Below are positions 1 to 64,000 of a stretch of DNA of 64,000 bases, one piece after another; position 1 is the first letter of the stretch; each line of letters begins with the position of its first letter. Location: the sequence record NC_048205.1; one strand, 5' to 3'. Both the position numbers and the translations under genes were made by a program. This DNA is from Escherichia phage vB_Eco_mar004NP2. The notes under the pieces are model-generated. The model did no database searches and had not been told where the DNA came from. It saw only the letters and a program-made list of their open reading frames with translations.

Positions 1-913
1 AATCTGGCAACCGATCTCTAGATCGAGAGAGTTAATATAATCAACGTTATTAAGAGTCGCCTTAACAATTGTAGCATCATCAATAATTACCGGTTCGAAA
101 TAGCCAACTGGAGTTACTTTACCAGAAACCCCTACCTGCCACTCAACTTTAGTAAGAGTTGTAATCTCGCCTTCTTCATCCTCTTTAATAGCGAATGCTC
201 CACGAGGGAATTTATTAGTCCAGCCTTCTCGGAAGAATTTGTTATTGTCATTAATACGAACAACTTTACCGTCCGTCGGAATCCATTTAAAGAAGGAACG
301 CACATTAACAACTGTTAAGAAGTTCTCATTCTCCAGCCAAAGCATATCTTTTAAATACGCTTCTGTAATACCTACAGATTCAGCAGAACACTGGATACCA
401 TATGCAACGAAGATTAAACCACCTTCCCCGATACGTTGTACGAAATCATCTCTATCCTTGAGGTTAATAGCACCAGAGGCAAAGTTACGTTTATTTTCTA
501 CTTCTTTTGTAATTAGAACTTCACCAGTGATTTGAGTAGGTACTTTTTGGGAAATCTTTTTAGGGATGTTCAGCAATCTTACGTTGCTTGTGACATCATT
601 CCCTAGAATGCCATTACCACGAGTTAATGCTTGAACAAATTCGCCATTAATATATAACAGAGAAATCGCACAACCATCTAACTTATCAGTTTCTACCTGA
701 CCTAATGGGTTAAACGGAGGTTTATCTCCACGATTATAATAAACTTTCTGTAAAGAATACATACGATACAGATGTGGAATATCGCCCTTAGGCCCGATCT
801 CTTCTTCTAACGGAAATCTTTTAATCAGACGATCATATTCTTCGTCAGAGATTAAAGACATTCCCTGGTAATATGCTTCTTGGCAACGTTTAATAAAGTC
901 TTTTACATTAGTC
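1..913 (-). CDS. NAD-dependent DNA ligase, N-terminal adenylation part (truncated by window start)
   Basis: Manual translation of minus strand from ATG at 913: MTNVKDF...TDKLDGCAISLLY contains KxDG adenylation motif; promoter and RBS upstream. Confidence 0.75.
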
Positions 914-946
914 ATTTATTTGTATCTCTCATTAATTTATATAAAT

Positions 947-975
947 ATTATATAACAAAACTGAGTTGAAAGCAA
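947..975 (-). promoter_or_regulatory. T5-type early promoter (minus strand) for ligase gene
   Basis: -35 TTGCTT, 17-bp spacer, -10 TATAAT on minus strand; AT-rich upstream. Confidence 0.6.
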
Positions 976-1002
976 ATACATTTATAAAGAAAAAGCCAAG
1001 AA

Positions 1003-1311
1003 CTAGGCATTCTTGGCTTTGAGTTCTTCAGCTCGTTTCTGTACTTCATGTAAAACCTCAGATTCGCTAAGAATCTGTGTAAACGCATAGAAAAGCTGCG
1101 ATGTTGTTTCTAGGGTGTAAGGAAAAGAGAAGCCAGATTTCGTTGGAAACCATTCATCATTAATATCAAGAAGCCAGTAACGAATACCCATGTATAGATT
1201 CCCACGAAATTCAGATACTGTTAATCTTACTTGTTCTCCCTCCTTCTCCCAGAGTATGATGGACTGGTCATCAACGTGTCCTTCATAGTTTTGATTTACC
1301 TGTTCGCTCAT
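1003..1311 (-). CDS. PC4/YdbC-like ssDNA-binding protein (putative)
   Basis: RLTVSEFRGNLYMGIRYW...KSGFSF resembles PC4 C-terminal domain pattern. Confidence 0.45.
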   Translation of the reverse strand: MSEQVNQNYEGHVDDQSIILWEKEGEQVRLTVSEFRGNLYMGIRYWLLDINDEWFPTKSGFSFPYTLETTSQLFYAFTQILSESEVLHEVQKRAEELKAKNA

Positions 1312-1330
1312 TTACATATCCCAAATACAC

Positions 1331-1351
1331 AAAAAGCCCCATATAGGGGCT
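1331..1351 (-). terminator. rho-independent terminator (minus strand)
   Basis: Hairpin AGCCCC-ATAT-AGGGGCT followed by T-run on minus strand. Confidence 0.6.
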
Positions 1352-1361
1352 AATTGGTTTC

Positions 1362-1658
1362 TTATCGGCCTACTGGAGAAGCACGATCTAACTCTGATTG
1401 GAGGCTAGTCACACGACGGACTTTCTCGACAGGAATAAAACGGAAGCTATCATTAGTACGAGAGAAGACAAGGATCTCATCATCTTTCGCTTTACGAATA
1501 CGTTCACGTTTAATACGCTCAGCCAGATATTTATCTTGGGCTGGATCAAATTCCATCGTACCCTGAAGGTACGTGGTTCCTTTCTGACGAAGTTTCTCGT
1601 AATGAAGATAAAACTCACCAAATTTTTCACATTGTGTGATAATTTCAGCTTTGGTCAT
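1362..1658 (-). CDS. hypothetical protein
   Basis: ORF with AAGGAA RBS upstream; followed by hairpin plus T-run. Confidence 0.55.
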   Translation of the reverse strand: MTKAEIITQCEKFGEFYLHYEKLRQKGTTYLQGTMEFDPAQDKYLAERIKRERIRKAKDDEILVFSRTNDSFRFIPVEKVRRVTSLQSELDRASPVGR

Positions 1659-1694
1659 AACTGTGTTCCTTTTGTTGGTGGATTTATCTAAAAA

Positions 1695-2105
1695 TTACTT
1701 AGTGATAGCTCGGATTGCTTCTGCCAGATGAGCAGCCGCTTTACCGGTCAGTTTGTCGATAATTGCATCATCCAGAAAATCTGGTGCTAAGCCAGCATCA
1801 GAGAATGCTGAACGAAGATCGGCATGAGCTTGGGCTTTGGAAGTACGAGAACCACCAGAAGCTTTTTCTCCAGTAGATGCGCTAGATTTAGAAGCAGAGC
1901 CAGCAGCTTTCTTGATATACACACCTGCTTTAGTTAGCTTCATACGAAAACCGTTCGGAGTTACACCATTTTCCTGGGCAATTTCGCTAACAATTTCCAT
2001 GCTAACACCCGGACGTTCATCCTCTGGGAATTGCTCCATACGAGCAACGTATTCGGAAGACATTTTTTCGAACAGTTCATCAGTCCACTGAGTTGGAGTA
2101 GTCAT
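1695..2105 (-). CDS. hypothetical protein
   Basis: ORF with RBS and T5-type promoter upstream (2163-2191). Confidence 0.6.
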   Translation of the reverse strand: MTTPTQWTDELFEKMSSEYVARMEQFPEDERPGVSMEIVSEIAQENGVTPNGFRMKLTKAGVYIKKAAGSASKSSASTGEKASGGSRTSKAQAHADLRSAFSDAGLAPDFLDDAIIDKLTGKAAAHLAEAIRAITK

Positions 2106-2162
2106 ATTTTATATTTCCTTAATTAATAATTAAACAGAATAGTTCTTTCAAACTATGAGAAT

Positions 2163-2191
2163 ATTATATCAAGAATTATAGGATTAAGCAA
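2163..2191 (-). promoter_or_regulatory. T5-type early promoter (minus strand)
   Basis: -35 TTGCTT / 17 bp / -10 TATAAT. Confidence 0.6.
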
Positions 2192-2211
2192 CTGAAATTT
2201 TTCTGTAATTG

Positions 2212-2475
2212 CTACACATCTAGCTCAACGATCTCCCAATCATCCGCCAGAGCTTCTTCTAGGGTTAGGGAGGAGGTTTTCCATGTTGCGTCTTTTATAT
2301 CGAACTTGGTATACCCATCTTCATTGGGCCACCAGGTAAACTCGACAATATCATTATTATCAACATCTACTTTTATAATGGTAGAGTAATAAGTACGAGC
2401 GTCCCAATTACCCCAGCTATCCCGCTGGAGATATTTTACATCTCCATCTTTAAGCAAATCTGTTAGCTTACTCAC
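2212..2475 (-). CDS. hypothetical protein
   Basis: ORF; likely GTG start at 2475 preceded by AAGGAA; overlaps stop of upstream gene by 8 nt. Confidence 0.45.
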   Translation of the reverse strand: MSKLTDLLKDGDVKYLQRDSWGNWDARTYYSTIIKVDVDNNDIVEFTWWPNEDGYTKFDIKDATWKTSSLTLEEALADDWEIVELDV

Positions 2476-3172
2476 GGCGTTTTCCTTTTTCTTTATCAAG
2501 CTTCAGGGCGGCCTTAACAGCTTCGTTAATCAACGTAATAATTTCTTCACGAGTCCACTTGTACCCTAGAGATTTTACGTCAACCCCTAACTTTTCTAGA
2601 TGCTTAACAGAGGCCAACTCGTAATTCATATAATGGACGTTCTGTTGTTTGCCTTCCGATAGAAGCCATACACGGTAACAACCAACAGGATTATCCATTG
2701 CTTTTTTGATTTCACCGATACACTGGTATCCAGGAACCCAAACAAGCTCACCAACTGCAAATTCTTCTGCTACAGCATCATCAGGAATAATTGGAGGATT
2801 CAATGGATCTACAATATCGTTCAAACGAAGTAGAGCACCATATCGTTCCAGAACAGATTTAACCATTGCTACAGAGCGGTAATTACGATCGGCAATTTCT
2901 TCAAAAGAATCACCAGATAAATACTGCTCAATAACGTTAGCTAACTCAATGCCTTCAATGAGTGTGCCACGTTTCTTTTTCTTCATTTCGGCAACTTGAA
3001 TCTGGCGGTCTTGCCATTCTTCAATCATTCTTTCCATAGTTGGATTAGATGATACGCCGAGCATTTCACATGCTGCTTTCTTAGTACCACCGTTCTCCAG
3101 ATGCTCTATAACCTTTTTAAAGACTTCATCCGGGATTTCATGGATATGTTTCTTTCTACGAGAACCAGCCAT
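2468..3172 (-). CDS. putative HTH DNA-binding protein
   Basis: N-terminal HTH-like segment (GGTKKAACEMLGVS); strong RBS GAGGAG and N25-like promoter upstream. Confidence 0.65.
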   Translation of the reverse strand: MAGSRRKKHIHEIPDEVFKKVIEHLENGGTKKAACEMLGVSSNPTMERMIEEWQDRQIQVAEMKKKKRGTLIEGIELANVIEQYLSGDSFEEIADRNYRSVAMVKSVLERYGALLRLNDIVDPLNPPIIPDDAVAEEFAVGELVWVPGYQCIGEIKKAMDNPVGCYRVWLLSEGKQQNVHYMNYELASVKHLEKLGVDVKSLGYKWTREEIITLINEAVKAALKLDKEKGKRRE

Positions 3173-3203
3173 ATTTAAACTCCTCTCTCAAATTTATGAA
3201 TCT

Positions 3204-3232
3204 ATTATACAGAAATTTTTTGCACTATGCAA
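3204..3232 (-). promoter_or_regulatory. T5-type early promoter (minus strand), N25-like
   Basis: -35 TTGCAT / 17 bp / -10 TATAAT followed by CATAAATTTGAGAGAGGAG leader. Confidence 0.65.
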
Positions 3233-3240
3233 ATAAATTT

Positions 3241-3483
3241 TTACGATTCCTTGAGCAAAGAAGCAAGTTCAGCATAGACTTTATCTAATTCAAAGCCGAT
3301 GCGAAGAGACACGTTTGTTTTCCGTTGTTTAAGTAACCACTCGGATATGTTAGGGATGCCAGCTAATCTAGCAGGAACCACCCTACATAGCTTTTCCGAA
3401 GTATCGTAAACAGGAACTTTACGCTCTTTTACTGGGAACTTCCTTGTTTCCCATTTTTTATTCTTCACTGTCATTTCTAGCAC
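3241..3483 (-). CDS. hypothetical protein
   Basis: ORF overlapping end of upstream gene; weak RBS. Confidence 0.45.
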   Translation of the reverse strand: MLEMTVKNKKWETRKFPVKERKVPVYDTSEKLCRVVPARLAGIPNISEWLLKQRKTNVSLRIGFELDKVYAELASLLKES

Positions 3484-6247
3484 CTAGCTCTGCCATTGCT
3501 TCATCATGCATATGTTTCTCCTCATCAGTCATAAACTTATAAGGAATTGGCATACACTCGATTTTACAATAGGTTCTGTACCAGTCTACAATATTTTCAG
3601 TGTTCATATCCTTACCAATACCCATCATACCAAGATACATTCTAGCATATTTTGGGTTAGCACTCTGACCTGTTTTAAGGAAGAAGTCCTTCTTCTTACC
3701 TTTCAGAGCTTCTATGAATGGTTTGATAGTGACGTTTGAACACTTCTTAATATCTTCCCAAAACATCTCGTGCATTTTATGGAAGAATGCCGCTCGATCA
3801 TTAGGTTTATCCTTGATATATTGTTCAACATGCTCAACTGTTACATCTTTAATAGACTCAAGATGATAATAGCGAACAAGAAGTAGTTTAGCTTCATACG
3901 CATCCGCATGACGTGGAGCACAATAATCAGGAGTTGAATGTAGAATAGCTTTGATTCGCTCTTCCATATATTCTTTCCCTGCACCTTCAATAGTTCCCCA
4001 GCTTTCGCTGAAAATATCAATAGTTGCACCCTGATCAAGCAAGTAATAACGTAAAGTACTAGTATAATTTCTAGATTCCAGCTCTCTACGACGTGCATAT
4101 AATTGCTGTGCTAACTCCAGCCAGCCCTCATCAATATTATATTGTTCAGAACCTGCAGAGAATCCACTCGTAGATTTATCAATAAAATAATAGATATTCT
4201 GAGCACCACGGTCGCGCCTGATTGCTTGAAAACGCATGTTTGGAGCTTGGTTACTGGTTCTAGTAATAACGAATACGTTATCAAAATAGTTAAAGTCAAC
4301 TCCACTCGTTACGGATGGACTACATAATAAGCAATCAATTTGTTGATCAATCAGCTCATTAGTTGTGTAATCCAGAATACGTCTAATATCCACATCAGAC
4401 GTAGAATTTGAGTGGATTTCCTTAACTAACGCACCCGTATTACGACGTAATGCCATACCCTTCTCATTCAGCTCATCAGGGCCACAATCAGATACCAGAA
4501 TAGATTTCTCACCCATCTCTAGAGAAGTCTGAAGTGCAACCCAAATACTGGATTCATCAGGAAACTCATAAGCATGAGCTTTTGACAGCATTTTACGGTG
4601 ATGATTATAAAATGCAACCGGTTTATCAAACTCGATCAAAGAACCATATGCTTCAATTGTTTCTGCACTAATATCACCATCTGATAATATAATGATTTTT
4701 GCAGTTGCAAGAATATCCCGAAGAACCTGAATACATTCACGACGTTGTTTAACAACCGGGGCGAATAATAGGTCGTTCATTACTGCATCACATTCATCGA
4801 TAAAGATTGCATCAATTTGACCAATAAAACTCTTGAACTTATGCAAAGAGTGAATAGTTGTGGACATACGGTCAATAGCACCACGCTTAAAATTAAGCAT
4901 ATCTACAGACTTATCATATTGTCCTGCACTAAATTTCTTAGCATTGGAAGATACCAGTGCTCGAGTATTGGTAATTGCTAAGAAATTACCTTTAATAACT
5001 CCTGAATCTAACCAACGCACAACCGCTGTAGTTTTACCTGTACCTAGACTCGCTTTTACAAAAGTCATATAACCTTCTGGTGGCACAGTATTTAATTTCA
5101 AGAAGTTATCAGTCTCTAAAGAGTTAGTTTCTAGCTTTTTGAGTGGAATACCTTTTAAAACATCCGGTATATCACGTTTAGAATTATTAACAAATGCTTT
5201 TAGAGCCTGTTTACGACCATTATTAAAGTAGTCTTGAATATTACGACTATTATCTTTAGTTGCAATATATTCTGATAAGGCTGGACGGATTTCTTTTTCT
5301 AGCCATGCAAAATCAACACCATCCTCTAAAGCCCTGTGATAGAGTTTAGGAATAATACGTAGATACACTCCATCCTCAGCTTCTTCTAGTTCGCTGATGG
5401 TTTCTTCTACTTTATCAGAGGCAGCTTTTTTACCCTTAATTTGGTCGAGTAAAGAGTAGAACTCTTCTTTAAACTCACCTCTAGTTGTTTCATAGTCAAC
5501 CAGATTATTGGGTAAATTTACTTTAGAACCCTTAACAAATACCAGACGTGAAGCACCCTCCGCTTTAAACGGATCTACTATACCATCGGTAAATAACGGA
5601 TCTGCAAAATAATGGAGCTGTACGGAAGAGTAATAAGCTAAGTCGGCAATATCAAAGCCATACTTTTGTCTACTACTTTCGTTGATAGATGTAAATAAGA
5701 ATTTGATTTGACCCTGAGTTACTTTAACATTAGATTCTAGTATTAAGTGCATTCGGATACCTGGTTTTAGCCCAGCCGAAGACGATGCATGAGCGATAAA
5801 CCCTGCATCAAGAGGAAACATATCCTCACTAATACTATTTAACATTCTAATAATATGTCGAGCCATGCCAACAAGATCAAACTTGTTACAACCACCTGTA
5901 TCTACAATACCATCCACATCCATTGCAATTATATGACTTGGGTTAGATACATTAAAGTTGCCCTTCTTACGTCGCACATTATTTTTAGGTGCAAGACATC
6001 GACCTCGTACCGCAACGATATGAGGGTCAGACGTTAAACGTCTCATAAGAGGAAGCATTTCTACTAGGGTTTGAGGATCAACTTCGTCAATTACATCAAA
6101 CTTGAAGGGCATTGAAGCTGGTTTACCTTCAGGATGCTTTGAGGAAAATCTTTTAGCAAAAAGATAATCTTCTGCTTTAACTTCTCGCCAATTGCCTGTG
6201 GCTAAATCGCGATGAAATCCTGCATGACCTTGTAGGATTGAAAACAC
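3458..6247 (-). CDS. putative replication primase/helicase (P-loop NTPase)
   Basis: Walker A GTGKTT, DECD Walker B-like, helicase-like motifs; track ORF extends to 6325 (TTG) but GTG at 6247 has AGGAG RBS 7 nt upstream. Confidence 0.6.
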   Translation of the reverse strand: MFSILQGHAGFHRDLATGNWREVKAEDYLFAKRFSSKHPEGKPASMPFKFDVIDEVDPQTLVEMLPLMRRLTSDPHIVAVRGRCLAPKNNVRRKKGNFNVSNPSHIIAMDVDGIVDTGGCNKFDLVGMARHIIRMLNSISEDMFPLDAGFIAHASSSAGLKPGIRMHLILESNVKVTQGQIKFLFTSINESSRQKYGFDIADLAYYSSVQLHYFADPLFTDGIVDPFKAEGASRLVFVKGSKVNLPNNLVDYETTRGEFKEEFYSLLDQIKGKKAASDKVEETISELEEAEDGVYLRIIPKLYHRALEDGVDFAWLEKEIRPALSEYIATKDNSRNIQDYFNNGRKQALKAFVNNSKRDIPDVLKGIPLKKLETNSLETDNFLKLNTVPPEGYMTFVKASLGTGKTTAVVRWLDSGVIKGNFLAITNTRALVSSNAKKFSAGQYDKSVDMLNFKRGAIDRMSTTIHSLHKFKSFIGQIDAIFIDECDAVMNDLLFAPVVKQRRECIQVLRDILATAKIIILSDGDISAETIEAYGSLIEFDKPVAFYNHHRKMLSKAHAYEFPDESSIWVALQTSLEMGEKSILVSDCGPDELNEKGMALRRNTGALVKEIHSNSTSDVDIRRILDYTTNELIDQQIDCLLCSPSVTSGVDFNYFDNVFVITRTSNQAPNMRFQAIRRDRGAQNIYYFIDKSTSGFSAGSEQYNIDEGWLELAQQLYARRRELESRNYTSTLRYYLLDQGATIDIFSESWGTIEGAGKEYMEERIKAILHSTPDYCAPRHADAYEAKLLLVRYYHLESIKDVTVEHVEQYIKDKPNDRAAFFHKMHEMFWEDIKKCSNVTIKPFIEALKGKKKDFFLKTGQSANPKYARMYLGMMGIGKDMNTENIVDWYRTYCKIECMPIPYKFMTDEEKHMHDEAMAELGARNDSEE

Positions 6248-6746
6248 AACAATACTCCTGTGTTGGAAATGAAATAAGTTTTCTTTAGGACTATTCAGAA
6301 AGAATAGAACAACTGTTACTGTCAATTTCTCAACAAATTAATCGCAAATACTGAAGTGGGGTGGCAACTTCCACTTTCACGCTGCGCTGCTGCTTTGCTA
6401 TACCGCACAAATCCTTGAGGATGGCCGCTAAGCCAGATTTGCTCACCTAATGCTTCATATACTAGCTCATACTAGATGCAATATAACTTACAGAATCACG
6501 TCTCGGAGTTTTTCACTCCTCCCGTCTCACTTCACAACCACCTCTATCTAGGTTGCTTCGAGGCCTTACCAGGGTTCCTACGGGACGCAGATCGCTAAGT
6601 ATTCTATTAACTATTTGTTTAAAAACTAACACGTAACAGTTAAAACAACCCTTAATGGGGCAGCCTAACTGTTCCGTATCGCGGATTGTAAACAAGAAAA
6701 ATTAGCAAAATCAATTTTTACTAATGTCTCTCAATTCAATATAAAT

Positions 6747-6775
6747 ATTATATCAAGATTTTGAGCACCATGCAA
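6747..6775 (-). promoter_or_regulatory. T5-type early promoter (minus strand) with about 400-nt leader before primase/helicase gene
   Basis: -35 TTGCAT / 17 bp / -10 TATAAT. Confidence 0.55.
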
Positions 6776-6866
6776 GTAAATTTTTCCCAAAGGTGCTATC
6801 AGTGTCTTTGAGTACAGAGAAAACCGAGCCAAAATGACTCGGTAATCAGAGTTCAGCTAGTAAAAA

Positions 6867-7259
6867 TCATTCATCATTTAGGCCTGGAACATAAATCCCA
6901 ACACGGTTTAATTGTTCTTTAGCTTCTTTGAGAATATCTGGAGTGTACTCCCAAATATCATCTTTCACCTGTAAAAGATGGGGCGAACAACCGTCATCAG
7001 GCACACGACATATGGCAAAACCACGTGGATGGAACAAAGAGAAATTTAGGGAAACAATTAAACCCATAGAGGACAATTCATTCCAGTCCATCTCCCATTC
7101 CCCGGCATATCCAGACAGGAAAACGCCAGTGCAGGGATCATCTATTTGCTGCTCTGGAAAAGTGAAGGAGGCTTGCTTTACCCCCAACCAACGTTGTAGC
7201 AGCTTCTCAGCACGCTTCACCAAACTAGGATCAATCTGACGCCAATATACTTGTTCCAT
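6867..7259 (-). CDS. hypothetical protein (paralog of 7269-7697)
   Basis: AAGGAGG RBS; shares W.EL..MGL...LN..LF.P and C-terminal G(I/Y).(V/I)PGL with neighbour. Confidence 0.65.
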   Translation of the reverse strand: MEQVYWRQIDPSLVKRAEKLLQRWLGVKQASFTFPEQQIDDPCTGVFLSGYAGEWEMDWNELSSMGLIVSLNFSLFHPRGFAICRVPDDGCSPHLLQVKDDIWEYTPDILKEAKEQLNRVGIYVPGLNDE

Positions 7260-7268
7260 TCTGCCTCC

Positions 7269-7697
7269 TTAAGCAGTTAAACCTGGGATCATATACCCGA
7301 AACGGCGAAGTTTCTGAATCCCCTCATTCACCTCTTCCGGTGAGTAAGACCAACCATAACGTTCATTAACCTGAAAACCAGGAGATTCACTAGTTTTATA
7401 GTTAACAACTAGGCGATGCTTAGCAGGCATAAACAGCTTATAGTTTAACGCAAAAACTAAGCCCATTTCGTCTAACTCTTTCCAGCCCACAATCTCTTCA
7501 AGACCATCCTCTACCTGCACAATTAAACCAATACAGGGGGCCTCATCAATATCATCCTTAAAAGCAAAGGAGATTTCGTTATTCTCACACCATATTTTCA
7601 AAGAGTTAATAGCCTCATTATACAGGCTAGCTGGGAGAGTACGCCAAAAGTTAACCAAAATTGGGTTAGCTTCTTTAGAGAATACATTATTGAACAT
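7269..7697 (-). CDS. hypothetical protein (paralog of 6867-7259)
   Basis: AAGGTG RBS; paralogous to adjacent ORF. Confidence 0.65.
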   Translation of the reverse strand: MFNNVFSKEANPILVNFWRTLPASLYNEAINSLKIWCENNEISFAFKDDIDEAPCIGLIVQVEDGLEEIVGWKELDEMGLVFALNYKLFMPAKHRLVVNYKTSESPGFQVNERYGWSYSPEEVNEGIQKLRRFGYMIPGLTA

Positions 7698-7699
7698 AT

Positions 7700-8206
7700 T
7701 TACACCTTAAATTGTTGTAAGGATTTACACATTTCAATATCTGGGCTAAATTCTAGCATATAGCTAACAGCTTTTAAATCTTGAAGATTTATCCCAGTCC
7801 TACCGTTGACTATAACCGTTGGATACTGATACATCATAGCACCAGCATCATCAAGCACACACCAATGTTTGAGCTTATGCTTTTCAACGAAACGGAGAAC
7901 AGAATTACCTCTAGATAGCCCACCCCCAGTAAAATCAGTTGTACCAAGAAAACGATCGATAAGACCTAATCCGGTCATAATCTGAACGTTCTCCATCTCA
8001 TTCCTGACAGAGAACCATGAGGATACTCCAACAATCATTATCGGAGAAGGACGAATAAAATCCTGAAAAGCCTTGAGAAGCGGTTTGAAAACCCAGTCAC
8101 TTCCAAAGAAAATCTTTTCATTATCAGGTGCATGATGATGGGAGATGCTCGAATTGAGCACCCCATCAATGTCTAGAAAAATAATTGGAGTATTACTTAT
8201 TTCCAT
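7700..8206 (-). CDS. HAD-superfamily hydrolase/phosphatase (putative)
   Basis: N-terminal IIFLDIDGVLN matches HAD motif I (DxDG); AAGGAA RBS. Confidence 0.55.
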   Translation of the reverse strand: MEISNTPIIFLDIDGVLNSSISHHHAPDNEKIFFGSDWVFKPLLKAFQDFIRPSPIMIVGVSSWFSVRNEMENVQIMTGLGLIDRFLGTTDFTGGGLSRGNSVLRFVEKHKLKHWCVLDDAGAMMYQYPTVIVNGRTGINLQDLKAVSYMLEFSPDIEMCKSLQQFKV

Positions 8207-8296
8207 TTTTGTTCCTTTCTAAGAACGTATCATACTCAACCGTATCAACATATATAACACCAAGTGCCAGACTAAGCTATAAAAATATCCCATTCA

Positions 8297-9115
8297 TTAT
8301 TTCTTGCTTCTCGACACATAAGGTCTACCCTCTAAATGGGCTTCTACACGAGCAATAAAATCAGGGTCATTGAAAGCATCTACCGCACCTTTACTCCAGT
8401 AAGGGATACCACGTTCTTCCAGCTGGTACATCTCACTACGAGTCATACCTTGATAGCCCGGTTCCGCTGCGAGGGCACTATCATAGTAGTTAACAACCAT
8501 AAGTTTCGCAGCAGTCAAATTAAGAACAGGAAATAATTCCCAGTAGAAGTTAATTACTTGGTTAGAGCAACCAACCACAATGATCATATCTTGACTGGTA
8601 ATACCATCAAAAATATTGTACATTTCTGCATACGCTGGAGCATGCTCCCCAAAGAAGATTACATTAGGTTTAACCCATTTATAATCATCTGGATCAATAG
8701 AATTGTACCCTATATCAATAATCCGTTTATTGCTACTATTGTAGCTATCAGCTACAACAACCTCTTTTAAATATCCGTGAATGTGCAGAATGTCACTATG
8801 TGGAACGCCAGCACGCTCAATAAGGTCATCAACGTTGGTAGTCAAGTTTACTACCTGACCTGGATATTGTTTATACCATTCACCAATACGCAAATGTGCA
8901 AGATTGGGTTCAACAGTTTTTAGCTCTTCACGACGTTTGTTGTAAAACATATGGGTTTTATGGTAAAAATTACCACGAAAGGTATGAATATTACATACTT
9001 CTTCTAGATCATAATCATCCCACAGTGCTTTACCACTAGCAGTATCAGTACGAAAAGCTCGTACACCACTTTCAACACTCAAACCCGCACCGCTAATAAT
9101 AATTAATCTACGCAT
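8297..9115 (-). CDS. Sir2-family NAD-dependent deacetylase/ADP-ribosyltransferase-like protein
   Basis: IISGAGLSVESGVRAFR matches Sir2 GAG..ESG..FR motif; start taken at Met 9115 with AGGTGG RBS. Confidence 0.75.
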   Translation of the reverse strand: MRRLIIISGAGLSVESGVRAFRTDTASGKALWDDYDLEEVCNIHTFRGNFYHKTHMFYNKRREELKTVEPNLAHLRIGEWYKQYPGQVVNLTTNVDDLIERAGVPHSDILHIHGYLKEVVVADSYNSSNKRIIDIGYNSIDPDDYKWVKPNVIFFGEHAPAYAEMYNIFDGITSQDMIIVVGCSNQVINFYWELFPVLNLTAAKLMVVNYYDSALAAEPGYQGMTRSEMYQLEERGIPYWSKGAVDAFNDPDFIARVEAHLEGRPYVSRSKK

Positions 9116-9329
9116 TTTCCACCTGTTCTCTGAAGTTTTGCCCAATACTGTCTAATAGCTCAGCTAATTCTTTATTGCCTTTCTCCATTAAGGTATTAGC
9201 AATAACTTCTAGCATATTAGCGCAGGATTCAACACCATCCTTATAGCCAGTTTCCCAATGCTGCATTAATGCGTTTTCCAAAGCGGCATTTAAACCCTTA
9301 TCTGGTAGCATCGGCTTCGAGAATGCCAT
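9108..9329 (-). CDS. hypothetical protein
   Basis: ORF with AGGAG RBS. Confidence 0.55.
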   Translation of the reverse strand: MAFSKPMLPDKGLNAALENALMQHWETGYKDGVESCANMLEVIANTLMEKGNKELAELLDSIGQNFREQVENA

Positions 9330-9501
9330 AAAGTTTCTCCTCTAGTTCCATAACACGATTTTCATAAGAAGCACGCAACTTTTCAATTGCCAGCGCACGC
9401 ACTGTAACCTCATTAGAATTAATAGCTAACTGGGCTAGGTCTTCTGTTTCCATACGTCCGTTGTAAATTAAGCGATATTTAAGATGTTTTACGTTCTTCA
9501 T
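9298..9501 (-). CDS. hypothetical protein
   Basis: ORF with GAGGAA RBS. Confidence 0.55.
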   Translation of the reverse strand: MKNVKHLKYRLIYNGRMETEDLAQLAINSNEVTVRALAIEKLRASYENRVMELEEKLYGILEADATR

Positions 9502-9710
9502 TCTTGTTCCTCAAACATTTCAATTTCTGCACTAGCAATAGAAAGGGCGGGCCCAGATAAGCACAATCCCACCCTAGGATCAATCTTCCCTTCGTCCATC
9601 CAAGTATTTACTAAACATAATTTAGCTATATCCCCACGGAGAATGGAACCATACGCCCCAGAATCCATAATAAAATAGATACGTTCTTTATCTACCTTGT
9701 GAACTCTCAT
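9498..9710 (-). CDS. hypothetical protein
   Basis: ORF with GAGGAG RBS and T5-type promoter upstream. Confidence 0.6.
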   Translation of the reverse strand: MRVHKVDKERIYFIMDSGAYGSILRGDIAKLCLVNTWMDEGKIDPRVGLCLSGPALSIASAEIEMFEEQE

Positions 9711-9738
9711 AGCTTTCTCCTCTCAAATTTATAAATCA

Positions 9739-9767
9739 ATTATACATAAATTTTTGGCTGAAAGCAA
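9739..9767 (-). promoter_or_regulatory. T5-type early promoter (minus strand), N25-like
   Basis: -35 TTGCTT / 17 bp / -10 TATAAT then CATAAATTTGAGAGGAG leader. Confidence 0.65.
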
Positions 9768-9809
9768 ATAAAATAAAAGCCAGGTCGACTAGCAACCCGG
9801 CTGATTAGC

Positions 9810-11684
9810 TTATTTAGCTCGAATATCCTGATGTTTCACCCTGCCCATAACCTCGTGCTGTTTACCAGGGTTAAATGGACGAGCACCTGGATTTCCAAGA
9901 TACCCACAAACTCGGCGAGTTACTTCAAGAGTTTCGGGATCATGATTACCACAGATAGGGCACTTAAACCCATCTTCGGATGCTACTGTTTCACCTAAGA
10001 ATCCACATTTACCGCAAGAATCCACTGGAGTATTAATACCGAAGTAATGAACTTTACTAGCAGCATAATTAATAACCCATTCCAGTGCATCTGGGAATCG
10101 TTTCATATCTGGTAGTTCTACATAGGAAATGCACCCACCAGAAGCAATAGGCGTAAAGTTAGATTCATAATCAAATTTCACATTGGGAGCAACCTTACGT
10201 TCTACATCAAGGTGGTGCGAGTTAGTGTAGTATCCTTTAGACAGAATATCTTCATGCTCCGGGAAATATTCGCGGTCTAGACGACAAAAACGGTCACATA
10301 GGGATTCTGATGGTGTAGCATACAGGCTATAACCTAACTTAGTTTCTTCCTTCTTCTGATCGACTCTATCCCGCATGTACTGCAATACACGCTGAACAAA
10401 CTTGATGCAGGTCTCGGACATTGTGTCTACATCTTTGCCAAACATGAACTGTAGCATTTCATGGCAACCAATATACCCTAGAGATACAGAAGCACGGTTA
10501 TAGAAATGATCGAATACATATTCATCAGGCTCCAAGCGCAGTCCAAAGGCTCCTGACATATAGAGGATGGGCGCAGCTTTAGCTTGGATGTATTTTAAGC
10601 GATCAACTCTCCACTCCAATGCTTTTAACGCTGTATCCACACGTAGCTCAAGCAAATCAAAGAATAGGTCAATATTTCCTTCAGCTTCGATAGCAATTCT
10701 AGGCAAGTTTACAGAAACAACACCTAAGTTATTACGACCGGCAGTTTCACCATCTTCTGTAGCAGCTAGGAATGAACGGCAGCCCATAGAAACTTTATAG
10801 TCTCCAGTAACTTCCACAACCTTATCATAGCTGATATAATCTGGATACATACGTTCAGCAGTACATTTCATAGCTAACTTCTTGATGTCATAATTAACAT
10901 CTCCTGGTTTCATGTTAACGCCATCACGGAGTACAAATACCAGTTTCGGGAAGATAGCTGTACGCTTATTGATACCTAAACCATCCATGCGTACTTTCAG
11001 TATTGCTTTCTGTACTAGACGTGCTTCCCAAGAAGTTCCTAGACCAAAACCAAAGGTAATAAACGGACTCTGACCATTAGAGTTGAACATGGTATTGATT
11101 TCATATTCTAAACCCTGACAAGCGTCATAGACTTCTTTTTCAGTCATCTCCGTAGCCATTACGGATGCTTTGGCTTCATCCTTAGTCCAACGTTTTGCAA
11201 ACGCATGATTTTTGTCATAGGATTTACGAACATAAGGTGCTAATACTTCATCAAGGCGATCTACAGAAGTACCACCATACTGATGGGAGCTAACTTGAGT
11301 GATAATCTGAGCAGTGATAGCCGCCGCAGTAGTGATAGAGTTTGGAGTGCTAATTTCAGCATTACCAACCTTCATACCATTCTTCAACATATCTTCCAGA
11401 GCTACCAGGCAACAGTTAGTCATGCCTAATGCAGCATAATCAGCATCATGGAAATGAATATCCCCAATCATATGAGCATTTCGAATCTGAATTGGCATTT
11501 CTTCTAGAATCAGATACTTACTCAATTCACCTGCAAGCATATCCCTTTGTGTAGGGAAACGTTCTGAGGGTTTATTGGCATTATTAAACAGCAGCTCTTC
11601 ATCTGCTGACCCTTCGATAATCTCTTTGCAGTTTCTAATTAACGCCTGCATTTCTTTATACTTTAGTTCTTCATTGCGATTCAT
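9810..11684 (-). CDS. nrdD: anaerobic ribonucleoside-triphosphate reductase
   Basis: 624 aa; C-terminal glycyl-radical motif RVCGYLG and Cys cluster CGKCG...CPICG; RBS AAGGAG. Confidence 0.9.
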   Translation of the reverse strand: MNRNEELKYKEMQALIRNCKEIIEGSADEELLFNNANKPSERFPTQRDMLAGELSKYLILEEMPIQIRNAHMIGDIHFHDADYAALGMTNCCLVALEDMLKNGMKVGNAEISTPNSITTAAAITAQIITQVSSHQYGGTSVDRLDEVLAPYVRKSYDKNHAFAKRWTKDEAKASVMATEMTEKEVYDACQGLEYEINTMFNSNGQSPFITFGFGLGTSWEARLVQKAILKVRMDGLGINKRTAIFPKLVFVLRDGVNMKPGDVNYDIKKLAMKCTAERMYPDYISYDKVVEVTGDYKVSMGCRSFLAATEDGETAGRNNLGVVSVNLPRIAIEAEGNIDLFFDLLELRVDTALKALEWRVDRLKYIQAKAAPILYMSGAFGLRLEPDEYVFDHFYNRASVSLGYIGCHEMLQFMFGKDVDTMSETCIKFVQRVLQYMRDRVDQKKEETKLGYSLYATPSESLCDRFCRLDREYFPEHEDILSKGYYTNSHHLDVERKVAPNVKFDYESNFTPIASGGCISYVELPDMKRFPDALEWVINYAASKVHYFGINTPVDSCGKCGFLGETVASEDGFKCPICGNHDPETLEVTRRVCGYLGNPGARPFNPGKQHEVMGRVKHQDIRAK

Positions 11685-11713
11685 TATACTCTCCTTCTCT
11701 AACTAAGACTACT

Positions 11714-11742
11714 ATTATAACTCATTCGAGGGCGGATGTCAA
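11714..11742 (-). promoter_or_regulatory. consensus sigma70-type promoter (minus strand) for nrdD
   Basis: -35 TTGACA / 17 bp / -10 TATAAT. Confidence 0.6.
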
Positions 11743-11796
11743 CAATATTTTACTATAAAGTTCTGTAACATGATCTGAGTCAAAAAATTTTATTTG

Positions 11797-11825
11797 CCAA
11801 TCTCTATTAAAAATTGTATAATCAC
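11797..11825 (+). promoter_or_regulatory. promoter (plus strand) upstream of phoH
   Basis: -35 TTGCCA / 17 bp / -10 TATAAT. Confidence 0.5.
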
Positions 11826-11934
11826 GCACTCGTACACGCGATATAAAATGATTATCTAGTATCACACATCTCACGTTAAAAGCAAGCAAATTTTTTATTT
11901 AAATGCAATATCATAGGCTTATTTAAAATTGTAG

Positions 11935-11963
11935 TTGCTTTTTACTGTATATATTGGTATAAT
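11935..11963 (+). promoter_or_regulatory. T5-type early promoter upstream of phoH
   Basis: -35 TTGCTT / 17 bp / -10 TATAAT. Confidence 0.6.
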
Positions 11964-12036
11964 ATATTTGTAAGTTGATAAACAAGATCTTTTTGTTGAT
12001 CCTCTGTTAGCGAAGTACACTATAGGAGTGTTATTT

Positions 12037-12789
12037 ATGGGAAAAGCACGTCAAAAAAGAGAGAACCGCAATGGTTCAAGAAAGCGTGGCAACAAATATG
12101 AGAATAACGTAATTCAGGCTGATTTTTCTAATGATTACGCTAACCCAGTTGCTAAATCCCTAGTAGGTAAAAACCGCGAGCAAAAATCATATATCAATAT
12201 GATCAAGAACAACACAGTGACTGTGGGTATCGGTGAGCCAGGTACTGGTAAAACCTTTATTCCGTCCGTTCTTGCAGCTCAGGAACTCGTAGACATTCAC
12301 TCAGATATTGAGCAAGTGATTCTCGTACGTCCTAATGAACCTCTAGGTAAGTCTCTTGGTATGCTTCCTGGTGATCTGGCGGAAAAGCTAGAGCCTTGGT
12401 TAGAGCCAATAGCTGATGGTATGAAATGGGCCATCGGCGATCATGCCTATAAGGGATATGTCGAACGTCAGAAAATTAAATTTTTGGCTGTCGAACATGC
12501 TCGTGGCAGAACTTTCAACAACTCCTATGTAATTGTCGATGAAGCTCAGAATATTTCCGTTGAGGCAATGATTTGTCTCCTAACTCGTGTAGGGCAAGAC
12601 TGCCGTTTAATTATCTGCGGAGATATAGCTCAGAAAGACATTAAAGGTGACTCAGGTCTAGCACTCCTTATGGAAGTCTATGAGAAATATGAAAATGCCC
12701 CATTCTCAATGATCGAATTGATTGATAACGTTCGTTCTGTTGAGTCTAAAGCATTCTATGATATTTTTAAAGATATGGGAAAGGTGTAA
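12037..12789 (+). CDS. phoH: PhoH-like ATPase
   Basis: P-loop GEPGTGKTF and PhoH-like length; ATG at 12037 follows AGGAG. Confidence 0.85.
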   Translation: MGKARQKRENRNGSRKRGNKYENNVIQADFSNDYANPVAKSLVGKNREQKSYINMIKNNTVTVGIGEPGTGKTFIPSVLAAQELVDIHSDIEQVILVRPNEPLGKSLGMLPGDLAEKLEPWLEPIADGMKWAIGDHAYKGYVERQKIKFLAVEHARGRTFNNSYVIVDEAQNISVEAMICLLTRVGQDCRLIICGDIAQKDIKGDSGLALLMEVYEKYENAPFSMIELIDNVRSVESKAFYDIFKDMGKV

Positions 12790-12790
12790 T

Positions 12791-13033
12791 ATGGGAAACG
12801 TCGTTCATCTGAGCCGTAAAACTAAAATACATCGTACTTCACTGAGTGCTGCTAATATGATTACACGTAAGGAAGGGGAAGAAAGTCCTAAGACAACCCT
12901 AGCGTGGAAAATTGTAACCTCAAATCCAAATAAACCATTCAATTATAACGAGCTGAGCACCTCTATAGATATTCTATTAAAAGAAGTAGCTAGAGCTAAA
13001 GTAATTGAACAAGCTAAAAAGCTAGACTGGTAA
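12791..13033 (+). CDS. hypothetical protein
   Basis: ATG immediately after phoH stop; in-frame part of track ORF 12722-13033. Confidence 0.5.
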   Translation: MGNVVHLSRKTKIHRTSLSAANMITRKEGEESPKTTLAWKIVTSNPNKPFNYNELSTSIDILLKEVARAKVIEQAKKLDW

Positions 13034-13154
13034 TATACAGGGCCTGGGTATGAAAATACTCGGGCCTTTTCTATCAGAAAATTTTATTTGCCTAATGACA
13101 GATAATAAAGTAGAATATTCCTTAAATCCTGATAACTATAAAAAGGAAAGCCAA

Positions 13155-15485
13155 ATGAGCCATCGCATTGAAAAAGTAATTAAACGTGACGGTACTGTAG
13201 AAGACTTTGCTCCTGAAAAACTCAATGGTTGGGCAGAGTATGGTTGCAAAACAGTTGATGTAAGTTGGTCAGCCATTACTATGGCTGCTCAAAAAACTCT
13301 GCCTAAGGGGGTTGTAGATTCCGACACTCTGATGGACGCATTAATTAAAGCTGCTGAAAGTCTTATCAAAGATAACCCAGCATACGATGTGCCAGCAAAG
13401 GAATTACGTCTTGCGCAAATGCGTAAACGCCTTTACGACTCTTTCGAACCACCTTCTCTACGCTTCTTCCATGACCATATGGTTAGCGTAGGTGCATGGG
13501 AAGACATGAGTGCATGGATTACCGATGAGCAGTTCGAAGCTCTGAATCAGGTTATCGACCATGATCGTGACCGTCTTTTTACTAGTGGTGGACTGAAACA
13601 GTTCTTTGATAAGTATTCCCGTCGTAACATAGCCACTGGTGAAATTTATGAAACTCCGCAGTTTGCCTACATGGGTATGGCAATGGCGATGTTATCTCAA
13701 CCTAGCTGGACAATTCTAGATGCAATCGACCTCTACAACGCAATGTCACTCCACAAAATCAACGTTCCTACGCCGCCACTGGTTGGTCTGCGCTCTAGTG
13801 ACCGTGGATTTGCTAGTTGCTGCCTCGTGGATTCCACTGACACGTTGGATTCAATCGACACCGCCGAGCACATCGTCTTCAAAATGGTCGCAGCCAGAGC
13901 GGGAATCGGGTATCATCTTGAAAGCCGATCAATTGCTGATCCGGTGCGAAATGGGGCATTCCCGCATTCCGGAAAACTGCCATATTATCGACACATTGAC
14001 CGCTCAGTAAAGGCCAATACTCAGCAAACTCGTGGTGGTTCTGCCACAGTGTCTTATCCGTACTTCGACCCTGAAATCATTCAATTGATGCAGGTTAAGC
14101 AACAACGTGCTACAGATGAGAATAAAATCGATAAGATGGATTATTCTCTGAGCTTTAACAATCTTTTGTTAAAACGTTATCTTAAAAACGAAGATATTAC
14201 GCTAATGTCATACTTCTATGCTCCAGAAGTTCATGAAGCGTTTTATAGTGATGACGAGGCTAAATTTGAAGAAATCTACGTGGCAGCGGAGAAACGTGTG
14301 GCATCTCTTACAAAGATCGACCACGAAGGAAAAACAGTTCCAGCAGCTCCTAAAGTCTCTGCAAAAGAAATCCTAGATACTTGGCTACGTATCCGAATGG
14401 AAACAGGACGTATGTATGCGCATCACATCGGGGAATCTAATCGTCACGGTAATTTCCTTGATCCGATCCGTATGACAAACCTTTGTGTTGAGATTACTCA
14501 GCCTACACGCCCGTTCCACCATATCACGGAACTGTATAAAACAAAAGAACAACTTGATCAAATGAAGCCGGAGGATATTGGTGAAGTATCTCTGTGTAAC
14601 TTAGGTGGTGTTGTACTTGGACGCATGGAATCTCTGGCTGAGTGGGAAAAAACTTGCTACATCCTCCTGAAATTCGTTGATACAATTATTGAAATCCAGG
14701 ATTATCCGTTCCCAACTATGGAATATACGGCTAAGAAACGTCGTAATGTTGGTATTGGACTGATGAACGCAGCAGGTGCAATGGCAGCAGAAGGTCTGGC
14801 TTATGAAGGTATTGAAGCCCGTAACTGGATTCACCGTGAGGCTGAAAAACTGTCTTACTTCCTGCATAAAGCCTCTGTACGCCTAGCTAAAGAACAGGGT
14901 GCATGTGAGTGGTTTGATCGTACTAAACCATCTAAAGGAATTCTGGTAATCGACACGTACAAGAAAACTGTTGATGAACTGGTATCCGTAGGTCTAGAAA
15001 TGGATTGGGAGTCTCTACGTGCAGATATTCTGAAATATGGTATGCGTAACTCTGTTCTGACTGCTCAGATGCCGGGAGAAAGTTCTTCTGTTCTGTTAGG
15101 TGTTACTAACTCTATTGAACCACCTCGTAAGATTGTATCTATCAAGGGTAGTGCAGTAAATAAAGTAATTGCAATTGCTCCAGGTGCAACCGATTGGGAA
15201 ACGTTAATGAGCTATAAACTGGCCTATGATGTAGATCGTATCGAGTGGATCAAGTGGGTAGCAACTATGCAGAAATTCTTCAGTCAGTCTATCAGTACTA
15301 ATATGTACTATGACTACACCAAGTTTGAGAATGAAATCATTCCTGGCCCAGTAGTAGTTCGTGATTTCATGACTGCTGTTAAGTATGGGTGGAAAACTTG
15401 GTATTATGCTAACTTCAATACCGCAAATGGTGGAGGTGCTGGAGAAGAAGCAGCCGGTTGTGCATCCGGTGGTTGTACTATTTAA
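13155..15485 (+). CDS. nrdA: ribonucleoside-diphosphate reductase large subunit (class Ia)
   Basis: ATP-cone start MSHRIEKVIKRDGTVEDF, catalytic-site C-terminus with CxxC tail; RBS AAGGAAAG before ATG 13155. Confidence 0.9.
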   Translation: MSHRIEKVIKRDGTVEDFAPEKLNGWAEYGCKTVDVSWSAITMAAQKTLPKGVVDSDTLMDALIKAAESLIKDNPAYDVPAKELRLAQMRKRLYDSFEPPSLRFFHDHMVSVGAWEDMSAWITDEQFEALNQVIDHDRDRLFTSGGLKQFFDKYSRRNIATGEIYETPQFAYMGMAMAMLSQPSWTILDAIDLYNAMSLHKINVPTPPLVGLRSSDRGFASCCLVDSTDTLDSIDTAEHIVFKMVAARAGIGYHLESRSIADPVRNGAFPHSGKLPYYRHIDRSVKANTQQTRGGSATVSYPYFDPEIIQLMQVKQQRATDENKIDKMDYSLSFNNLLLKRYLKNEDITLMSYFYAPEVHEAFYSDDEAKFEEIYVAAEKRVASLTKIDHEGKTVPAAPKVSAKEILDTWLRIRMETGRMYAHHIGESNRHGNFLDPIRMTNLCVEITQPTRPFHHITELYKTKEQLDQMKPEDIGEVSLCNLGGVVLGRMESLAEWEKTCYILLKFVDTIIEIQDYPFPTMEYTAKKRRNVGIGLMNAAGAMAAEGLAYEGIEARNWIHREAEKLSYFLHKASVRLAKEQGACEWFDRTKPSKGILVIDTYKKTVDELVSVGLEMDWESLRADILKYGMRNSVLTAQMPGESSSVLLGVTNSIEPPRKIVSIKGSAVNKVIAIAPGATDWETLMSYKLAYDVDRIEWIKWVATMQKFFSQSISTNMYYDYTKFENEIIPGPVVVRDFMTAVKYGWKTWYYANFNTANGGGAGEEAAGCASGGCTI

Positions 15486-15493
15486 TAAAAACA

Positions 15494-15520
15494 AGGAGAT
15501 CTTCGGGTCTCCTTTTTCTT
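15494..15520 (+). terminator. rho-independent terminator after nrdA
   Basis: Hairpin AGGAGATC-TTCG-GGTCTCCT then TTTTTCTTT. Confidence 0.65.
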
Positions 15521-15531
15521 TGAAATTTTAC

Positions 15532-15560
15532 TTGCTAATCGCTACCAGATTTGCTATAAT
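15532..15560 (+). promoter_or_regulatory. T5-type early promoter for nrdB-frd-thyA
   Basis: -35 TTGCTA / 17 bp / -10 TATAAT. Confidence 0.6.
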
Positions 15561-15591
15561 ATTCCTGAAATAGTGAGAAAGAGGAAAATCA

Positions 15592-16737
15592 ATGACTACT
15601 TTACTAAACCTGAATTGGGATCATACTAACGCTGACCTTTTCCTGGGAGATTCTCTCGGTATCGCAGATTATGTACGTGTAGCACATCCAGAACTAGAAC
15701 GTCTGGCACTTCTGCAACGCTCTCAATTTTGGACTGAAACTGAAATTAGTCTGGAAGCAGATAAGAAACAGTGGCCTAATCTCCCGCGTGAAATTCAGGA
15801 AATTACACTCCTGAACTTAGCATGGCAGACTCAAACAGATTCCTTTATCAGTCGTGCCCCTGAAGCAGCTATTATGCCGCTTGTAAGTCGTCCAGAGTTG
15901 GAAGGTATGCTCAAGCAGTGGAGCTACTTCGAAGATCTGCATAGCCGTGCATATAGTAATATTATTCGTAATGTGCTGACTGATCCAGCAGAATTTATTG
16001 ATTCTGTAACCAAAAACCAAGAAGCATTCGCACGCATCGCTGATTCTGTTGAACTATTCGATGAACTGTACCAGTTAGGTCAGTATTTCATCGCAGTACG
16101 CGATCATCGTGGCGACAATACATATCCAGAAACTGAGTTCCCTGAAGTTAAACGTGAAACTCAGGCTAAGCTATTAGATGCTTACTTTGCGATCTATGGT
16201 CTGGAAGCAATGCAGTTTTACGCATCCTTTGCATGTACCTTTGCATTAGCAGAGAACGATATTCTGCAAGGTATTGCTAAAAATCTGCAATTAATCGCTA
16301 AAGATGAAGCTCTGCACACTCAGATGTCCAAAGCAATCATCCAGATTATGTTTCAACAATTTGACAAAGATCTGGTAGATGAAGCAGTGGCTAAAGCACC
16401 AGCACAGCTCCTGAAAACTCTGAAAACTGAAATTGAATGGGGTCATTTCATTTTCAAAGGTCGTAGTCTGATTGGTTTGAACGCAGAACTTCTAGAAGAG
16501 TATCTATATTTTGTGGGGCGTAATGCGTTTATGCACATTGGTGTAGAATGGCCTAGTCATTTACCAGTAATCACCAAAAACCCTATTCCGTGGATCATGA
16601 ACTGGTTGGATACCACTTCTTTACAGCCTGCTCCACAAGAAATCCAGATTGGTGCAGCCTACCGTGTGGGTCAGGTAACTGAGACCTCTACTGATACTCT
16701 GAAAGATCTGGGTAATGAATTTGGAGATTTCTTATGA
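15592..16737 (+). CDS. nrdB: ribonucleoside-diphosphate reductase small subunit
   Basis: 381 aa with di-iron/tyrosyl radical family features; follows nrdA terminator and promoter. Confidence 0.9.
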   Translation: MTTLLNLNWDHTNADLFLGDSLGIADYVRVAHPELERLALLQRSQFWTETEISLEADKKQWPNLPREIQEITLLNLAWQTQTDSFISRAPEAAIMPLVSRPELEGMLKQWSYFEDLHSRAYSNIIRNVLTDPAEFIDSVTKNQEAFARIADSVELFDELYQLGQYFIAVRDHRGDNTYPETEFPEVKRETQAKLLDAYFAIYGLEAMQFYASFACTFALAENDILQGIAKNLQLIAKDEALHTQMSKAIIQIMFQQFDKDLVDEAVAKAPAQLLKTLKTEIEWGHFIFKGRSLIGLNAELLEEYLYFVGRNAFMHIGVEWPSHLPVITKNPIPWIMNWLDTTSLQPAPQEIQIGAAYRVGQVTETSTDTLKDLGNEFGDFL

Positions 16738-17267
16738 TAACGGCATTATATGCAGTTGGGCCGAATGGGGAGTTCGGCCTCCGAGGTAAACTCCCTTGGG
16801 GTTCCTTCAAAGAAGAACTAGATGCTTTCTACTCTCAACTGGACGTGTTGAACCCAGATAACATCATCATTGGTGCGGGTACTTATTTAGCACTTCCAGA
16901 AGTTATTCGGCAACGTATGATTGGAGAATCTGACCTCTTTATTCGTGCGGATCGTCCTCTGCCTGATGATATTAAACATGGTATCTATACCCCAATTTCT
17001 AAGATTGGGGATACATTACCTACGTTCTTAAAAGATCAGCAAACAGTAGTTCTAGGCGGAGCTAATCTTCTCCTAGAAATGTATCAGCATGGACATATAG
17101 AAAGTGCTTTTGTATCTACAATCTTTAGCGAGCAGAAGCTAGAGGCGGATATACACCTAGATAGTATGATACTGGATTATAACTACGAATCCACTCGATT
17201 AGTCTATGCAGTTGGCGCAAACAGTGATAACAGCCTGCGATTTGTACAGGAATTGGTTACTTATTAA
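16734..17267 (+). CDS. frd: dihydrofolate reductase
   Basis: MITALYAVGPNGEFGLRGKLPW typical DHFR N-terminus; overlaps nrdB stop (ATGA). Confidence 0.85.
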   Translation: MITALYAVGPNGEFGLRGKLPWGSFKEELDAFYSQLDVLNPDNIIIGAGTYLALPEVIRQRMIGESDLFIRADRPLPDDIKHGIYTPISKIGDTLPTFLKDQQTVVLGGANLLLEMYQHGHIESAFVSTIFSEQKLEADIHLDSMILDYNYESTRLVYAVGANSDNSLRFVQELVTY

Positions 17268-18106
17268 TGCAACAATACTTAAAAATTTTGACAGATGTAA
17301 TTTTACTAGGTGAACCCCGTAATGACCGTACAGGAACAGGCACAGTTTCAATTTTTGATTCCTATGCTAAATTCGACCTACGTGAGGGGTTTCCGGCTGT
17401 AACTACCAAACGTCTAGCTTGGAAATCCGTAGTAGGAGAACTCTTATGGTTCTTGTCTGGTTCCACAAATCTCCATGATCTACGTGTATTCACATTTGGT
17501 CGTGACGAAGGACAGTGGACCATCTGGACTCCAAATTATGAAGATCAAGCTATAAGTATGGGGTATGATAAGGGTAATCTAGGACCGGTATATGGTAAAC
17601 AGTGGCGTAACTTTGGTGGGCGAGATCAGATTCTAGAACTTATTGAAGGACTCAAGAATAATCCTCATGGCCGCAGACATCTAGTTTCTGCGTGGAACGT
17701 AGCTGAACTTGATAAAATGGCATTACCACCTTGTCACTACGGCTTCCAGTGCTATGTAAGTAACGATGGATACCTAGATCTTAAATGGACACAACGCTCT
17801 GTGGATTGTTTCCTCGGTTTACCTTTCAATATTGCTAGTTATGCTTTATTAACACATATCCTGGCAAAACTGACTGGATTAAAACCTCGCTACCTTATCT
17901 TTAGTGGCGGTGATACTCATATCTATAATGACCATATGGAACAGGTAGAAGAACAGGTAAAACGTAAACCTCGTTCTTTACCAACTCTAGTAATGCCAGA
18001 ATTTGTAGATCTCTACGATTTACTGGAGAATAATACTGCAGCTTGGTCATTCCATTTAGAGGGGTACGATCCTCACCCAGCTCTTAAAGCTAAGATGTCT
18101 TCTTAA
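17267..18106 (+). CDS. thyA: thymidylate synthase
   Basis: Active-site PPCH(Y)GFQCYV motif; 279 aa. Confidence 0.9.
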   Translation: MQQYLKILTDVILLGEPRNDRTGTGTVSIFDSYAKFDLREGFPAVTTKRLAWKSVVGELLWFLSGSTNLHDLRVFTFGRDEGQWTIWTPNYEDQAISMGYDKGNLGPVYGKQWRNFGGRDQILELIEGLKNNPHGRRHLVSAWNVAELDKMALPPCHYGFQCYVSNDGYLDLKWTQRSVDCFLGLPFNIASYALLTHILAKLTGLKPRYLIFSGGDTHIYNDHMEQVEEQVKRKPRSLPTLVMPEFVDLYDLLENNTAAWSFHLEGYDPHPALKAKMSS

Positions 18107-18111
18107 CTCAA

Positions 18112-18135
18112 ATAGCCCTTCGGGGCTATTATATT
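18112..18135 (+). terminator. rho-independent terminator after thyA
   Basis: Hairpin TAGCCC-TTCG-GGGCTA then T-rich tail. Confidence 0.6.
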
Positions 18136-18145
18136 TAAATTTCAT

Positions 18146-18174
18146 TTGCTTACTGAGTGAAATTTAGATATAAT
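18146..18174 (+). promoter_or_regulatory. T5-type early promoter
   Basis: -35 TTGCTT / 17 bp / -10 TATAAT. Confidence 0.6.
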
Positions 18175-18198
18175 ATATTTTATAAATCGGAGACAACT

Positions 18199-18453
18199 AT
18201 GGGACTATTTAAAAAGAAAGTTTATTTAACACAAAGTCAAGAACGTAGGTTCTTAGCTCTGTCTCAGTATTATCACTTACCTTTCGATCATTTTGTAGAA
18301 CGGGCGTTAGAACAATTCCTAGAAAAGGAATTAAAGGCAATTAGACCTGAACCGCCAAGAGTACTAAATGATGCACAGAGAGGTCAACCATGTATTCCTC
18401 CTATGCCGCCAATTCCTCCAGCGACTAGGGTAATTATAGAAGGCGAAAACTAA
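18199..18453 (+). CDS. hypothetical protein
   Basis: Start at internal Met with GGAGA RBS downstream of promoter. Confidence 0.55.
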   Translation: MGLFKKKVYLTQSQERRFLALSQYYHLPFDHFVERALEQFLEKELKAIRPEPPRVLNDAQRGQPCIPPMPPIPPATRVIIEGEN

Positions 18454-18722
18454 TGTCTATTCTTTTATCTGCTTTAGAAGCAAAACAAAATACTATTGCT
18501 GTTATTAAACAGGAAGTACTTAATCTAGAGTCACTTATTGCCGTAGAGATTGATAAAGCAATCAAAGAAAAAGAATTTAACTGCCATATTCAGGGATTAA
18601 CTGAATATTCAGAAAACGCCAGAAACAGCGTTATGCAACGACTCACTAAACTAGGCTACGTCGTAGAAGCTAAGTATGAGCAGCGTGAAGGTTTTTGGCT
18701 TGAAATTGACTGGAGCAAATAA
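18453..18722 (+). CDS. hypothetical protein
   Basis: ORF translationally coupled to neighbours. Confidence 0.55.
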   Translation: MSILLSALEAKQNTIAVIKQEVLNLESLIAVEIDKAIKEKEFNCHIQGLTEYSENARNSVMQRLTKLGYVVEAKYEQREGFWLEIDWSK

Positions 18723-19198
18723 TGTCGGTTTTCCACATTTACACAGATGGTGCTTGTAAGTCTAACCCAGGTCCAGGTGCTTGGGGATTTATTGTCTATG
18801 ATGATAACGATGATCGTTTAGGTTCTAAATCTGGATATAGTCCTAAAACTACAAATAATGAGATGGAACTCACGGCTATTGTAGAGGCTCTACGTTGGTC
18901 AGTTAAAAAAGATAATAGACCAATTGTTATCTATACTGATTCTGCTTATTGCAAAAATGGTATGGAAAGTTGGATGTTTTCTTGGCAAAGGAAAGGCTGG
19001 AAGAAAGCAGATGGTGAAGTTCCTCTTAATCTAGAACTTTGGCAGGAAGCATTTAAATTAACACAGCAGTATATCAACTTTCATAATACTAACCCTACCT
19101 TTATTAAGGTTAAAGGACATTCTGGTATTAGTGGTAATGAAGCTGTAGACGCCTTATGTAACACAGTTATTACTGAAGCTGAAATGGCTGAGATGTGA
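18722..19198 (+). CDS. rnh: ribonuclease H
   Basis: IYTDGAC...NNEMELTAIVEAL...IYTDSAY...GHSG..GNE.VD RNase H1 catalytic pattern. Confidence 0.85.
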   Translation: MSVFHIYTDGACKSNPGPGAWGFIVYDDNDDRLGSKSGYSPKTTNNEMELTAIVEALRWSVKKDNRPIVIYTDSAYCKNGMESWMFSWQRKGWKKADGEVPLNLELWQEAFKLTQQYINFHNTNPTFIKVKGHSGISGNEAVDALCNTVITEAEMAEM

Positions 19199-19219
19199 TA
19201 AATAAATTAAAAAATTTTC

Positions 19220-19248
19220 TTGCTTAAAGCCCTCTAATTTAGTATAAT
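19220..19248 (+). promoter_or_regulatory. T5-type early promoter
   Basis: -35 TTGCTT / 17 bp / -10 TATAAT. Confidence 0.6.
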
Positions 19249-19275
19249 ATTCGTATTGAAAGTGAGGAGGGCTTT

Positions 19276-19554
19276 ATGAGAATTTATAACTCAAATTCAT
19301 TAGGATTTAAACCGTTGAGAAAACGTGCACAATCACCTCGTCAAATAAGAAAGGCTAATATTGGTGAGCCAGAAACACGTCTTCCACCTCCTCCGGAACA
19401 ACGTTTAGTTTATCTGGATGAAGAATTAGCTGAACGCGAAAGAAAAGCTCAAGAAGAGATTGAGCGTAAGAAAATGTGTACTGCTCCAGCATATAATAAA
19501 GGAGCGTATCAATATGTTTCCGATGCAGAACAAGCCAAGATGGTTGGTAGATAA
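19276..19554 (+). CDS. hypothetical protein
   Basis: ORF with GAGGAGG RBS and promoter. Confidence 0.6.
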   Translation: MRIYNSNSLGFKPLRKRAQSPRQIRKANIGEPETRLPPPPEQRLVYLDEELAERERKAQEEIERKKMCTAPAYNKGAYQYVSDAEQAKMVGR

Positions 19555-19570
19555 TTTTTAAAAAATTCAT

Positions 19571-19599
19571 TTGCTAAACGCTTCAAATTCTCGTATAAT
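19571..19599 (+). promoter_or_regulatory. T5-type early promoter
   Basis: -35 TTGCTA / 17 bp / -10 TATAAT. Confidence 0.6.
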
Positions 19600-19637
19600 A
19601 TACTTCATAAATTGATAAACAAAAAGGAAAATAAATA

Positions 19638-20153
19638 ATGGCTAAGCAGAAAAACGCAAAAACTCAAGCAGCCCCGGCAGTTAAAACTTTCCCTCAGACT
19701 GAGGCTAACCGCAAAGCTCGTCTGGAACGCCACCTGCGCAAGCACCCTACTGATGCTCAAGCTGCACAGGCACTGAATCGTCCGGCTCCGATTCGTCAAA
19801 AGCCGAAGGCTAAGAATACCACTCGTTCTGTAGCCCGCCTTGTGACCTATGTACAGGGTTATGGTCACAAATCTGTTCCAGTAGCACTGAGTTTCAATGC
19901 TGGAGCAGAATTGTTCCCTCGTAATGGCATGGCCATGAAAGATTACGAGAAAGCAGTTAACCAGAAACGCAAACCAACGGCAGATGTATTGCGTGATACT
20001 CGTGGACAGTTTGGTTCTGTTAAGCCAAATATCTTCGGTGTAGAGTATAGCAAAGATAATGTTCGTGCTCTGTGTTACGGTGTAGGCATTAAGTTCACGG
20101 GTGATTCTGCTCGTAAATCTGCTAAACCAGCTCGTAAACGTAAAGCGAAGTAA
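19638..20153 (+). CDS. hypothetical basic protein
   Basis: Lys/Arg-rich 171 aa; AAGGAAA RBS; promoter upstream. Confidence 0.6.
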   Translation: MAKQKNAKTQAAPAVKTFPQTEANRKARLERHLRKHPTDAQAAQALNRPAPIRQKPKAKNTTRSVARLVTYVQGYGHKSVPVALSFNAGAELFPRNGMAMKDYEKAVNQKRKPTADVLRDTRGQFGSVKPNIFGVEYSKDNVRALCYGVGIKFTGDSARKSAKPARKRKAK

Positions 20154-20217
20154 TAGATAAATAGGGGCAGAAGCCCCTACAATCTACTAATTCTCTAACT
20201 AATCAAGGATATTTTTT

Positions 20218-20433
20218 ATGTTCTCTAAGAAACCACGTTCCGTTACTGAAATCGTTGCTTCCTTTACCACTATCACTGATGAGCTTCAAGCTCGTATTGA
20301 GGCTGATCAAAAAATTGCGGCGGATATTCAGAAACAGCAGGAAGAACTCGCTTTAAAGTTGGCTGAAACCAACAAGAGTGAAAAATCTGCCCAAACTATT
20401 ATGGAAAATATCCTTAAACTGCTGGGCAAGTGA
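20218..20433 (+). CDS. hypothetical protein
   Basis: ORF with AAGGA RBS. Confidence 0.55.
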   Translation: MFSKKPRSVTEIVASFTTITDELQARIEADQKIAADIQKQQEELALKLAETNKSEKSAQTIMENILKLLGK

Positions 20434-20474
20434 TTTAAATCAGGGGGCGAAAGCCACTCTTATTTGGAGAAACT

Positions 20475-20711
20475 ATGCGTAATTTTGTAGCAAAGAATGA
20501 TTTTAACCGTGCTAGCACTCATAAGTCCGCTAGAGATTATACACGACTTTCTAGTCATGAGGTAATGGACACCTGTTATGAAGAGCTGGAAGGTAGCTGG
20601 AATGAATGGCCCGACTTCTCTATGGAAGAGAACTGGGATGTCAGTGAGGATATGCTTCCTGGCTTTAAAGACCCCAAGAAGTGGGGGTCTATTAAAGAGA
20701 CAGCTCTTTAA
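20475..20711 (+). CDS. hypothetical protein
   Basis: ORF with GGAGA RBS. Confidence 0.55.
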   Translation: MRNFVAKNDFNRASTHKSARDYTRLSSHEVMDTCYEELEGSWNEWPDFSMEENWDVSEDMLPGFKDPKKWGSIKETAL

Positions 20712-20739
20712 TAGTTTTCTACACAGTAAAGGATAAGTT

Positions 20740-21441
20740 ATGAAAGTAAAACCATTTGGTATGCTAGATATTGAATCTCTAGGAACTCCAGGAGATTGTG
20801 GTACTACTCATATCGTAATGCCTTCTTTCGCTTTTGTGGCTATGCATGGGGTTGATAAAGACCCTGATCTAGTATTTGTTACTTTGGATGTGCAGGATCA
20901 GCTTAATTCTGGTGCCAAAGTTACAGCATCTACTCTAGCATTCTGGATGGATCAAGCTAAAAATAGCCCCTCTGCTATCCACATTATGGAAGCTATGAAG
21001 GAACGTAATCCAAAACTGATTGCCTTCCAAAATGGTAAACATCATTGCACTAATAAATTAGGCTCAAACTATGCTGCCTTCTCTATGGCTCAAAATATTA
21101 TGGAGTTGGCTCTAGGCGAAAATGCTTTGTATTATGGCAATGGCCCAGAGTTTGATATGACTATCTACTCTGCAAACACGTTCCATGCTGGAACCAATGA
21201 AGAGGTAGTTCCATGGAAATTCTGGAATTTGGGTAATGTTCGATCTCTTCGTAATCTCTGGATGCAAGCTGGATACAGTTATAAGGCTCTAGAGACCGAA
21301 GGTATTAGCTGGGCAATAGCTAAAATGGAGAAGATGGACACCATTCGTTATGGGATCTATCCGGTTAAGCACGACCCAGCATTCGATGCCCTAGTTGAGA
21401 GTTATTGTGTTGCAGCTATGATCGAAAAAATGAAAATTTGA
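20740..21441 (+). CDS. DnaQ-like 3'-5' exonuclease (DEDDh)
   Basis: Exo motif I FGMLDIESLG and motif III H-x4-D (YPVKHDPAFDALV). Confidence 0.6.
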   Translation: MKVKPFGMLDIESLGTPGDCGTTHIVMPSFAFVAMHGVDKDPDLVFVTLDVQDQLNSGAKVTASTLAFWMDQAKNSPSAIHIMEAMKERNPKLIAFQNGKHHCTNKLGSNYAAFSMAQNIMELALGENALYYGNGPEFDMTIYSANTFHAGTNEEVVPWKFWNLGNVRSLRNLWMQAGYSYKALETEGISWAIAKMEKMDTIRYGIYPVKHDPAFDALVESYCVAAMIEKMKI

Positions 21442-21442
21442 T

Positions 21443-21471
21443 TTGCTTCCGGCTCCAAAATTCTGTATAAT
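21443..21471 (+). promoter_or_regulatory. T5-type early promoter
   Basis: -35 TTGCTT / 17 bp / -10 TATAAT. Confidence 0.6.
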
Positions 21472-21511
21472 ATATTCATAAATTTGAGAAAACAATAAAA
21501 GGAAAACAAAT

Positions 21512-21694
21512 ATGCCAGTATCTAAAAATGTTCGTAAAAATGGTAAGAAAGCTACTCGTAATCTGGGTATCCGTCGTATGGCTGAACGTCAATCAGGTAT
21601 CCAGAAAATCTTTGATCTGCTAAATCGTGCTAATATTAAAATTGATAACAGTAATGATACTGTTCTGCGCACTCTGCTGGCAATTGGTCTGTAA
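21512..21694 (+). CDS. hypothetical protein
   Basis: ORF with AAGGAAA RBS and promoter. Confidence 0.55.
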   Translation: MPVSKNVRKNGKKATRNLGIRRMAERQSGIQKIFDLLNRANIKIDNSNDTVLRTLLAIGL

Positions 21695-21747
21695 TAGACC
21701 AAATTTAAACAAATTCAAATCTCAAACTTCATATAAGGAAGCAAATA

Positions 21748-22386
21748 ATGACTACTCGTATCTCTAAAACTCGCGCTCTAGCAACTATCAAATCTCTGGA
21801 AGCTAAAATCCGTAAAGCTACTGAACAACAGCTTCTGATCGCTGTTGGTGAAGGTAAGGATAAAAATAAGGTTGTAGTTGGCGCTGCAATCGAAGTAGAT
21901 GATTTATCTGAGCGTATTAAGACAGATTTCCAGTCTCTGCTGGATATGATGTCTCAGCGTGATCGTATCAAAGCTGCTCTGATTAAGAGCAATGCGGAAA
22001 CAGTAGTTGAGATTGGCTCTCGTAAGATGACTGTTGCGGAAGCAATTGAAGCTAAGCGTTCTATGGAGCTTAAAGCTCAACTGCTGGCTAACATGCGTAA
22101 GCAGTTCCATGCCGCTACGGTTAAATTTAATACGCAGAAAGCACAGTTTGATGCTAAATATGAGCGTTTGCAGGATAGCATGGCTACCCGCGATAAGAAA
22201 ACTTCCGAAGATGAAGTTAAAATGCAGCTCAACCTGCTGGAACTCAAGAATACTCCATTCTTGATTGATCCGCTGGAACTGGAGAAGCTGATTAAGCAGC
22301 ATGACGAGGAATACCAGGACTTTGCAACAAATGTTGACTTTGTTCTGTCCGAGTCTAACGCCTCTACCTTCATTGAAGTAGAGTAA
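21748..22386 (+). CDS. hypothetical coiled-coil protein
   Basis: 212 aa, RBS AAGGAAG. Confidence 0.6.
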   Translation: MTTRISKTRALATIKSLEAKIRKATEQQLLIAVGEGKDKNKVVVGAAIEVDDLSERIKTDFQSLLDMMSQRDRIKAALIKSNAETVVEIGSRKMTVAEAIEAKRSMELKAQLLANMRKQFHAATVKFNTQKAQFDAKYERLQDSMATRDKKTSEDEVKMQLNLLELKNTPFLIDPLELEKLIKQHDEEYQDFATNVDFVLSESNASTFIEVE

Positions 22387-22769
22387 TAATTTAAAAGCTA
22401 GTAAATCGGTAGACGAAAGCCCAAGCATCTTACCTCGCAGCAGCGGTTGAAATACGAGGTTAAATAAGACCGCTGACCATACTATAAAGTATAATCTATT
22501 GGAGATTATGTTTATTACACCAGCCTTTTAAGCTGACACGTAAGAACAAAGCGTCGTTGATATTACCGACACAACTTCAAAGATCAACATTTAAGTATGA
22601 AAGCTGAAAAGTTTAAAGAACTCAAACTTCTAAACTTCTAAAGCTAAAAGATGCAAAGTATTCGTTGATGATTCAAACCCTAGATCAAAGGTACATGGCT
22701 CATAAGATATGGCCTGTGGCGCCTCTAGGCTGTTTATCGGTTTACTAGTTTCACAATTTAAAAATGTAT

Positions 22770-22798
22770 TTGCTAATCCACTAAATTATATGTATAAT
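22770..22798 (+). promoter_or_regulatory. T5-type early promoter
   Basis: -35 TTGCTA / 17 bp / -10 TATAAT. Confidence 0.6.
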
Positions 22799-22828
22799 AT
22801 ATTTTTAAATTGATGAAACGAGGCTATT

Positions 22829-23146
22829 ATGACTTTTCATATTTTGATTGATGATGTGCGTAATCTTCATGGAATGGACATTATCATTCGAACCCCAGAA
22901 GCCGCTGTAGAGTTTCTGAATAAAACTGATACCACAGGCCATTTCGTTTATATGGATAATGACTTGGCTGTAGATGGTATGGAAGGTTATCAAATTCTTC
23001 GTTTACTCTTAGAATTTGGGCAGAGACCAAAGAAAGTGGTACTAGTAACCTCGAACCCAGTAGCTAAGCAAAATATGCGTAATGATTTGCTTGACTTAGG
23101 GTATAAAGAAAATTCCAATCGTGTTGAATATGATTGGCAGGAGTAA
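22829..23146 (+). CDS. CheY-like receiver (REC) domain protein (putative)
   Basis: ILIDDV...YMDNDL...VDGMEGYQILRLL...VVLVTSNP aligns by eye with receiver-domain fold. Confidence 0.45.
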   Translation: MTFHILIDDVRNLHGMDIIIRTPEAAVEFLNKTDTTGHFVYMDNDLAVDGMEGYQILRLLLEFGQRPKKVVLVTSNPVAKQNMRNDLLDLGYKENSNRVEYDWQE

Positions 23147-23151
23147 AAAGA

Positions 23152-23601
23152 ATGAAGGCAGCTTTGCTTTTAGTAGCTGCCCTTACCTTCAGCTTTAGTA
23201 GTCAGGCATCGCACGATGCAAAAGAAATAGATTGCATTGCTAAAAATATCTATTTCGAAAGTCGTGGTGAGGGCATAAAGGGAATGACGGCGATTGCACA
23301 TGTTACTAAAAACCGTGTAAACTCCGGTAAATTCCCAGATTCCTACTGTAAAGTAGTATATCAGTCTAACCAGTTCTCTTGGGTATCTAAGAGACCAAAA
23401 GTTGATAAAACTGATGAGGCTTGGCAAACCGCCAAGAATTTAGCTAGAGTGATATACTACGTTGATTTACCACAAGATCCTACACATGGAGCACTATACT
23501 TCCATAGTGGTAAAGATAAACCTTACTGGACAAAGAAGTTTAAGAAAACAACTAAGATTAAGGGACATACGTTTTATAAACCTGTTGTCACTAAAACTTA
23601 A
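23152..23601 (+). CDS. secreted cell-wall hydrolase, SleB-like
   Basis: Signal peptide then NIYFESRGEG...AHVTKNRV..GKFPDSYCKVVYQSNQFSW pattern; start at ATG 23152 with AGGAG. Confidence 0.65.
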   Translation: MKAALLLVAALTFSFSSQASHDAKEIDCIAKNIYFESRGEGIKGMTAIAHVTKNRVNSGKFPDSYCKVVYQSNQFSWVSKRPKVDKTDEAWQTAKNLARVIYYVDLPQDPTHGALYFHSGKDKPYWTKKFKKTTKIKGHTFYKPVVTKT

Positions 23602-23609
23602 AAATTTAC

Positions 23610-23638
23610 TTGCTTAAATACTTAAATTTCCGTATAAT
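23610..23638 (+). promoter_or_regulatory. T5-type early promoter
   Basis: -35 TTGCTT / 17 bp / -10 TATAAT. Confidence 0.6.
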
Positions 23639-23669
23639 ACTTCCATAAATTAATGAGAGGAAGCGAAAT

Positions 23670-23840
23670 ATGAAATCAGTTGTAATTATTGGTGTTAACA
23701 CTCGCGGTATTCGTACTACGAAAACTGTTAAAACTTCTAACGTTGCTGAGATCACTACGAACCCTAAAAAGTTTGATTTCGCCAAAGTCTCAGCAGTTAT
23801 GACAGAACGATCTTTTAACCAAGCGTTAGGAATGAAATAA
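23670..23840 (+). CDS. small hypothetical protein (56 aa)
   Basis: Unlisted short ORF with GAGAGGAAG RBS directly after promoter; stop overlaps next ATG. Confidence 0.45.
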   Translation: MKSVVIIGVNTRGIRTTKTVKTSNVAEITTNPKKFDFAKVSAVMTERSFNQALGMK

Positions 23841-24283
23841 TGGAAGAGAATATTTTAGATGTTTTGCGTAGAGCTTTGCAGGATTCTAAGTTTAATGGTT
23901 CTGATAAAGAAGTCGCTAAAAGCTATCAGACCATAATCGGGGATCTTCAGCGTATTAATAAAGATTTCATCACTTCTGAACAATTTGTGTCTTATCTCAA
24001 AGCTCAACTAAAAAGCATTAACCAGATGAAAGCTAAACTTCATGGTCAAGATCTTGATAGTTATAGCTTGCAGTCCGCTCAGTATGAATACATTCTAAAT
24101 AAGTGGTTGCAGGAGTATCTGCCTCCTCAGTTATCTGATACTGAGATTCGTAAATACTTTGCAGAATTAGTTAAGCTAAACCCTGGAATTACAAAAGGTA
24201 TGCTAATGAAAGCGATTAAGGAAGAATTTCCTGGGCGTTATGATGGTGGTACTGCTGCTCAGATTGCTGGCGAATTTAATTAA
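23840..24283 (+). CDS. GatB/YqeY-domain protein (putative)
   Basis: C-terminal G..KGMLMKAIKEEFPGRYDGGTAAQIA resembles YqeY motif. Confidence 0.5.
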   Translation: MEENILDVLRRALQDSKFNGSDKEVAKSYQTIIGDLQRINKDFITSEQFVSYLKAQLKSINQMKAKLHGQDLDSYSLQSAQYEYILNKWLQEYLPPQLSDTEIRKYFAELVKLNPGITKGMLMKAIKEEFPGRYDGGTAAQIAGEFN

Positions 24284-24291
24284 AAATTTAT

Positions 24292-24320
24292 TTGCTAAAT
24301 GCTTATAAATTCTGTATAAT
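24292..24320 (+). promoter_or_regulatory. T5-type early promoter driving about 900 nt without an ORF
   Basis: -35 TTGCTA / 17 bp / -10 TATAAT. Confidence 0.6.
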
Positions 24321-24558
24321 ATATTCATAAATTAGAGAACAGCGAGCCGATTACGCTGAACTTGTCTTAATGTAAGATGCGTCAAGCACTAAGATTCGTT
24401 GAATAGAGTCGGTGGGTTAGTTGTAAAACTAGTACACAGGGGGCGGCAATCCCGGTTAGTGGCTAGAACGTGTAAAATGAGGCGTCTGAAACCTCTCCCC
24501 TAAACTCTTCTCTAATTTATAAATAGTGGGGTGTGGAAATCACTTATGTAGTAACACT

Positions 24559-24630
24559 GCCGTCCTAGTATAATTGGTATTATCAAGCCGTAACTGGTGG
24601 AAGATGTAGGTTCGAATCCTACGGTCGGTA
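24559..24630 (+). pseudogene. tRNA-like element lacking a foldable anticodon arm (possible tRNA pseudogene)
   Basis: Acceptor-like pairing GCCGTCC/GGTCGGT and perfect T-arm GTAGG-TTCGAAT-CCTAC but no anticodon stem; no CCA. Confidence 0.3.
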
Positions 24631-25132
24631 AGAACTGGATAACTGATGCTTTTAACGTAAAAGCTTCCGAGGTTAGTTGCGCACTGCCTAAACCACGCGG
24701 TAGTTGGTTCCAGACTAACCAACCAGTCTGCTGAATAGTTTTATTACGATTTAACTATGCCCAGGCTAAAGAAGAACTTTAGAAGGTATTCTAGGGTAGT
24801 GAAGTTCTTTCTCCATATCGGAGTAGTTTTTCAAGCTATCCACAAAGTGGGAAATGCTGACATGAGAGATGTCACTAATGGTGCACAATAGCACAGGTAA
24901 TTCGCGATAACTCCTGTTGAGTAGCAGCAAAAGGTGGGAAGTCATGACCCCAAGCCTAACCGAGTCCTCAATATACCGCAGGACATAACCACTAAGTCAC
25001 CCTGACTTAAACTGGAAAATAATAGACGTTACCGTATTTTGTCTTGAAATACTTAATGAGTGAGACTTATGACTCTCCCGGTATCGTCTGTATTTTTAAG
25101 AGTTTTTACGAGAGTTCTTAAAAATACTTAAA

Positions 25133-25207
25133 CGGGGTGTAGTCTAAGGGATAGGCAGGAGTCTTCTAAATTCCTTTATGCAGGTTCGAATCCTGTCACC
25201 TCGGCCA
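25133..25207 (+). tRNA. tRNA-Arg (anticodon TCT)
   Basis: Hand-folded: acceptor CGGGGTG/CACCTCG, AC loop CTTCTAA, T-loop TTCGAAT, encoded CCA. Confidence 0.7.
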
Positions 25208-25241
25208 ATTTTATTAACTGTAACTAAAACAAAGGAAATAT

Positions 25242-26189
25242 ATGTTTAATACTAAAAATATGAAAGAACTAACTTCTGAGCAGAAAGTAATTCGTACTAT
25301 TAAACGTTGGGGGATTGGTGCTGTAGTTGGTTTAGCAGGTTTAATCCTAGCTTTTAATTCATATACTATTGTTTCTGATGGTACGGTTAAAACCCAAACA
25401 TTTCTTGGTAAAGTAGATCCTAACCCAGTATTACCTGGTTTCCATCCTGTAAACCCATTTGCATCTTTCGATACTTTTAGTACAAAAGATATTGCTGTAA
25501 AATTAGATAAACTTCAGGTTCCTAGCCAGGATAAGTTTAAATCCACTGTTGACCTGACTGTTATGTTGCAGTTTGATGGTTCTAAGGCACCGATTAACCG
25601 TATTAATGCAGGTACTCAGGATCAAGCATTAGACAAATATGTAACTGAAAAATTACTGTCTACTATTCGTGAGTTTGGTAAGTCTGTACCTAAAGCACAA
25701 GATTTATTTGATGCTAAAATTCAGGCTCAATTGCAAACTGCAATTCAACAGGAAGTTGAAGAGTATGCACGCCCATATGGCTACACAGTTAAGCAGGTGT
25801 TTCTTCAGGATATTACTTTGCCACCAGTAATCATGGAACAGGTACAGAATACCAAAGTTCGTGAAGAGCAAGTTAATGCTGCAAAAGCTGAACTGGCTCG
25901 CGTTGAACAAGAAGCTCAGCAGAAAGTTAAACAAGCAGAAGCAGACCGTGAAGCTCGTAATAACCAAGCTATTGCTAACGAACGCGACGCAGATGCTAAA
26001 CTGTACGCAGCTAAGAAAGAAGCTGAAGCTAACGCCGCGCTGCAACGTACCATTACTCCTGAGATGATTCGCTGGAAGCAACTAGAAGTTGAAATGATTC
26101 GTGCTCAGAAGTATCAAGGTGGTGTACCGCAGACTGTGGTTGGCACTGGTTACGATGGCCAGATGATTATGGATATGCGTAATAAGTAA
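25242..26189 (+). CDS. SPFH/band-7 (HflC/prohibitin-like) membrane protein
   Basis: N-terminal TM helix plus coiled-coil Ala/Glu/Lys-rich C-terminus; AAGGAAA RBS. Confidence 0.55.
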   Translation: MFNTKNMKELTSEQKVIRTIKRWGIGAVVGLAGLILAFNSYTIVSDGTVKTQTFLGKVDPNPVLPGFHPVNPFASFDTFSTKDIAVKLDKLQVPSQDKFKSTVDLTVMLQFDGSKAPINRINAGTQDQALDKYVTEKLLSTIREFGKSVPKAQDLFDAKIQAQLQTAIQQEVEEYARPYGYTVKQVFLQDITLPPVIMEQVQNTKVREEQVNAAKAELARVEQEAQQKVKQAEADREARNNQAIANERDADAKLYAAKKEAEANAALQRTITPEMIRWKQLEVEMIRAQKYQGGVPQTVVGTGYDGQMIMDMRNK

Positions 26190-26213
26190 TATCCACGCGT
26201 AATATTCGAAGTA

Positions 26214-26248
26214 AGCCCTGTGTTTCCTGGAGAGCGCAGGGCTTTTCT
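26214..26248 (+). terminator. rho-independent terminator after SPFH gene
   Basis: Hairpin GCCCTG...CAGGGC followed by TTTTCTG. Confidence 0.6.
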
Positions 26249-26286
26249 GTATAATGTATTTATACAACTAACTAGGGGATCAAATA

Positions 26287-26805
26287 ATGACTGTTGATGA
26301 ACTAACAGAACATCTCTTATCTAGAGGGTTTGATACAGATAAATATCACTGCTGGCTAAGCCCAGAAGGATGGCTAACAGTCCCATTGTATGACTTCTCT
26401 GGGATGTTGAGAGGCTATCAGACTTATAATCCTTCTGCTCCAAAAGGTCATGGTAAACGCCCCTTTGAAGCTAGATATTTTACTTATTCTACTACACAGT
26501 GTGTATGGGGACTAGAAACTCTCAATGGAGACGAAAAAGTAGTATTGATTGCTGAATCTGTATTTAAGGCAGTTGCGTTACATAACGCTGGTTATCCAGC
26601 CCTGGCAATGTTGGGTTCTTCCCCCGGAAAAGCGTTGTTAAAGCAATTGAAATTACTACCTTTTAAATTGGTAGCTGTTGGGGATAATGATCCTGCTGGT
26701 GAAAAATTTGCTAGACAATTAAATGGATTTGTTTCTCCTGTAGATGTGGATGAGATGTCTACCGAAAACTTGAAAAATTTTCTTGCTATGAAGCTAAATT
26801 TCTAA
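26287..26805 (+). CDS. Toprim-domain protein (putative)
   Basis: VVLIAESVFKA and VAVGDNDPAGEKFA resemble Toprim E and DxD motifs. Confidence 0.45.
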   Translation: MTVDELTEHLLSRGFDTDKYHCWLSPEGWLTVPLYDFSGMLRGYQTYNPSAPKGHGKRPFEARYFTYSTTQCVWGLETLNGDEKVVLIAESVFKAVALHNAGYPALAMLGSSPGKALLKQLKLLPFKLVAVGDNDPAGEKFARQLNGFVSPVDVDEMSTENLKNFLAMKLNF

Positions 26806-26811
26806 TATAAT
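26783..26811 (+). promoter_or_regulatory. T5-type promoter driving tRNA-Ser/tRNA-CAT
   Basis: -35 TTGCTA / 17 bp / -10 TATAAT. Confidence 0.55.
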
Positions 26812-26826
26812 ATATTTATAAATTCG

Positions 26827-26914
26827 GAAGAATAGCATAACGGTATTGCAGCAGATTGCTAATCTGTCGGTTTGAAATATAGCCTTGTGGGTTCGATTCC
26901 CACTTCTTCCGCCA
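26827..26914 (+). tRNA. tRNA-Ser (anticodon GCT), type II
   Basis: Acceptor GGAAGAA/TTCTTCC, AC loop TTGCTAA, long variable arm, CCA encoded. Confidence 0.7.
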
Positions 26915-26920
26915 AATTCT

Positions 26921-26998
26921 GGTTCTCAAGCTCATATGGTATGAGCACCCGGCTCATAACCGGAAGGTACGTAGGTTCGAATCCTCGGGGAGCCACCA
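26921..26998 (+). tRNA. tRNA with CAT anticodon (Met, fMet or Ile2)
   Basis: AC loop CTCATAA; acceptor with two G-U pairs; T-stem imperfect. Confidence 0.5.
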
Positions 26999-27214
26999 AC
27001 TTAATTAGGGGATTACAAGTGGAATTATACATAGTTTATGTTGTGTTTATTCAAGATAGAGAATACCCTGATGAATATAAAAAAGGATATAGGTTAGCCA
27101 GAGCTACTTCTGAAGCCCAAGCTATGGATAAAGTGGCAGATTATATGCTTACAGTAGAAAACGTACACTACATCGACTACCTTGAAGCCTCAAAAGTAAT
27201 TGACTAAACTACAC

Positions 27215-27291
27215 GGGGGTGTAATCGAATTGGCATAGGTACTGGACTTAAAATTCAGGTTTTGTGGGTTCGAATCCCACCACCCCTACCA
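27215..27291 (+). tRNA. tRNA-Leu-like, anticodon TAA, type-I length
   Basis: AC stem CTGGA/TTCAG, loop CTTAAAA; Leu-type D-arm (3 bp stem, GAATTGGCATA loop); 5-nt variable loop; A73; CCA. Confidence 0.5.
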
Positions 27292-27466
27292 AATTAAGGA
27301 AATAAGATGTATAGACACCCACCTCCGCCAACACGTCGTTCTAGAGAAGTTATCCTCATGGAATTGACTAAAAACTTCAAGGCAACTCTTGAGGATAGAG
27401 ATTTAGGCACGGATGAAGACATTGATTTTATTTGTAGACTATTAAAGATGAAACTGGAGAAACAAC

Positions 27467-27673
27467 ATGGCTAATCCTGAAATTACCATGCAACGATTCA
27501 TGGCTAAAGGCATGATAGCTGAGGCAGGAATTGAACAAGAAGTAAAAAGTTATTACGAACAGATTAAGGGTATTGTAGACTCGGCTAAAAACACCGGAGA
27601 AAAAGAACATGGTGCGGCAATTATGGCTATAACTCTTATTAGTCTAGACTTGGCCGAAGAATCTGGAGTTTAG
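27467..27673 (+). CDS. hypothetical protein
   Basis: ORF with GGAG RBS. Confidence 0.5.
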   Translation: MANPEITMQRFMAKGMIAEAGIEQEVKSYYEQIKGIVDSAKNTGEKEHGAAIMAITLISLDLAEESGV

Positions 27674-27703
27674 CTCCTCCAAACAGAATTTTTAAAAATG
27701 TAC

Positions 27704-27733
27704 TTGCCTTTTGCCTTAAATTTCTGATATAAT
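27704..27733 (+). promoter_or_regulatory. T5-type early promoter
   Basis: -35 TTGCCT / 18 bp / -10 TATAAT. Confidence 0.5.
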
Positions 27734-27763
27734 AATTATATAAATTGATGGAGGAGTTAACGA

Positions 27764-28039
27764 ATGCAAAATCGTGTTGTAGCAACTGGTATTGAAAGTG
27801 CAATCTGTAAATCCTGGGAAGGCTGGGAAGGTGAGATTGAATGGCTTTATTTCTATGATGTAGAACTTCTACCGGAAGTTAAAGCTAAATGTATTGAAGC
27901 TGGCATGGCTCCAGATGCAAAAGCTGATATTGATATTTTAATGTCTGAACTTAAAGGTCGTGTAGTTACCGTTAGTAATGAGGGCGAAGAAGTTTTCGAA
28001 CTTCCGTTTTCCTTAACTGTCACTCCTAAGTTCGACTAA
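27764..28039 (+). CDS. hypothetical protein
   Basis: ORF with GGAGGAG RBS and promoter. Confidence 0.6.
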   Translation: MQNRVVATGIESAICKSWEGWEGEIEWLYFYDVELLPEVKAKCIEAGMAPDAKADIDILMSELKGRVVTVSNEGEEVFELPFSLTVTPKFD

Positions 28040-28075
28040 CTAATACAGCACTGAGCAAGTTCTTTAAAATTTGAC

Positions 28076-28104
28076 TTGCTCAGTGCCTTAAAACTTGATA
28101 TAAT
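28076..28104 (+). promoter_or_regulatory. T5-type promoter driving the tRNA-Tyr/Glu/Trp/Phe block
   Basis: -35 TTGCTC / 17 bp / -10 TATAAT. Confidence 0.55.
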
Positions 28105-28121
28105 AGTTATCTAATTCGGAA

Positions 28122-28170
28122 ACATATTTAAAAGTGTTTAAACTAGTATTTGAATACTTTTAAATATGTT
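28122..28170 (+). other. 15-bp-stem palindrome immediately upstream of and overlapping the tRNA-Tyr 5' end
   Basis: AACATATTTAAAAGT ... ACTTTTAAATATGTT perfect inverted repeat. Confidence 0.6.
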
Positions 28171-28258
28171 GGATTAGTATCGTAGAGGTAGCGAAGCAGA
28201 CTGTAAATCTGCCGACTCGGAAGGGTCTCGGGTGGTTCGACTCCATCATCCAACACCA
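28168..28258 (+). tRNA. tRNA-Tyr (anticodon GTA), type II
   Basis: Acceptor GTTGGAT/ATCCAAC, AC loop CTGTAAA, long variable arm, CCA. Confidence 0.7.
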
Positions 28259-28265
28259 AATTTAA

Positions 28266-28342
28266 GTCCTGTTAGACAAACTGGTAAAGTCACTACCCTT
28301 TCAAGGTAGGGTTTGCGGGTTCGATCCCCGCACAGGACCCCA
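28266..28342 (+). tRNA. tRNA-Glu (anticodon TTC)
   Basis: Acceptor GTCCTGT/ACAGGAC, AC stem CTACC/GGTAG loop CTTTCAA, T-loop TTCGATC. Confidence 0.7.
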
Positions 28343-28351
28343 ATTAATAAT

Positions 28352-28422
28352 TGGGGTACGCATAGGTTGCAAATGGGCCTCCAAAACCCATGAAAAGGTT
28401 TCGAATACCTTTACCCCTGCCA
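28352..28422 (+). tRNA. tRNA-Trp (anticodon CCA), short D-arm
   Basis: AC loop CTCCAAA, perfect T-arm AAGGT/ACCTT, 3' end CCCCTGCCA; U1-U72 mismatch and short D region. Confidence 0.5.
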
Positions 28423-28428
28423 AAATTT

Positions 28429-28503
28429 GCACCTTTAGCTGAGATGGATTAGCGCTTGCCTGAAGAGCTTGAGAGGTTCGTTCGATACGAACAGGGTGCA
28501 CCA
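28429..28503 (+). tRNA. tRNA-Phe (anticodon GAA), tentative
   Basis: Acceptor GCACCTT/AGGGTGC, D-arm GCTG/TAGC, AC loop CTGAAGA with weak stem, T-arm GTTCG/CGAAC. Confidence 0.5.
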
Positions 28504-28520
28504 AATTGAAGGAGATGCTG

Positions 28521-28790
28521 ATGCATCCTGAAAACTTCTTTATTTACTGCGCGGATAAGTCGCTGAAACGTAGAATTAACAAAGTCTATCATTATCGTGT
28601 TAGTCAACAGCCTTATGTATACGCTTTTGACGGTGATCACATTTCATTAGAACAATTATCTTGTGATTACATGATATTGAAGAACTTTGACGAGACGAAG
28701 ATCTCAAGCGTTCACAATCGACAGAATCCATTAACGTGGAAATATAAGAAAAAGAAAGGCATCAAATTCTTAAAAAATGTAGTTGCTTAG
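28521..28790 (+). CDS. hypothetical protein
   Basis: ATG 6 nt after AAGGAG; begins right after tRNA-Phe. Confidence 0.5.
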   Translation: MHPENFFIYCADKSLKRRINKVYHYRVSQQPYVYAFDGDHISLEQLSCDYMILKNFDETKISSVHNRQNPLTWKYKKKKGIKFLKNVVA

Positions 28791-28811
28791 TTTCCAAAAG
28801 TTCTGTATAAT
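28783..28811 (+). promoter_or_regulatory. T5-type early promoter
   Basis: -35 TTGCTT / 17 bp / -10 TATAAT. Confidence 0.6.
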
Positions 28812-28840
28812 AAATACATAAATTGAACTGGAGAAGCAAC

Positions 28841-29059
28841 ATGACAGAACAAGAATTGAATGAACGTAAGCTAGTAATGCTTCGCTTACTAAATATTTTC
28901 TCTGGTATGGACGGTGGTGGTGATTTCTTAAGACTTAAGGTATTTACAGAAACTGCCGAAGGTGATGCAATCTCTAGAGTTATTAGGAACATGGGAAGCC
29001 TGCTAGATGTGGCTGGAGTAGCTACTCAATACACCTTAGATAATCCTACTGGAGAATAA
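28841..29059 (+). CDS. hypothetical protein
   Basis: ATG at 28841 with GGAGAAG RBS and promoter. Confidence 0.55.
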   Translation: MTEQELNERKLVMLRLLNIFSGMDGGGDFLRLKVFTETAEGDAISRVIRNMGSLLDVAGVATQYTLDNPTGE

Positions 29060-29251
29060 ATGAGAAGATTAGTTAGATTTAAGTGTTGTAGTTCTGAACA
29101 TATTTTCACACATCTTCGTGAATTTAAAATGTGTGATTGTGGTAAATCAGGCTATGACTCTGGAAATGGGTTCTACACCCGTACTCTAGGGAACTTCAAT
29201 GATTTAGAATTTGAAGATCTCGAAAAACAAGATAAACCGACCGTTGGCTGA
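29060..29251 (+). CDS. hypothetical Cys-rich protein
   Basis: CC...CDC motif; 3' end overlaps tRNA-Cys. Confidence 0.45.
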   Translation: MRRLVRFKCCSSEHIFTHLREFKMCDCGKSGYDSGNGFYTRTLGNFNDLEFEDLEKQDKPTVG

Positions 29252-29313
29252 ATGGCTTAGGCGAAGGATTGCAAATCCTTTTTATGTGAGTTCAAATCTC
29301 ATGCGGTCGTCCA
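29238..29313 (+). tRNA. tRNA-Cys (anticodon GCA)
   Basis: AC stem AAGGA/TCCTT loop TTGCAAA; T-loop TTCAAAT; CCA; overlaps 3' end of upstream ORF. Confidence 0.7.
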
Positions 29314-29334
29314 AATTACTAAAGGAAAGAAGTA

Positions 29335-29853
29335 GTGCATACAAAAGTTTTTGATAGTTTGGTAAAGAAAGGCGTTGTTACTAACGAGCCCTTCTATATA
29401 ACCGCAGAACTAATCCAGAGATTTATGGAAGAATATATAAATCTTTCAGGAACCAATGGTAATACCAAAAAGAATACAAATACTATGTATTCGAGAAAAC
29501 TTGCTGCACTTTCCTTTATAAAGTTTAAGCAGGAAAATAAACTTCCTATTTCTGAAGGTTTTGTATACTGTATTAGTAATCCTGCATGGAAAAATCAGTA
29601 TAAAATAGGTATGAGTCAAAATCCAAAAGAGAGATTAGCTCAATATCAGACTTATTCCCCTTATAGGGATTATAAGTTAGAGCATTGGTCTTTTTGGTTT
29701 GACAAACGAAAAGGTGAAAAACTAATTCACCAGTATTTCAAAGATTTAAAAGAACATGAGTGGTTTAGTATAAATTCTAGGGATCTTAGTAAATATCTAG
29801 AACGTATTAACTCTAGTTCTGACTTATATGGTTCCTTAGCTCTAATTGGTTAG
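29335..29853 (+). CDS. T5orf172-domain protein
   Basis: 172 aa; GFVYCISNPAWKNQYKIGMSQNPKERL matches the T5orf172 family signature as recalled; GTG start after AAAGGAAAG; 3' end overlaps next tRNA. Confidence 0.6.
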   Translation: MHTKVFDSLVKKGVVTNEPFYITAELIQRFMEEYINLSGTNGNTKKNTNTMYSRKLAALSFIKFKQENKLPISEGFVYCISNPAWKNQYKIGMSQNPKERLAQYQTYSPYRDYKLEHWSFWFDKRKGEKLIHQYFKDLKEHEWFSINSRDLSKYLERINSSSDLYGSLALIG

Positions 29854-29908
29854 AGCGGCATCTTGTTAAGTTGAGGGTTGCTGGATTCGAATCCAGCAGG
29901 AACCGCCA
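29830..29908 (+). tRNA. tRNA-Asn (anticodon GTT), tentative
   Basis: Acceptor GGTTCCT/AGGAACC, D-arm GCTC/GAGC; weak AC stem; T-loop one nt longer than canonical. Confidence 0.45.
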
Positions 29909-30010
29909 AATTCTGTGTAGAGTTAAGTAAACCGGTAGCCAACCAGCTATCATTGCTGACATCGAATTCAGCCATAGATACCATTTTCGTTAATAACTGA
30001 GGAAACAAGC

Positions 30011-30196
30011 ATGTCCAAGAATGTAATTGCGCAGCTAGAAGTTCATCGTGATAGCACTATCAACAATATTGAAGTTGAGAAGAAATACATAGAAGAACTT
30101 AAACATGATATACTGGTAAGTCTCAACCGTCTTAATGTACGAAAAGAGTTTCTTAAAGAACTTAATGCAGCTATTGAAAAACTCAAAGCTGAGTAA
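30011..30196 (+). CDS. hypothetical protein
   Basis: ORF with GAGGAAA RBS. Confidence 0.5.
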   Translation: MSKNVIAQLEVHRDSTINNIEVEKKYIEELKHDILVSLNRLNVRKEFLKELNAAIEKLKAE

Positions 30197-30205
30197 ATGA
30201 ATTAT

Positions 30206-30282
30206 GCGACCGGGGCTGGCTTGGTAATGGTACTCCCCTGTCACGGGAGAGAATGTGGGTTCAAATCCCATCGGTCGCGCCA
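30206..30282 (+). tRNA. tRNA-Asp (anticodon GTC)
   Basis: Acceptor GCGACCG/CGGTCGC, AC stem CTCCC/GGGAG loop CTGTCAC, T-loop TTCAAAT. Confidence 0.75.
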
Positions 30283-30299
30283 AATAAGGTAGGTTAGCT

Positions 30300-30458
30300 A
30301 TGGAACGTAGGGAGTTTACTCCAGAAGAGATAGAGCAGATAAAAGAATCTGCTATGAAAAATGCTAGAATATCTCTGTCACTGGAAGGTATCATTATTAG
30401 TGATGTAAACTTTGAAAAAATCAAAGCCATAGCTGATGAACTGGAAAAAGTAATTTAA
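30300..30458 (+). CDS. small hypothetical protein (52 aa)
   Basis: Unlisted ORF MERREFTPEEIEQIK... with AAGGTAGG RBS between two tRNAs. Confidence 0.4.
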   Translation: MERREFTPEEIEQIKESAMKNARISLSLEGIIISDVNFEKIKAIADELEKVI

Positions 30459-30459
30459 T

Positions 30460-30535
30460 ACATCCATAGCTCAATGGTTAGAGCTACCGCCTCTTAAGCG
30501 GAGGGTTCTAGGTTCAAGTCCTAGTGGGTGTACCA
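30460..30535 (+). tRNA. tRNA-Lys (anticodon CTT)
   Basis: D-arm GCTC/GAGC, AC loop CTCTTAA, T-arm CTAGG/CCTAG. Confidence 0.6.
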
Positions 30536-30561
30536 AATTAAACTAGCACGAGAAATATGCT

Positions 30562-30909
30562 ATGATTAATGCTAAAGAAGAATTGTTACTTGCCCTAAAG
30601 AATACTAATTCTGAAGTTAAGTGTATTAAGATAGAATTCGGTTATTATGGGGATAAAGAAGTTTGGGTATTACCCGTAGGTTATACAGAAAAAGATATTG
30701 AAGATTTTCTAGATAATCTAGACTTTAAATATGATTCTGGTTTCGGCGGACAATTGCTTTATGGTAACGTATGGTTTACCGATGGAACTTGGTTAGAACG
30801 TGGTGAATATGATGGTTCTGAATGGTGGGAATATAAGACTACACCAGCAATCCCAGAAGAATGCCGAACAATTAATGGTGAAGTAGATCGTACTTTACTA
30901 TTAAATTAA
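30562..30909 (+). CDS. hypothetical protein
   Basis: 115-aa ORF, weak RBS. Confidence 0.5.
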   Translation: MINAKEELLLALKNTNSEVKCIKIEFGYYGDKEVWVLPVGYTEKDIEDFLDNLDFKYDSGFGGQLLYGNVWFTDGTWLERGEYDGSEWWEYKTTPAIPEECRTINGEVDRTLLLN

Positions 30910-31031
30910 CAAAATTTCAGTGCAGAACACGGAGCTAGCAATTCGGAAGTGCTGACTCATGATAAGCTGCCTATGTACTTGCGAAGCGGTCGTGTCCAAG
31001 ACTCGGACTCTTGCACTGAAAACAATCAAAC

Positions 31032-31152
31032 ATTCTAGCGTGGTTGATGGGGAAACCAGCTTGGCGAGGGCAGAAGCTCGTTCGATTCGAGTGAAAGAAT
31101 GGTTCTCGTAAGTCCGCACAAGTGATAACAGGTTCGAGTCCTGTCTAGAATG
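31032..31152 (+). ncRNA. 121-nt tRNA-like structured RNA (extra arms between acceptor and T-arm)
   Basis: Perfect 7-bp acceptor ATTCTAG/CTAGAAT, D-like hairpin TGGTT/AACCA, perfect T-arm ACAGG-TTCGAGT-CCTGT, internal extra hairpins. Confidence 0.3.
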
Positions 31153-31301
31153 ACACTATAAAGTTTACTTATTATGTAGGTTCCGATAGACCGGCGGGTC
31201 TATTCTAGCATTTAAGAGAGGTCTCGCAAACTTCTTTGTCAGCCGTGGGGTTGGTAGCCTCCAGGTGGCCTACACAATAAGTAAATTTATTAAAAATTCA
31301 T

Positions 31302-31330
31302 TTGCTATTCTGCTTTATTATCTGTATAAT
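31302..31330 (+). promoter_or_regulatory. T5-type early promoter
   Basis: -35 TTGCTA / 17 bp / -10 TATAAT. Confidence 0.6.
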
Positions 31331-31362
31331 ATATTTTATAAAGTGAAGAGAAGGAAAGCAAA

Positions 31363-31521
31363 ATGAAACACAAGATAGCTCAAGTTTTTATGGCATTATG
31401 GTGTATACCAATAGCTATAACAGCATTTAATCTAGATACTTTTACTATAGAAGAAAAATGTATCGGATTAGTTAGCGGTTTTAGTATGCTGGGCTTATCT
31501 TTGCTGTGGTTAAAGAAATAA
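31363..31521 (+). CDS. small hydrophobic protein (52 aa)
   Basis: Unlisted ORF MKHKIAQVFMALWCIPIAI... with strong RBS after promoter. Confidence 0.45.
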   Translation: MKHKIAQVFMALWCIPIAITAFNLDTFTIEEKCIGLVSGFSMLGLSLLWLKK

Positions 31522-31525
31522 TATT

Positions 31526-31603
31526 CTCCGTGTAGCTCAGTTTGGCCAGAGCGTTTCGTTTGGGGCGATAGGGTCGGGGGTTCAAATCCTCCCACGGAGA
31601 CCA
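31526..31603 (+). tRNA. tRNA-Pro (anticodon TGG)
   Basis: Acceptor CTCCGTG/CACGGAG, AC loop TTTGGGG, T-loop TTCAAAT. Confidence 0.7.
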
Positions 31604-31609
31604 AACAAT

Positions 31610-31687
31610 TGCGGGTTAGATCTCTGGTAGAGATCGCTAGTCTCATAAGCTAGAAAGAGGTAGGTTCGATTCCTGCACCCGCTTCCA
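31610..31687 (+). tRNA. tRNA with CAT anticodon (Met, fMet or Ile2)
   Basis: D-arm GATC/GATC, AC stem CTAGT/GCTAG loop CTCATAA; U1-U72 mismatch. Confidence 0.6.
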
Positions 31688-31707
31688 CTTTAATAGAGGA
31701 TTTCGAA

Positions 31708-31875
31708 ATGAAAGTATTTCGATTAGTAGTAAGTGACAAACGTTTAGGTAAGAATACCTCAAAATCCTTACTTGCTCATTATGGAAAAGATGATAAAGAA
31801 GTAATGGCGGAGTTTGGGATTAATCACCCTTACTTGAAAGTTCACTCTATTAAAGAAGTATATAATGGTTACTAA
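31708..31875 (+). CDS. small hypothetical protein (55 aa)
   Basis: Unlisted ORF with AGAGGA RBS between tRNAs. Confidence 0.4.
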   Translation: MKVFRLVVSDKRLGKNTSKSLLAHYGKDDKEVMAEFGINHPYLKVHSIKEVYNGY

Positions 31876-31876
31876 T

Positions 31877-31955
31877 AGATCGCTAGCTCAATAGGTTTAG
31901 TAGCATCCGACTTTTAATCGGAAGGTTCTGGGTTCGAGTCCCAGGCGATCTACCA
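31877..31955 (+). tRNA. tRNA-Lys (anticodon TTT)
   Basis: Acceptor AGATCGC/GCGATCT, AC stem TCCGA/TCGGA loop CTTTTAA, T-arm CTGGG/CCCAG. Confidence 0.75.
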
Positions 31956-31973
31956 ATTTCAAGAAAAACGCAG

Positions 31974-32002
31974 TTGCTTGATACTTAATTTCTTGTTATA
32001 AT
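31974..32002 (+). promoter_or_regulatory. T5-type early promoter followed by hairpin and untranslated segment
   Basis: -35 TTGCTT / 17 bp / -10 TATAAT. Confidence 0.6.
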
Positions 32003-32240
32003 ATTTATATAAATTGATGAGGATTTCTCCTCATCATAGTTCACTAAGGTATTAGCTCGACCTAGGACTGGCTGCCAAAAAGCACGATCCCTACGATTCG
32101 GGAGGAGTTCTAGATTAGTCCACTAGATTCAGCGGCAACTGAATAGTGTATTGGGTTTGCGAGATGACGCGGTTCCTTCCGCTCGAAGCGAAGGTGCTGT
32201 AGTTACGCCGAGCTAATAGCCTTAGTAAACTAAAGAATTT

Positions 32241-32319
32241 GGGGGATGGGTCTGCTAGGGGTGGACACCTCGCTTGCACCGAGGACATCAGAACGATTCG
32301 AATTCGTTATCCTCCACCA
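32241..32319 (+). tRNA. tRNA-Ala (anticodon TGC)
   Basis: AC stem CCTCG/CGAGG loop CTTGCAC; G3-U70 pair present; 7-nt variable loop. Confidence 0.6.
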
Positions 32320-32324
32320 AATAC

Positions 32325-32401
32325 GCGTGATTGATGGAATTGGCATACATACCGTCCTTAGAAGTCGGGTTTTGAGGGTTCGAATCCCTTGTCACGCACC
32401 A
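32325..32401 (+). tRNA. tRNA-Leu-like, anticodon TAG, type-I length
   Basis: AC loop CTTAGAA; Leu-type D-arm ATG/CAT with GAATTGGCATA loop; short variable loop; A73. Confidence 0.5.
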
Positions 32402-32526
32402 AATTTGATGGTCAGAGTAAATTAAACCTACTATCTCGGTTGAGCTGTTTTAATGGGTTCGAATCCCAGCGAGGCGTAACTGCCTGGTGTGATAGAGGCA
32501 TCATTCCACTAACATTGGAAAAACTA

Positions 32527-32757
32527 ATGAAACGAAAATTAAAAAAGTCTTATATAATTAAGATAAATAAGCTACGAAGTAGGGCAAAAGGATGGCCACT
32601 TCGAATATTAATTGCGGATAACCATACTAGATACCATGCGGAACAACGTCATTACAAACAGTGGGAGTCATACTGCCGCTCAAAAGCAGGTCGTTTAGAT
32701 GGATCTTATGAGTTTCTATTTGGTAAGAAGCCTACTAGAGTAGCTTTAGGTAATTAA
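32527..32757 (+). CDS. hypothetical basic protein
   Basis: In-frame ATG within track ORF 32389-32757, downstream of tRNA-like fragment. Confidence 0.45.
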   Translation: MKRKLKKSYIIKINKLRSRAKGWPLRILIADNHTRYHAEQRHYKQWESYCRSKAGRLDGSYEFLFGKKPTRVALGN

Positions 32758-32762
32758 TACTT

Positions 32763-32853
32763 GGAAGAGCAAATCGAATTGGCGACGAAAACCGCTTGGA
32801 AAGTGGCTGACTGGTAAAACGGCTTGAGAGTTCAAATCTCTCCTCTTCCGCCA
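32763..32853 (+). tRNA. tRNA-Ser (anticodon GGA), type II
   Basis: Acceptor GGAAGAG/CTCTTCC, AC loop TTGGAAA, long variable arm, T-arm GAGAG/CTCTC. Confidence 0.65.
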
Positions 32854-32865
32854 AACAATTTATAT

Positions 32866-32960
32866 GGTAGGTCAATCCAACGGCTGGCGCTGGACTCCGA
32901 CTTGAAATCGGTTGATCGTAGTGATACGGTGTAAGGGTTCGATCCCCTTACCTACCTCCA
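32866..32960 (+). tRNA. tRNA-Ser (anticodon TGA), type II
   Basis: Perfect acceptor GGTAGGT/ACCTACC, AC loop CTTGAAA, long variable arm. Confidence 0.65.
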
Positions 32961-32965
32961 AATCT

Positions 32966-33096
32966 TGGAATATGCCGGAATTGGTAGACGGGACTGCCGA
33001 ATAGGTTTACTAGGAACATCCACTCCTAGAAATATACCTTAAAAGCGGTTGAGTTAAATGGTCTAACTCATGAAGGTTCAAGCCCTTCTATTCCTT
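32966..33096 (+). pseudogene. tRNA-Leu-like gene (type II) interrupted by about 40 nt in the anticodon loop
   Basis: Acceptor GGAATA/TATTCC, Leu D-arm GCCGGAATTGGTAGACGGG, AC stem ACTGC/GCGGT enclosing 47 nt ending CTTAAAA, hairpin variable arm, T-arm GAAGG-TTCAAGC-CCTTC; no CCA, U73. Confidence 0.3.
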
Positions 33097-33210
33097 GATA
33101 CATCAATGGCTCAAAGTGTAACGGTGCTATTTGATGCTCTTGGAAAGACTTTCCCGACATGCGTTCGGGGGTAAGCTTCTGAGGCTAGAATAGAAGAGTT
33201 TCTGAGAGCC

Positions 33211-33330
33211 GCCACAATTGAAAATTCGTACTCGTCTTGAGCTGCGTGCAATAGGAGATAACTTGATTAGTATTCTAGAACATGCTAATTGAGGATGGTT
33301 TCGCTAACCCTGCGAGTTTTCAATTGTGGC
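33211..33330 (+). other. 18-bp inverted repeat whose 3' arm overlaps the tRNA-His 5' end
   Basis: GCCACAATTGAAAATTCG (33211-33228) vs CGAGTTTTCAATTGTGGC (33313-33330), 17/18 complementary. Confidence 0.55.
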
Positions 33331-33403
33331 TATATCATAATTGGTTAATGATCCTGATTGTGAATCAGGCCTATGTGGATTCGAATTCCACTAGCCACCC
33401 CCA
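33326..33403 (+). tRNA. tRNA-His (anticodon GTG)
   Basis: Acceptor GTGGCTA/TAGCCAC, D-arm TCAT/ATGA, AC stem CCTGA/TCAGG loop TTGTGAA; C-rich 3' tail. Confidence 0.7.
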
Positions 33404-33428
33404 AATTAACTTAAATAGGAAATAAAAT

Positions 33429-33623
33429 ATGGCTGATTTCTGCAAACAATGCTCCATTGATATGTGGGGCAGAGATACTGGTGATCTTTCTGGGCTGATT
33501 ACAGAAGCCGAAGTCAAAGAAGGTTATGGTGCAGTTGTGGTTTGTGAAGGATGCGGAGTCATTCGAGTAGATCATGAGGGTAAGCGCCTTGAAGAACCTG
33601 AGCCAGTTACCCTATTTCCCTAA
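33429..33623 (+). CDS. hypothetical zinc-ribbon-like protein
   Basis: CxxC...CxxC pairs; RBS AGGAAA. Confidence 0.5.
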   Translation: MADFCKQCSIDMWGRDTGDLSGLITEAEVKEGYGAVVVCEGCGVIRVDHEGKRLEEPEPVTLFP

Positions 33624-33636
33624 AGTAAAGAATTAT

Positions 33637-33712
33637 TGGGATGTAGATCAATTGGCAGATCGTCGGCCTCTGACTCCGAAGGTTCCACGTTCGATCCGTG
33701 GCATCCCAGCCA
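33637..33712 (+). tRNA. tRNA-Gln (anticodon CTG)
   Basis: Acceptor TGGGATG/CATCCCA, D-arm GATC/GATC, AC loop CTCTGAC, T-arm CCACG/CGTGG. Confidence 0.65.
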
Positions 33713-33718
33713 AATACT

Positions 33719-33794
33719 TGGAGAGTAGTGTAACGGTTAGCACAACGGCCTTTGACTCCGTTAATGGTAGGTTCGATTCCTCCTTCTCCAGCCA
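33719..33794 (+). tRNA. tRNA-Gln (anticodon TTG)
   Basis: Acceptor TGGAGAG/TTCTCCA, AC loop CTTTGAC, T-loop TTCGATT. Confidence 0.7.
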
Positions 33795-33801
33795 AATTAA
33801 T

Positions 33802-33876
33802 GCGTGATTAGTTCAGTGGCTAGAATAACTGGCTTCCAACCAGTAGACACGAGTTCGACTCTCGTATCCCGCACCA
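33802..33876 (+). tRNA. tRNA-Gly (anticodon TCC)
   Basis: AC stem ACTGG/CCAGT loop CTTCCAA, T-arm ACGAG/CTCGT. Confidence 0.7.
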
Positions 33877-33890
33877 AATAAGGAAACACT

Positions 33891-34142
33891 ATGCACGTTT
33901 TTGAGTTTCGTAATAAAAGTACTGATAAGCGAGTTATCATTATTGGAGAAACATATCGAGCATATGAACAAACTGATGGCTCTGTTATCTTGAATGATGA
34001 GAAAGGAGGTTTTAGCTTTTATCCAGAAGAACCTTATGAAGAGTTTCGAAAACAATTTAACCTAGACTGGAGAAAGCATTTAAACACTGTTGCTTCATCT
34101 GTAGTATTGCCAACTACCAGTACTGTACTCTCTAATGGCTGA
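33891..34142 (+). CDS. hypothetical protein
   Basis: ORF with AAGGAAA RBS. Confidence 0.55.
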   Translation: MHVFEFRNKSTDKRVIIIGETYRAYEQTDGSVILNDEKGGFSFYPEEPYEEFRKQFNLDWRKHLNTVASSVVLPTTSTVLSNG

Positions 34143-34309
34143 CAACCTAAAAGTAAAGATTGATAAACAAAAGAAACGTGTAGAAGTAGAGATTGGTGAA
34201 GAACGTGTTGGCTTTACTTTTGAATTTCTACAGCAAATGGCAATGGCAGTTATGACTGATAAGTCTCCTGTTATTGAAAAAGAAATCCCGTTGAAATAAC
34301 GGGATCATC

Positions 34310-34384
34310 GCTCCTAAAGCATTGCTGGCGATGCAGTTGCCTTGTAAGCATCTGAACCGGGTTCGATTCCTGGTGGGAGCACCA
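34310..34384 (+). tRNA. tRNA-Thr (anticodon TGT)
   Basis: D-arm GCAT/ATGC, AC loop CTTGTAA, T-loop TTCGATT. Confidence 0.7.
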
Positions 34385-34399
34385 AATTTAAAAATTCAT

Positions 34400-34428
34400 T
34401 TGCCTTCTCTCTTATTTATTGTTATAAT
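34400..34428 (+). promoter_or_regulatory. T5-type early promoter
   Basis: -35 TTGCCT / 17 bp / -10 TATAAT. Confidence 0.55.
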
Positions 34429-34458
34429 ATTTATATAAATTAATGAGAGGGAAACCAA

Positions 34459-34749
34459 ATGAAACGTTATCTTTCTATTGTATTCCAAACTGGTGGTCAA
34501 AGATATACCTATGAATTTCCATCTTCTTGGAAAATCAAAGAAGGTGATCAAGTAGTAGTGTTAACACCGCGTGAAGGGTATAAAGTAGTAATGGTTAAAC
34601 AAGTATTCCCAAAAGATCATGAACCAGCTAAAGGCATTCGCTATAAGATGATTCATGGTGTGGTCCGTCAAGTACCACGAACTGAGGTAGAAGTAGATAA
34701 GACTGGAGAAACTAAATTCCATTATACTTCTTACTTAGATAGTGTGTGA
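34459..34749 (+). CDS. hypothetical protein
   Basis: ORF with GAGAGGG RBS and promoter. Confidence 0.55.
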   Translation: MKRYLSIVFQTGGQRYTYEFPSSWKIKEGDQVVVLTPREGYKVVMVKQVFPKDHEPAKGIRYKMIHGVVRQVPRTEVEVDKTGETKFHYTSYLDSV

Positions 34750-34764
34750 TGTAAATATTCTAAT

Positions 34765-34841
34765 ACTTCGGTAGCTTAGCGATCTAAAGCACCCGGCTGA
34801 TAACCGAGAGATCGGGGGTTTAAATCCCTCCCGGAGTACCA
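34765..34841 (+). tRNA. tRNA-Ile (anticodon GAT)
   Basis: D-arm GCTT/AAGC, AC loop CTGATAA, T-loop TTTAAAT. Confidence 0.7.
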
Positions 34842-34937
34842 AATTTAGGAATTAAGACTATGCGTCCAGGAAAGTTTAAAAAAGCTAATTGGTCTAAAGA
34901 GTATAAAGAATACTTACTTAGTCTAGTAAAACATAAC

Positions 34938-35013
34938 AGTTAGTTGGCAGAGTGGTTATGCACCTCCTTCATACGGAGCGACTACAGTGGTTCAAATCCA
35001 CTACTAACTACCA
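34938..35013 (+). tRNA. tRNA with CAT anticodon (Met, fMet or Ile2)
   Basis: Perfect acceptor AGTTAGT/ACTAACT, AC loop TTCATAC, T-arm AGTGG/CCACT. Confidence 0.6.
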
Positions 35014-35050
35014 TTAAAATAGCTAGAGATAGCTAAATTTAGGAGCAGCT

Positions 35051-35245
35051 ATGTTAACAATTAAAATAATGTCAGCCAAGAATGGTGAACATATCCATAC
35101 AGGCAAAAGCGTAAGCTTTAATCCTAGAAATAAGAGATTGGCTATAGTTGGAGTAGATCAAGCCATCTTTTTAAAAGAAGATGAAGTAGCATACGTCATG
35201 AACCAAACTGGTAAGACAGTTTCCGTATACTATGGAAAAGTATAA
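35051..35245 (+). CDS. hypothetical protein
   Basis: ORF with AGGAG RBS. Confidence 0.5.
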   Translation: MLTIKIMSAKNGEHIHTGKSVSFNPRNKRLAIVGVDQAIFLKEDEVAYVMNQTGKTVSVYYGKV

Positions 35246-35287
35246 AGAATAAAGAGCTGAGCCAAATTCTAGCATCGTGGAGATCTA

Positions 35288-35656
35288 ATGAAAGCATATC
35301 AAAATCTTAAGTCTGGCGTAATTAATCTTGTTCATGATAATCAGATTATTCAACTGTACTCTAAAAATGGCGAACTTAAACAAAAAGTTCTGGTTGAGGA
35401 TCTAGAGGGTATTACACCCCATTTTGACCCCGAGTCCTTTCGTGAAGTCAAGGTGGAAGTCGCCCCTCAAATTGAAGGTGGTCAGCACCTAAATGTCAAT
35501 GTGTTAAGTCGTGATCAGCTTTTGGATGCACAGAAACATCCTGAAAAATACCCTCAATTAACTATCCGTGTTTCAGGGTACGCTGTGCGTTTTAACGCAC
35601 TGACGCGTGAACAGCAGAACGACGTTATTAGTCGTACATTTACTCAGGCGATGTAA
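35288..35656 (+). CDS. grcA: autonomous glycyl radical cofactor (GrcA/YfiD-like)
   Basis: [12 protein letters not shown]...[37 protein letters not shown] closely matches GrcA including RVSGY glycyl-radical motif. Confidence 0.85.
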
Positions 35657-35737
35657 TGGGGCTTGGATACGGTTTCTACGAACTACGTAAGGTAGTCGAG
35701 CAAACTCCATTTATCTCCCAAGTTTTAGGAGAAATGT

Positions 35738-36052
35738 GTGGATCGAGCATTAAGACGTCATCACCGGCAACGTGTAAAGAACAACCGCAAGAAGTATTGG
35801 ACAGTCTTCCCACATGAAGAAAGCCCTAAACGGTTAGGTATTATCACTACTACTCCTTGTATCTGTTCTTGTTGGATGTGCGGGAATCCTCGCAAATACT
35901 TTAAGAATAGTAAAGCAGGGATGAAAACCTCGGAGATTAGGAAAATGGAAGCAATGATTACGGATATTTCAAATGATGAATTTGATGGCTTTGTAGGATT
36001 CGGAGAAGGAATTAGCTCAGGCTGTTTCGAAGATGTACGCCCCGATTTGTAA
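35738..36052 (+). CDS. hypothetical Cys-rich protein
   Basis: GTG start after GGAG; followed by intrinsic terminator. Confidence 0.5.
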   Translation: MDRALRRHHRQRVKNNRKKYWTVFPHEESPKRLGIITTTPCICSCWMCGNPRKYFKNSKAGMKTSEIRKMEAMITDISNDEFDGFVGFGEGISSGCFEDVRPDL

Positions 36053-36063
36053 TTAATAACAAA

Positions 36064-36096
36064 CCCCAGCTATTGAATAGGTAGTCTGGGGTTTTT
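36064..36096 (+). terminator. rho-independent terminator
   Basis: Hairpin CCCCAG...CTGGGG followed by TTTTT. Confidence 0.7.
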
Positions 36097-36173
36097 CTGT
36101 ATACAGGTAGATAATTTATGTATAATAAAATTCATCCACATTAGGTTAATTTAAAAAACTTAATGGAGGTAAT

Positions 36174-36521
36174 ATGAGCCGTACTTATCGTAAACAATCT
36201 GGTGATCAGTGGTGGAAGTCTAAAGAACAATTCTCTCAAGAATATTCTTTCATCAAAGAAAATGGCTACTGGATTCGTGTTATTTATGCCAAATCTTGGG
36301 ACGACATCAAAAAAGAAATGAAGGAAGCAACCATTCGTAATGAGAAAAAGGATGGTTATAACTGGAATTCTGTTAGTAAGAATGTTAAGTGGCATTCTAA
36401 TAAAATGGTTCGTCAAGGGAATCGTCAAGAACTCCACCGCGTGATGAAAGATCCAGAAAATTACGACTATAATCGCGATCATGACATGCGTAAGCGTGGA
36501 TTATGGTGGTGCTACGACTAA
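36174..36521 (+). CDS. hypothetical protein
   Basis: ORF with GGAGG RBS. Confidence 0.55.
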   Translation: MSRTYRKQSGDQWWKSKEQFSQEYSFIKENGYWIRVIYAKSWDDIKKEMKEATIRNEKKDGYNWNSVSKNVKWHSNKMVRQGNRQELHRVMKDPENYDYNRDHDMRKRGLWWCYD

Positions 36522-36538
36522 TTTCTGAAATAATTCAT

Positions 36539-36567
36539 TTGCTAAACCTCTCTTTTCTTGTTATAAT
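36539..36567 (+). promoter_or_regulatory. T5-type early promoter
   Basis: -35 TTGCTA / 17 bp / -10 TATAAT. Confidence 0.6.
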
Positions 36568-36597
36568 ATATTTATAAATTGATGGGAGAGGTTTGAA

Positions 36598-36879
36598 ATG
36601 AAAACTCGTCTAGACTGTGCTATCCACGTTGTCGAGCATAGTGTTGTTGGAACCTGTATGTCTTACCATGAGGCAGGTCGCTTAATTAAAGAACGTGTGG
36701 CAGATGTATGTGGATTGAAGATTACTGCTGAGGAAGCTGATGATCTTTTAGGCCAAGCACTTGAGAAAACCGAAATATTCCTCTGTGATTCTTGTTCTTG
36801 GTGGTGTGAAGCTCACGAACATTCCTTCAATGATTATGATGTATGCCGTGACTGTAATGAGGAAGATACTGATGAATAA
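36598..36879 (+). CDS. hypothetical Cys-rich protein
   Basis: ORF with RBS and promoter. Confidence 0.55.
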   Translation: MKTRLDCAIHVVEHSVVGTCMSYHEAGRLIKERVADVCGLKITAEEADDLLGQALEKTEIFLCDSCSWWCEAHEHSFNDYDVCRDCNEEDTDE

Positions 36880-37171
36880 GTTTATTATTGCATTGATGGT
36901 TTCGGCAGTTAGTTTCGGTTCTCTAGCATCTACCAAAGTTTTTATGAAAAATGGCAATGTTAAAGTACAACAGAACGGCATTATTACCGAGTATGGTAAA
37001 GTTCGTGATGTTAAGGAACGTAACGGCAAAGTAGAAATATATACTAATAAAAACTTCTCTACTCCGGCTGTTACTGTTAGCAAACGTGGTGAGATAACTA
37101 CTCAACGTACTAATAGCTCTAGTTCTTTTACTTGTCGTTATGATTGCGACTTTGAAGGTGAAGATGAATAA
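36872..37171 (+). CDS. secreted small protein (signal peptide)
   Basis: MNKFIIALMVSAVSFGSLAS signal-like N-terminus; overlaps upstream stop. Confidence 0.5.
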   Translation: MNKFIIALMVSAVSFGSLASTKVFMKNGNVKVQQNGIITEYGKVRDVKERNGKVEIYTNKNFSTPAVTVSKRGEITTQRTNSSSSFTCRYDCDFEGEDE

Positions 37172-37559
37172 TTTAGACCCTAGAATTAAATTTGCAATTA
37201 CAGAAATCCAAGATCAAATTGATGAGGACTTCACTGTTTGGTCAAGGTCTGGTAATGGAGAATATTGCCAGCTTTATAGCATGAAAATGGGTATCTCAAT
37301 TGAGCTTAATATCAACTCTGAAGGTAGAGTAGAAGCCCAACCTATGTTTAGTATTCCAGGCTTCTCTGGATTTGTTGCAGGTATGAAATTGTGTCTACCA
37401 AATAACCATCTTCATCGAGTTATTTGTCAACTAGAGACTATTAAACACTTCTTACCAGAAGATAACATTAATGACCACTACCATGAAGTAGTAGCAGCTC
37501 ATATGATGAAAGAATGCAAACGTCGGAGAGAAGAACGTGAAAAAGCTAAACATCAATAG
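37164..37559 (+). CDS. hypothetical protein
   Basis: Internal ATG of track ORF 37140-37559 with GAAGGTGAAG RBS. Confidence 0.5.
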   Translation: MNNLDPRIKFAITEIQDQIDEDFTVWSRSGNGEYCQLYSMKMGISIELNINSEGRVEAQPMFSIPGFSGFVAGMKLCLPNNHLHRVICQLETIKHFLPEDNINDHYHEVVAAHMMKECKRRREEREKAKHQ

Positions 37560-37833
37560 CACAGTGCAGATTCCAGCAACTAAGGATATTTTAACATTCC
37601 TACGTAGTGAAAACACTCAGTTTTGGCACGACTATATTCAGGAAAATAAAAATAATCCAGATATAGTGGCTTTTGCCAAAACCCGTATTGGGGAATACAA
37701 AGATCCAGAAATTAAAGATGGCATGATTACTATGCAGTTATGGATAGCTATGAAAACATTTGGACCTACTATGAGTTTAGGATTTGCCCCTCTGTTTACT
37801 GATATTCTAATTAAGGAAAAGGATCTGAAATGA
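37537..37833 (+). CDS. hypothetical protein
   Basis: GTG start after GGAGAGAAG. Confidence 0.45.
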   Translation: MKKLNINSTVQIPATKDILTFLRSENTQFWHDYIQENKNNPDIVAFAKTRIGEYKDPEIKDGMITMQLWIAMKTFGPTMSLGFAPLFTDILIKEKDLK

Positions 37834-38114
37834 TTATCTCTCCATTTGCTCTTTGGTTCGTCATTGGGTCTATAGTTGCTATTTACAGCTTGATTGATGA
37901 TCTGTATATCTCTAAGAACAAAGATGTACTTTTATATGTTATACATAAAACACGTCCACTAGATCTAGCACCTCTTGACGATAAAACACTATTAAGATGT
38001 GGTATGTCTGTGCTATTTATTATGGATATTCTGCTAGGACCAGCATCTGTATTTTTCTATTACCGAAAAACTCGTAATATGAAAAAATTTAAAGCAGAAA
38101 TGCAGAATAATTAA
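37830..38114 (+). CDS. hypothetical membrane protein
   Basis: Hydrophobic helices; AAGGAAAAGG RBS. Confidence 0.5.
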   Translation: MIISPFALWFVIGSIVAIYSLIDDLYISKNKDVLLYVIHKTRPLDLAPLDDKTLLRCGMSVLFIMDILLGPASVFFYYRKTRNMKKFKAEMQNN

Positions 38115-38224
38115 AGAACTCGCGTAGGACCGAGTTGCGTCACCTGCAACTGTTACGGATAAGGGAGTCGTGCCCCTTAGTGCGGTAAGTGGTGAGTTGG
38201 TCGCTGACCTTAACTGGAGATGAT

Positions 38225-38569
38225 ATGACTATAGTATTAATTCTTGTTACCACTTGGTTTTTAATTGGTGCTGGGTATGCAGTAGCTGTACTTAGACATT
38301 TGGACGAATATTCTGCTGAATGGTTCATCAAATACCTTCGTATCGACAACAAGGAACATGAATTTAAAGATGAAAAGCAGAAAAAGGCAGTAGAGAAAAT
38401 GACAGCCAAAGAATGTTTATTCTACATGCGTATTATAGGATTCTTTGGGTTATTAATTGCTGGCCCAATTGGTTCTACTATTGCTCCGTACAAAGAAACA
38501 GTTGCTGACATCAAATTATGGAGAAATGCAGGGGTACTACGCAAAGCTAGAGAAACTAATATTACATAA
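38225..38569 (+). CDS. hypothetical membrane protein
   Basis: ATG at 38225 after GGAG; TM helices. Confidence 0.5.
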   Translation: MTIVLILVTTWFLIGAGYAVAVLRHLDEYSAEWFIKYLRIDNKEHEFKDEKQKKAVEKMTAKECLFYMRIIGFFGLLIAGPIGSTIAPYKETVADIKLWRNAGVLRKARETNIT

Positions 38570-38663
38570 GATTGACACTAAGTCAACTTACTAGCAAAAG
38601 CAAATAATGACAAAGCCCAGCCTGCACTTTTGCGACTGGGCTATTTTTGTAATAAAATTTTAG

Positions 38664-38692
38664 TTGCATAGATGCCCAAACTTTTGTATAAT
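38664..38692 (+). promoter_or_regulatory. T5-type early promoter
   Basis: -35 TTGCAT / 17 bp / -10 TATAAT. Confidence 0.55.
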
Positions 38693-38723
38693 ATACTCAT
38701 AGATTGAGGCAATAGGATTAAAT

Positions 38724-39422
38724 ATGAGAATCATTTCTAAATTCGCAGATGTGTATGATTTGCAGAACAGTTTGTTTGATCCCGATCGTGTTTGGGAGCG
38801 TAAAACTGAAGAGTTACTAGTTAAGGTAACTGATGATGCAGAAAAGAACATTGTGCATACTCGCCAAGTATTTCGTGAGGGTTCACTATCTTTCCGTGGT
38901 GACTTCGAATACTTCGTAAACCCACTGTTTATTGCAGGTGAAGTTTACTGGCTACACGAGCTGTACTGCTGGCACCCAGCATTTAGTTTCAAAACGTTCA
39001 ACCTCGACACTATGTTCGATAAAATGGAAGAGATGGGATTGCATGCTCGCTCCTACTTAATGGATAAGAGTCGTGGAGATGTTCGTGAAACAATGCGTGA
39101 TTTGCTCGTTGAAGCAAAACCTAAAGCAGAACGTATCTTGTCCGAACTGCGTGTACCGATTGCATATGTGAAAGGTATTAAGAAGAACGATAACGATGAT
39201 GTTCGTAACTTCGTGATTCAGACTAACATTCGTTTCCATCAGTCAGGTATTCCGTGGCAGGAAATTGAAAGTAACTTATACCGTTTACACCAGATGATCG
39301 AGCAATATATCTGGGGCGTATTAGGAACCGGTGAACCAGATACTATTACCACTTCCGATAAGGATCGCTTAGCTGCATATGGATTTGATATTGTTACTTC
39401 TTTTAGGAATATGAAAAGATGA
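38724..39422 (+). CDS. hypothetical protein
   Basis: 232-aa ORF downstream of promoter. Confidence 0.6.
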   Translation: MRIISKFADVYDLQNSLFDPDRVWERKTEELLVKVTDDAEKNIVHTRQVFREGSLSFRGDFEYFVNPLFIAGEVYWLHELYCWHPAFSFKTFNLDTMFDKMEEMGLHARSYLMDKSRGDVRETMRDLLVEAKPKAERILSELRVPIAYVKGIKKNDNDDVRNFVIQTNIRFHQSGIPWQEIESNLYRLHQMIEQYIWGVLGTGEPDTITTSDKDRLAAYGFDIVTSFRNMKR

Positions 39423-39916
39423 TCAGTAAGGAAGAGCTAAGAAGGATGTTCGATTACCGAGATGATGGTAATCTTATCTGGAAACCCAGGGAAGGGGACG
39501 AACACTTTAATAAGATATTCGCCGGAACAGTAGCAGGATCTAGACAAAGTACAGGACATAGAGTAGTTGAGCTGTATAATGGTTCCCTAGCTATAGGTAC
39601 ACATAGATTAATCTATGCATGGCATACTGGAGAATGGCCAGAAATAGTTGACCATAAGGATAAAGACTCAACTAATGATAGGTTTGAGAACCTAAGACCT
39701 GCTACAAGATCTGATAACGCTTGTAATCAAAAAGTAAGAAGCGACAACCATTTAGGCGTTAAAAATATTCATAGAAAAACAAATGGGACTTACCAAGTAA
39801 GAATCACTAAACATGGTAAGCAAGTTTCGAAAACACTTAAGAGTTTGGAAGAGGCCATAGAATGGAGAGACGCCAAACTTAAAGAACTCCACGGTGAGTT
39901 TGCGAGTACAGGCTGA
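39419..39916 (+). CDS. HNH homing endonuclease (HNH + AP2-like domain)
   Basis: VDHKDKDSTNDRFENLRPATRSDN HNH motif; AP2-like GVKNIHRK..GTYQVRI segment. Confidence 0.7.
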   Translation: MISKEELRRMFDYRDDGNLIWKPREGDEHFNKIFAGTVAGSRQSTGHRVVELYNGSLAIGTHRLIYAWHTGEWPEIVDHKDKDSTNDRFENLRPATRSDNACNQKVRSDNHLGVKNIHRKTNGTYQVRITKHGKQVSKTLKSLEEAIEWRDAKLKELHGEFASTG

Positions 39917-40359
39917 TGTGGAAATGGTTTGTAGACTTAGTTTGGGATAATAAGATGTATATCCTGGGAGCAGGTCTAGCGATAGGCATCGGATTCGGTG
40001 CTTATCACTTAGTTAATAAGGTTGAGACTCTAGCAGGTGATCTTGCAGCAGCTACTAAAAAGATCTCTTCTCTAGAAACCTCCCTTAATAATGTGAGGGC
40101 TGAGAGTGAACTTCGTGAGACTCGAATGAATCAGTATTTCACAATGAATAATGTTTCGCAAGCAGATCTAGACAAGAAAATTAATCAGCTTGATAAAGCA
40201 CTTAGTCGTCAAGATATTATAGCTGCAAAGCCTGGATTGGTTACATTAATTGCTAAAAAGCAGAGTAAGGAGTTCGAGGAAAGATTAGCATGTTTAACTG
40301 GAAACTTGGAATACTGCTCGCAGCCGCAATCACAATCACAGGCTGTGCACAAGAAATAA
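39916..40359 (+). CDS. putative i-spanin-like protein (N-terminal TM, coiled-coil)
   Basis: TM helix YILGAGLAIGIGFGAY then coiled-coil; 3' end overlaps next ORF. Confidence 0.4.
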   Translation: MWKWFVDLVWDNKMYILGAGLAIGIGFGAYHLVNKVETLAGDLAAATKKISSLETSLNNVRAESELRETRMNQYFTMNNVSQADLDKKINQLDKALSRQDIIAAKPGLVTLIAKKQSKEFEERLACLTGNLEYCSQPQSQSQAVHKK

Positions 40360-40643
40360 AGCCAGAACCTACCCATGAACTACCAACAGCTCATGTGGAC
40401 TGGCCTAAAGGACTTCAACCTTGTAGCTTTGATTTCAAATTTGAAAAGAAATTAGCTACAAACGGTGAAGATGGTGTAGTAGTAGTCGTACCATATAAAG
40501 ATTGGAATATGTTGGCAAAATGCCGCGAGGCAGAATATTCATATATCTCACGACTGACAAGTATGGTTTGCTTCTACCGCCAAGATTTGCAAGAAAAACG
40601 TTGTTTAGTATATTATCCACCAATTAACAATAGGAAAGATTAA
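40290..40643 (+). CDS. putative lipoprotein (o-spanin-like)
   Basis: Lipobox LAAAITITGC; start embedded in 3' end of previous ORF. Confidence 0.4.
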   Translation: MFNWKLGILLAAAITITGCAQEIKPEPTHELPTAHVDWPKGLQPCSFDFKFEKKLATNGEDGVVVVVPYKDWNMLAKCREAEYSYISRLTSMVCFYRQDLQEKRCLVYYPPINNRKD

Positions 40644-41395
40644 TGTCAGTATTAGTCGGTTTACATGGTGAAGCTGGTTCGGGAAAAGATACCGTTGCAA
40701 AATTAATTATCGATTGGTGTAATGACACGTATCCAACGTGTTTACCCCGTCGTTACAGTTTTGCCAAGCCCGTTTATGAACTTGCATCTGTAATCCTCGG
40801 TGTAACTCCAGAGTTTCTAGGAGAGCGCAGGGGAAAAGAGATTGACCAATGGTTTACGGTCACACAATCTCAATTGGAGCGAGCTAGAGACGTATGGTTT
40901 AAATACGGTATCGATAAGTTTGAAGACTTCTCGTACGTTTGGCCGATTTTTGAGGAAAAATATCTTAATCCTCAACAACTTATCTCAGAGAATAAAGAAG
41001 ACGGACTTTATAGTTTATTTATTTCTCCGAGAAAAATGTTACAGCTCGTAGGGACAGAGCTAGGAAGGCAGCTGGTACATGAACGCATTTGGCTCATAAT
41101 TCTGGAGCAATCCATCGCTAAAGACGACCCAGATGTCGCCGTAATAACAGATGTGAGATTCCCCAATGAAGGAGAGCTACTCAGAGAAACAAACCATTTA
41201 GATATGGATTCTTTGATAGTAAATGTAGTACCAGCTGAGCAGAAGTTCACTATTAAATCAGATCATCCATCTGAAAGTGGTATTCCTGCAAAATATATTA
41301 CTCACGAATTAGTTAATAAATTCGATGGTATCAATAACCTTAAACTAGAAGTTTATAACTTCTGTGACTTAGAGCTAGAACCACTAGTTGGATAA
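40643..41395 (+). CDS. dnk: deoxynucleoside monophosphate kinase
   Basis: P-loop GLHGEAGSGKDT; 250 aa as in T5-type dNMP kinase. Confidence 0.65.
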   Translation: MSVLVGLHGEAGSGKDTVAKLIIDWCNDTYPTCLPRRYSFAKPVYELASVILGVTPEFLGERRGKEIDQWFTVTQSQLERARDVWFKYGIDKFEDFSYVWPIFEEKYLNPQQLISENKEDGLYSLFISPRKMLQLVGTELGRQLVHERIWLIILEQSIAKDDPDVAVITDVRFPNEGELLRETNHLDMDSLIVNVVPAEQKFTIKSDHPSESGIPAKYITHELVNKFDGINNLKLEVYNFCDLELEPLVG

Positions 41396-41407
41396 TCAAG
41401 GATCGCT

Positions 41408-42007
41408 ATGACTAATAAAAAAGAAGAAAAGACTAACCTGTTTCACTCCATTCGCCAATCTAATGAGTATACCTTTTTCTTTGATGAAGAACTCGGTCCG
41501 CCGGATGAATACCGTGATTTATCAATGGTACTTATGCAAGCAAATGAGGACGACGAAATTAATCTGATGATTAATGGTCCAGGTGGTTATGTTGATACTG
41601 CTGCACAGTTATCTAACTTAATTGCTAATTGCCGTGGAACAGTTATAGGACATCTGGTTGGTCCTAGTGCTTCTGCTTACTGCACAATTTTCCTATCCTG
41701 TCATGGATGGGTAGTACATCCACATGCTACGCTAATGGGACACACGTTCTCTGGCGGATTCTGTGAGAAAGGTCAAGAAATCAAGAAAGCCTATGAATCT
41801 TACAACAAGTTCGTAGAAGATATGATGCTAGATGTCTACTATCCGTTCTTCTCAATAGATGAAATAGACGAGATGGTAAAAGACAACAAAAATATCTATC
41901 TAGATAGCAAGGAAATCCATAAGCGTATTGAAATCTTGGCGAAATATAGATCTGAGCAATATAATAAAATGCAGTTAACTCAATCTGAGGAGCACAACGA
42001 AGAGTAA
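41408..42007 (+). CDS. ClpP-like serine protease (putative)
   Basis: INGPGGYV and GPSASAYC...HPHATLMGH resemble ClpP INSPGG / AAS..G / MIHQ blocks. Confidence 0.55.
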   Translation: MTNKKEEKTNLFHSIRQSNEYTFFFDEELGPPDEYRDLSMVLMQANEDDEINLMINGPGGYVDTAAQLSNLIANCRGTVIGHLVGPSASAYCTIFLSCHGWVVHPHATLMGHTFSGGFCEKGQEIKKAYESYNKFVEDMMLDVYYPFFSIDEIDEMVKDNKNIYLDSKEIHKRIEILAKYRSEQYNKMQLTQSEEHNEE

Positions 42008-42026
42008 GTAATTTTAAGCCAGGGTT

Positions 42027-42057
42027 AAGTACCCTGGCTTTTCTTTTATCTAAAATT
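42027..42057 (+). terminator. rho-independent terminator after ClpP-like gene
   Basis: Hairpin AGCCAGGGT-TAAGT-ACCCTGGCT then TTTCTTTT. Confidence 0.7.
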
Positions 42058-42109
42058 CTTCTTGACAACGACATAATTTTATGCTCCAAGTGTAACATTT
42101 AAAAACCCA

Positions 42110-42138
42110 TTGAAATTTTCCTCCAAAATTAGTATAAT
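42110..42138 (+). promoter_or_regulatory. promoter upstream of holin-endolysin
   Basis: -35 TTGAAA / 17 bp / -10 TATAAT. Confidence 0.5.
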
Positions 42139-42163
42139 GGTACTGGTTAGAGGAGGTTACAAA

Positions 42164-42820
42164 TTGGAAAAGTTCTTACAATTATTAACAGTACTGCTCC
42201 AAGAAGCGAAAGACCCAGCATCGCTTCTTAAACGTCTGCTAACTATCTTAGTTGCTGTCATTATTTTCTTATTTGTTAGTAATACTAGTGAAGTAATGTC
42301 ATTCTTAAAGACTTTTTCCACGTCTGCAGTTTTACAGGATTTACAAACCCAGAGGATAGATAACTTCCCTAATGTGGCGAGGGAAAAGAGCATGGTTCTC
42401 TTCTCTCAGACGGGTGCAGATGCTGTTTTTGTAGTCAAGTATAAACCAGATGCTATCAATGATTATTCCAATATTATTGCATGGGAAAGTAATGCGCAAT
42501 TAGATAGGGCTGACTTGGCCGATAAAGCGGTAAATAAAACGTCTGAATTATACAGACGTCATTTAGAGGGCTTTAACTACGCATCGGATTTAAGTGTAAG
42601 AGTAAATAAATATATGGGGTTAAATATACCTGCGTTTAAAAACGTTACTTTTAATTACATATACACTTGTCCATACTTCAATCTAAAAAATATCTATGCT
42701 GGGTACATTGGTATTGCTTGGAAAGATAATCCGGTAGATACAGCTGATTCTGAACAGTTCAAGGAATATTTAGCAAAGCTCTGTTCCCCACAACAGAGAT
42801 CTTTAGGTAGGTCAATATGA
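42164..42820 (+). CDS. holin (T5-type, putative)
   Basis: TTG start 7 nt after AGGAGG; single TM LLTILVAVIIFLFV; immediately upstream of endolysin. Confidence 0.55.
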   Translation: MEKFLQLLTVLLQEAKDPASLLKRLLTILVAVIIFLFVSNTSEVMSFLKTFSTSAVLQDLQTQRIDNFPNVAREKSMVLFSQTGADAVFVVKYKPDAINDYSNIIAWESNAQLDRADLADKAVNKTSELYRRHLEGFNYASDLSVRVNKYMGLNIPAFKNVTFNYIYTCPYFNLKNIYAGYIGIAWKDNPVDTADSEQFKEYLAKLCSPQQRSLGRSI

Positions 42821-43230
42821 GTTTTAAATTTGGTAAAAATAGCGAAAAACAATTAGCTACCGTTAAGCCCGAGCTACAAAAAGTAGCTCGTAGGGCTTTA
42901 GAATTATCTCCGTATGATTTCACAATCGTGCAAGGTATTCGTACAGTAGCACAAAGTGCCCAGAACATTGCTAATGGTACTTCATTTCTAAAAGATCCTA
43001 GTAAAAGCAAACATATTACTGGGGATGCTATTGATTTTGCTCCATATATTAATGGCAAAATTGATTGGAATGACTTAGAAGCATTTTGGGCGGTTAAAAA
43101 GGCTTTTGAACAAGCTGGTAAAGAACTAGGCATTAAACTTCGTTTTGGTGCTGATTGGAATGCTTCAGGAGACTATCACGATGAAATAAAACGTGGTACC
43201 TATGATGGCGGTCATGTCGAACTAGTTTAA
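42817..43230 (+). CDS. endolysin, L-alanyl-D-glutamate peptidase (peptidase M15)
   Basis: 137 aa; HITGDAIDF and DGGHVE zinc-ligand motifs; terminator follows. Confidence 0.85.
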   Translation: MSFKFGKNSEKQLATVKPELQKVARRALELSPYDFTIVQGIRTVAQSAQNIANGTSFLKDPSKSKHITGDAIDFAPYINGKIDWNDLEAFWAVKKAFEQAGKELGIKLRFGADWNASGDYHDEIKRGTYDGGHVELV

Positions 43231-43240
43231 TTAATAACTG

Positions 43241-43265
43241 AGGCGGGAATATTCCCGCCTTTTTA
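43241..43265 (+). terminator. rho-independent terminator after endolysin
   Basis: Hairpin GGCGGGAAT-ATTCCCGCC then TTTTT. Confidence 0.7.
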
Positions 43266-43307
43266 GGCAAAGGGGGCTTTAATAATTTTTGAAGATAGGA
43301 GAAAGCC

Positions 43308-43724
43308 ATGTTTGCAGAACTATTCACTATGATGCTGCTAGGTATCTGGAAAATAAGTCTAGTAGTATTCGTTTTAATGATAGTCTTTACTATCATTGCA
43401 TTAACTACCCGAAATAGCTTATTAATAAAGGTTATTCACGGACTAGAGTATATAATTATGGGTTCATTCGGCGTTTGTAAATGCAATTGCCATAGAGATA
43501 CGAAATATTGTTGGTTATGGATGGAACTAGAGAATCCCATATCCATAGCTTTGGCTGTTTCATTCGGTATGATTCTTATGGCCCTTACTCTAGCATTAAT
43601 ACCTTTAATGTTAGCTGGGGGAGTTACAGCGTATTTCACCCTTTTCTCCCCGATACTTATGTACTCAATTTACCCAATAACTATGTATCTAGTTAGGAAA
43701 AGATTTATACATGCAGTAGATTAA
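43308..43724 (+). CDS. hypothetical polytopic membrane protein
   Basis: Multiple hydrophobic helices; AGGAGAAAG RBS. Confidence 0.55.
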   Translation: MFAELFTMMLLGIWKISLVVFVLMIVFTIIALTTRNSLLIKVIHGLEYIIMGSFGVCKCNCHRDTKYCWLWMELENPISIALAVSFGMILMALTLALIPLMLAGGVTAYFTLFSPILMYSIYPITMYLVRKRFIHAVD

Positions 43725-43737
43725 GATAAAAAAGTAG

Positions 43738-43766
43738 TTGACTTTTAGCCCTAGTTATTATATAAT
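43738..43766 (+). promoter_or_regulatory. T5-type early promoter
   Basis: -35 TTGACT / 17 bp / -10 TATAAT. Confidence 0.6.
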
Positions 43767-43799
43767 ATATACATAAATTAGTTAAGAGAGGTATATATT

Positions 43800-44231
43800 A
43801 TGTCTGATCGTTTCTACACTCAAATGGCGGAACATTTTCGTATACCACATTACGAGCTAAACATTGCACTCCGTGATCATGACTCTCCTGAGTACAAAAA
43901 GCTCGAAAAGAAAGCGGAAAAATCTATTGATACAAAGGTAGGTGCATCTATGTCTAAGGGCAAAAAGTTAACTCGTCTTGATCTTAATAAAATTTTAACT
44001 GAACTTTTGGGTACTGATATTGAAGGTGCTAAATTACCACTTCTTGTACTAGAGACTATGATTAAAAAGGTCAAAAATAAAGAATATAAGAAGGTAGAAG
44101 TCCCAGAGGGCAGATTAAAGGCTCCTTATCAGGAAGCATTAACCGAGTGTTTGGGTGTAAATCTTGATCTGAGCACCGCAACCGTAAAAACTATGAAAAA
44201 CTTCTTAGAGGCCATTAATAACTATGAGTAA
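43800..44231 (+). CDS. hypothetical protein
   Basis: ORF with GAGAGG RBS and promoter. Confidence 0.6.
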   Translation: MSDRFYTQMAEHFRIPHYELNIALRDHDSPEYKKLEKKAEKSIDTKVGASMSKGKKLTRLDLNKILTELLGTDIEGAKLPLLVLETMIKKVKNKEYKKVEVPEGRLKAPYQEALTECLGVNLDLSTATVKTMKNFLEAINNYE

Positions 44232-44514
44232 ATTAGTCTATCTATTAAAAGGTTCCACCTGTAACCCGTGTAAACTTTTCGAGCCAGTATTTGATAAAGT
44301 AGTCAGTGACTATAATTTGGAAATCCATAAAGAGACTGATAATACAGAATTAATGCAGAAATTTGGTGTGCGCCAAGTTCCTGTAGTAGTTCTGGCGGAT
44401 CGCTTACCTAATGGTCGAGTAGAAGCTAATCATATTCTGATTGGACGTCAGCTTCGTAAAGAAACTATGCACGAAGCTATTAAAAATTTCCTGGATGATA
44501 ATCCAGAGGACTAA
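44224..44514 (+). CDS. thioredoxin/NrdH-glutaredoxin-like protein
   Basis: CNPC redox motif and VRQVPVVV beta-strand similar to NrdH. Confidence 0.5.
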   Translation: MSKLVYLLKGSTCNPCKLFEPVFDKVVSDYNLEIHKETDNTELMQKFGVRQVPVVVLADRLPNGRVEANHILIGRQLRKETMHEAIKNFLDDNPED

Positions 44515-44520
44515 TAAACA

Positions 44521-44555
44521 AAGCCTGATCTTAGCTGATCAGGCTTTTATTTTAC
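44521..44555 (+). terminator. rho-independent terminator
   Basis: Hairpin AAGCCTGATC-TTAG-CTGATCAGGCTT then T-run. Confidence 0.7.
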
Positions 44556-44584
44556 TTGCTTTTTGCTAAAAATTTTGGTATAAT
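44556..44584 (+). promoter_or_regulatory. T5-type early promoter
   Basis: -35 TTGCTT / 17 bp / -10 TATAAT. Confidence 0.6.
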
Positions 44585-44641
44585 ACTTATATAAATTGAT
44601 GAAAAGGCTATCTACACACTACAAGAAATAGGGGTATTCCA

Positions 44642-45019
44642 ATGAACTATGCATATCTAATTATTAATAATAACGTAGTTTGTGGTACTCGCGCCGTTGA
44701 GATGGGTATTACAGAAGAAAAGTATAAGTCACTTCCAGAAAAGGAACAACAATATTATGTTGAAGAAGCTGCTTGGGAATATGCTGATGTTTATCCCGAA
44801 CAGCGTGAAGATCGCGTTACTATTGTTGTCTCTTTGGGGCTGGTTGGCTGTGATACCGAAGTTGATACAGACCTAGAGACTTTAGAAGAGTGGGGAGAAT
44901 TAGACATTTCAGCTAAAAACTCTTTAATCCGTGAGGCTTTTTGGGAAGCAGTTGACTGCCATGTTGTCTTTGAGCCTAACGATGAGGAAGCTGAGAAGCA
45001 TACTAACCACTGGGGATAA
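44642..45019 (+). CDS. hypothetical acidic protein
   Basis: ORF with RBS and promoter. Confidence 0.55.
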   Translation: MNYAYLIINNNVVCGTRAVEMGITEEKYKSLPEKEQQYYVEEAAWEYADVYPEQREDRVTIVVSLGLVGCDTEVDTDLETLEEWGELDISAKNSLIREAFWEAVDCHVVFEPNDEEAEKHTNHWG

Positions 45020-45023
45020 TTAA

Positions 45024-45269
45024 ATGTTAGCGGAACAAGCAAAACGTTTAGCTAGGATAAATAGAGCTGCAATTCTTAAGAGCAGAAAGAAACCATATAA
45101 GTATGTTAAAAAGAGAATAGTTTCTTCTGTGGAGATTGGAGGTTCTTTTGTACAGTTTAATCGTGATGAAATTAGTTATGAAGCTATAAAAGCCCTCTAT
45201 AAAGAGGGTTATACTCTCCAACTATCTAATGAGTATGGCACAACTATTTTAACTGTTATTTGGGAATAA
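45024..45269 (+). CDS. hypothetical protein
   Basis: 81-aa ORF. Confidence 0.5.
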   Translation: MLAEQAKRLARINRAAILKSRKKPYKYVKKRIVSSVEIGGSFVQFNRDEISYEAIKALYKEGYTLQLSNEYGTTILTVIWE

Positions 45270-45271
45270 TT

Positions 45272-46135
45272 ATGAAAAAAGAATTTAATGTACATAAAAC
45301 TCTAGTAGTGCCAGATGATGCCAACTTGTTTTTCGTTGGTGATATTCATGGATGCAATGATTTGCTGGAAGATGCGTTGAAATTAGCTGGGTATAATAGC
45401 AAGAAAGATTGCGTAGTATGTGTTGGTGACTTAATTGACCGGGGCACACAAAACTTACAAGTTTTAGCTAAATTCTTATATAATCCACGTTTTTGTAGCG
45501 TTCGTGGAAATCATGACCAGTTTATGATTGTAGGAGATTGGGCTAACTGGATGTATAATGGAGGTATGTGGGCTATGAATGAGCTGGACGCAGATACCAT
45601 TAAAAATATTGCCGAAGACATGGCTGAAAAACTTCCAGTATTTATGACTGTGCTGCATCGTGGCAAGAAGTATGGTGTTGTTCATGGTGGTGTACCTTTT
45701 ACATACAAAGAATGTGGTAACGAAGTAGAAACTCCAGTATGGGATAACCTTATTGCACAAGTAGAAGCAGCTAAGGAAGACCCACATGACCATCCTGGAT
45801 ACCATGTTGAACCATATTTATGGGATCGAGATGTAATACAAGAAATAGGCTTCCATTTGTCCAAAAATGGTGAGGAACACCCGTATTTCCAGCGTTATTC
45901 TGGGTTTAAAGAAAAATACATGGTAGAAATACCTCCAGTTAGTGGGGTAGACTTTGTGTTTCATGGGCATACTGGAGTACCTTACCCTATTTTACACCAA
46001 AATCGTGTTTACTTAGATACTGGCGGTGTTTTCAACGGGCAGTTGACGGTTGCGCAAGTTAATGATGAAACTGGCAAAATCACAACATTTACCACGCTTC
46101 GCGAAGATAGCTGTGGCATACAGAGGATTCTTTAA
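45272..46135 (+). CDS. Ser/Thr protein phosphatase-like metallophosphatase
   Basis: GDIHG, GDLIDRG, GNHD calcineurin-like motifs. Confidence 0.7.
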   Translation: MKKEFNVHKTLVVPDDANLFFVGDIHGCNDLLEDALKLAGYNSKKDCVVCVGDLIDRGTQNLQVLAKFLYNPRFCSVRGNHDQFMIVGDWANWMYNGGMWAMNELDADTIKNIAEDMAEKLPVFMTVLHRGKKYGVVHGGVPFTYKECGNEVETPVWDNLIAQVEAAKEDPHDHPGYHVEPYLWDRDVIQEIGFHLSKNGEEHPYFQRYSGFKEKYMVEIPPVSGVDFVFHGHTGVPYPILHQNRVYLDTGGVFNGQLTVAQVNDETGKITTFTTLREDSCGIQRIL

Positions 46136-46656
46136 TGAAAGTCTGCTTTTGGAGCGATCTACACTTAGGACATGCAAATATTACTAAATTCAGACCAATC
46201 TTCTCTACTATGGAAGAGCATGATGAATTTATTATGGATACTATTACATCCATGAAAGATAAGCGTACAGTATTTTATATTTTAGGGGATGCATTTGTAT
46301 CTAGAAATGGTTTGGAGAAATTCGAAAAACTCTTTAGTAATGTTAGAACTACATTAGTTTTGGGGAACCACGACTTAGAACGAGAAGGGTTATCTTTCAA
46401 AGACTTAGTGGGAGTTGTAGATAACGTACAATCCCTAGTTAAGTATAAAAACTTTTGGCTTTCCCATGCTCCAGTACATCCAGAAGAGTTAAGGGGCAAG
46501 AAGAACTTACATGGGCATACTCACTTTGAGTTAATGGGGGACCCTCGTTATATTAACGTTTGTGTAGAGTATGCAAAATCACCAGTACGCCTGGAAGACA
46601 TCATGAATGGTAAGTACACTTCTCATGATAAAACTAGCTGGATGTTAAATGTCTAA
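46135..46656 (+). CDS. calcineurin-like metallophosphoesterase
   Basis: DLHLGH, GNHD, HGHTH motifs. Confidence 0.6.
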   Translation: MKVCFWSDLHLGHANITKFRPIFSTMEEHDEFIMDTITSMKDKRTVFYILGDAFVSRNGLEKFEKLFSNVRTTLVLGNHDLEREGLSFKDLVGVVDNVQSLVKYKNFWLSHAPVHPEELRGKKNLHGHTHFELMGDPRYINVCVEYAKSPVRLEDIMNGKYTSHDKTSWMLNV

Positions 46657-46764
46657 GTATATAGCTGAGGTTATTATTAAACGAATTATACAGGCGATAG
46701 CAATACTTATAATCATTTGTATTGCTATTGGCACAGGATTAGGCATTTTAATTGAAAGTTTTAT

Positions 46765-46793
46765 TTGCTAAAATGCCTAAGTTTCTGTATAAT
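46765..46793 (+). promoter_or_regulatory. T5-type early promoter
   Basis: -35 TTGCTA / 17 bp / -10 TATAAT. Confidence 0.6.
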
Positions 46794-46823
46794 TACTTTA
46801 TAAATTGATGAGAAGGAATCAAA

Positions 46824-47255
46824 ATGAACAAAGTTGATAAAGCTCTAGTTTTCACAGCAGCAGATAAGTTTGAACAAGTTAAGGCAACTTTCCGAACCTT
46901 GTTCCAGTCTTACGTTCAGGATAAGTCTAATCCTATCTCTGAACGTTTGATGGTCTGGGAATGTCATGCATGCAATGCCTTATTAATTGCTGATTATCGT
47001 AGCGATATAGATAAAGATCTGTGCGAAATTCTTATCGCTGAGGAGGCAGAACGTTATCAGTTAATCTCTTTCCAAGATTTGGCAGAGCATATCATTCCCG
47101 ATGATCTTTGGGATAAATACTATGGTGATCCTGAAGATGAAGGAATGACTCCAGAAGCATGCATTGAGCTGATCTGCAAAGATCATCCTGAAATTGCAGA
47201 GAAATTTGAAAAAGTTTTTGCTTCTGAGTTCTCCGGCGTTGTTAACGATTGGTAA
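46824..47255 (+). CDS. hypothetical protein
   Basis: ORF with GAGAAGGAA RBS and promoter. Confidence 0.6.
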   Translation: MNKVDKALVFTAADKFEQVKATFRTLFQSYVQDKSNPISERLMVWECHACNALLIADYRSDIDKDLCEILIAEEAERYQLISFQDLAEHIIPDDLWDKYYGDPEDEGMTPEACIELICKDHPEIAEKFEKVFASEFSGVVNDW

Positions 47256-47272
47256 GTAATTAAAAAATTCAG

Positions 47273-47301
47273 TTGCTTTAAGCCTTAAAATTCTGTATAA
47301 T
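47273..47301 (+). promoter_or_regulatory. T5-type early promoter
   Basis: -35 TTGCTT / 17 bp / -10 TATAAT. Confidence 0.6.
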
Positions 47302-47333
47302 AAGTTCATAAATTAATGAGAGAGGAAATTCTA

Positions 47334-47585
47334 ATGGAAAACATGACTAAAAATGAAATGGCTAACGTTCTGGCAATTCTCCTCGACATGCAGGGTTTTG
47401 AAGGCCAGCTCATGAAGATGTCTATTCCGGCAATGAAAAAGATGTACGATTCCCTGAATAAGAATGCTATGGCGTTCAACCTTGCAAAACAAGAAGCACG
47501 TTTTGCTAAAGAGCATCAGGCAACTGCCGAACGTCGTGCAGCATCTTTTGAGCGTGAAGTTAAGCAACTGAAAGGTAAGAAATAA
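47334..47585 (+). CDS. hypothetical protein
   Basis: Second ATG of track ORF, 8 nt after GAGAGAGG. Confidence 0.55.
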   Translation: MENMTKNEMANVLAILLDMQGFEGQLMKMSIPAMKKMYDSLNKNAMAFNLAKQEARFAKEHQATAERRAASFEREVKQLKGKK

Positions 47586-47749
47586 TGGAAAGAATATCCA
47601 TTTTTATGCTATCACTCCTTTTAGGAGTGTTAATATATAGTATAGTTTCTCTTCACACACGTTTAGCAGAACTAGACAATTCTATCCACGAGTTAAATGT
47701 GGAGTTGTGTAAACTAGTTCCAAACAATGAAAAATGTAAGGATATTTAA
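47585..47749 (+). CDS. small membrane protein (54 aa)
   Basis: Unlisted ORF MERISIFMLSLLLGVLIY...; start overlaps upstream stop. Confidence 0.4.
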   Translation: MERISIFMLSLLLGVLIYSIVSLHTRLAELDNSIHELNVELCKLVPNNEKCKDI

Positions 47750-48030
47750 TGTTGATTGAAATTCTTATTGGGTTACTAGTTCTTACTACACTAGTAGCGA
47801 TTGGTGGAGTTATTGGGATTGTGAATGCACGAAAAAACATGGAAAGTATGCTTAGTACTAATGATGGACTACACCACCGTTTGCTAGAGCAAGAGCAAGA
47901 TATTGAATTAGCACAAAGACGCTCGGATATTCTTAAGGAAAAACTAAATAGTATAGAAGCAATAGTTGGGAATAATAAATTACCGGCTAAAGTAATGCGT
48001 ACACAGATAATCACGGAGATTAAAAAATGA
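47749..48030 (+). CDS. hypothetical membrane protein
   Basis: N-terminal TM helix; coupled starts. Confidence 0.5.
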   Translation: MLIEILIGLLVLTTLVAIGGVIGIVNARKNMESMLSTNDGLHHRLLEQEQDIELAQRRSDILKEKLNSIEAIVGNNKLPAKVMRTQIITEIKK

Positions 48031-48272
48031 TGATGTTTATTCTAGCATTTTATCTAATCGTGGTGGGAGTTCTAGTTACTAAGTACCATACATGGGCACC
48101 AAAGAATGTAGTTAAGGTAGCACTATTTGTTATTCCAGTCCCACTTATTATACTTTCTATGTTACTGGTGATGTTAATTGGTAAAGTGACGAAGACCGAT
48201 ATTAAACGCATTGCTGATGAATTGCAACAGTCTTGTGATATGGTAGAGGATATTCTTAAAGATGAAGCTTAA
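48027..48272 (+). CDS. hypothetical membrane protein
   Basis: Two TM helices; GGAGA RBS. Confidence 0.5.
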   Translation: MMMFILAFYLIVVGVLVTKYHTWAPKNVVKVALFVIPVPLIILSMLLVMLIGKVTKTDIKRIADELQQSCDMVEDILKDEA

Positions 48273-48588
48273 TTTTAATGAATTAAATACCTTACATGAG
48301 ATACTACAGTTTGTGAATAATAATATTAGCATTCCAGATGACACGCTAGAAGTTCTCATGTTAATCGAGAAAAAGGTAGGAATTGAAATTGAGGATTCTT
48401 GGAAACCACTTTCTGTATTAACACCACTTAATATGAAAGTGATAGTTAAAAATATTGATACTGGTGAAGAGTGTGAAATGATTCGTAAAGAACTAGCTGA
48501 TAGCTATTCACCAAAGTCTGTAGTAATGTACCATGATGATACCGCTAAGACTCTACAGACAGCTAATTATGTATGGCGTCTCCCATGA
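48262..48588 (+). CDS. hypothetical protein
   Basis: 108-aa ORF. Confidence 0.5.
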   Translation: MKLNFNELNTLHEILQFVNNNISIPDDTLEVLMLIEKKVGIEIEDSWKPLSVLTPLNMKVIVKNIDTGEECEMIRKELADSYSPKSVVMYHDDTAKTLQTANYVWRLP

Positions 48589-48687
48589 TTGATTTAGTAC
48601 CAATTACTGCGGGGCTAATAGCACTATTAGTGCTCGCAGTTTTCATTATTGTGGAGCAGGCCAAAGTAATAAGGAGACTTAAAAACA

Positions 48688-48888
48688 ATGGTAAAACGTC
48701 TTGTTTATCAGGCACCAAAGATTGTAACTGAGTATTTTGTATTACTGCCTCAGATTGTATTTCTAACAGCATTATTTAATATACTTTTTCGACATCTAGG
48801 AATAACGGAAAATATCTTCTACACTTCTGGGCTACTTCCTTTTATGTACGAAGGCATCATCGTGGCAATTAACGGAGTTCGTAAATGA
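48688..48888 (+). CDS. hypothetical membrane protein
   Basis: AAGGAG RBS. Confidence 0.5.
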   Translation: MVKRLVYQAPKIVTEYFVLLPQIVFLTALFNILFRHLGITENIFYTSGLLPFMYEGIIVAINGVRK

Positions 48889-49346
48889 CAGCACTACAAC
48901 AACTACAGAATTACTGGTTTGATAACCAATTTAACGATCTCTTCATCCAGTTGTTTGTCGAAACGAACGGACGCTTCAACTACCGATTCTTTAATAAGTT
49001 TCACGAAACAAAATTCTCGCATACAGAAATTAATGCAGCAATCCAAGACCTAACTGGTTCTAAAGTAATTCAGTATCGTGAAGTAGACTTCACACCAGAT
49101 TGTTTTGGGTTTGAATTGTTTAAGAAAGCGTATAAATTTGGTAAGTTTGAGGATGCTCGTCAATGGGTTCATGATTTCTGGTACAACACCGATATTGTCC
49201 CTAGTCGCGTGCTGATTCTTAACTGGATTGCTAAGCAACATCCACCTAAAACGCAATCATCCTTCTTACCGACTGACACAGGAAACCTCTACCATGACAG
49301 AAAAGAAAAACCCATTATTGGAGCAGATGAAGGAGTGGGAGAGTAA
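48885..49346 (+). CDS. hypothetical protein
   Basis: 153-aa ORF with GGAG RBS. Confidence 0.55.
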   Translation: MTALQQLQNYWFDNQFNDLFIQLFVETNGRFNYRFFNKFHETKFSHTEINAAIQDLTGSKVIQYREVDFTPDCFGFELFKKAYKFGKFEDARQWVHDFWYNTDIVPSRVLILNWIAKQHPPKTQSSFLPTDTGNLYHDRKEKPIIGADEGVGE

Positions 49347-49665
49347 TATTGAAACTGGTCTAATAGACGGTGAAGATATTGTCAACTCCATGCTAGAAGT
49401 AACAGTAGATAATATTAATCCTATTTTGGCTGGAGAAACCTCAGATCTTATAGGACTCTCTAGCACATTTGATTCTTTGGCTAAATTAGCTTTAGACGAT
49501 GAAGATATAACCAAAGAAGATCTCGCTACAGCTATGAATATGGCTATTAATGCTTACATCGGTAAACGTACTGATGAACTTGGTAAACAGATCAATAAGC
49601 GTGATGCTACGCTAGGTCTTATGGAAACGGCCACTATGTTAAGAAGTGGTAAACAACTTCATTAA
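49294..49665 (+). CDS. hypothetical protein
   Basis: Internal ATG of track ORF 49228-49665; start uncertain (49294 or 49330). Confidence 0.45.
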   Translation: MTEKKNPLLEQMKEWESNIETGLIDGEDIVNSMLEVTVDNINPILAGETSDLIGLSSTFDSLAKLALDDEDITKEDLATAMNMAINAYIGKRTDELGKQINKRDATLGLMETATMLRSGKQLH

Positions 49666-49672
49666 TTTTAGG

Positions 49673-49709
49673 AGGCCAGGACTTAGTTGTTCTGGCCTTT
49701 TATGTTTTC
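49673..49709 (+). terminator. rho-independent terminator
   Basis: Hairpin AGGCCAGGA...TCTGGCCT then TTTTATGTTTT. Confidence 0.65.
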
Positions 49710-49721
49710 AAGGAACTTCAA

Positions 49722-49925
49722 ATGCAAGTATATGTCCTTACTAGAGATATAAATGAGTATAATCAGGATGGTGAGTATTTTGTAAAAGTATTCGCTGAAA
49801 AGCCAAGTAAACAACAATTATTAGATGCGGGGGTACCCGAAGACCAGGCTAAGTGTATACTACAAGATAAAGAGTTTACCGGGGATGCTTACGAATGTTT
49901 CTACCTTAACTGTGAGACTATTTAA
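49722..49925 (+). CDS. hypothetical protein
   Basis: ORF after terminator; AAGGAA RBS. Confidence 0.5.
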   Translation: MQVYVLTRDINEYNQDGEYFVKVFAEKPSKQQLLDAGVPEDQAKCILQDKEFTGDAYECFYLNCETI

Positions 49926-49926
49926 T

Positions 49927-50373
49927 ATGAGAGAGAAAGTAAATGAATTATTAATCGAGGAAGCTAACAACTTTCCAATAAATAGGTTCATCAAATCGGA
50001 TGGATCTATTAATAGAACTAAAATTAAGCAGCTACATCCCGACTTCCAACAAGAAGCACTAAACCTTATATTTATCAAGAAAGCTGTTGCAGCTCATGGA
50101 GCTTTCTTCGGGTATGAGCGTGTAAATTATAAGACAATGCAACAGCAAGTTGAGATCTATTGTCCAGATCACGATGGTTATTACTGGCAAACTGCTAGAT
50201 CTCATTTAGAAGGTCATGGATGTCGACTGTGCGCACACAAGGTTGTGCAGCGTGTCACGGATTATGGAACTTATACCGTACCAGCATGTTACCATAAATT
50301 TGTAATTGACGATAATCATATAGTTTGGTATAATAAGTTTTCAAAGCTAAGAATGGAGATAAGTAGTGAGTAG
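49927..50373 (+). CDS. hypothetical Cys/His-rich protein
   Basis: In-frame ATG of track ORF 49825-50373. Confidence 0.5.
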   Translation: MREKVNELLIEEANNFPINRFIKSDGSINRTKIKQLHPDFQQEALNLIFIKKAVAAHGAFFGYERVNYKTMQQQVEIYCPDHDGYYWQTARSHLEGHGCRLCAHKVVQRVTDYGTYTVPACYHKFVIDDNHIVWYNKFSKLRMEISSE

Positions 50374-50656
50374 CTATATTGTATGGTCAAACCCACTAGC
50401 AGCACTTAGTAACAAACTATTTAAAACAACGTGGGGGTATAATGAAATAGACTTAGGTAGTCGCCCAATACCAAACAAACACCCCTTAGTTCCAGAGCTG
50501 TATAAGGTAGTGATAAATGGCACGGAGTATTTGGTTGATAAATTTGACAGAAAACGTTTACTAGAGGGTATCTACGATAATTCTACATCGATAAATGAAT
50601 TAGTAGAACATGCCCAAATATACGATAAGAGCTGGATGTTAATATGGAGATCATAG
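50366..50656 (+). CDS. hypothetical protein
   Basis: GTG start after GGAGA. Confidence 0.45.
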   Translation: MSSYIVWSNPLAALSNKLFKTTWGYNEIDLGSRPIPNKHPLVPELYKVVINGTEYLVDKFDRKRLLEGIYDNSTSINELVEHAQIYDKSWMLIWRS

Positions 50657-50877
50657 TAATTATTTTAGCAGTTATGTTATTTATTGTAACATTTGTATCG
50701 TTTGCTATTATGCGCAGAGCTATAGAACTAGCGGAAGATATAACAAAATTACGCGGTGAGTTGGCTGCTCTTAAACTACAACGTGAAGCCCTCAAGCTAT
50801 TTGTAGCTCAAGGTAGCGTAGAGCATACAGCAGAAGACTTCATCATATATCTCAAACGTTACATGGGAGTTAAATAA
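50644..50877 (+). CDS. hypothetical membrane protein
   Basis: TM helix then coiled-coil. Confidence 0.45.
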   Translation: MEIIVIILAVMLFIVTFVSFAIMRRAIELAEDITKLRGELAALKLQREALKLFVAQGSVEHTAEDFIIYLKRYMGVK

Positions 50878-51062
50878 TGGAAACTCTTTTTCTTTTAATG
50901 CTCGTAGGTTCCTTGCTAGTTATATTAGCACTTCTACTGATCTGCAATATTCTTAATAATAAGAATCTAGAGCTAAAGTGTGAGAACCAAATCCTTAACC
51001 GTGAACTTAAACAATATAATCTAGCAGCCCATAAACTGTTAGACAAACTGGAGAATAAATAA
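50877..51062 (+). CDS. hypothetical membrane protein
   Basis: TM helix; GGGAG RBS. Confidence 0.45.
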   Translation: METLFLLMLVGSLLVILALLLICNILNNKNLELKCENQILNRELKQYNLAAHKLLDKLENK

Positions 51063-51664
51063 TGTTTACACAACAACCTATTCAAGTAGTACCAGACCAT
51101 GAACTGAACACATGGGATTATAGCCTTAAAGATTTAACTGCTACTGTACAATTCAAATCTATGAAGCTAACATTTGCACACACTGACCTTAGAGCCTGTA
51201 AAGATCTTGAAGGTAAGCTCGAAGATGCTCGTAGGATTTTTGGCACGGCTCGCATCCCGGCTGATAACCTGATTAATGCACTAATCGATGCGGGATACAA
51301 ACTCGTGAAGACTGAGGTGAACCGCCCCAATACTCCAGTGACTATTAGAGACCCGTGGCAGTCAGGGCCAAATACAATGTGGAACAGCCCTAAAATAACG
51401 TCGGATTTGCACAATGTTCCTTGTGGGGGTGTGGTAAGTAGTACGAAGTCATATAAGTTTGGTGAAGATTATGGGCCTTCTGTACAGTTAAAGCATACCC
51501 AAGAAGCTCTTGAATCTGACATGAAAAGCGTAGCGCCTGCGGATACTGAAGGTTTTAGAAGTCCCATCTATGTTACTCACTTTAATAATCTTAGACCTGG
51601 GAGTATAAATGATACTATCCTTGAGGCGTTGGGAGCTGCTCTTAATGAGAGTAAAAAGGATTAA
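51062..51664 (+). CDS. hypothetical protein
   Basis: 200-aa ORF with GGAGA RBS. Confidence 0.55.
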   Translation: MFTQQPIQVVPDHELNTWDYSLKDLTATVQFKSMKLTFAHTDLRACKDLEGKLEDARRIFGTARIPADNLINALIDAGYKLVKTEVNRPNTPVTIRDPWQSGPNTMWNSPKITSDLHNVPCGGVVSSTKSYKFGEDYGPSVQLKHTQEALESDMKSVAPADTEGFRSPIYVTHFNNLRPGSINDTILEALGAALNESKKD

Positions 51665-51744
51665 TAATTTCCTAATACATGAGCCTCTACGGAGGCTCTA
51701 AAATAAAAAGAAGGTCATCCAGACCTTAAAAACGGGAGATAATA

Positions 51745-52629
51745 ATGTATAACTTTAAAGATAAACTAAGACAAAATGCTGGTAAAACAAAACCTAAAGA
51801 GAATAATAATGTTCCTAATGCCAAAGTATTACCATTTCCAGAACTGTCTCAAGAAGAAAAAGATAAGTTAGCATTTATGTTTGATGCTCTTCTAGGGCTA
51901 AGTGGACGTTTATATTCCTCACTCAATATTAATGAGAAACGTCTAGTAGAGATGTTCTGTAAACGTTACCAAGTTACTTCAAAGGGCAATTCTTATAAAG
52001 AAGGTGAAAAAGCATTTACAGTCTTAAAGATTAGCGCATATGCACATCGTTTCTTAGTTTATGGATTGCAAATGGAATACTTCACCATCCCATCATTTAG
52101 CTCTTTCCATATCTTTGAAGATGAACGAATGAATATTGATGATCTCTATGGGGATACGTACAAATACTCAGGAAGTCCATTCCACGATGCATTAAGGAGC
52201 TACCCTACTAGTTACTTACCAGTTAGGGCATCTCAAGGTAAAGCTAGCGTTTTTGCTGTTTACTCAGGATCTAAAGCATCGGATCTAGAAACTTATATAT
52301 TTAAAGAGCGTAAATCTGTACTTCCAGATGAAGCATTGTATAGCAATCCATTGCTTCCAGAAAAAGAACCAGAGAAAATTGATGTAACCCCACCAATCCC
52401 ATCTGATTCTCAATATTTAATTTATGAGAAACAAGTTAAGTTATCCCTAGAAATTGGGTTAGTTACACCGCTTGCTGCAGCGTTCATAAATAGATACCTA
52501 GAAATCCCAGATGAGTTCCACCAACGTTATAATACGAATATTCAGATAACGGATGAATTAATTGCGTTAGCAAAAGATACACCTACTGACACTGAGGCGT
52601 ATCAAAAAGCATACCAAGAGTTATTATAA
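51745..52629 (+). CDS. hypothetical protein
   Basis: 294-aa ORF with GGGAGA RBS; last gene before repeat region. Confidence 0.6.
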   Translation: MYNFKDKLRQNAGKTKPKENNNVPNAKVLPFPELSQEEKDKLAFMFDALLGLSGRLYSSLNINEKRLVEMFCKRYQVTSKGNSYKEGEKAFTVLKISAYAHRFLVYGLQMEYFTIPSFSSFHIFEDERMNIDDLYGDTYKYSGSPFHDALRSYPTSYLPVRASQGKASVFAVYSGSKASDLETYIFKERKSVLPDEALYSNPLLPEKEPEKIDVTPPIPSDSQYLIYEKQVKLSLEIGLVTPLAAAFINRYLEIPDEFHQRYNTNIQITDELIALAKDTPTDTEAYQKAYQELL

Positions 52630-53162
52630 TATTCTGCATGTCTCGGTGCACAATACCTGTACCGAGACTCAAATACAAACTCTCGTTGACAGATAGCTAA
52701 ATGTATGTTATCATAACTCTATGAGTTAATAGAATTAACCATTTAGAGTTGCCACACAGAAGGTGTGGTGGTTCAGTAATTTAAAATTACTAACTTGTAG
52801 CGGAGGATACGGAGCGACAGGACAAGTTAATAAGTAATTTAATATAAATTGCTAGAAACATCACGAGACCTTCTGGCGGGGGCAAAGCTCTATATGAGAA
52901 CCCTGGGGGATCTTATATTTAAAATAAAAGTAAAACTTTTGACCATATAATTTACATTCAAGATGATACACCTGTTGCCGCTCATCTGCTAGGATGGCAC
53001 AACACTTTCTTCTAGACTCCTAAGTTTCTAGGAAAACTCTTACACTCTAGGGCAGTTTCTCTCCAACGTTACATATCCTAGGCCGGTTTAATACAGGGCG
53101 GTTATTGGGAGGGCGGTTATTTCTAGAAGACATTTTTCCAAAACACATTTCCAGAAATTACT

Positions 53163-53764
53163 GTCGGATTCGCACATTGTGTTTCTAGAAATTTATGGTC
53201 GGATTTGCACAATTGCCTAAGTTTTCATGGACACATAATCTCCTGAAAATGGCAGCATTATTTCGGGCCGAAGGCCCATGATTGCCTGAGTTTTTAGAGC
53301 CACAAGAATTTTCACTTGTCAAGCTATTTTGCCACCTTTAGCAAATAAAATTTTACTTTATCTCCACTAATCTCAAATTAACCCAAATCTTCTCAACTCT
53401 TCCCCCAAAAACGCAGCAAATCAGGCGTTGCACGCCACCCATGCTGCTCCTCCAGTTTCTCCACTTATTTTCTCTCGCTCTCTCATCTTCTCCTCAAACC
53501 TATACAATCACACACCCTCCAATCGAAGTCACAAAAATCTTGTCGGATTCGCACATCTTAATCCTAGAAAAACCGTGTCGGATTTGCACATATCCCACAG
53601 GATTCGAACGCAGTTCGAGATTGCTGGAGTTTTTGGGAAAATTCATTGTCGGATTTGCACACTATAAAAATTTTTGGGGTCGGATTTGCACACTACCAAA
53701 AATTGTCGGATTCGCACATACACGCCCGCGCGTAATCCATGGTGGCAAATGTCGGATTTGCACA
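53163..53764. repeat. array of 8 dispersed direct repeats (T/G)GTCGGATT(C/T)GCACA
   Basis: Copies at 53163, 53198, 53541, 53576, 53647, 53678, 53704, 53750 with irregular spacing; iteron-like. Confidence 0.8.
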
Positions 53765-53766
53765 AA

Positions 53767-54000
53767 AGCGCAGGGCAATTGCCCTGCGCTAAATACGAAT
53801 GATAATGAGAATCATTCGTATTTAAAAAGCGGAATAAGAATGATAATAGTTCTCATTTAGAAAGTGAAATGAGAATCAATCTCATTTAAGAAAGGGAATG
53901 AGAACTATTCAAAAAATGAAATGATTCTCATTTAAAAAATGGAATGATTATCGGTTAGATAGTGAAATGCGAATGATAATGATTCTCATTTAAGAATGGA
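53767..54000. repeat. cluster of palindromic repeats (GCGCAGGGCAATTGCCCTGCGC and repeated AATGAGAATCATTCTCATT-type units)
   Basis: Perfect 22-bp palindrome at 53767-53788, then at least 6 copies of an inverted-repeat unit; related copy near 54320. Confidence 0.75.
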
Positions 54001-54083
54001 AGCGAGAAACACTATTATTTAAGTTACCCACAGACTTATTAACAGCACGATTTGATTTGACAGAATCCTAGCCATTTTGAGGC

Positions 54084-54128
54084 GTTATCAACAGACTTAT
54101 CCACAGCTTATCCTACTGTATAAATATA
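54084..54128. promoter_or_regulatory. DnaA-box cluster and left arm of inverted repeat
   Basis: TTATCCACA at 54097-54105 plus near-match TTATCAACA; segment is reverse complement of 57608-57649. Confidence 0.6.
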
Positions 54129-54389
54129 CAGTATTCCTACGCAGTGAATAATTCTAATATAGCGTTAAAACGTCCTAAATCGCATTCTAACGCGCTTAAT
54201 TTTGATGGGGATACTAAAACAAGGGCAAAATTGGAGGAGGCTTAAAAATTAGTTAGCTTGCTAACGATCACACAAGGCGACACGTAACACCCTAATCATT
54301 AGCAGGCTAACCATCACGGGCGCGGTTAAATGAGAATCACTCTCATTTGAGAATTGGGGGCACTCCCTGGTAGTTGCGCCCCGTTATTA

Positions 54390-54584
54390 TTAGTCTGGTA
54401 GTCGATGCGTGATCTTTTCCTCCTCCCCGTAGGAATCCACCAAATGCTGATAATAACCATCGTGATCATAAATCACTTTATCATACTCGCCACGCTCGAC
54501 CGCTTGTCGGTTTTCCGGCGTATCGGGCACGTAAAAAACATCAACCATTGTACTGATTTTGGTTACAACAATTTTATTGCTCAT
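54390..54584 (-). CDS. hypothetical protein (pre-early-region operon)
   Basis: Start at Met 54584 with AGGGG RBS; track ORF uses TTG at 54614. Confidence 0.45.
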   Translation of the reverse strand: MSNKIVVTKISTMVDVFYVPDTPENRQAVERGEYDKVIYDHDGYYQHLVDSYGEEEKITHRLPD

Positions 54585-54686
54585 AATAACCCCTAGTAAA
54601 TATATTTTTGCCAATAGTGGCGAACGTTATCGCCACCAGCGGAATCATTTGCAGCCTCAACATTACCCGCGAAAATATATATAATC

Positions 54687-55031
54687 TCATTGCGCCACCT
54701 TTCGAAACGCTGTTTCAATACTATCCGCAGTGGATTGAATATACGCGCCTTTCATTATCAGGCGCTCGGTGCATATCTTGCGAAAAATATTAATAAAATC
54801 ATCTTCATTTTCTGCAATTAACGCCTCACCCATGACCTGAACGTCGCAAGATGCAAAGGTCAAAAATTGAAACGCTAGTTCACGGGCAACGACCGCATTG
54901 ATTTTATAATGCGCCTTGCCTTCATAAATATTAATAACGCCCTTATAAGCTGGGGAAAGCTGATTTAAGTAGTTTGCTAGTAATGCCGGACGGCAATTAG
55001 CAACAAAACGATTGCCTTCATAAATTACCAT
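54687..55031 (-). CDS. hypothetical protein (pre-early-region operon)
   Basis: Start at Met 55031 with GGGGAG RBS. Confidence 0.5.
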   Translation of the reverse strand: MVIYEGNRFVANCRPALLANYLNQLSPAYKGVINIYEGKAHYKINAVVARELAFQFLTFASCDVQVMGEALIAENEDDFINIFRKICTERLIMKGAYIQSTADSIETAFRKVAQ

Positions 55032-55032
55032 T

Positions 55033-55245
55033 TTATAGCACTCCCCGAAACGCAGCGTAAAAGGTGGCAAAATGTTTAACTGTTTCAGCTATCACGTTGC
55101 CCCGTTTATCGAATTTTTTCTCGGTAACACGGAAGGCGTTTTTATTTCGCGCTACATATTCAATTTTACAATCTTCCCGCTCGAACGTGTTAACGTCCAC
55201 CAGCTTAAAGCCTTTTGAACGTGCAAGGGAAACGTTACGAATCAT
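55033..55245 (-). CDS. hypothetical protein (pre-early-region operon)
   Basis: AAGGAG RBS 7 nt upstream. Confidence 0.55.
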   Translation of the reverse strand: MIRNVSLARSKGFKLVDVNTFEREDCKIEYVARNKNAFRVTEKKFDKRGNVIAETVKHFATFYAAFRGVL

Positions 55246-55247
55246 TT

Positions 55248-55397
55248 TTATTCTCCTTTACTAGTCATGCAGCCCAGCAGATAAGAAAATACAGCGATAC
55301 CCGCACCAATAATAACCGCGTGAACGCCGAAAGCTATTGCAAAAAGTGATAAAATAGCGCCCAAGATACCTGCTAGAATAGCTCGAAAAATAACCAT
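55248..55397 (-). CDS. small membrane protein (49 aa)
   Basis: Unlisted hydrophobic ORF MVIFRAILAGILGAILSLFAIAF... with AGGAGG RBS. Confidence 0.4.
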   Translation of the reverse strand: MVIFRAILAGILGAILSLFAIAFGVHAVIIGAGIAVFSYLLGCMTSKGE

Positions 55398-55446
55398 TTG
55401 TGATAGCCTCCTAGTTATCGGGGGATATTATATCCCCCGTTATTAA

Positions 55447-55677
55447 TTACATTAAAACAATTTTTGCAGCTTGTTTTTTGGTGCAATGTTCCGCCTTCAG
55501 GGTATCCAGCAAAAAGCCAGCCGTTTGCTGATCGATTTTATCGGCGTTATATAGTTCCTGAATGGTATTATAGGTTTTAGCAATACCGAACTCCTGCACC
55601 ATTTCATAGATGACAGCACGATTAGATACCCAGCCTTGCGCGGTAAACAGATGACTAGCAGAAGAATAAGCAACCAT
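55447..55677 (-). CDS. hypothetical protein (pre-early-region operon)
   Basis: Start at Met 55677, GGAGG RBS 6 nt upstream. Confidence 0.5.
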   Translation of the reverse strand: MVAYSSASHLFTAQGWVSNRAVIYEMVQEFGIAKTYNTIQELYNADKIDQQTAGFLLDTLKAEHCTKKQAAKIVLM

Positions 55678-55783
55678 TTTAAGCCTCCAAATTTTTGGGA
55701 AAATTTTCAACCGTCCTTAAACGGTGTAAAGGCATTATAACAAAAAAGGCCACCAATTATGGCGACCTTTACAAAACTTTACA

Positions 55784-56278
55784 TTAAACTACTTGTAATG
55801 TTTCAATATTGAAACATCGTTTCAATTCGTCATGCAAAACAGCGTATTCATCCCATCGGGTACTATCAGGGATATAAACAAGCTGTTTTAGTCGGTTTGC
55901 GTATATTACCGCTTTATTTCCGATTATTTCAGCGCCACCATATTTAATAATTAATTTCATGACGGAATTAATAGGATCGCCGCCGTTTACATATGTGCCG
56001 GATTTACTTAATTGATAATGATAAAGGCTTGCATATACATTATCATTCTCATACCATTCGCCCGTTTCCTCATCTTCATAGCCATCGCTACCAAAACGAG
56101 AAGCATTATCAACAGCCATTTCATGAGCGAAAGCGTCGAGATCCGTACCAGCAGGAACAAAATATTCCTCAGTATTCCCTTCACCGCAATAGCCAGTATG
56201 ACAATCGACCAAAATGATCATATCATGTTTAGCCTTGCTCACTTCCCCTAGCGAAAACCCATATTTTTCCTCAGCCAT
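55784..56278 (-). CDS. hypothetical protein (pre-early-region operon)
   Basis: 164 aa, AGGAGG RBS. Confidence 0.6.
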   Translation of the reverse strand: MAEEKYGFSLGEVSKAKHDMIILVDCHTGYCGEGNTEEYFVPAGTDLDAFAHEMAVDNASRFGSDGYEDEETGEWYENDNVYASLYHYQLSKSGTYVNGGDPINSVMKLIIKYGGAEIIGNKAVIYANRLKQLVYIPDSTRWDEYAVLHDELKRCFNIETLQVV

Positions 56279-56343
56279 TTATTAGCCTCCTATTAATTAA
56301 TAAGGGAATAGTAAAGCGGGGAAACAATCCCCGCTAAATATTA

Positions 56344-57336
56344 TTACTCGCTTTCGGTGCTAGTGGTAAAAGTAGAAATATCGATACCTTTCACCATTTC
56401 ATCAATCATTTCAGCGATGTTAAAACTTTGCACCATTTCTAGCATTGCCGCTTCCATAGCTGCGCCTGCTACCGCTTTCGCTTTCTGGTTATTCGGGGCG
56501 TACTGGTCAACCGCTACGCTCAGCAGGTTAGCAATAACTACCCGACCAATCGGCGTATCAATATAACCTTTAATCATAAACGGCGCTTTTTTAGCCGCTA
56601 CTTTCGTGATTTGAGTCAATGCAATTTTGCCAGCTTCCAGTTTTGCAGCATTTACAACAGCGGATTTATTAGCGGCAACGATATTAGCGATCTTGGTCAT
56701 GGTATTATTTCCTTTGTTTTCAGTAGTTTGAGTGTTAACGCTTTGAGTGTTAGAATTTACAGCATGTTTTTCCGTGTTGTCAATAGGCTGATCTTCCTCC
56801 TTCCAGAAAGAAAAGCCCGCGCTTTCAATATCCCCATCATATACATAAGGGTACACTTCCGACGGTAACAAAAAATTACCGTTATCATCAAAGGCCATTA
56901 CAGCCGCGAAACGATACCCGTCACAATCCGACCGATTCCAGCCAACTGATAAATAACGCCAAAATGAATCAAGAAAATTTTCAATATCATAAAGATCATT
57001 GGGGTTGGCTTCATAATTTTCTATTGAAAAAACTTCTAAGCCTGCCCCAGTATCATAGGCTTTTACTGTGCTACCTTTTACGATTATGAAATCAGTATCC
57101 GGCCCTCGACTAGTGAGCAATTGATAATCTTGATTATATAAAACAAGCGTTGCCCCTTGTTTATATAACGGTAGAAAACTATTCATATCATAGGCATCGA
57201 AATCACCAAAAAAGTTTTGGTGAATAGTTTCAGCCTTGTTAATAAAATGTTTAATGCTGGTTGTTCTGCTACCGTCCAGCAGGTTACGCAGCGCACCTTT
57301 TAAGACGGTTGCGTTATCTGGTTTATATAGCCTCAT
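56344..57336 (-). CDS. hypothetical protein (pre-early-region operon)
   Basis: 330 aa, GAGGGAGG RBS; first gene of minus-strand operon. Confidence 0.6.
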   Translation of the reverse strand: MRLYKPDNATVLKGALRNLLDGSRTTSIKHFINKAETIHQNFFGDFDAYDMNSFLPLYKQGATLVLYNQDYQLLTSRGPDTDFIIVKGSTVKAYDTGAGLEVFSIENYEANPNDLYDIENFLDSFWRYLSVGWNRSDCDGYRFAAVMAFDDNGNFLLPSEVYPYVYDGDIESAGFSFWKEEDQPIDNTEKHAVNSNTQSVNTQTTENKGNNTMTKIANIVAANKSAVVNAAKLEAGKIALTQITKVAAKKAPFMIKGYIDTPIGRVVIANLLSVAVDQYAPNNQKAKAVAGAAMEAAMLEMVQSFNIAEMIDEMVKGIDISTFTTSTESE

Positions 57337-57607
57337 TTGTTGGCCTCCCTCGTTAATCGGTGAGTGAATGATAAAGGCAATTTTCTAGCATAGGCAAATA
57401 TTATTTTACCTTTTTATTTTCCTTGCCTAGCGCCTAGTTTTATGCTAACCGCGCAGCGGTACAGTAAAGAGCAAAACACGGTGAAGCCACCAGGGCGACG
57501 GGTGAAGGCTTCACTTTAATATTACCCCACCGCATTTAGCTCGTTAGAAAGCGTTTTAGGCCGCCTAAAATTGATTGCAGTTGTTAACACTACCTTTTTA
57601 CCCTGTA

Positions 57608-57710
57608 TATTTATACAGTAGGATAACATGTGGATAAGTCTGTGGATAAGTCCTTATATCGTCGCCTATCGTGTCAAATCATTTTGTGCTGTTAATAAAC
57701 TTGTGGATAA
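57608..57710. promoter_or_regulatory. DnaA-box cluster and right arm of inverted repeat
   Basis: TGTGGATAA at 57629, 57641, 57702; CTGTATATTTATACAGTAGGATAA mirrors 54.1 kb copy. Confidence 0.6.
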
Positions 57711-57993
57711 CTTAAATGATAGTGGTTCTCACTTAGGACGATAGTTTCTTATAGTTATTATTTCTATCGGTTACGATTTCTTATAATTATTATTTCTCAT
57801 TAATTTATAAGTATATTATATATCATGAAATAGTTAGTTGGCTAATGAGATTTTCCGTGATTAATAGTCTGCTAACAGTTCCGGCTGTTACAATCCACCA
57901 GCATGATTATCATCCTAGCAACTATTAGTCTGCTATCTTTCCGATGCATACTAACAAATAAAAGTCAATTAATTTATTTCATAAAATAAGTAG

Positions 57994-58069
57994 TTATCCA
58001 CTGGAAAATAAAAGTCAAGTGGATAACTAGGAAAATTTCATTTTTGCTTTTGGGGATAAGTTATCAACA
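57994..58069. promoter_or_regulatory. additional DnaA-box-like sites
   Basis: TTATCCACT, AGTGGATAA, TTATCAACA near-consensus boxes. Confidence 0.45.
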
Positions 58070-58482
58070 AGGCTAGAATGCGCCTAAAACGCCCTATAAC
58101 GCGATGAAGTTTTTAGCCATGCCATTGCATTGCCTACCCTCGTTTATCGCTACCACGAGCTTTTTAGTTTTTGTCAAGTAGGGCAAGGCAAATATAAATG
58201 AAAAAATTACTTGCCAACCTGCTGGGTTTTATGGTATTCGCGCGCCCGTTTCCTTTAATTTTAGTGCGCCGCGCCCAGGTCGCCGCACGGTGTCCGGTGG
58301 CATTTTGTCTTTACGTTTCTTTACAAAAATAAGGTTGCGCCATTTTTACTATTTGCTATTATTTATCTCGTAGGGCGGCAATGACGAACTACACGGCGGG
58401 AAGTTTACCGCCGCGCTCTTTAAAAATTGGGTACATCTTAAAGTCTATCGGCGGTAAACTTATATTATAAGGAATCGCAGAT

Positions 58483-58686
58483 ATGAAACAAACTTTATTG
58501 ATCACTGGTAAACCAGCTAAAAAATTAGATGGTACTACTAAAAAATTGTTGACAATAGCCCAGCAATCCGTAAAATACCGATTTGCTCAGTACAAGAAAG
58601 GCCGCCAGCAGGGTTTAGAAATGATCTGGCGTAATATTATGATCGACCTGAAAGAAAATCATAAAAAACTGCAAAAAACAGTTTGA
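58483..58686 (+). CDS. hypothetical basic protein
   Basis: 67-aa ORF with AAGGAA RBS. Confidence 0.5.
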   Translation: MKQTLLITGKPAKKLDGTTKKLLTIAQQSVKYRFAQYKKGRQQGLEMIWRNIMIDLKENHKKLQKTV

Positions 58687-58916
58687 CACCCTAGCCGATA
58701 GGCTTTAAGATGTACCCAGTTCGATGAGAGCGATAACTTGATACAATTTGACGGTTAGGTGATTCCCCATAAATCATCCTGCCCCCTAACTGGGATATAG
58801 CAGCCTGCGTGGAGTTCCTTAAATTGATTATAGCGGTGAGCGGATTGTTGCTTATTACCTGCTACTTTCTAGCAGGTAATGCGGAACAATCCCCTAAATA
58901 ACTTGGAGTTTATACT

Positions 58917-59168
58917 ATGCAAAACGTTATTACCGCGCCTAAAATTGGTCAATCCGTTTTTATTCCTTTCGTTACTAAAACGGATGAACTAACCGGAAAA
59001 GCCGAACGTATTAAAGGTGCGGCGCTTATGCCGTTTGATACAATCGACGCGGTATACGCTGAAAATGAACGTAGTAACAACGGCAAAACCGTTTTTAGCG
59101 TTCGCGTTAAATCCGGCGACGTTGTAAAGGTTGTACAGCGTAACGAAAAATGGGAAGCTGTAGCGTAA
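58917..59168 (+). CDS. hypothetical protein
   Basis: TGGAGTTTAT RBS context; hairpin follows. Confidence 0.55.
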   Translation: MQNVITAPKIGQSVFIPFVTKTDELTGKAERIKGAALMPFDTIDAVYAENERSNNGKTVFSVRVKSGDVVKVVQRNEKWEAVA

Positions 59169-59264
59169 TAGTGTTACTTTTATATCCCCCAGTAGTTCGG
59201 GGGATATAACGATTAACATTATGTTAATCTTATCCCTTAAATTAAACTAATAGGAGTTTTTACC

Positions 59265-59672
59265 ATGACTAACGTTAAAACCGCAAAATTTGCTTGGAAT
59301 GAAGAAAACACTCAAAAAGCTGTTTCTATGTACCAGCAGTTAATTAATGAAAACGGTTTAGATTTCGCAAATAGCGACGGTTTAAAAGAGATTGCAAAAG
59401 CAGTGGGCGCGTCTTCTCCCGTGTCTGTTCGCTCAAAATTGACCAGCGCAAAAGCGTATCAGAAAAGCGATAAGCCTCGCAAAGTTGGCGGCGGTAGCTC
59501 AATCCGCAAAGCTCACTATGTACGCGTTATCGCTAAACATGCTATTGATTCCGGCATTATTAAAGACGCCGACGATCTGGCAAGTCTGGAAAGTGCAAAA
59601 CTTGAAACGCTGGACGCCGTAGCGCAACTGTTAGGCGTTGCCGATGAAGTAAAACAGGCCGCAGGTGAATAA
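59265..59672 (+). CDS. hypothetical protein
   Basis: AGGAGTTTTT RBS context. Confidence 0.55.
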   Translation: MTNVKTAKFAWNEENTQKAVSMYQQLINENGLDFANSDGLKEIAKAVGASSPVSVRSKLTSAKAYQKSDKPRKVGGGSSIRKAHYVRVIAKHAIDSGIIKDADDLASLESAKLETLDAVAQLLGVADEVKQAAGE

Positions 59673-59728
59673 ATTTAATTAGTGGGGAATATTCCCCACT
59701 ATAATTTCCCTTTGACTGGAGTTTTAAA

Positions 59729-59926
59729 ATGATCTTTTACCCCACTGAATCGTTAATTTTAGGCTTATTTATTATGGCGGCCTCGTTATTATTCGCTTAT
59801 TTTCAAAATGATTTAGACTCATATTATTTTAAACGTAAGTCTAAATTGGCAAAGCGTTTAGGTCTGATTTGTTTTATTGCCGCCATTGCTTGTGGTGTTA
59901 GTTCTAGCCTTATGCCTTTAAATTAA
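59729..59926 (+). CDS. hypothetical membrane protein
   Basis: Two TM helices; TGGAGTTTTA RBS. Confidence 0.5.
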   Translation: MIFYPTESLILGLFIMAASLLFAYFQNDLDSYYFKRKSKLAKRLGLICFIAAIACGVSSSLMPLN

Positions 59927-60023
59927 TGTTGCAAATTATAACGCCTATTATTCAAGGCGTTATATTTGGCAATATTTGCCAATAACAAACGTTTTTTAAT
60001 CCCTTTAATGGAGTTTTATTAAT

Positions 60024-61688
60024 ATGATTATTTCCGCAGAAAAACAAACCGTTATCCTGAAAATGGCCGCTGACTTTAATTTCTATGGTAAACGTCTGCG
60101 CGCTACTAAACTGGAGGTCTGCGACGATATATCAAAAGCGGTCTACGATACAACAAAACACTCGACCGCTATCTGCGACTGGTTGGAAGCAAATAAACCA
60201 GCTAAACCGAAAGCGGCGAAAGTAGCAAAAGCCATTAAAAACGATGAGCGTCCAGAAGCGGCGGGGATTGTTTCTAGCACGGTTGAGCAATGGGAAGTAA
60301 AGCAGGGTAAACGCTTTATTATTACGTCGATTCAGAATAATACTTTCCCGCATAAAAACTTTTTAGCCTCATTGGAGCAATTTGCTAAATATATCGGCGC
60401 TGATTTGCTGGTTAGCAAGTTTATTTATAACAAAAACGGTTTTCAAAATGGCGAGGGTGCAGAAGGAATAAAATATGATTCCGCATTTGACAAATATATC
60501 TGCAATAAAAACGTGTTTTTAAATAACCGCCGTTTTGCTTTCATGGCTGAAATTAACGTTTTGCCAACCGCAGATTATCCGCTTTCTGGATTCGCTGAAA
60601 CTGCAACGGCGCTTAATCTGGAAGGTCTGGCAATTGGTCACGCTAAAATTACCGCTGAAAGCGTGCCAGCTTTAAAAGGTGAAGTAGTGCGCCGTATGTA
60701 CTCAACCGGAACGGCAACGCTCAAAAACTACATTCAGCAGAAAGCAGGACAAAAGGCCGAGGCGCTGCATAACTTCGGTGCGCTAATTGTCGAGTTCGAC
60801 GAGGACGGGGAATTTTTTGTACGCCAGCTCGAAACGATGGACGAAAGCGGGGTATTTTATGATCTGAATGTGTGCGCTACTCCTGCCGGATGCTATGAGA
60901 CATCGGGGCATGTTTTAGGCTTGCAATACGGCGATATTCACGCAGAAAAACTAGATGATGATTGTGCCGTTGCGTCATGGGCTGGCGAAAATAGCTTGCT
61001 TGATATTCTCAAGCCTAAATATCAGTTTATCCATGACGTGCATGATTTTACATCACGCAACCATCACAACCGCGCATCCGGTGTATTCCTAGCAAAACAA
61101 TACGCCGCCGGACGTGATAAGGTATTAGATGATCTTATCGATACGGGGCGCGTGCTGGAATCAATGGAACGTGATTTCTCGCAAACAATCATTGTTGAAT
61201 CTAATCACGATTTGGCGCTATCCCGTTGGCTTGATGATCGTAATGCTAACATTAAAGACGATCCAGCAAACGCGGAACTATATCACCGCCTAAATGCCGC
61301 GATTTATGGAGCTATTGCAGAAAAAGACGATACTTTCAACGTGCTAGATTATGCGCTGCGCAAGGTTGCAGGTTGTGAGTTTAACGCCATTTTTCTAACT
61401 ACTGACCAATCTTTCAAGATTGCAGGCATTGAATGCGGCGTACACGGTCACAACGGCATTAACGGCAGCCGTGGCAATCCTAAACAATTTAAGAAATTGG
61501 GCAAATTAAACACCGGACACACTCACACCGCCAGCATTTATGGCGGCGTGTATACCGCTGGCGTAGCTGGTAGTCTGGACATGGGTTACAACGTTGGCGC
61601 GTCAAGCTGGACGCAAACGCATTTAATTACCTATGCAAACGGTCAGCGCACTTTGATTGACTTTAAAAACGGTAAATTCTTTGCGTAA
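60024..61688 (+). CDS. A1-like pre-early protein, calcineurin-like metallophosphoesterase
   Basis: 554 aa; GDIHAE, ESNHD, VHGHNG, GHTHTASIY phosphoesterase motifs; size matches T5 A1 (about 556 aa, from memory). Confidence 0.65.
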   Translation: MIISAEKQTVILKMAADFNFYGKRLRATKLEVCDDISKAVYDTTKHSTAICDWLEANKPAKPKAAKVAKAIKNDERPEAAGIVSSTVEQWEVKQGKRFIITSIQNNTFPHKNFLASLEQFAKYIGADLLVSKFIYNKNGFQNGEGAEGIKYDSAFDKYICNKNVFLNNRRFAFMAEINVLPTADYPLSGFAETATALNLEGLAIGHAKITAESVPALKGEVVRRMYSTGTATLKNYIQQKAGQKAEALHNFGALIVEFDEDGEFFVRQLETMDESGVFYDLNVCATPAGCYETSGHVLGLQYGDIHAEKLDDDCAVASWAGENSLLDILKPKYQFIHDVHDFTSRNHHNRASGVFLAKQYAAGRDKVLDDLIDTGRVLESMERDFSQTIIVESNHDLALSRWLDDRNANIKDDPANAELYHRLNAAIYGAIAEKDDTFNVLDYALRKVAGCEFNAIFLTTDQSFKIAGIECGVHGHNGINGSRGNPKQFKKLGKLNTGHTHTASIYGGVYTAGVAGSLDMGYNVGASSWTQTHLITYANGQRTLIDFKNGKFFA

Positions 61689-61744
61689 ATAATTAATCCC
61701 CTAGCGGCTTGAAATATAGCCGCTATTACAGGAGCTAAATTAGA

Positions 61745-62002
61745 ATGAAAGTTACATTACCCAAAACGCTAGACGAAAAAGCATTTATTTCACCGGATGA
61801 AATGGAATCCGATAAAGTTTACAGCTTCGGGCCTATTCTAGCCGCCAAAACTAATACTGATGGGATTATTACGGTCGATTATCGTGATAATGATATTGTA
61901 CCCTTTGACGATGATGGTGCTTTTTATGAGTGGCTAAGCGATAATAATTTACCCGTAAACGGTGAATTAACGCCGTACCAGATGCAGATTATTATCAAAT
62001 AA
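61745..62002 (+). CDS. hypothetical protein
   Basis: 85-aa ORF with AGGAG RBS. Confidence 0.5.
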   Translation: MKVTLPKTLDEKAFISPDEMESDKVYSFGPILAAKTNTDGIITVDYRDNDIVPFDDDGAFYEWLSDNNLPVNGELTPYQMQIIIK

Positions 62003-62040
62003 ATTAAATCCATTATTAAACTAATTGGAGTTTTATAAAC

Positions 62041-62433
62041 ATGAAAAAGCAAAATATTCCATTTGACCGCGCTCAATCCTCAATTGTTCTGGTTTATTCT
62101 AATGGTGAGCGTTACCACGTCGAGGCGGGGCACGTTATTGATGAATTGCTAGATTTCAATGACGCTTTGCAGGTTACAACATTTGCATATATGCAAGGCA
62201 AACTAACTAGCCATATTAAAGCAAAAGGCGTTTATGTTGACACGGTGAAACAAGAAACGATTATCATCGACGCAGTAAAATCCGGTCTAACCTTTGCAGT
62301 TGTCGCGCCTTGCCCCGCTTGCCTTGATGATCAATTGATTTCTGCAAAAGTATATACTTGTGCGGGGATTCGTTCCCATGTATCAGGTGAGGATGTTAGT
62401 TTTATCGCCGATGCGTTGGCTTATGGTCTTTAA
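62041..62433 (+). CDS. hypothetical pre-early protein (possibly A2-like)
   Basis: 130 aa next to A1-like gene; TGGAGTTTTA RBS; assignment by position and size only. Confidence 0.4.
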   Translation: MKKQNIPFDRAQSSIVLVYSNGERYHVEAGHVIDELLDFNDALQVTTFAYMQGKLTSHIKAKGVYVDTVKQETIIIDAVKSGLTFAVVAPCPACLDDQLISAKVYTCAGIRSHVSGEDVSFIADALAYGL

Positions 62434-62512
62434 TAGTTAATTTATTATTACCCGCTTATAAATAGCGGGTAATGCTGAATTAATCTAATCCCTTAAATGG
62501 AGAACGTAACAA

Positions 62513-63247
62513 ATGAATAAAGCTATCATGAATCTTTCCCGCAGCTTCCCGCATATTTCCCGCGTCATGATTTGGGATTTAGACGGCACTATCATTAATT
62601 CTTTCCATCGTGTAGCACCCTGCTTTGATAGCGAGGGCAATTTAGATTTAAATAAGTATAAAAATGAAGCGTGTAAACACCATTTAATAATGCAAGATAC
62701 TTTATTGCCATTGGTTGAATATATGCGCCAGTGCATGAATGACGCAAATACTTTAAACATTATTTGCACCGCTCGACTGATGAGTAAGTCGGACTATTAT
62801 TTCTTGCGTAAACAAGGGTTGCGCGGTCGTGGTAATAGTAATATCCGCGTATTTTCCCGCGATACACTACACAAATATTTTAAAGCTGATAAGGTTAGCG
62901 AAATATACCACAGCAAAGACGCAGTATATAAATCTTATTATTTTGAATTATTTAAACAGTTATATCCTAACGCTGATTTTACAATGATTGATGATCATAA
63001 AGGCGTGCTATCAGCGGCAGCGTCATACGGATTTAAAACGCTGGACGCACAAGCCGTTAATGATATTCTATCAATCGGCGTGGCATTGATAGGTGAAACC
63101 TTTATTGATGAATCTCTCGACGATGATAATGATTATCAATTCCTAGCTGACCGTTTAAAATTATGCTGGGAAGGTATGACCGAGGAAGAACGCGCAGAAT
63201 ATAGTTGCAGTCCTCAACAATATATTGAGAAATTAAAAGTTGCCTAA
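62513..63247 (+). CDS. dmp: HAD-family 5'-deoxyribonucleotidase (dmp-like)
   Basis: RVMIWDLDGTIIN HAD motif I; 244 aa; pre-early location. Confidence 0.6.
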   Translation: MNKAIMNLSRSFPHISRVMIWDLDGTIINSFHRVAPCFDSEGNLDLNKYKNEACKHHLIMQDTLLPLVEYMRQCMNDANTLNIICTARLMSKSDYYFLRKQGLRGRGNSNIRVFSRDTLHKYFKADKVSEIYHSKDAVYKSYYFELFKQLYPNADFTMIDDHKGVLSAAASYGFKTLDAQAVNDILSIGVALIGETFIDESLDDDNDYQFLADRLKLCWEGMTEEERAEYSCSPQQYIEKLKVA

Positions 63248-63399
63248 CAATTAAAGTTGAAATAGTCACGGTGTGTAATGATACCATGCCGTGACTATTA
63301 GCCTGCTAAGTACCGGGCGGTAATGAGACTCATTCTCATCTGGGGGGCCACTGGACACACCCACGCGTACGTAATCCAAAGAAATTGGCAAAAGTCAAA

Positions 63400-63645
63400 T
63401 TAGCGCATAGAAGGGTCATCAAACCTGTATTCTGGTCTGAACTCACGGAATCTCTTCCGCGACGCCCGAGATCCATCCGACCACTCCCGCTCAAACTCCG
63501 CACGTTTCTCGTCAAACTTCCGCTCCCTTTCCGCAATCTCCCGCGTCACTCCCGCAATATATTTACGATGCTTATTGATTGCCGCAGTCGTCCCGAAAAC
63601 TCCCGTGAGTATCCCGATAATAAAAGCAATTACAATACTAAACAT
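63400..63645 (-). CDS. hypothetical membrane/coiled-coil protein
   Basis: N-terminal TM helix, Arg/Glu-rich tail; GAGAGGG RBS. Confidence 0.5.
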   Translation of the reverse strand: MFSIVIAFIIGILTGVFGTTAAINKHRKYIAGVTREIAERERKFDEKRAEFEREWSDGSRASRKRFREFRPEYRFDDPSMR

Positions 63646-63832
63646 CTAATTCCCTCTCAATTTGCAGAATACGGGTACTATCACAGCGTTGAAGCTCTAC
63701 TAATTTTTCTAGTGCAAATTGTTGCTGCTTTACCTGGGCCTCTAGAGTTTTTAGGCGAACATACGCGGTATAAGAAACAATGAAAATTGCCCAGATTAAT
63801 ATTACTATTAATGTAGCTGCCACTTCCATCAT
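63638..63832 (-). CDS. hypothetical membrane/coiled-coil protein
   Basis: TM helix plus coiled coil; GGAGA RBS. Confidence 0.5.
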   Translation of the reverse strand: MMEVAATLIVILIWAIFIVSYTAYVRLKTLEAQVKQQQFALEKLVELQRCDSTRILQIERELDV

Positions 63833-64000
63833 TTACGTTTCTCCAGCAATAAAGTTTCAATTCTAGCTAAGTGATTATCTAAAATACATTGCCCAATAAT
63901 CACAATCCCTAATAGTGCAATAATTACCCATTCCATTAAATCCACCCCGCCATAGCTGCTAACCAAAAACCTACGAAAATAAAGAATAGGAGAGTTCCGA

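What the first reader, a model, noticed from the sequence alone, without database searches (positions are those of the whole stretch)
27215..32401. Two paralogous Leu-anticodon tRNAs with type-I (short variable arm) architecture
The tRNAs at 27215-27291 (TAA) and 32325-32401 (TAG) both have a Leu-like D-arm (3-bp stem, GAATTGGCATA loop) and an A73 discriminator, yet only a 5-nt variable loop where bacterial tRNA-Leu has a long extra arm. If functional, they are unusual Leu isoacceptors, or they may decode differently.
Basis: seen in the sequence. Interest (0 to 1): 0.55.

Follow-up and report, generated by a model that had tools for sequence, protein, structure and literature searches.

The report
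Short-armed leucine tRNAs in T5-like phage
These are two real phage tRNA genes that read leucine codons but lack the long extra arm of textbook bacterial leucine tRNAs. They are already annotated and almost certainly work as leucine tRNAs, and the same short design is common in phages.

Summary
Both genes are real. ARAGORN and Rfam call tRNAs at 27215-27291 (anticodon UAA) and 32325-32401 (UAG). Each is 77 nt with encoded CCA, a 3-bp D stem, a GAAUUGGCAUA D loop, A73 and a 5-nt variable loop GUUUU.

The window is a T5-like phage, 100% identical to Salmonella phage EH4 over the region compared. The UAG gene is identical to BF23 tRNAL1. That record's GenBank note says an anticodon-to-CUA version is an effective amber suppressor.

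Both tRNAs carry the full published E. coli leucine identity set (A73, U8:A14, A15:U48, G18G19, A20a). That set needs neither the anticodon nor the long arm. Only 1 of 165 non-Leu tRNAs matches it.

UUA and CUA are over-used in the phage and lie opposite Leu in E. coli NrdA/B/D, so there is no sign of recoding.

The short design is widespread. It occurs in FelixO1-, rV5-, N4- and T5-like phages and in at least 120 uncultivated viral contigs, with overwhelming covariation. Ser and Tyr tRNAs in the same genomes keep long arms. T5 itself has a long-armed allele at the same site.

Best reading: ordinary-function Leu isoacceptors, charged by host LeuRS, with an off-textbook architecture. The genes are known; the class is under-described.

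The parts
27215..27291 (+). tRNA-Leu(UAA), type I, 77 nt including encoded CCA. G1.U72, A73. D arm AUC-GAAUUGGCAUA-GGU. Anticodon loop CUUAAAA.
   Evidence: ARAGORN; Rfam 57.4 bits; parse; 10/10 Leu identity features; at least 95% identical copies in 323 phage records, annotated tRNA-Leu.
27249..27251 (+). Anticodon TAA (UAA), which reads UUA/UUG.
   Evidence: ARAGORN anticodon position 35; sequence.
27259..27263 (+). 5-nt variable loop GUUUU (positions 44-48), ending in U48, the partner of A15.
   Evidence: Parse; sequence.
32325..32401 (+). tRNA-Leu(UAG), type I, 77 nt including encoded CCA. G1-C72, A73. D arm AUG-GAAUUGGCAUA-CAU. Anticodon loop CUUAGAA (A37, not G37). U30.U40 mismatch in the anticodon stem.
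   Evidence: ARAGORN; Rfam 47.5 bits; 77/77 identical to BF23 tRNAL1, annotated 'effective amber suppressor' after the anticodon change; 10/10 identity features.
32359..32361 (+). Anticodon TAG (UAG), which reads CUA and other CUN codons.
   Evidence: ARAGORN; sequence.
32369..32373 (+). 5-nt variable loop GUUUU.
   Evidence: Parse; sequence.
26826..26914 (+). tRNA-Ser(GCU), 89 nt, 19-nt variable arm. Internal control: a class-II tRNA that keeps its arm.
   Evidence: ARAGORN; parse.
28168..28258 (+). tRNA-Tyr(GUA), 91 nt, 18-nt variable arm. Internal control.
   Evidence: ARAGORN; parse.
32241..32319 (+). tRNA-Ala(UGC) immediately upstream of Leu(UAG). The same Ala-Leu adjacency holds in T5 and BF23.
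   Evidence: ARAGORN; T5 and BF23 annotation; comparison.

Best explanation
These are two functional, phage-encoded leucine isoacceptor tRNAs. They are transcribed with the early tRNA cluster, processed (CCA is encoded) and charged with leucine by the host (E. coli/Salmonella) LeuRS. They are then used to read UUA/UUG (anticodon UAA) and CUA/CUN (anticodon UAG), the Leu codons the AT-rich phage over-uses relative to its host.

They can do without the long variable arm because enterobacterial LeuRS recognises A73 plus the D/T-loop elbow and core (U8:A14, A15:U48, G18G19, A20a). It does not recognise the anticodon or the arm. All of these elements are retained. SerRS depends on the arm, which is why Ser tRNAs in the same genomes keep theirs. 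Tyr tRNAs keep theirs too; bacterial TyrRS dependence on the arm is my own recollection, not shown here.

Shown: the architecture, its conservation and covariation, the identity elements, the codon meaning, the codon demand, and the GenBank note of suppressor activity for the identical BF23 gene. Inferred: that LeuRS is the charging enzyme and that leucine is the amino acid inserted.
For: 1. Real tRNAs with the stated architecture.

2. The UAG gene is 77/77 identical to BF23 tRNAL1. Its depositors' note reads 'codon recognized: CUA; replacement of the anticodon with CUA sequence converts this tRNA into effective amber suppressor'. If so, it is expressed, matured, charged independently of its anticodon, and accepted by the ribosome in E. 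coli.

3. Both genes meet all 10 features of the published E. coli Leu identity set (review PMC9976931), as do the three E. coli tRNA-Leu. Only 1 of 165 distinct non-Leu tRNAs from host and phages does.

4. The same review reports that the arm's sequence and folding do not correlate with leucylation by E. coli LeuRS, and that tRNA-Leu variants lacking the anticodon arm and long arm stay active. An arm-deleted E. coli tRNA-Leu(CAA) is modified normally by TrmL (PMC4615657).

5. The other anticodon-independent identities are excluded: no G3.U70, nt -1 is C, no long arm or G73.

6. TTA makes up 26% and CTA 19% of Leu codons in window ORFs. E. coli has roughly 13% and 4% (my memory of the Kazusa table).

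7. In NrdA/NrdB/NrdD, phage TTA lies opposite E. coli Leu in 13/26 cases and CTA in 14/26. The other four Leu codons give 42/95. Background Leu is 9%.

8. Selection on the fold across 131 viral type-I Leu genes under 90% identical: 98.1% of cells are paired, against 58% in shuffles and 34-46% when slid. All 20 pairs show double changes. The covariation score is 1.04 against at most 0.24 in controls.

9. Leu specificity: in 120 viral loci Leu has V=5 in 152 genes, while Ser has V>=14 in 80/81 and Tyr V>=10 in 38/39. [quoted passage not shown]
Against: - No aminoacylation data are available for these tRNAs.
- The BF23 note does not say which amino acid the suppressor inserts. CUA-anticodon tRNAs can be mischarged (for example by GlnRS or LysRS; my knowledge).
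- I could not find the underlying paper.
- PMC6614811 reports that E. coli LeuRS could not charge the natural type-I tRNA-Leu(CAA) of S. coelicolor, says EcLeuRS 'only charges type II', and notes contacts of its C-terminal domain with arm nucleotides 47f-47i.
- Actinobacterial type-I Leu genes picked up by my pattern also have A73 and U48. The identity signature is therefore not proven sufficient in a type-I body.
- Whole-body sequence identity does not place the two genes nearest to E. coli tRNA-Leu.
- Single-sequence MFE folds are not the cloverleaf, though the cloverleaf is only 1.5-3.8 kcal/mol above MFE.
- One record labels the UAA gene 'tRNA-Xle'.
Confidence: 0.8

Rival explanations
1. 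The function is the same (Leu isoacceptors), but the loss of the arm is adaptive rather than merely tolerated. A type-I body would let the phage Leu tRNAs escape a host or competitor factor that recognises class-II tRNA-Leu through the long arm. Candidates are a tRNA-targeting defence nuclease, a toxin, or a phage-induced activity that degrades host tRNA. This would keep translation going when host tRNA-Leu is attacked. It overlays the best explanation and is not exclusive of it.
For: - T5-family tRNAs are reported to counter tRNA-cleaving defences, as summarised in PMC10644984 and PMC10264068.
- The phage Leu anticodon loops also differ from host ones: C32 against U32, and A37 against G37 in the UAG species.
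- Type-I Leu is a long-lived lineage found in many unrelated phage groups and kept under strong purifying selection.
Against: - I found no nuclease or defence system that recognises the tRNA-Leu arm.
- T5 and about 52 relatives do well with a type-II allele at the same site.
- Several phages mix the two types.
- Chromosomal type-I Leu genes are common in Actinomycetota, which shows the design can exist without a phage-defence context.
Confidence: 0.15
2. The tRNAs are charged with an amino acid other than leucine, or are ambiguously charged. The phage would then recode or mistranslate UUR/CUN codons.
For: - The type-I body is atypical for bacterial Leu.
- One published test of EcLeuRS on a natural type-I tRNA-Leu was negative.
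- One record is annotated 'tRNA-Xle'.
- The UAA species shares A35, A36 and A73 with tRNA-Phe, and the UAG species shares U34, A35 and A73 with tRNA-Val (sequence; identity sets from my knowledge).
Against: - TTA and CTA codons align with Leu in E. coli orthologues as often as the other Leu codons do.
- Host tRNA-Leu would read the same codons, so a different charge would give mixed proteins at 4% of all codons.
- The complete Leu identity set is present and marks of other anticodon-independent identities are absent.
- The main Phe (G34) and Val (C36) determinants are missing.
Confidence: 0.04
3. They are tRNA-like RNAs with a non-translational role (decoy, primer, regulatory or processing signal), or decaying pseudogenes left after a deletion of the arm.
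For: The T5 tRNA region contains several annotated 'tRNA-like stable RNAs with unknown functions'. The window has tRNA-like elements that ARAGORN does not call.
Against: - The sequences are 100% conserved in hundreds of phage genomes.
- The acceptor, D, anticodon and T stems are intact, with compensatory covariation across 131 diverse homologues, conserved Leu anticodons, A73 in 165/173 and encoded CCA in 127/173.
- Suppressor activity is noted for the identical BF23 gene.
- The anticodons match the over-used codons.
Confidence: 0.03

Closest known systems
BF23 tRNAL1 (GenBank AJ604530, tRNA gene region of phage BF23)
   Same: It is 77/77 identical to window 32325-32401, with the same Ala-Leu adjacency and an identical downstream sequence. 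It is annotated tRNA-Leu, reading CUA, and gives an effective amber suppressor after the anticodon change.
   Different: There is no difference in the gene itself. The upstream tRNA-Ala allele differs. The record does not comment on the short variable loop or name the inserted amino acid.
T5 tRNAL1(UAG) (NC_005859 31624-31708)
   Same: Same anticodon, same position next to tRNA-Ala in the same gene cluster, A73, and a 17-nt Leu-type D arm.
   Different: It is 85 nt and type II, with a 13-nt variable arm AGCUUAAAUGCGU. It is only 58% identical over the body and is followed by the HNH endonuclease gene hegC. T5 has no Leu(UAA) gene in its tRNA region; hegA sits at that place.
E. coli K-12 tRNA-Leu (leuZ UAA, leuW UAG, leuT CAG)
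   Same: Same anticodons. Same 3-bp D stem with an 11-nt loop (GAAUUGGUAGA in the host, GAAUUGGCAUA in the phage). A14, A15:U48, G18G19, A20a and A73 are shared. G1.U72 is shared by leuZ and the phage UAA species.
   Different: The host genes have 13-15-nt variable arms. There is no detectable DNA similarity and only 56-59% body identity. The host has U32 where the phage has C32. Host UAG has G37 where the phage has A37.
Type-I tRNA-Leu(CAA) of Streptomyces coelicolor and other Actinomycetota (PMC6614811)
   Same: A natural bacterial-world tRNA-Leu with a 5-nt variable loop that coexists with type-II tRNA-Leu and a single LeuRS. My pattern finds at least 119 such loci in bacterial genomes, mostly Actinomycetota, with A73 and U48.
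   Different: These are chromosomal, GC-rich (61%) and mostly of the C13/G21 D-loop subfamily with an NCAGU loop. The window genes are G13/U21 with GUUUU. In Streptomyces, A73 is reported not to be an identity element, and E. coli LeuRS did not charge that tRNA. The phage genes must work with enterobacterial LeuRS.
Animal mitochondrial tRNA-Leu(UUR/CUN)
   Same: Type-I tRNA-Leu with A73 and A14 as identity elements.
   Different: They are charged by a dedicated mitochondrial LeuRS and have degenerate, floppy structures. The phage tRNAs have fully canonical D and T loops.
Engineered arm-less E. coli tRNA-Leu variants (Asahara 1993/1998, Tocchini-Valentini 2000 and Larkin 2002, as summarised in PMC9976931; the VLAD mutant in PMC4615657)
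   Same: A Leu-identity body without the long arm remains a substrate of E. coli LeuRS and of TrmL. The phage genes look like the natural counterpart.
   Different: These are laboratory constructs derived from host sequences. I could not read the primary kinetic data.

Membership tests
tRNA (Rfam RF00005) | Cloverleaf that scores above the family's gathering threshold, with a 7-nt anticodon loop. | tested here: met
   57.4 and 47.5 bits against 29. ARAGORN calls both. Covariation across 131 homologues: 98.1% paired, 20/20 pairs with double changes.
Bacterial (E. coli-type) tRNA-Leu | Leu anticodon (NAG or YAA). | tested here: met
   UAA and UAG.
Bacterial (E. coli-type) tRNA-Leu | Discriminator A73. 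| tested here: met
   A73 in both, and in 165/173 viral type-I Leu genes.
Bacterial (E. coli-type) tRNA-Leu | Core and elbow identity elements: U8:A14, A15:U48, G18G19 at the Leu position of a 17-nt D arm, A20a, and the U54/U55/C56/A58 T loop. | tested here: met
   10/10 features in both genes and in the three E. coli tRNA-Leu, against 1/165 non-Leu tRNAs. The feature list comes from PMC9976931.
Bacterial (E. coli-type) tRNA-Leu | Class-II architecture: a long variable arm of more than 10 nt. | tested here: not met
   V = 5 nt (GUUUU) in both, against 13-15 nt in E. coli leuW, leuZ and leuT.
Bacterial (E. coli-type) tRNA-Leu | Leucylation by the host LeuRS. | not testable with these tools
   Only indirect evidence: the suppressor note for the identical BF23 gene, codon meaning, and published tolerance of arm deletion. 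There is a contrary precedent with the Streptomyces type-I tRNA.
Type-I tRNA-Leu (the kind known from animal mitochondria and Streptomyces) | Leu anticodon combined with a 4-5-nt variable loop in an otherwise complete cloverleaf. | tested here: met
Type-I tRNA-Leu (the kind known from animal mitochondria and Streptomyces) | Coexistence with type-II tRNA-Leu and a single LeuRS in one compartment. | tested here: inconclusive
   In the infected cell the host type-II tRNA-Leu would coexist with them. No synthetase-sized ORF with a synthetase domain lies among the window's ORFs of 300 aa or more. I did not scan the whole phage genome.
tRNA-Ala, tRNA-His and tRNA-Ser (other identities that do not rely on the anticodon) | G3.U70 (Ala); G-1 (His); long arm with G73 (Ser). 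| tested here: not met
   3:70 is G-C in both, nt -1 is C in both, V = 5 and position 73 is A.

The most novel reading that the evidence does not exclude
Type-I tRNA-Leu may be a widespread, phage-propagated design whose arm loss is adaptive. It would make phage leucine decoding independent of, or invisible to, some host or rival-phage factor that reads the class-II arm. It would also show that enterobacterial LeuRS naturally charges arm-less tRNA-Leu, contrary to the published statement that E. coli LeuRS charges only type II. The type-I and type-II alleles that alternate at one site in T5-like phages, with type-II alleles next to HNH endonuclease genes, would then mark an ongoing contest.
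Probability: 0.12. Interest if true: 0.7.

Novelty: new member of a known kind. Interest (0 to 1): 0.35.

Why it matters
[quoted passage not shown] A 2019 study presents Streptomyces as the exceptional bacterial case and states that E. coli LeuRS charges only type-II tRNA-Leu.

Hundreds of sequenced phages of E. coli, Salmonella, Klebsiella, Vibrio, Aeromonas and Pseudomonas, and at least 120 uncultivated viral contigs, carry conserved arm-less Leu tRNAs that must be served by the host enzyme. This has three consequences:
- It gives a ready-made natural substrate set for asking how bacterial LeuRS handles type-I bodies.
- It gives a clean natural illustration of identity rules: the arm is lost only where the synthetase does not need it.
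- It is a caveat for isotype-model-based tRNA annotation of phage genomes.

It does not change what the genes do in this window, which is ordinary codon-supply tRNA work.

Tried and rejected
1. I ranked E. coli tRNAs of all 20 isotypes by overall identity, excluding the anticodon and variable region. This did not discriminate: values were 0.53-0.68 with Trp, His or Val on top. Only the D arm of the UAG species ranked the three host Leu genes first. I replaced it with the identity-element signature.

2. Single-sequence MFE folding does not return the cloverleaf for either gene. I relied on covariation instead.

3. blastn of the UAA gene against 5,426 E. coli genomes found only 23-nt T-arm matches on plasmids, so the genes are not a recent host capture.

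4. Literature searches for a description of phage type-I tRNA-Leu or the BF23 suppressor experiments found nothing in the held library. Larkin et al. 2002 is not held. van den Berg et al. 2023 does not mention variable arms.

5. One Aeromonas-phage 'Thr(UGU)' tRNA met the whole Leu signature and looked like an anticodon-shifted Leu body. On inspection its D arm (GCUCAAUUGGAAGCAGC) and acceptor stem (GCUGAUA) looked Thr-like to me (judged from memory of E. coli tRNA-Thr), so I treat it as the signature's one false positive.

6. My first parser gave spurious V=3 values for genes without encoded CCA. I corrected this by choosing the 3' offset that maximises acceptor and T-stem pairing.

They give lower bounds, not frequencies.

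Full report
**What is there**

ARAGORN finds 21 tRNA genes on the + strand between 25.1 and 35.0 kb of the window. Rfam's tRNA model scores them 57.4 and 47.5 bits against a threshold of 29.

Read directly, each gene is 77 nt with an encoded CCA. Each has:
- a 7-bp acceptor stem (G1.U72 in the UAA species);
- U8;
- a 3-bp D stem closing the 11-nt loop GAAUUGGCAUA;
- a 5-bp anticodon stem (one U30.U40 mismatch in the UAG species);
- a 7-nt anticodon loop;
- a 5-nt variable loop GUUUU;
- a 5-bp T stem with loop UUCGAAU;
- A73.

A strict pattern encodes a Leu-type D loop, a YAR anticodon and the spacing that allows only a 5-nt variable loop. It matches the window twice, at these genes, and never in 100 shuffles. 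The tRNA-Ser and tRNA-Tyr of the same cluster have 19- and 18-nt variable arms.

**Whose genome**

The 6.2 kb around the genes is 100% identical to Salmonella phage EH4 (Epseptimavirus, Demerecviridae) and 84-100% covered in dozens of T5-like phages.
- The UAA gene occurs at 95% identity or more in 323 phage records.
- The UAG gene occurs at 95% identity or more in 160 phage records.
- Both are nearly always annotated tRNA-Leu. One record says tRNA-Xle.
- No E. coli chromosome holds anything similar at the DNA level.

**Experimental anchor**

The UAG gene is 77/77 identical to tRNAL1 of phage BF23. The depositors of that record (AJ604530) wrote: 'codon recognized: CUA; replacement of the anticodon with CUA sequence converts this tRNA into effective amber suppressor'.

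**Is it a leucine tRNA?**

The published identity set for E. coli LeuRS consists of:
- A73;
- U8:A14;
- the A15:U48 Levitt pair;
- G18G19 and A20a in the D loop;
- the D/T-loop tertiary pairs.

I fetched E. coli K-12 tRNAs for all 20 isotypes and scored every distinct tRNA I held for ten such features. Both window genes and all three E. coli tRNA-Leu score 10/10. Only 1 of 165 non-Leu tRNAs does, and that one looks like an ordinary tRNA-Thr.

The D arm has the same length and layout as the host's (AUG-GAAUUGGCAUA-CAU against GCG-GAAUUGGUAGA-CGC). Marks of the other anticodon-independent identities are absent: 3:70 is G-C, nt -1 is C, and there is no arm or G73.

The UAA species has the A36-A37-A38 and U34 context that E. 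coli MiaA and TrmL use. TrmL modifies an arm-deleted E. coli tRNA-Leu normally (PMC4615657).

Plain percent identity to host isotypes was uninformative.

**Does it decode differently?**

In 52 window ORFs of 120 aa or more, TTA is 26% and CTA 19% of Leu codons. E. coli has about 13% and 4% (my memory of the Kazusa table). The two phage anticodons therefore match the two Leu codons the phage over-uses most.

I aligned the window's NrdA, NrdB and NrdD to the E. coli proteins (33-54% identity). The E. coli residue opposite each phage codon was:

| Phage codon | Opposite Leu in E. coli |
|---|---|
| TTA | 13/26 |
| CTA | 14/26 |
| Other four Leu codons, pooled | 42/95 |
| Background Leu frequency | 9% |

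The two codons mean leucine in this genome. A tRNA inserting anything else would compete with host tRNA-Leu at 4% of all codons.

**How general is the architecture?**

- Short Leu genes (V=5-7) occur in FelixO1 (UAG, CAA, UAA), the rV5-like phage 4MG (UAA, UAG), the N4-like Pseudomonas phage ZC08 (UAA), the Vibrio phage JSF10 (UAG), an Aeromonas phage (three genes) and others. Every Ser and Tyr tRNA in those genomes keeps V=13-22.
- The strict pattern saturates the IMG/VR scan at 120 contigs. In those loci Leu has V=5 in 152 genes, Ser has V>=14 in 80/81 and Tyr V>=10 in 38/39. Of 173 distinct type-I Leu genes, 165 have A73, 165 have U48 and 127 encode CCA.
- On 131 sequences under 90% identical, the type-I cloverleaf is 98.1% paired, against 58.3% in shuffles and 34-46% when slid. 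All 20 pairs show compensatory double changes. The covariation score is 1.04 against at most 0.24 in any control.
- Type-I genes are closest to other type-I genes (mean best identity 0.80 against 0.68 to any type II). Type II genes are closest to type II despite being outnumbered five to one. Type I is therefore an established lineage, with two main D-loop subfamilies: C13/G21, and G13/U21, which is the window's.
- The same pattern also saturates the bacterial genome scan. Hits are mostly single chromosomal genes in Actinomycetota. This fits the one bacterial case in the literature, S. coelicolor tRNA-Leu(CAA) (PMC6614811).

**Variation within the T5 family**

T5 itself has, next to tRNA-Ala, an 85-nt type-II tRNA-Leu(UAG) with a 13-nt arm, followed by the HNH gene hegC. 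It has no Leu(UAA) gene in its tRNA region; hegA lies where the window has it, and the flanking ORFs match in length.

The T5 allele is found at 95% identity or more in 52 records, against 160 for the type-I allele. Some phages combine a type-II UAG with a type-I UAA gene, or the reverse. Both designs evidently work in the same hosts.

**Mechanism and its weak point**

The simplest account is that the arm is dispensable for enterobacterial LeuRS and so can be lost. [quoted passage not shown] Bacterial TyrRS also uses the arm, though that is my recollection and is not shown here.

The inferred steps are LeuRS charging and leucine insertion. Against them stands one published negative result. E. 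coli LeuRS did not charge the S. coelicolor type-I tRNA-Leu, and the authors say it charges only type II and contacts arm nucleotides 47f-47i. Actinobacterial type-I genes share A73 and U48, so my signature is not proven sufficient.

I still put 0.8 on the ordinary-function reading. My reasons are the suppressor note, the codon evidence, the conservation, and the published tolerance of arm deletion in E. coli tRNA-Leu. Whether arm loss is merely tolerated or is selected (for example to evade something that reads the arm) cannot be decided here. I give the adaptive overlay about 0.15.

**Novelty**

- The genes are known. They are annotated in hundreds of records and functionally noted for BF23 since the AJ604530 deposit.
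- Type-I tRNA-Leu as a kind is known from animal mitochondria and Streptomyces.
- I could not find, in the searchable literature, any recognition that phages of enterobacteria and many other viruses carry a conserved type-I tRNA-Leu family. A 2023 reference review states that tRNA-Leu has a long arm everywhere except animal mitochondria.
- I therefore file this as a new (under-described) member of a known kind, of modest interest. Older T5/BF23 papers that I could not access may already describe it.

Noticed in passing
window 26921-26998, 29830-29908, 24559-24633: Rfam calls three further tRNA-like elements that ARAGORN misses. The first has a CAU anticodon and CCA, in the position of T5 tRNA-Ile2(CAU); EH4's annotated hypothetical CDS at 26941-27207 overlaps it. 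The second has a GUU anticodon and CCA (tRNA-Asn). The third lacks CCA and lies upstream of tRNA-Arg, where T5 annotates stable 'RNAX'.
   Followed up: partly
window 32241-32319: The tRNA-Ala(UGC) next to Leu(UAG) is an odd 79-nt gene. ARAGORN calls it but it is absent from the Rfam gathering-threshold list. It does have G3.U70. The window, BF23 and T5 each carry a different Ala allele here (49-54 identical columns of 76-85), although the Leu gene and its downstream sequence are identical between the window and BF23. This indicates mosaic exchange inside the tRNA cluster.
   Followed up: partly
L002 (T5) 5023-5709 and 10380-11063; L008 2070-2612: The type-II Leu alleles sit beside HNH endonuclease genes: hegC after T5 Leu(UAG), and an HNH CDS overlapping the type-II Leu(UAA) of phage SG_WM_SEW_6S. 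T5 hegA occupies the place where the window has its type-I Leu(UAA). Homing endonucleases may drive allele replacement at these sites.
   Followed up: no
window 32354/32364 (positions 30:40) and 32362 (position 37): The UAG species has a U.U mismatch in the anticodon stem, seen in only 2 of 131 diverse homologues. It has A37 where host tRNA-Leu(UAG) has G37 (the m1G37 site). Among viral type-I UAG genes, 41 have A37 and 22 have G37. Both window genes have C32 where the host has U32.
   Followed up: partly
window 27215/27287 (pair 1:72): The UAA species has a G1.U72 wobble, as does host leuZ. G.U at 1:72 occurs in 55 of 131 diverse viral type-I Leu genes. This is unusually frequent for the first pair of the acceptor stem, which E. 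coli LeuRS is reported to contact.
   Followed up: partly
window 32455-32467: A T-arm-like fragment GGGTTCGAATCCC lies about 55 nt downstream of Leu(UAG), identical in BF23. Neither tool calls it as a tRNA. It may be a tRNA remnant.
   Followed up: no
L009 (Aeromonas phage AhP_Mru1) 801-879 and 2895-2971: The record annotates a 'suppressor tRNA' in the cluster. A tRNA-Thr(UGU) there fortuitously meets the whole Leu identity signature. On inspection its D arm and acceptor stem looked Thr-like to me, judged from memory of E. coli tRNA-Thr.
   Followed up: partly
L142-L261 (bacterial genome contigs): Type-I tRNA-Leu genes matching the pattern are abundant in Actinomycetota, mostly as single chromosomal genes, with UAA the commonest anticodon among 145 distinct genes. 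Seventeen loci hold 5-35 tRNAs within 8 kb (tRNA arrays or prophages), including loci from Planctomycetota and Acidobacteriota.
   Followed up: partly
H69, Salmonella phage OSY-STA MN187969 18506-18581: A copy of the UAA gene, identical over the 76 of 77 nt matched, is annotated 'tRNA-Xle' (Leu or Ile). This suggests that an isotype-model-based pipeline is unsure about the type-I body.
   Followed up: no

What the first reader, a model, noticed from the sequence alone, without database searches (positions are those of the whole stretch)
28122..33330. Long inverted repeats sequestering tRNA 5' ends
A 15-bp perfect stem overlaps the 5' end of tRNA-Tyr (28122-28170), and an 18-bp inverted repeat 85 nt apart overlaps the 5' end of tRNA-His (33211-33330). 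A hairpin GATGAGGA-TTTC-TCCTCATC also starts the transcript at 32025-32044. These may be RNase III or RNase P processing determinants, or elements timing tRNA maturation.
Basis: seen in the sequence. Interest (0 to 1): 0.4.

Follow-up and report, generated by a model that had tools for sequence, protein, structure and literature searches.

The report
Processing helices beside phage T5 tRNAs
The inverted repeats are real RNA helices in the tRNA operons of a T5-like phage, and the largest is the closing stem of 'stable RNA III', a gene annotated in phage T5 records, so the finding is mostly already known, though how the helices direct RNA cutting is untested.

Summary
The window is a T5-like phage, 100% identical to Salmonella phage EH4. 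All three inverted repeats exist and exceed chance, but the third hairpin lies at 32016-32035, not 32025-32044.

- **tRNA-His repeat (33211-33228 / 33313-33330).** It is the closing helix of stable RNA III (33219-33324), annotated in the T5, BF23 and DT571/2 GenBank records. In the precursor it extends 8 bp outward, pairing the CCA-CAAU tail of stable RNA I with U-1 and G1-C5 of tRNA-His. Across nine variants and six cassette types, 97% of helix positions pair and 10 of 20 pairs show compensatory changes.
- **tRNA-Tyr repeat.** It is the leader hairpin of the promoter P14a transcript. It is conserved, but its overlap with the tRNA is not.
- **Third hairpin.** It heads the promoter P13b transcript, just upstream of annotated stable RNA 2H. 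It pairs a ribosome-binding-like GAGGA, inherited from a repeated promoter-leader cassette, with its complement.

The annotated ends of RNA III and RNA 2H lie inside long helices and leave 2-nt 3' overhangs. Folding energetics predict that the tRNA-His acceptor stem forms only after the outer arm is cut away. I therefore favour host RNase III processing, but this is untested. Novelty is low.

The parts
28076..28104 (+). Promoter P14a: -35 TTGCTC (28076-28081), 17-nt spacer, TG-extended -10 TATAAT (28099-28104). Predicted transcript start about 28110-28112.
   Evidence: Read from the sequence. The homologous stretch is annotated 'promoter 14a' in the BF23 tRNA region. The tRNA-Tyr promoter of the T5-like phage SP15 was shown to be strong (PMC11555353).
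28121..28170 (+). Leader hairpin of the P14a transcript: 22-bp A/U-rich stem (15 bp perfect, 2 G-U pairs) with a 6-nt loop. Its last 3 nt are nt 1-3 of tRNA-Tyr. In the minimum-energy fold, 28111-28118 also pairs with 28171-28177.
   Evidence: -20.4 kcal/mol, z = -7.4. Conserved in 12 variants in a short form (50-52 nt) and a long form (111 nt), with 92% of helix positions paired.
28168..28258 (+). tRNA-Tyr (GTA), with CCA encoded.
   Evidence: ARAGORN; Rfam tRNA.
31974..32002 (+). Promoter P13b: -35 TTGCTT (31974-31979), 17-nt spacer, -10 TATAAT (31997-32002). It is one of six copies in the window of the cassette TATAATATTTATATAAATTGATGAG.
   Evidence: 6 copies, 0 expected by chance. Annotated 'promoter P13b' in BF23 and T5.
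32016..32035 (+). 5' hairpin GAUGAGGA-UUUC-UCCUCAUC (9 bp counting 32015/32036). It pairs the ribosome-binding-like GAGGA of the promoter-leader cassette with its complement.
   Evidence: Variants in other phages keep the stem through G-U pairs and one compensatory change (GGGGA/UCCCC in L032), and have the loop as GAAA.
32050..32221 (+). Homologue of stable RNA 2H (172 nt). Its closing helix is 32037-32059 / 32209-32232. tRNA-Ala follows at 32241.
   Evidence: Annotated rna2H in DT571/2, BF23 and T5; coordinates mapped by sequence. Helix; end geometry.
32964..33107 (+). Homologue of RNA1 ('tRNA-like RNA with unknown functions'), derived from tRNA-Leu. Its anticodon loop is replaced by a roughly 47-nt extension. 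The start coordinate is approximate.
   Evidence: BF23 and T5 annotation. Acceptor and anticodon stems covary in the alignment.
33108..33214 (+). Homologue of stable RNA I (107 nt): GGCUC...GAGCC-G-CCA, with a tRNA-like 3' end.
   Evidence: Annotated rnaI. 99.7% identical to DT571/2 over window 33105-33404.
33211..33228 (+). 5' arm of the 18-bp helix. It comprises GCCA (the end of RNA I), the CAAU spacer, and the first 10 nt of RNA III.
33219..33324 (+). Homologue of stable RNA III (106 nt). Its 5' and 3' ends pair with each other.
   Evidence: Annotated rnaIII in DT571/2, BF23 and T5. The annotated ends lie inside the helix and leave a 2-nt 3' overhang.
33313..33330 (+). 3' arm of the helix. 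It comprises the last 12 nt of RNA III, U33325 (position -1 of tRNA-His) and G1-C5 of tRNA-His.
33326..33403 (+). tRNA-His (GTG). G33326 is G1 and pairs with C33398. Position -1 is U, not G. The 3' tail reads CCCCA, one C more than in relatives.

Best explanation
The three repeats are helices in the polycistronic transcripts of tRNAs and stable RNAs of a T5-like phage.

What each one is (shown):
- **33211-33330.** The closing helix of the known stable RNA III. In the precursor it is lengthened by 8 bp, which tie the 3' tail of stable RNA I (GCCA-CAAU) to U-1 and G1-C5 of tRNA-His.
- **28121-28170.** The leader hairpin of the P14a transcript. It ends at the 5' end of tRNA-Tyr.
- **32016-32035.** A hairpin at the head of the non-coding P13b transcript (RNA 2H, tRNA-Ala, tRNA-Leu).

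How they probably work (inferred):
- The long helices fold each spacer or leader into a self-contained double-stranded module. Host RNase III cuts that module with a 2-nt stagger.
- The cut releases RNA III (and likewise RNA 2H). RNA I is left with a 4-nt trailer for exonuclease trimming to CCA. tRNA-His is left with a 1-nt leader.
- Until the outer arm is cut away, the 5' acceptor strand of tRNA-His stays in the helix. Helix cleavage would therefore precede cloverleaf folding and final 5' maturation.
- For tRNA-Tyr the hairpin belongs to the promoter-leader unit. Its overlap with the tRNA in this phage is incidental.
- The short P13b hairpin probably keeps ribosomes off a leftover ribosome-binding-like sequence and caps the 5' end of the transcript.
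For: **Identity**
- The window is 100% identical to phage EH4 and 85-100% identical to hundreds of T5-like phages.
- The stretch 33105-33404 is 99.7% identical to DT571/2, where rnaI, rnaIII and tRNA-His are annotated. BF23 and T5 carry the same annotation.

**Helix under selection**
- Nine distinct variants in six cassette types, including a phage of another subfamily (DU_PP_V), keep 97.2% of helix positions paired. Ten of 20 pairs show changes on both sides. No shuffle out of 500 reached these values, and versions with the 3' partner slid by 1-3 columns pair only 31-47%.
- In L035 the body of RNA III is deleted, yet a 13-bp stem with a compensatory G:C to A:U change remains.

**RNA on the + strand**
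- The helices contain many G-U pairs.
- The + strand folds better than the - strand: -45.4 against -31.8 kcal/mol for RNA III, and -20.4 against -13.5 for the Tyr leader.

**Cleavage geometry**
- The annotated 5' ends of RNA III and RNA 2H pair with the nucleotide 2 positions before the annotated 3' end. Both ends lie inside helices that continue outward.

**Ordering of maturation**
- In the RNA I-RNA III-tRNA-His precursor the helix has probability 0.96 and the acceptor stem about 4e-7. With the 5' end placed at 33219, the acceptor stem has probability 0.86.

**tRNA-Tyr leader**
- The hairpin is present in all 12 variants, with 92% of positions paired. It precedes three different tRNA-Tyr sequences and, in DT571/2, a tRNA remnant.

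**P13b hairpin**
- The promoter-leader cassette occurs 6 times in the window. Of the five other copies, four run on through a GAGG-type ribosome-binding sequence (GAGAGA in one) into an ATG shortly after, and the fifth (44579) reaches an ATG only much further on. Only the P13b copy is followed by the complement of its GAGGA.

**Precedent**
- E. coli RNase III takes part in the maturation of phage T4 tRNAs (PMC4810235).
Against: - I found no experimental end mapping, and I could not establish whether the annotated ends of RNA III and RNA 2H were measured or inferred. The third annotated helix-closed RNA, RNA IV, gives a 1-nt rather than a 2-nt overhang.
- In L035 the stem is only 13 bp. That is short for a canonical RNase III substrate, so the helix must have some value apart from RNase III.
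- Seven of the outer 9 pairs never vary among the nine variants. One of the two that do vary does so only by single-sided changes and a mismatch. The pairs formed by CCA and G1-G4 are constrained anyway by the function of RNA I and of the tRNA, so pairing with the tRNA itself is not proven by covariation.
- Energy models ignore tRNA tertiary structure, base modification and co-transcriptional kinetics.
- The both-sided changes in the Tyr leader all come from a single split between the short and long forms.
- Ribosome-site masking by the P13b hairpin is inference only.
Confidence: 0.55

Rival explanations
1. The helices are purely structural. They give the excised stable RNAs and leaders a compact, exonuclease-resistant shape. 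Processing is done only by RNase P (5' ends of the tRNAs and of RNA I), RNase E (A/U-rich trailers such as CCA-CAAUUG) and 3' exonucleases. Any overlap with tRNA 5' ends is incidental.
For: - Every tRNA in the cluster has a CCA-AAU-type trailer, which is typical of RNase E and exonuclease maturation.
- CAA|UUG next to the annotated RNA III 5' end resembles an RNase E site (consensus from PMC5222698, listed; I did not read that paper in detail).
- The overlap with tRNA-Tyr is not conserved.
- RNA IV does not show the 2-nt overhang.
- The 13-bp stem in L035 is a poor RNase III substrate.
Against: - E. coli has no 5'-to-3' exonuclease, and RNase E needs single-stranded RNA. Yet the annotated 5' ends of RNA III and RNA 2H lie inside helices predicted to be almost fully formed (probability 0.96).
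- The helix is retained in L035 after the RNA III body was lost, which is hard to explain if it served only RNA III stability.
Confidence: 0.3
2. The repeats are DNA-level features. They could be boundaries or scars of cassettes inserted or exchanged at a palindromic site (GCCA-CAATTG-TGGC), cruciform or protein-binding sites, or recombination hot spots in the deletion-prone tRNA region.
For: - Six different cassettes occupy exactly the same site between the same flanks. Each arm contains the palindrome CAATTG.
- The tRNA region of T5 is a known hot spot for repeat-associated deletions (PMC12483538).
- The loop of the P13b hairpin is inverted in this phage relative to all others, TTTC against GAAA, which is a DNA-level event.
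Against: - G-U pairs, which would be mismatches in DNA and on the other strand, are frequent. The + strand folds much better than the - strand.
- The window holds no other copy of the arm sequence, so it is not a multi-copy mobile element.
- Cassette types B, E and F share inner-stem sequence, and type D is a deletion derivative of type C. That points to descent with compensatory change rather than repeated insertion.
Confidence: 0.08
3. The repeats are chance matches in A/T-rich sequence, or they are intrinsic terminators or attenuators.
For: - The Tyr hairpin is almost entirely A/T.
- The pattern scan lists the 32015-32036 hairpin as terminator-like on the - strand.
Against: - Perfect repeats of at least 14 nt number 5 observed against 0.17 expected.
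- Folding z-scores are -3.8 to -7.4.
- The helices are conserved and show covariation.
- No U-tract follows any of the three on the + strand. Overall terminator-like counts are at the chance level, 10 against 8.2.
Confidence: 0.02

Closest known systems
rnaIII, rnaI, rna1 and rna2H genes of phage T5, BF23 and DT571/2 (GenBank AY692264, NC_042564, KM979355; 'stable RNA with unknown functions')
   Same: Same position (rna1, rnaI, rnaIII, then tRNA-His; P13b, rna2H, then tRNA-Ala). The sequence is 99.7% identical to DT571/2 over rnaI-rnaIII-tRNA-His. The lengths are the same: 107, 106 and 172 nt.
   Different: These genes are not annotated in this phage (EH4). The records give no structure, no processing pathway and no function. 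The outward extension of the RNA III helix into RNA I and tRNA-His, and the P14a leader hairpin, are not annotated features.
RNase III processing in the phage T4 tRNA cluster, with its co-transcribed stable RNAs
   Same: A phage tRNA operon whose precursor carries extra stable RNAs of unknown function, and where host RNase III contributes to tRNA maturation (PMC4810235). From memory, the T4 cut lies just upstream of the first tRNA (tRNA-Gln) and is needed for its production.
   Different: There is no sequence relationship. The RNase III dependence of the T5-type helices is untested. In T5-type phages the helix encloses a whole stable RNA and bridges two neighbouring RNAs.
RNase III processing stems of bacterial rRNA operons and phage T7 early transcripts
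   Same: Long helices formed by sequences flanking a stable RNA, cut with a 2-nt 3' overhang, followed by trimming of the neighbouring RNAs (established knowledge). The geometry matches the annotated ends of RNA III and RNA 2H.
   Different: The helices here are 18-22 bp and enclose 84-170 nt, not kilobases. In one variant (L035) only 13 bp remain.
5'-terminal stem-loops and hairpins that sequester a ribosome-binding site in bacterial and phage transcripts
   Same: The P13b hairpin lies about 7 nt from the predicted transcript start and pairs GAGGA with UCCUC.
   Different: No gene is being regulated. The downstream RNA is non-coding, so the pairing would silence a leftover ribosome-binding sequence rather than control translation.

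Membership tests
T5 stable RNA III gene (rnaIII) | Lies between rnaI and tRNA-His in the tRNA region of a T5-like phage | tested here: met
   The order RNA1-like, RNA I, RNA III, tRNA-His lies at 32964-33403. It matches the gene order in T5, BF23 and DT571/2.
T5 stable RNA III gene (rnaIII) | Sequence homology to the annotated rnaIII | tested here: met
   99.7% identity to DT571/2 over window 33105-33404. The RNA III segment (the stretch from RNA I's GAGAGCC to the start of tRNA-His) is identical in window, BF23, T5 and DT571/2.
T5 stable RNA III gene (rnaIII) | Accumulates as a discrete stable RNA of about 106 nt in infected cells | not testable with these tools
   This rests on the database note 'stable RNA'. 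I could not retrieve any primary paper.
RNase III processing site | Double-stranded helix of about two turns (roughly 20 bp) | tested here: met
   20 contiguous pairs at 33211-33230 / 33311-33330. 22 pairs at 28121-28170. 17 + 5 pairs close RNA 2H. Exception: only 13 bp in L035.
RNase III processing site | Mature ends inside the helix, staggered to give a 2-nt 3' overhang | tested here: inconclusive
   Met for the annotated ends of RNA III and RNA 2H; RNA IV gives 1 nt. Whether the annotated ends were measured is unknown.
RNase III processing site | Cleavage depends on RNase III (rnc), in vivo or in vitro | not testable with these tools
   No data were available.
RNase III processing site | Absence of antideterminant base pairs in the proximal and distal boxes | not tested
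   I did not have the rules at hand in verifiable form.
Intrinsic (Rho-independent) terminator | G+C-rich hairpin followed by a U-tract on the transcribed strand | tested here: not met
   No U-tract follows any of the three helices on the + strand. The scan lists only the 32036-32015 hairpin, and only on the - strand, with a weak tail.
Miniature inverted-repeat transposable element | Several copies bounded by the same terminal inverted repeats | tested here: not met
   The arm CACAATTGAAAATTCG occurs only at the two arms themselves. One 3-mismatch hit elsewhere is at the chance level.
Any curated Rfam family other than tRNA | Covariance-model match | tested here: not met
   At E-value up to 1, nothing matched in 28105-28167, in the RNA 2H region or in 32957-33325.

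The most novel reading that the evidence does not exclude
The conserved helix places a staggered double-strand cut exactly between positions -2 and -1 of tRNA-His. The phage tRNA-His would then mature with an extra 5' nucleotide (pU-1) made by RNase III rather than by the usual bacterial route, in which an encoded G-1 pairs with C73 and shifts the RNase P cut.

Observations that allow this reading:
- The gene has U, not G, at -1 in every T5-like sequence examined.
- The T5, BF23 and DT571/2 records start tRNA-His at that U.
- The annotated RNA III 3' end is the nucleotide just before it.

If true, maturation and histidine identity of this tRNA would be coupled to cleavage of the RNA III helix.
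Probability: 0.15. Interest if true: 0.55.

Novelty: already known. Interest (0 to 1): 0.25.

Why it matters
The value is mainly for annotation. T5-like genomes such as EH4 are deposited without the stable RNA genes (RNA1, RNA I, RNA III, RNA 2H, RNA IV, RNA X) that fill the 'empty' gaps of the tRNA region. Some records place spurious ORFs over them.

Biologically, the comparative data show that selection keeps the helix joining RNA I, RNA III and tRNA-His even when the body of RNA III is replaced or deleted. That makes a processing role the testable hypothesis for at least part of these RNAs, whose function is listed as unknown. T5 tRNAs are now known as counter-defence tools (tRNA-Tyr against retron Eco7, tRNA-Lys against PARIS), so how their production is ordered and controlled has some practical interest.

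Tried and rejected
- **Literature.** Six full-text searches found no primary paper on T5 RNA I or RNA III, their end mapping, or the -1 nucleotide of T5 tRNA-His. The older papers on the T5 tRNA region are evidently outside the searchable library.
- **Rfam.** Only tRNA hits were returned.
- **Mobile-element idea.** Rejected, because the arm sequence is single-copy.
- **Terminator or attenuator idea.** Rejected, because there is no U-tract and overall counts are at chance.
- **First impression of the Tyr hairpin.** I initially thought it was absent from some phages (L013, L023). That was an artefact of extracting too little upstream sequence. Those phages carry a long form of the same helix.
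- **Indexing error.** A first thermodynamic run for tRNA-His used a wrong pairing register (His part). It was corrected. The Tyr part stands.
- **Klebsiella Sugarlandvirus.** It carries only the RNA1-like element with no tRNA-His next to it, so it was uninformative for the helix.
- **IMG/VR motif scan.** A scan with an RNA I motif returned the same roughly 27 T5-like genomes and no deeper diversity.

Full report
**What the window is.** The region 27900-33600 is 100% identical to Salmonella phage EH4 (Demerecviridae, Epseptimavirus). It matches 564 T5-like phage records. It belongs to the tRNA-gene region: ARAGORN finds 21 tRNA genes between 25.1 and 35.0 kb, all on the + strand, and Rfam adds a few that ARAGORN missed. 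EH4's own annotation shows only tRNAs and small hypothetical ORFs here. It leaves 32957-33325, 31956-32240 and 28040-28167 empty.

**Checking the observation.** All three repeats exist.
- The tRNA-Tyr repeat has 15-nt perfect arms at 28121-28135 / 28156-28170. They extend to 22 pairs with two G-U pairs and a 6-nt loop.
- The tRNA-His repeat is 33211-33228 / 33313-33330. It has 18 pairs, one of them G-U, and 84 nt between the arms.
- The hairpin GATGAGGA-TTTC-TCCTCATC lies at 32016-32035, nine bases to the left of the coordinates given.
- They are not chance. The window has 5 perfect inverted repeats of at least 14 nt within 400 nt, against 0.17 in dinucleotide shuffles. Folding z-scores are -7.4, -6.7 and -3.8.

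**What the tRNA-His repeat is.** A distant BLAST of 32957-33405 hit phage DT571/2, whose record annotates 'rnaI', 'rnaIII' and tRNA-His under the match. The annotated BF23 tRNA region and the T5 genome say the same. From 5' to 3' they list:
- rna1, 'tRNA-like RNA with unknown functions', 144 nt;
- rnaI, 'stable RNA with unknown functions', 107 nt;
- rnaIII, also 'stable RNA', 106 nt;
- tRNA-His.

Mapped onto the window through the 99.7% identical DT571/2 sequence, RNA I is 33108-33214. It runs GGCUC...GAGCC-G-CCA, a tRNA-like end. RNA III is 33219-33324 and tRNA-His begins at 33326. These extra pairs form between GCCA-CAAU (the end of RNA I and the spacer) and AUU-GUGGC (the last two nucleotides of RNA III, U-1, and G1-C5 of tRNA-His).

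**Is the helix selected?** I collected the segment from 37 loci (IMG/VR scans; GenBank fetches). The sequence between the RNA I CCA and tRNA-His comes in five types in Markadamsvirinae, from 42 to 147 nt between the outermost pair. A sixth type occurs in Pectobacterium phage DU_PP_V, which belongs to another subfamily.
- All types are closed by the same kind of helix. On nine distinct variants, 97.2% of helix positions pair, and 10 of 20 pairs show changes on both sides. No shuffle out of 500 reaches this, and registers slid by 1-3 columns pair only 31-47%.
- L035 changes G:C to A:U in the CAAUUG core. DU_PP_V changes U:A to G:C in the otherwise invariant outer part.
- In L035 the body of RNA III is gone, and only a 13-bp stem with a 16-nt loop remains. 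Selection therefore acts on the helix itself, not only on RNA III.
- Frequent G-U pairs and a much better fold of the + strand (-45.4 against -31.8 kcal/mol) place the helix in RNA made from the tRNA strand.
- The arm sequence has no other copy in the window.

**The tRNA-Tyr repeat.** It lies between a promoter (TTGCTC, 17 nt, TGaTATAAT at 28076-28104) and tRNA-Tyr. The promoter is annotated as P14a in BF23. The tRNA-Tyr promoter of the T5-like phage SP15 was shown to be strong, and that tRNA counteracts retron Eco7 (PMC11555353).
- Twelve variants of the leader fall into a short form (50-52 nt) and a long form (111 nt, with an internal domain). Both are closed by a 22-bp helix, and 92% of positions pair.
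- The both-sided changes all stem from the single split between short and long forms, so covariation evidence is weak.
- The two pairs that reach into the tRNA are broken in 5 of 12 variants.
- The hairpin precedes three different tRNA-Tyr sequences. In DT571/2 it precedes a tRNA remnant that ARAGORN does not recognise.
- The hairpin therefore belongs to the promoter-leader unit. The overlap with the tRNA in this phage is not the conserved feature.

**The third hairpin.** It sits about 7 nt into the transcript of promoter P13b (annotated in BF23 and T5) and 14 nt before stable RNA 2H. RNA 2H is 172 nt at window 32050-32221, is itself closed by a 17 + 5 bp helix, and is followed by tRNA-Ala.
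- The promoter and the first 20 transcribed bases (TATAATATTTATATAAATTGATGAG) form a cassette present six times in the window, against none expected.
- Of the five other copies, four run on through a GAGG-type ribosome-binding sequence (GAGAGA in one) into an ATG shortly after. The copy at 44579 reaches an ATG only much further on.
- Only at P13b, where no ORF follows, is GAGGA followed by its complement.
- Variants keep the stem through G-U pairs and one compensatory GGGGA/UCCCC change.
- The loop reads GAAA everywhere except in EH4 and this window, where it is inverted to TTTC.
- I infer that the hairpin silences a leftover ribosome-binding sequence and caps the 5' end of the transcript. This is inference only.

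**Mechanism.** Two results bear on it.
- First, on the BF23 sequence the annotated 5' nucleotides of RNA III and of RNA 2H pair with the nucleotide two positions before the annotated 3' end. Both ends lie inside helices that continue outward. That is the geometry RNase III leaves. E. coli has no 5' exonuclease and RNase E needs single strands, so a 5' end in the middle of a stable duplex points to RNase III. RNA IV gives a 1-nt overhang, and I could not find out whether these ends were measured.
- Second, in the RNA I-RNA III-tRNA-His precursor the helix has probability 0.96 and the tRNA-His acceptor stem about 4e-7 (ddG +9.1 kcal/mol). With the 5' end placed at 33219, the acceptor stem has probability 0.86. 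For tRNA-Tyr the penalty is 3.4 kcal/mol.

Cutting the helix would release RNA I (with a CAAU trailer), RNA III, and tRNA-His (with a 1-nt leader) in a single step. RNase III involvement in phage T4 tRNA maturation is a published precedent (PMC4810235).

The caveats are the 13-bp variant, the unverified ends, and the limits of energy models.

**A side observation.** G33326 pairs with C33398 as G1:C72, so position -1 is U33325. The gene lacks the encoded G-1 that is typical of bacterial tRNA-His (established knowledge).
- This U is present in all relatives.
- The T5, BF23 and DT571/2 records begin tRNA-His at this U, giving 78 nt.
- A staggered cut of the helix would create exactly that end.

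This is the most novel reading the data allow, and it is speculative.

**Verdict.** It misses that the main repeat is the stem of an already annotated stable RNA gene, and that the other two belong to promoter-leader units. The objects are already known, their function is still listed as unknown, and the RNase III model is a testable inference rather than a discovery.

Noticed in passing
window 33325-33403: The tRNA-His gene has U, not G, at position -1: G33326 is G1 and pairs with C33398. This holds in every T5-like relative examined, including DU_PP_V. The T5, BF23 and DT571/2 records start tRNA-His at that U (78 nt), directly after the annotated RNA III 3' end.
   Followed up: partly
window 33398-33403: The 3' end of tRNA-His reads C72 followed by CCCCA: five Cs in a row where all relatives have four (C72, C73, CCA). 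This is either a real 1-nt insertion shared with the EH4 record or a homopolymer sequencing error.
   Followed up: partly
window 32964-33107: A tRNA-Leu-derived 'RNA1' (annotated as tRNA-like in BF23 and T5). It has the D arm, a long variable arm, the T arm and an acceptor stem, but the anticodon loop is replaced by a roughly 47-nt extension and no CCA is encoded. The acceptor and anticodon stems covary across phages. A relative exists in Klebsiella Sugarlandvirus (L066) without a neighbouring tRNA-His.
   Followed up: partly
window 928 (-), 27728, 31997, 34423, 36562, 44579: Six copies of one early promoter-plus-leader cassette (TATAATATTTATATAAATTGATGAG), with 0 expected by chance. Four of the five other than 31997 run through a GAGG-type ribosome-binding sequence (GAGAGA in one) into an ATG shortly after; 44579 reaches an ATG only much further downstream.
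   Followed up: partly
window 32024-32027: The loop of the P13b hairpin is TTTC here and in EH4 but GAAA in every other T5-like phage examined. The centre of the palindrome has been inverted.
   Followed up: no
window 31161-31288, 24322-24525 and 25090-25127: More helix-closed non-coding RNAs lie in the same region. RNA IV has 20-nt arms and its annotated homologue is 103 nt (about 31174-31276). A 21-nt repeat sits at the start of RNA X, right after its promoter. A perfect 12-bp hairpin ends 6 nt before tRNA-Arg (25133).
   Followed up: partly
window 28048-28086: A perfect 13-bp inverted repeat (GCACTGAGCAAGT / ACTTGCTCAGTGC) lies just after the upstream ORF's stop codon. Its 3' arm overlaps the -35 element of promoter P14a. 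It has no U-tract, so it is not a typical terminator.
   Followed up: no
window 29830-29905, 26921-26995, 24559-24630, 32866-32956, about 28350-28428: Rfam tRNA matches that ARAGORN missed: tRNA-Asn (GTT), overlapped at its 5' end by the T5orf172/GIY-YIG-like ORF 29335-29850; a second tRNA after tRNA-Ser; one inside RNA X; and tRNA-Ser (UGA), scored as tRNA-Sec below the gathering threshold. An apparently degenerate tRNA-Trp lies between tRNA-Glu and tRNA-Phe; I read it by eye only.
   Followed up: no
window 53767-54339 and 58401-58718: Two clusters of perfect 12-16-nt inverted repeats, for example AATGAGAATCATT repeated several times and TGGGTACATCTTAAAG with 16-nt arms 260 nt apart. They are far above the chance level and their nature is unknown.
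   Followed up: no
L035 (IMGVR_UViG_2974499565) and L057 (Pectobacterium phage DU_PP_V): L035 has lost the body of RNA III but keeps a 13-bp stem with a compensatory change. DU_PP_V, from another subfamily, keeps RNA1-like, RNA I-like, a 20-bp helix and tRNA-His, but the RNA III interior is unrelated.
   Followed up: yes
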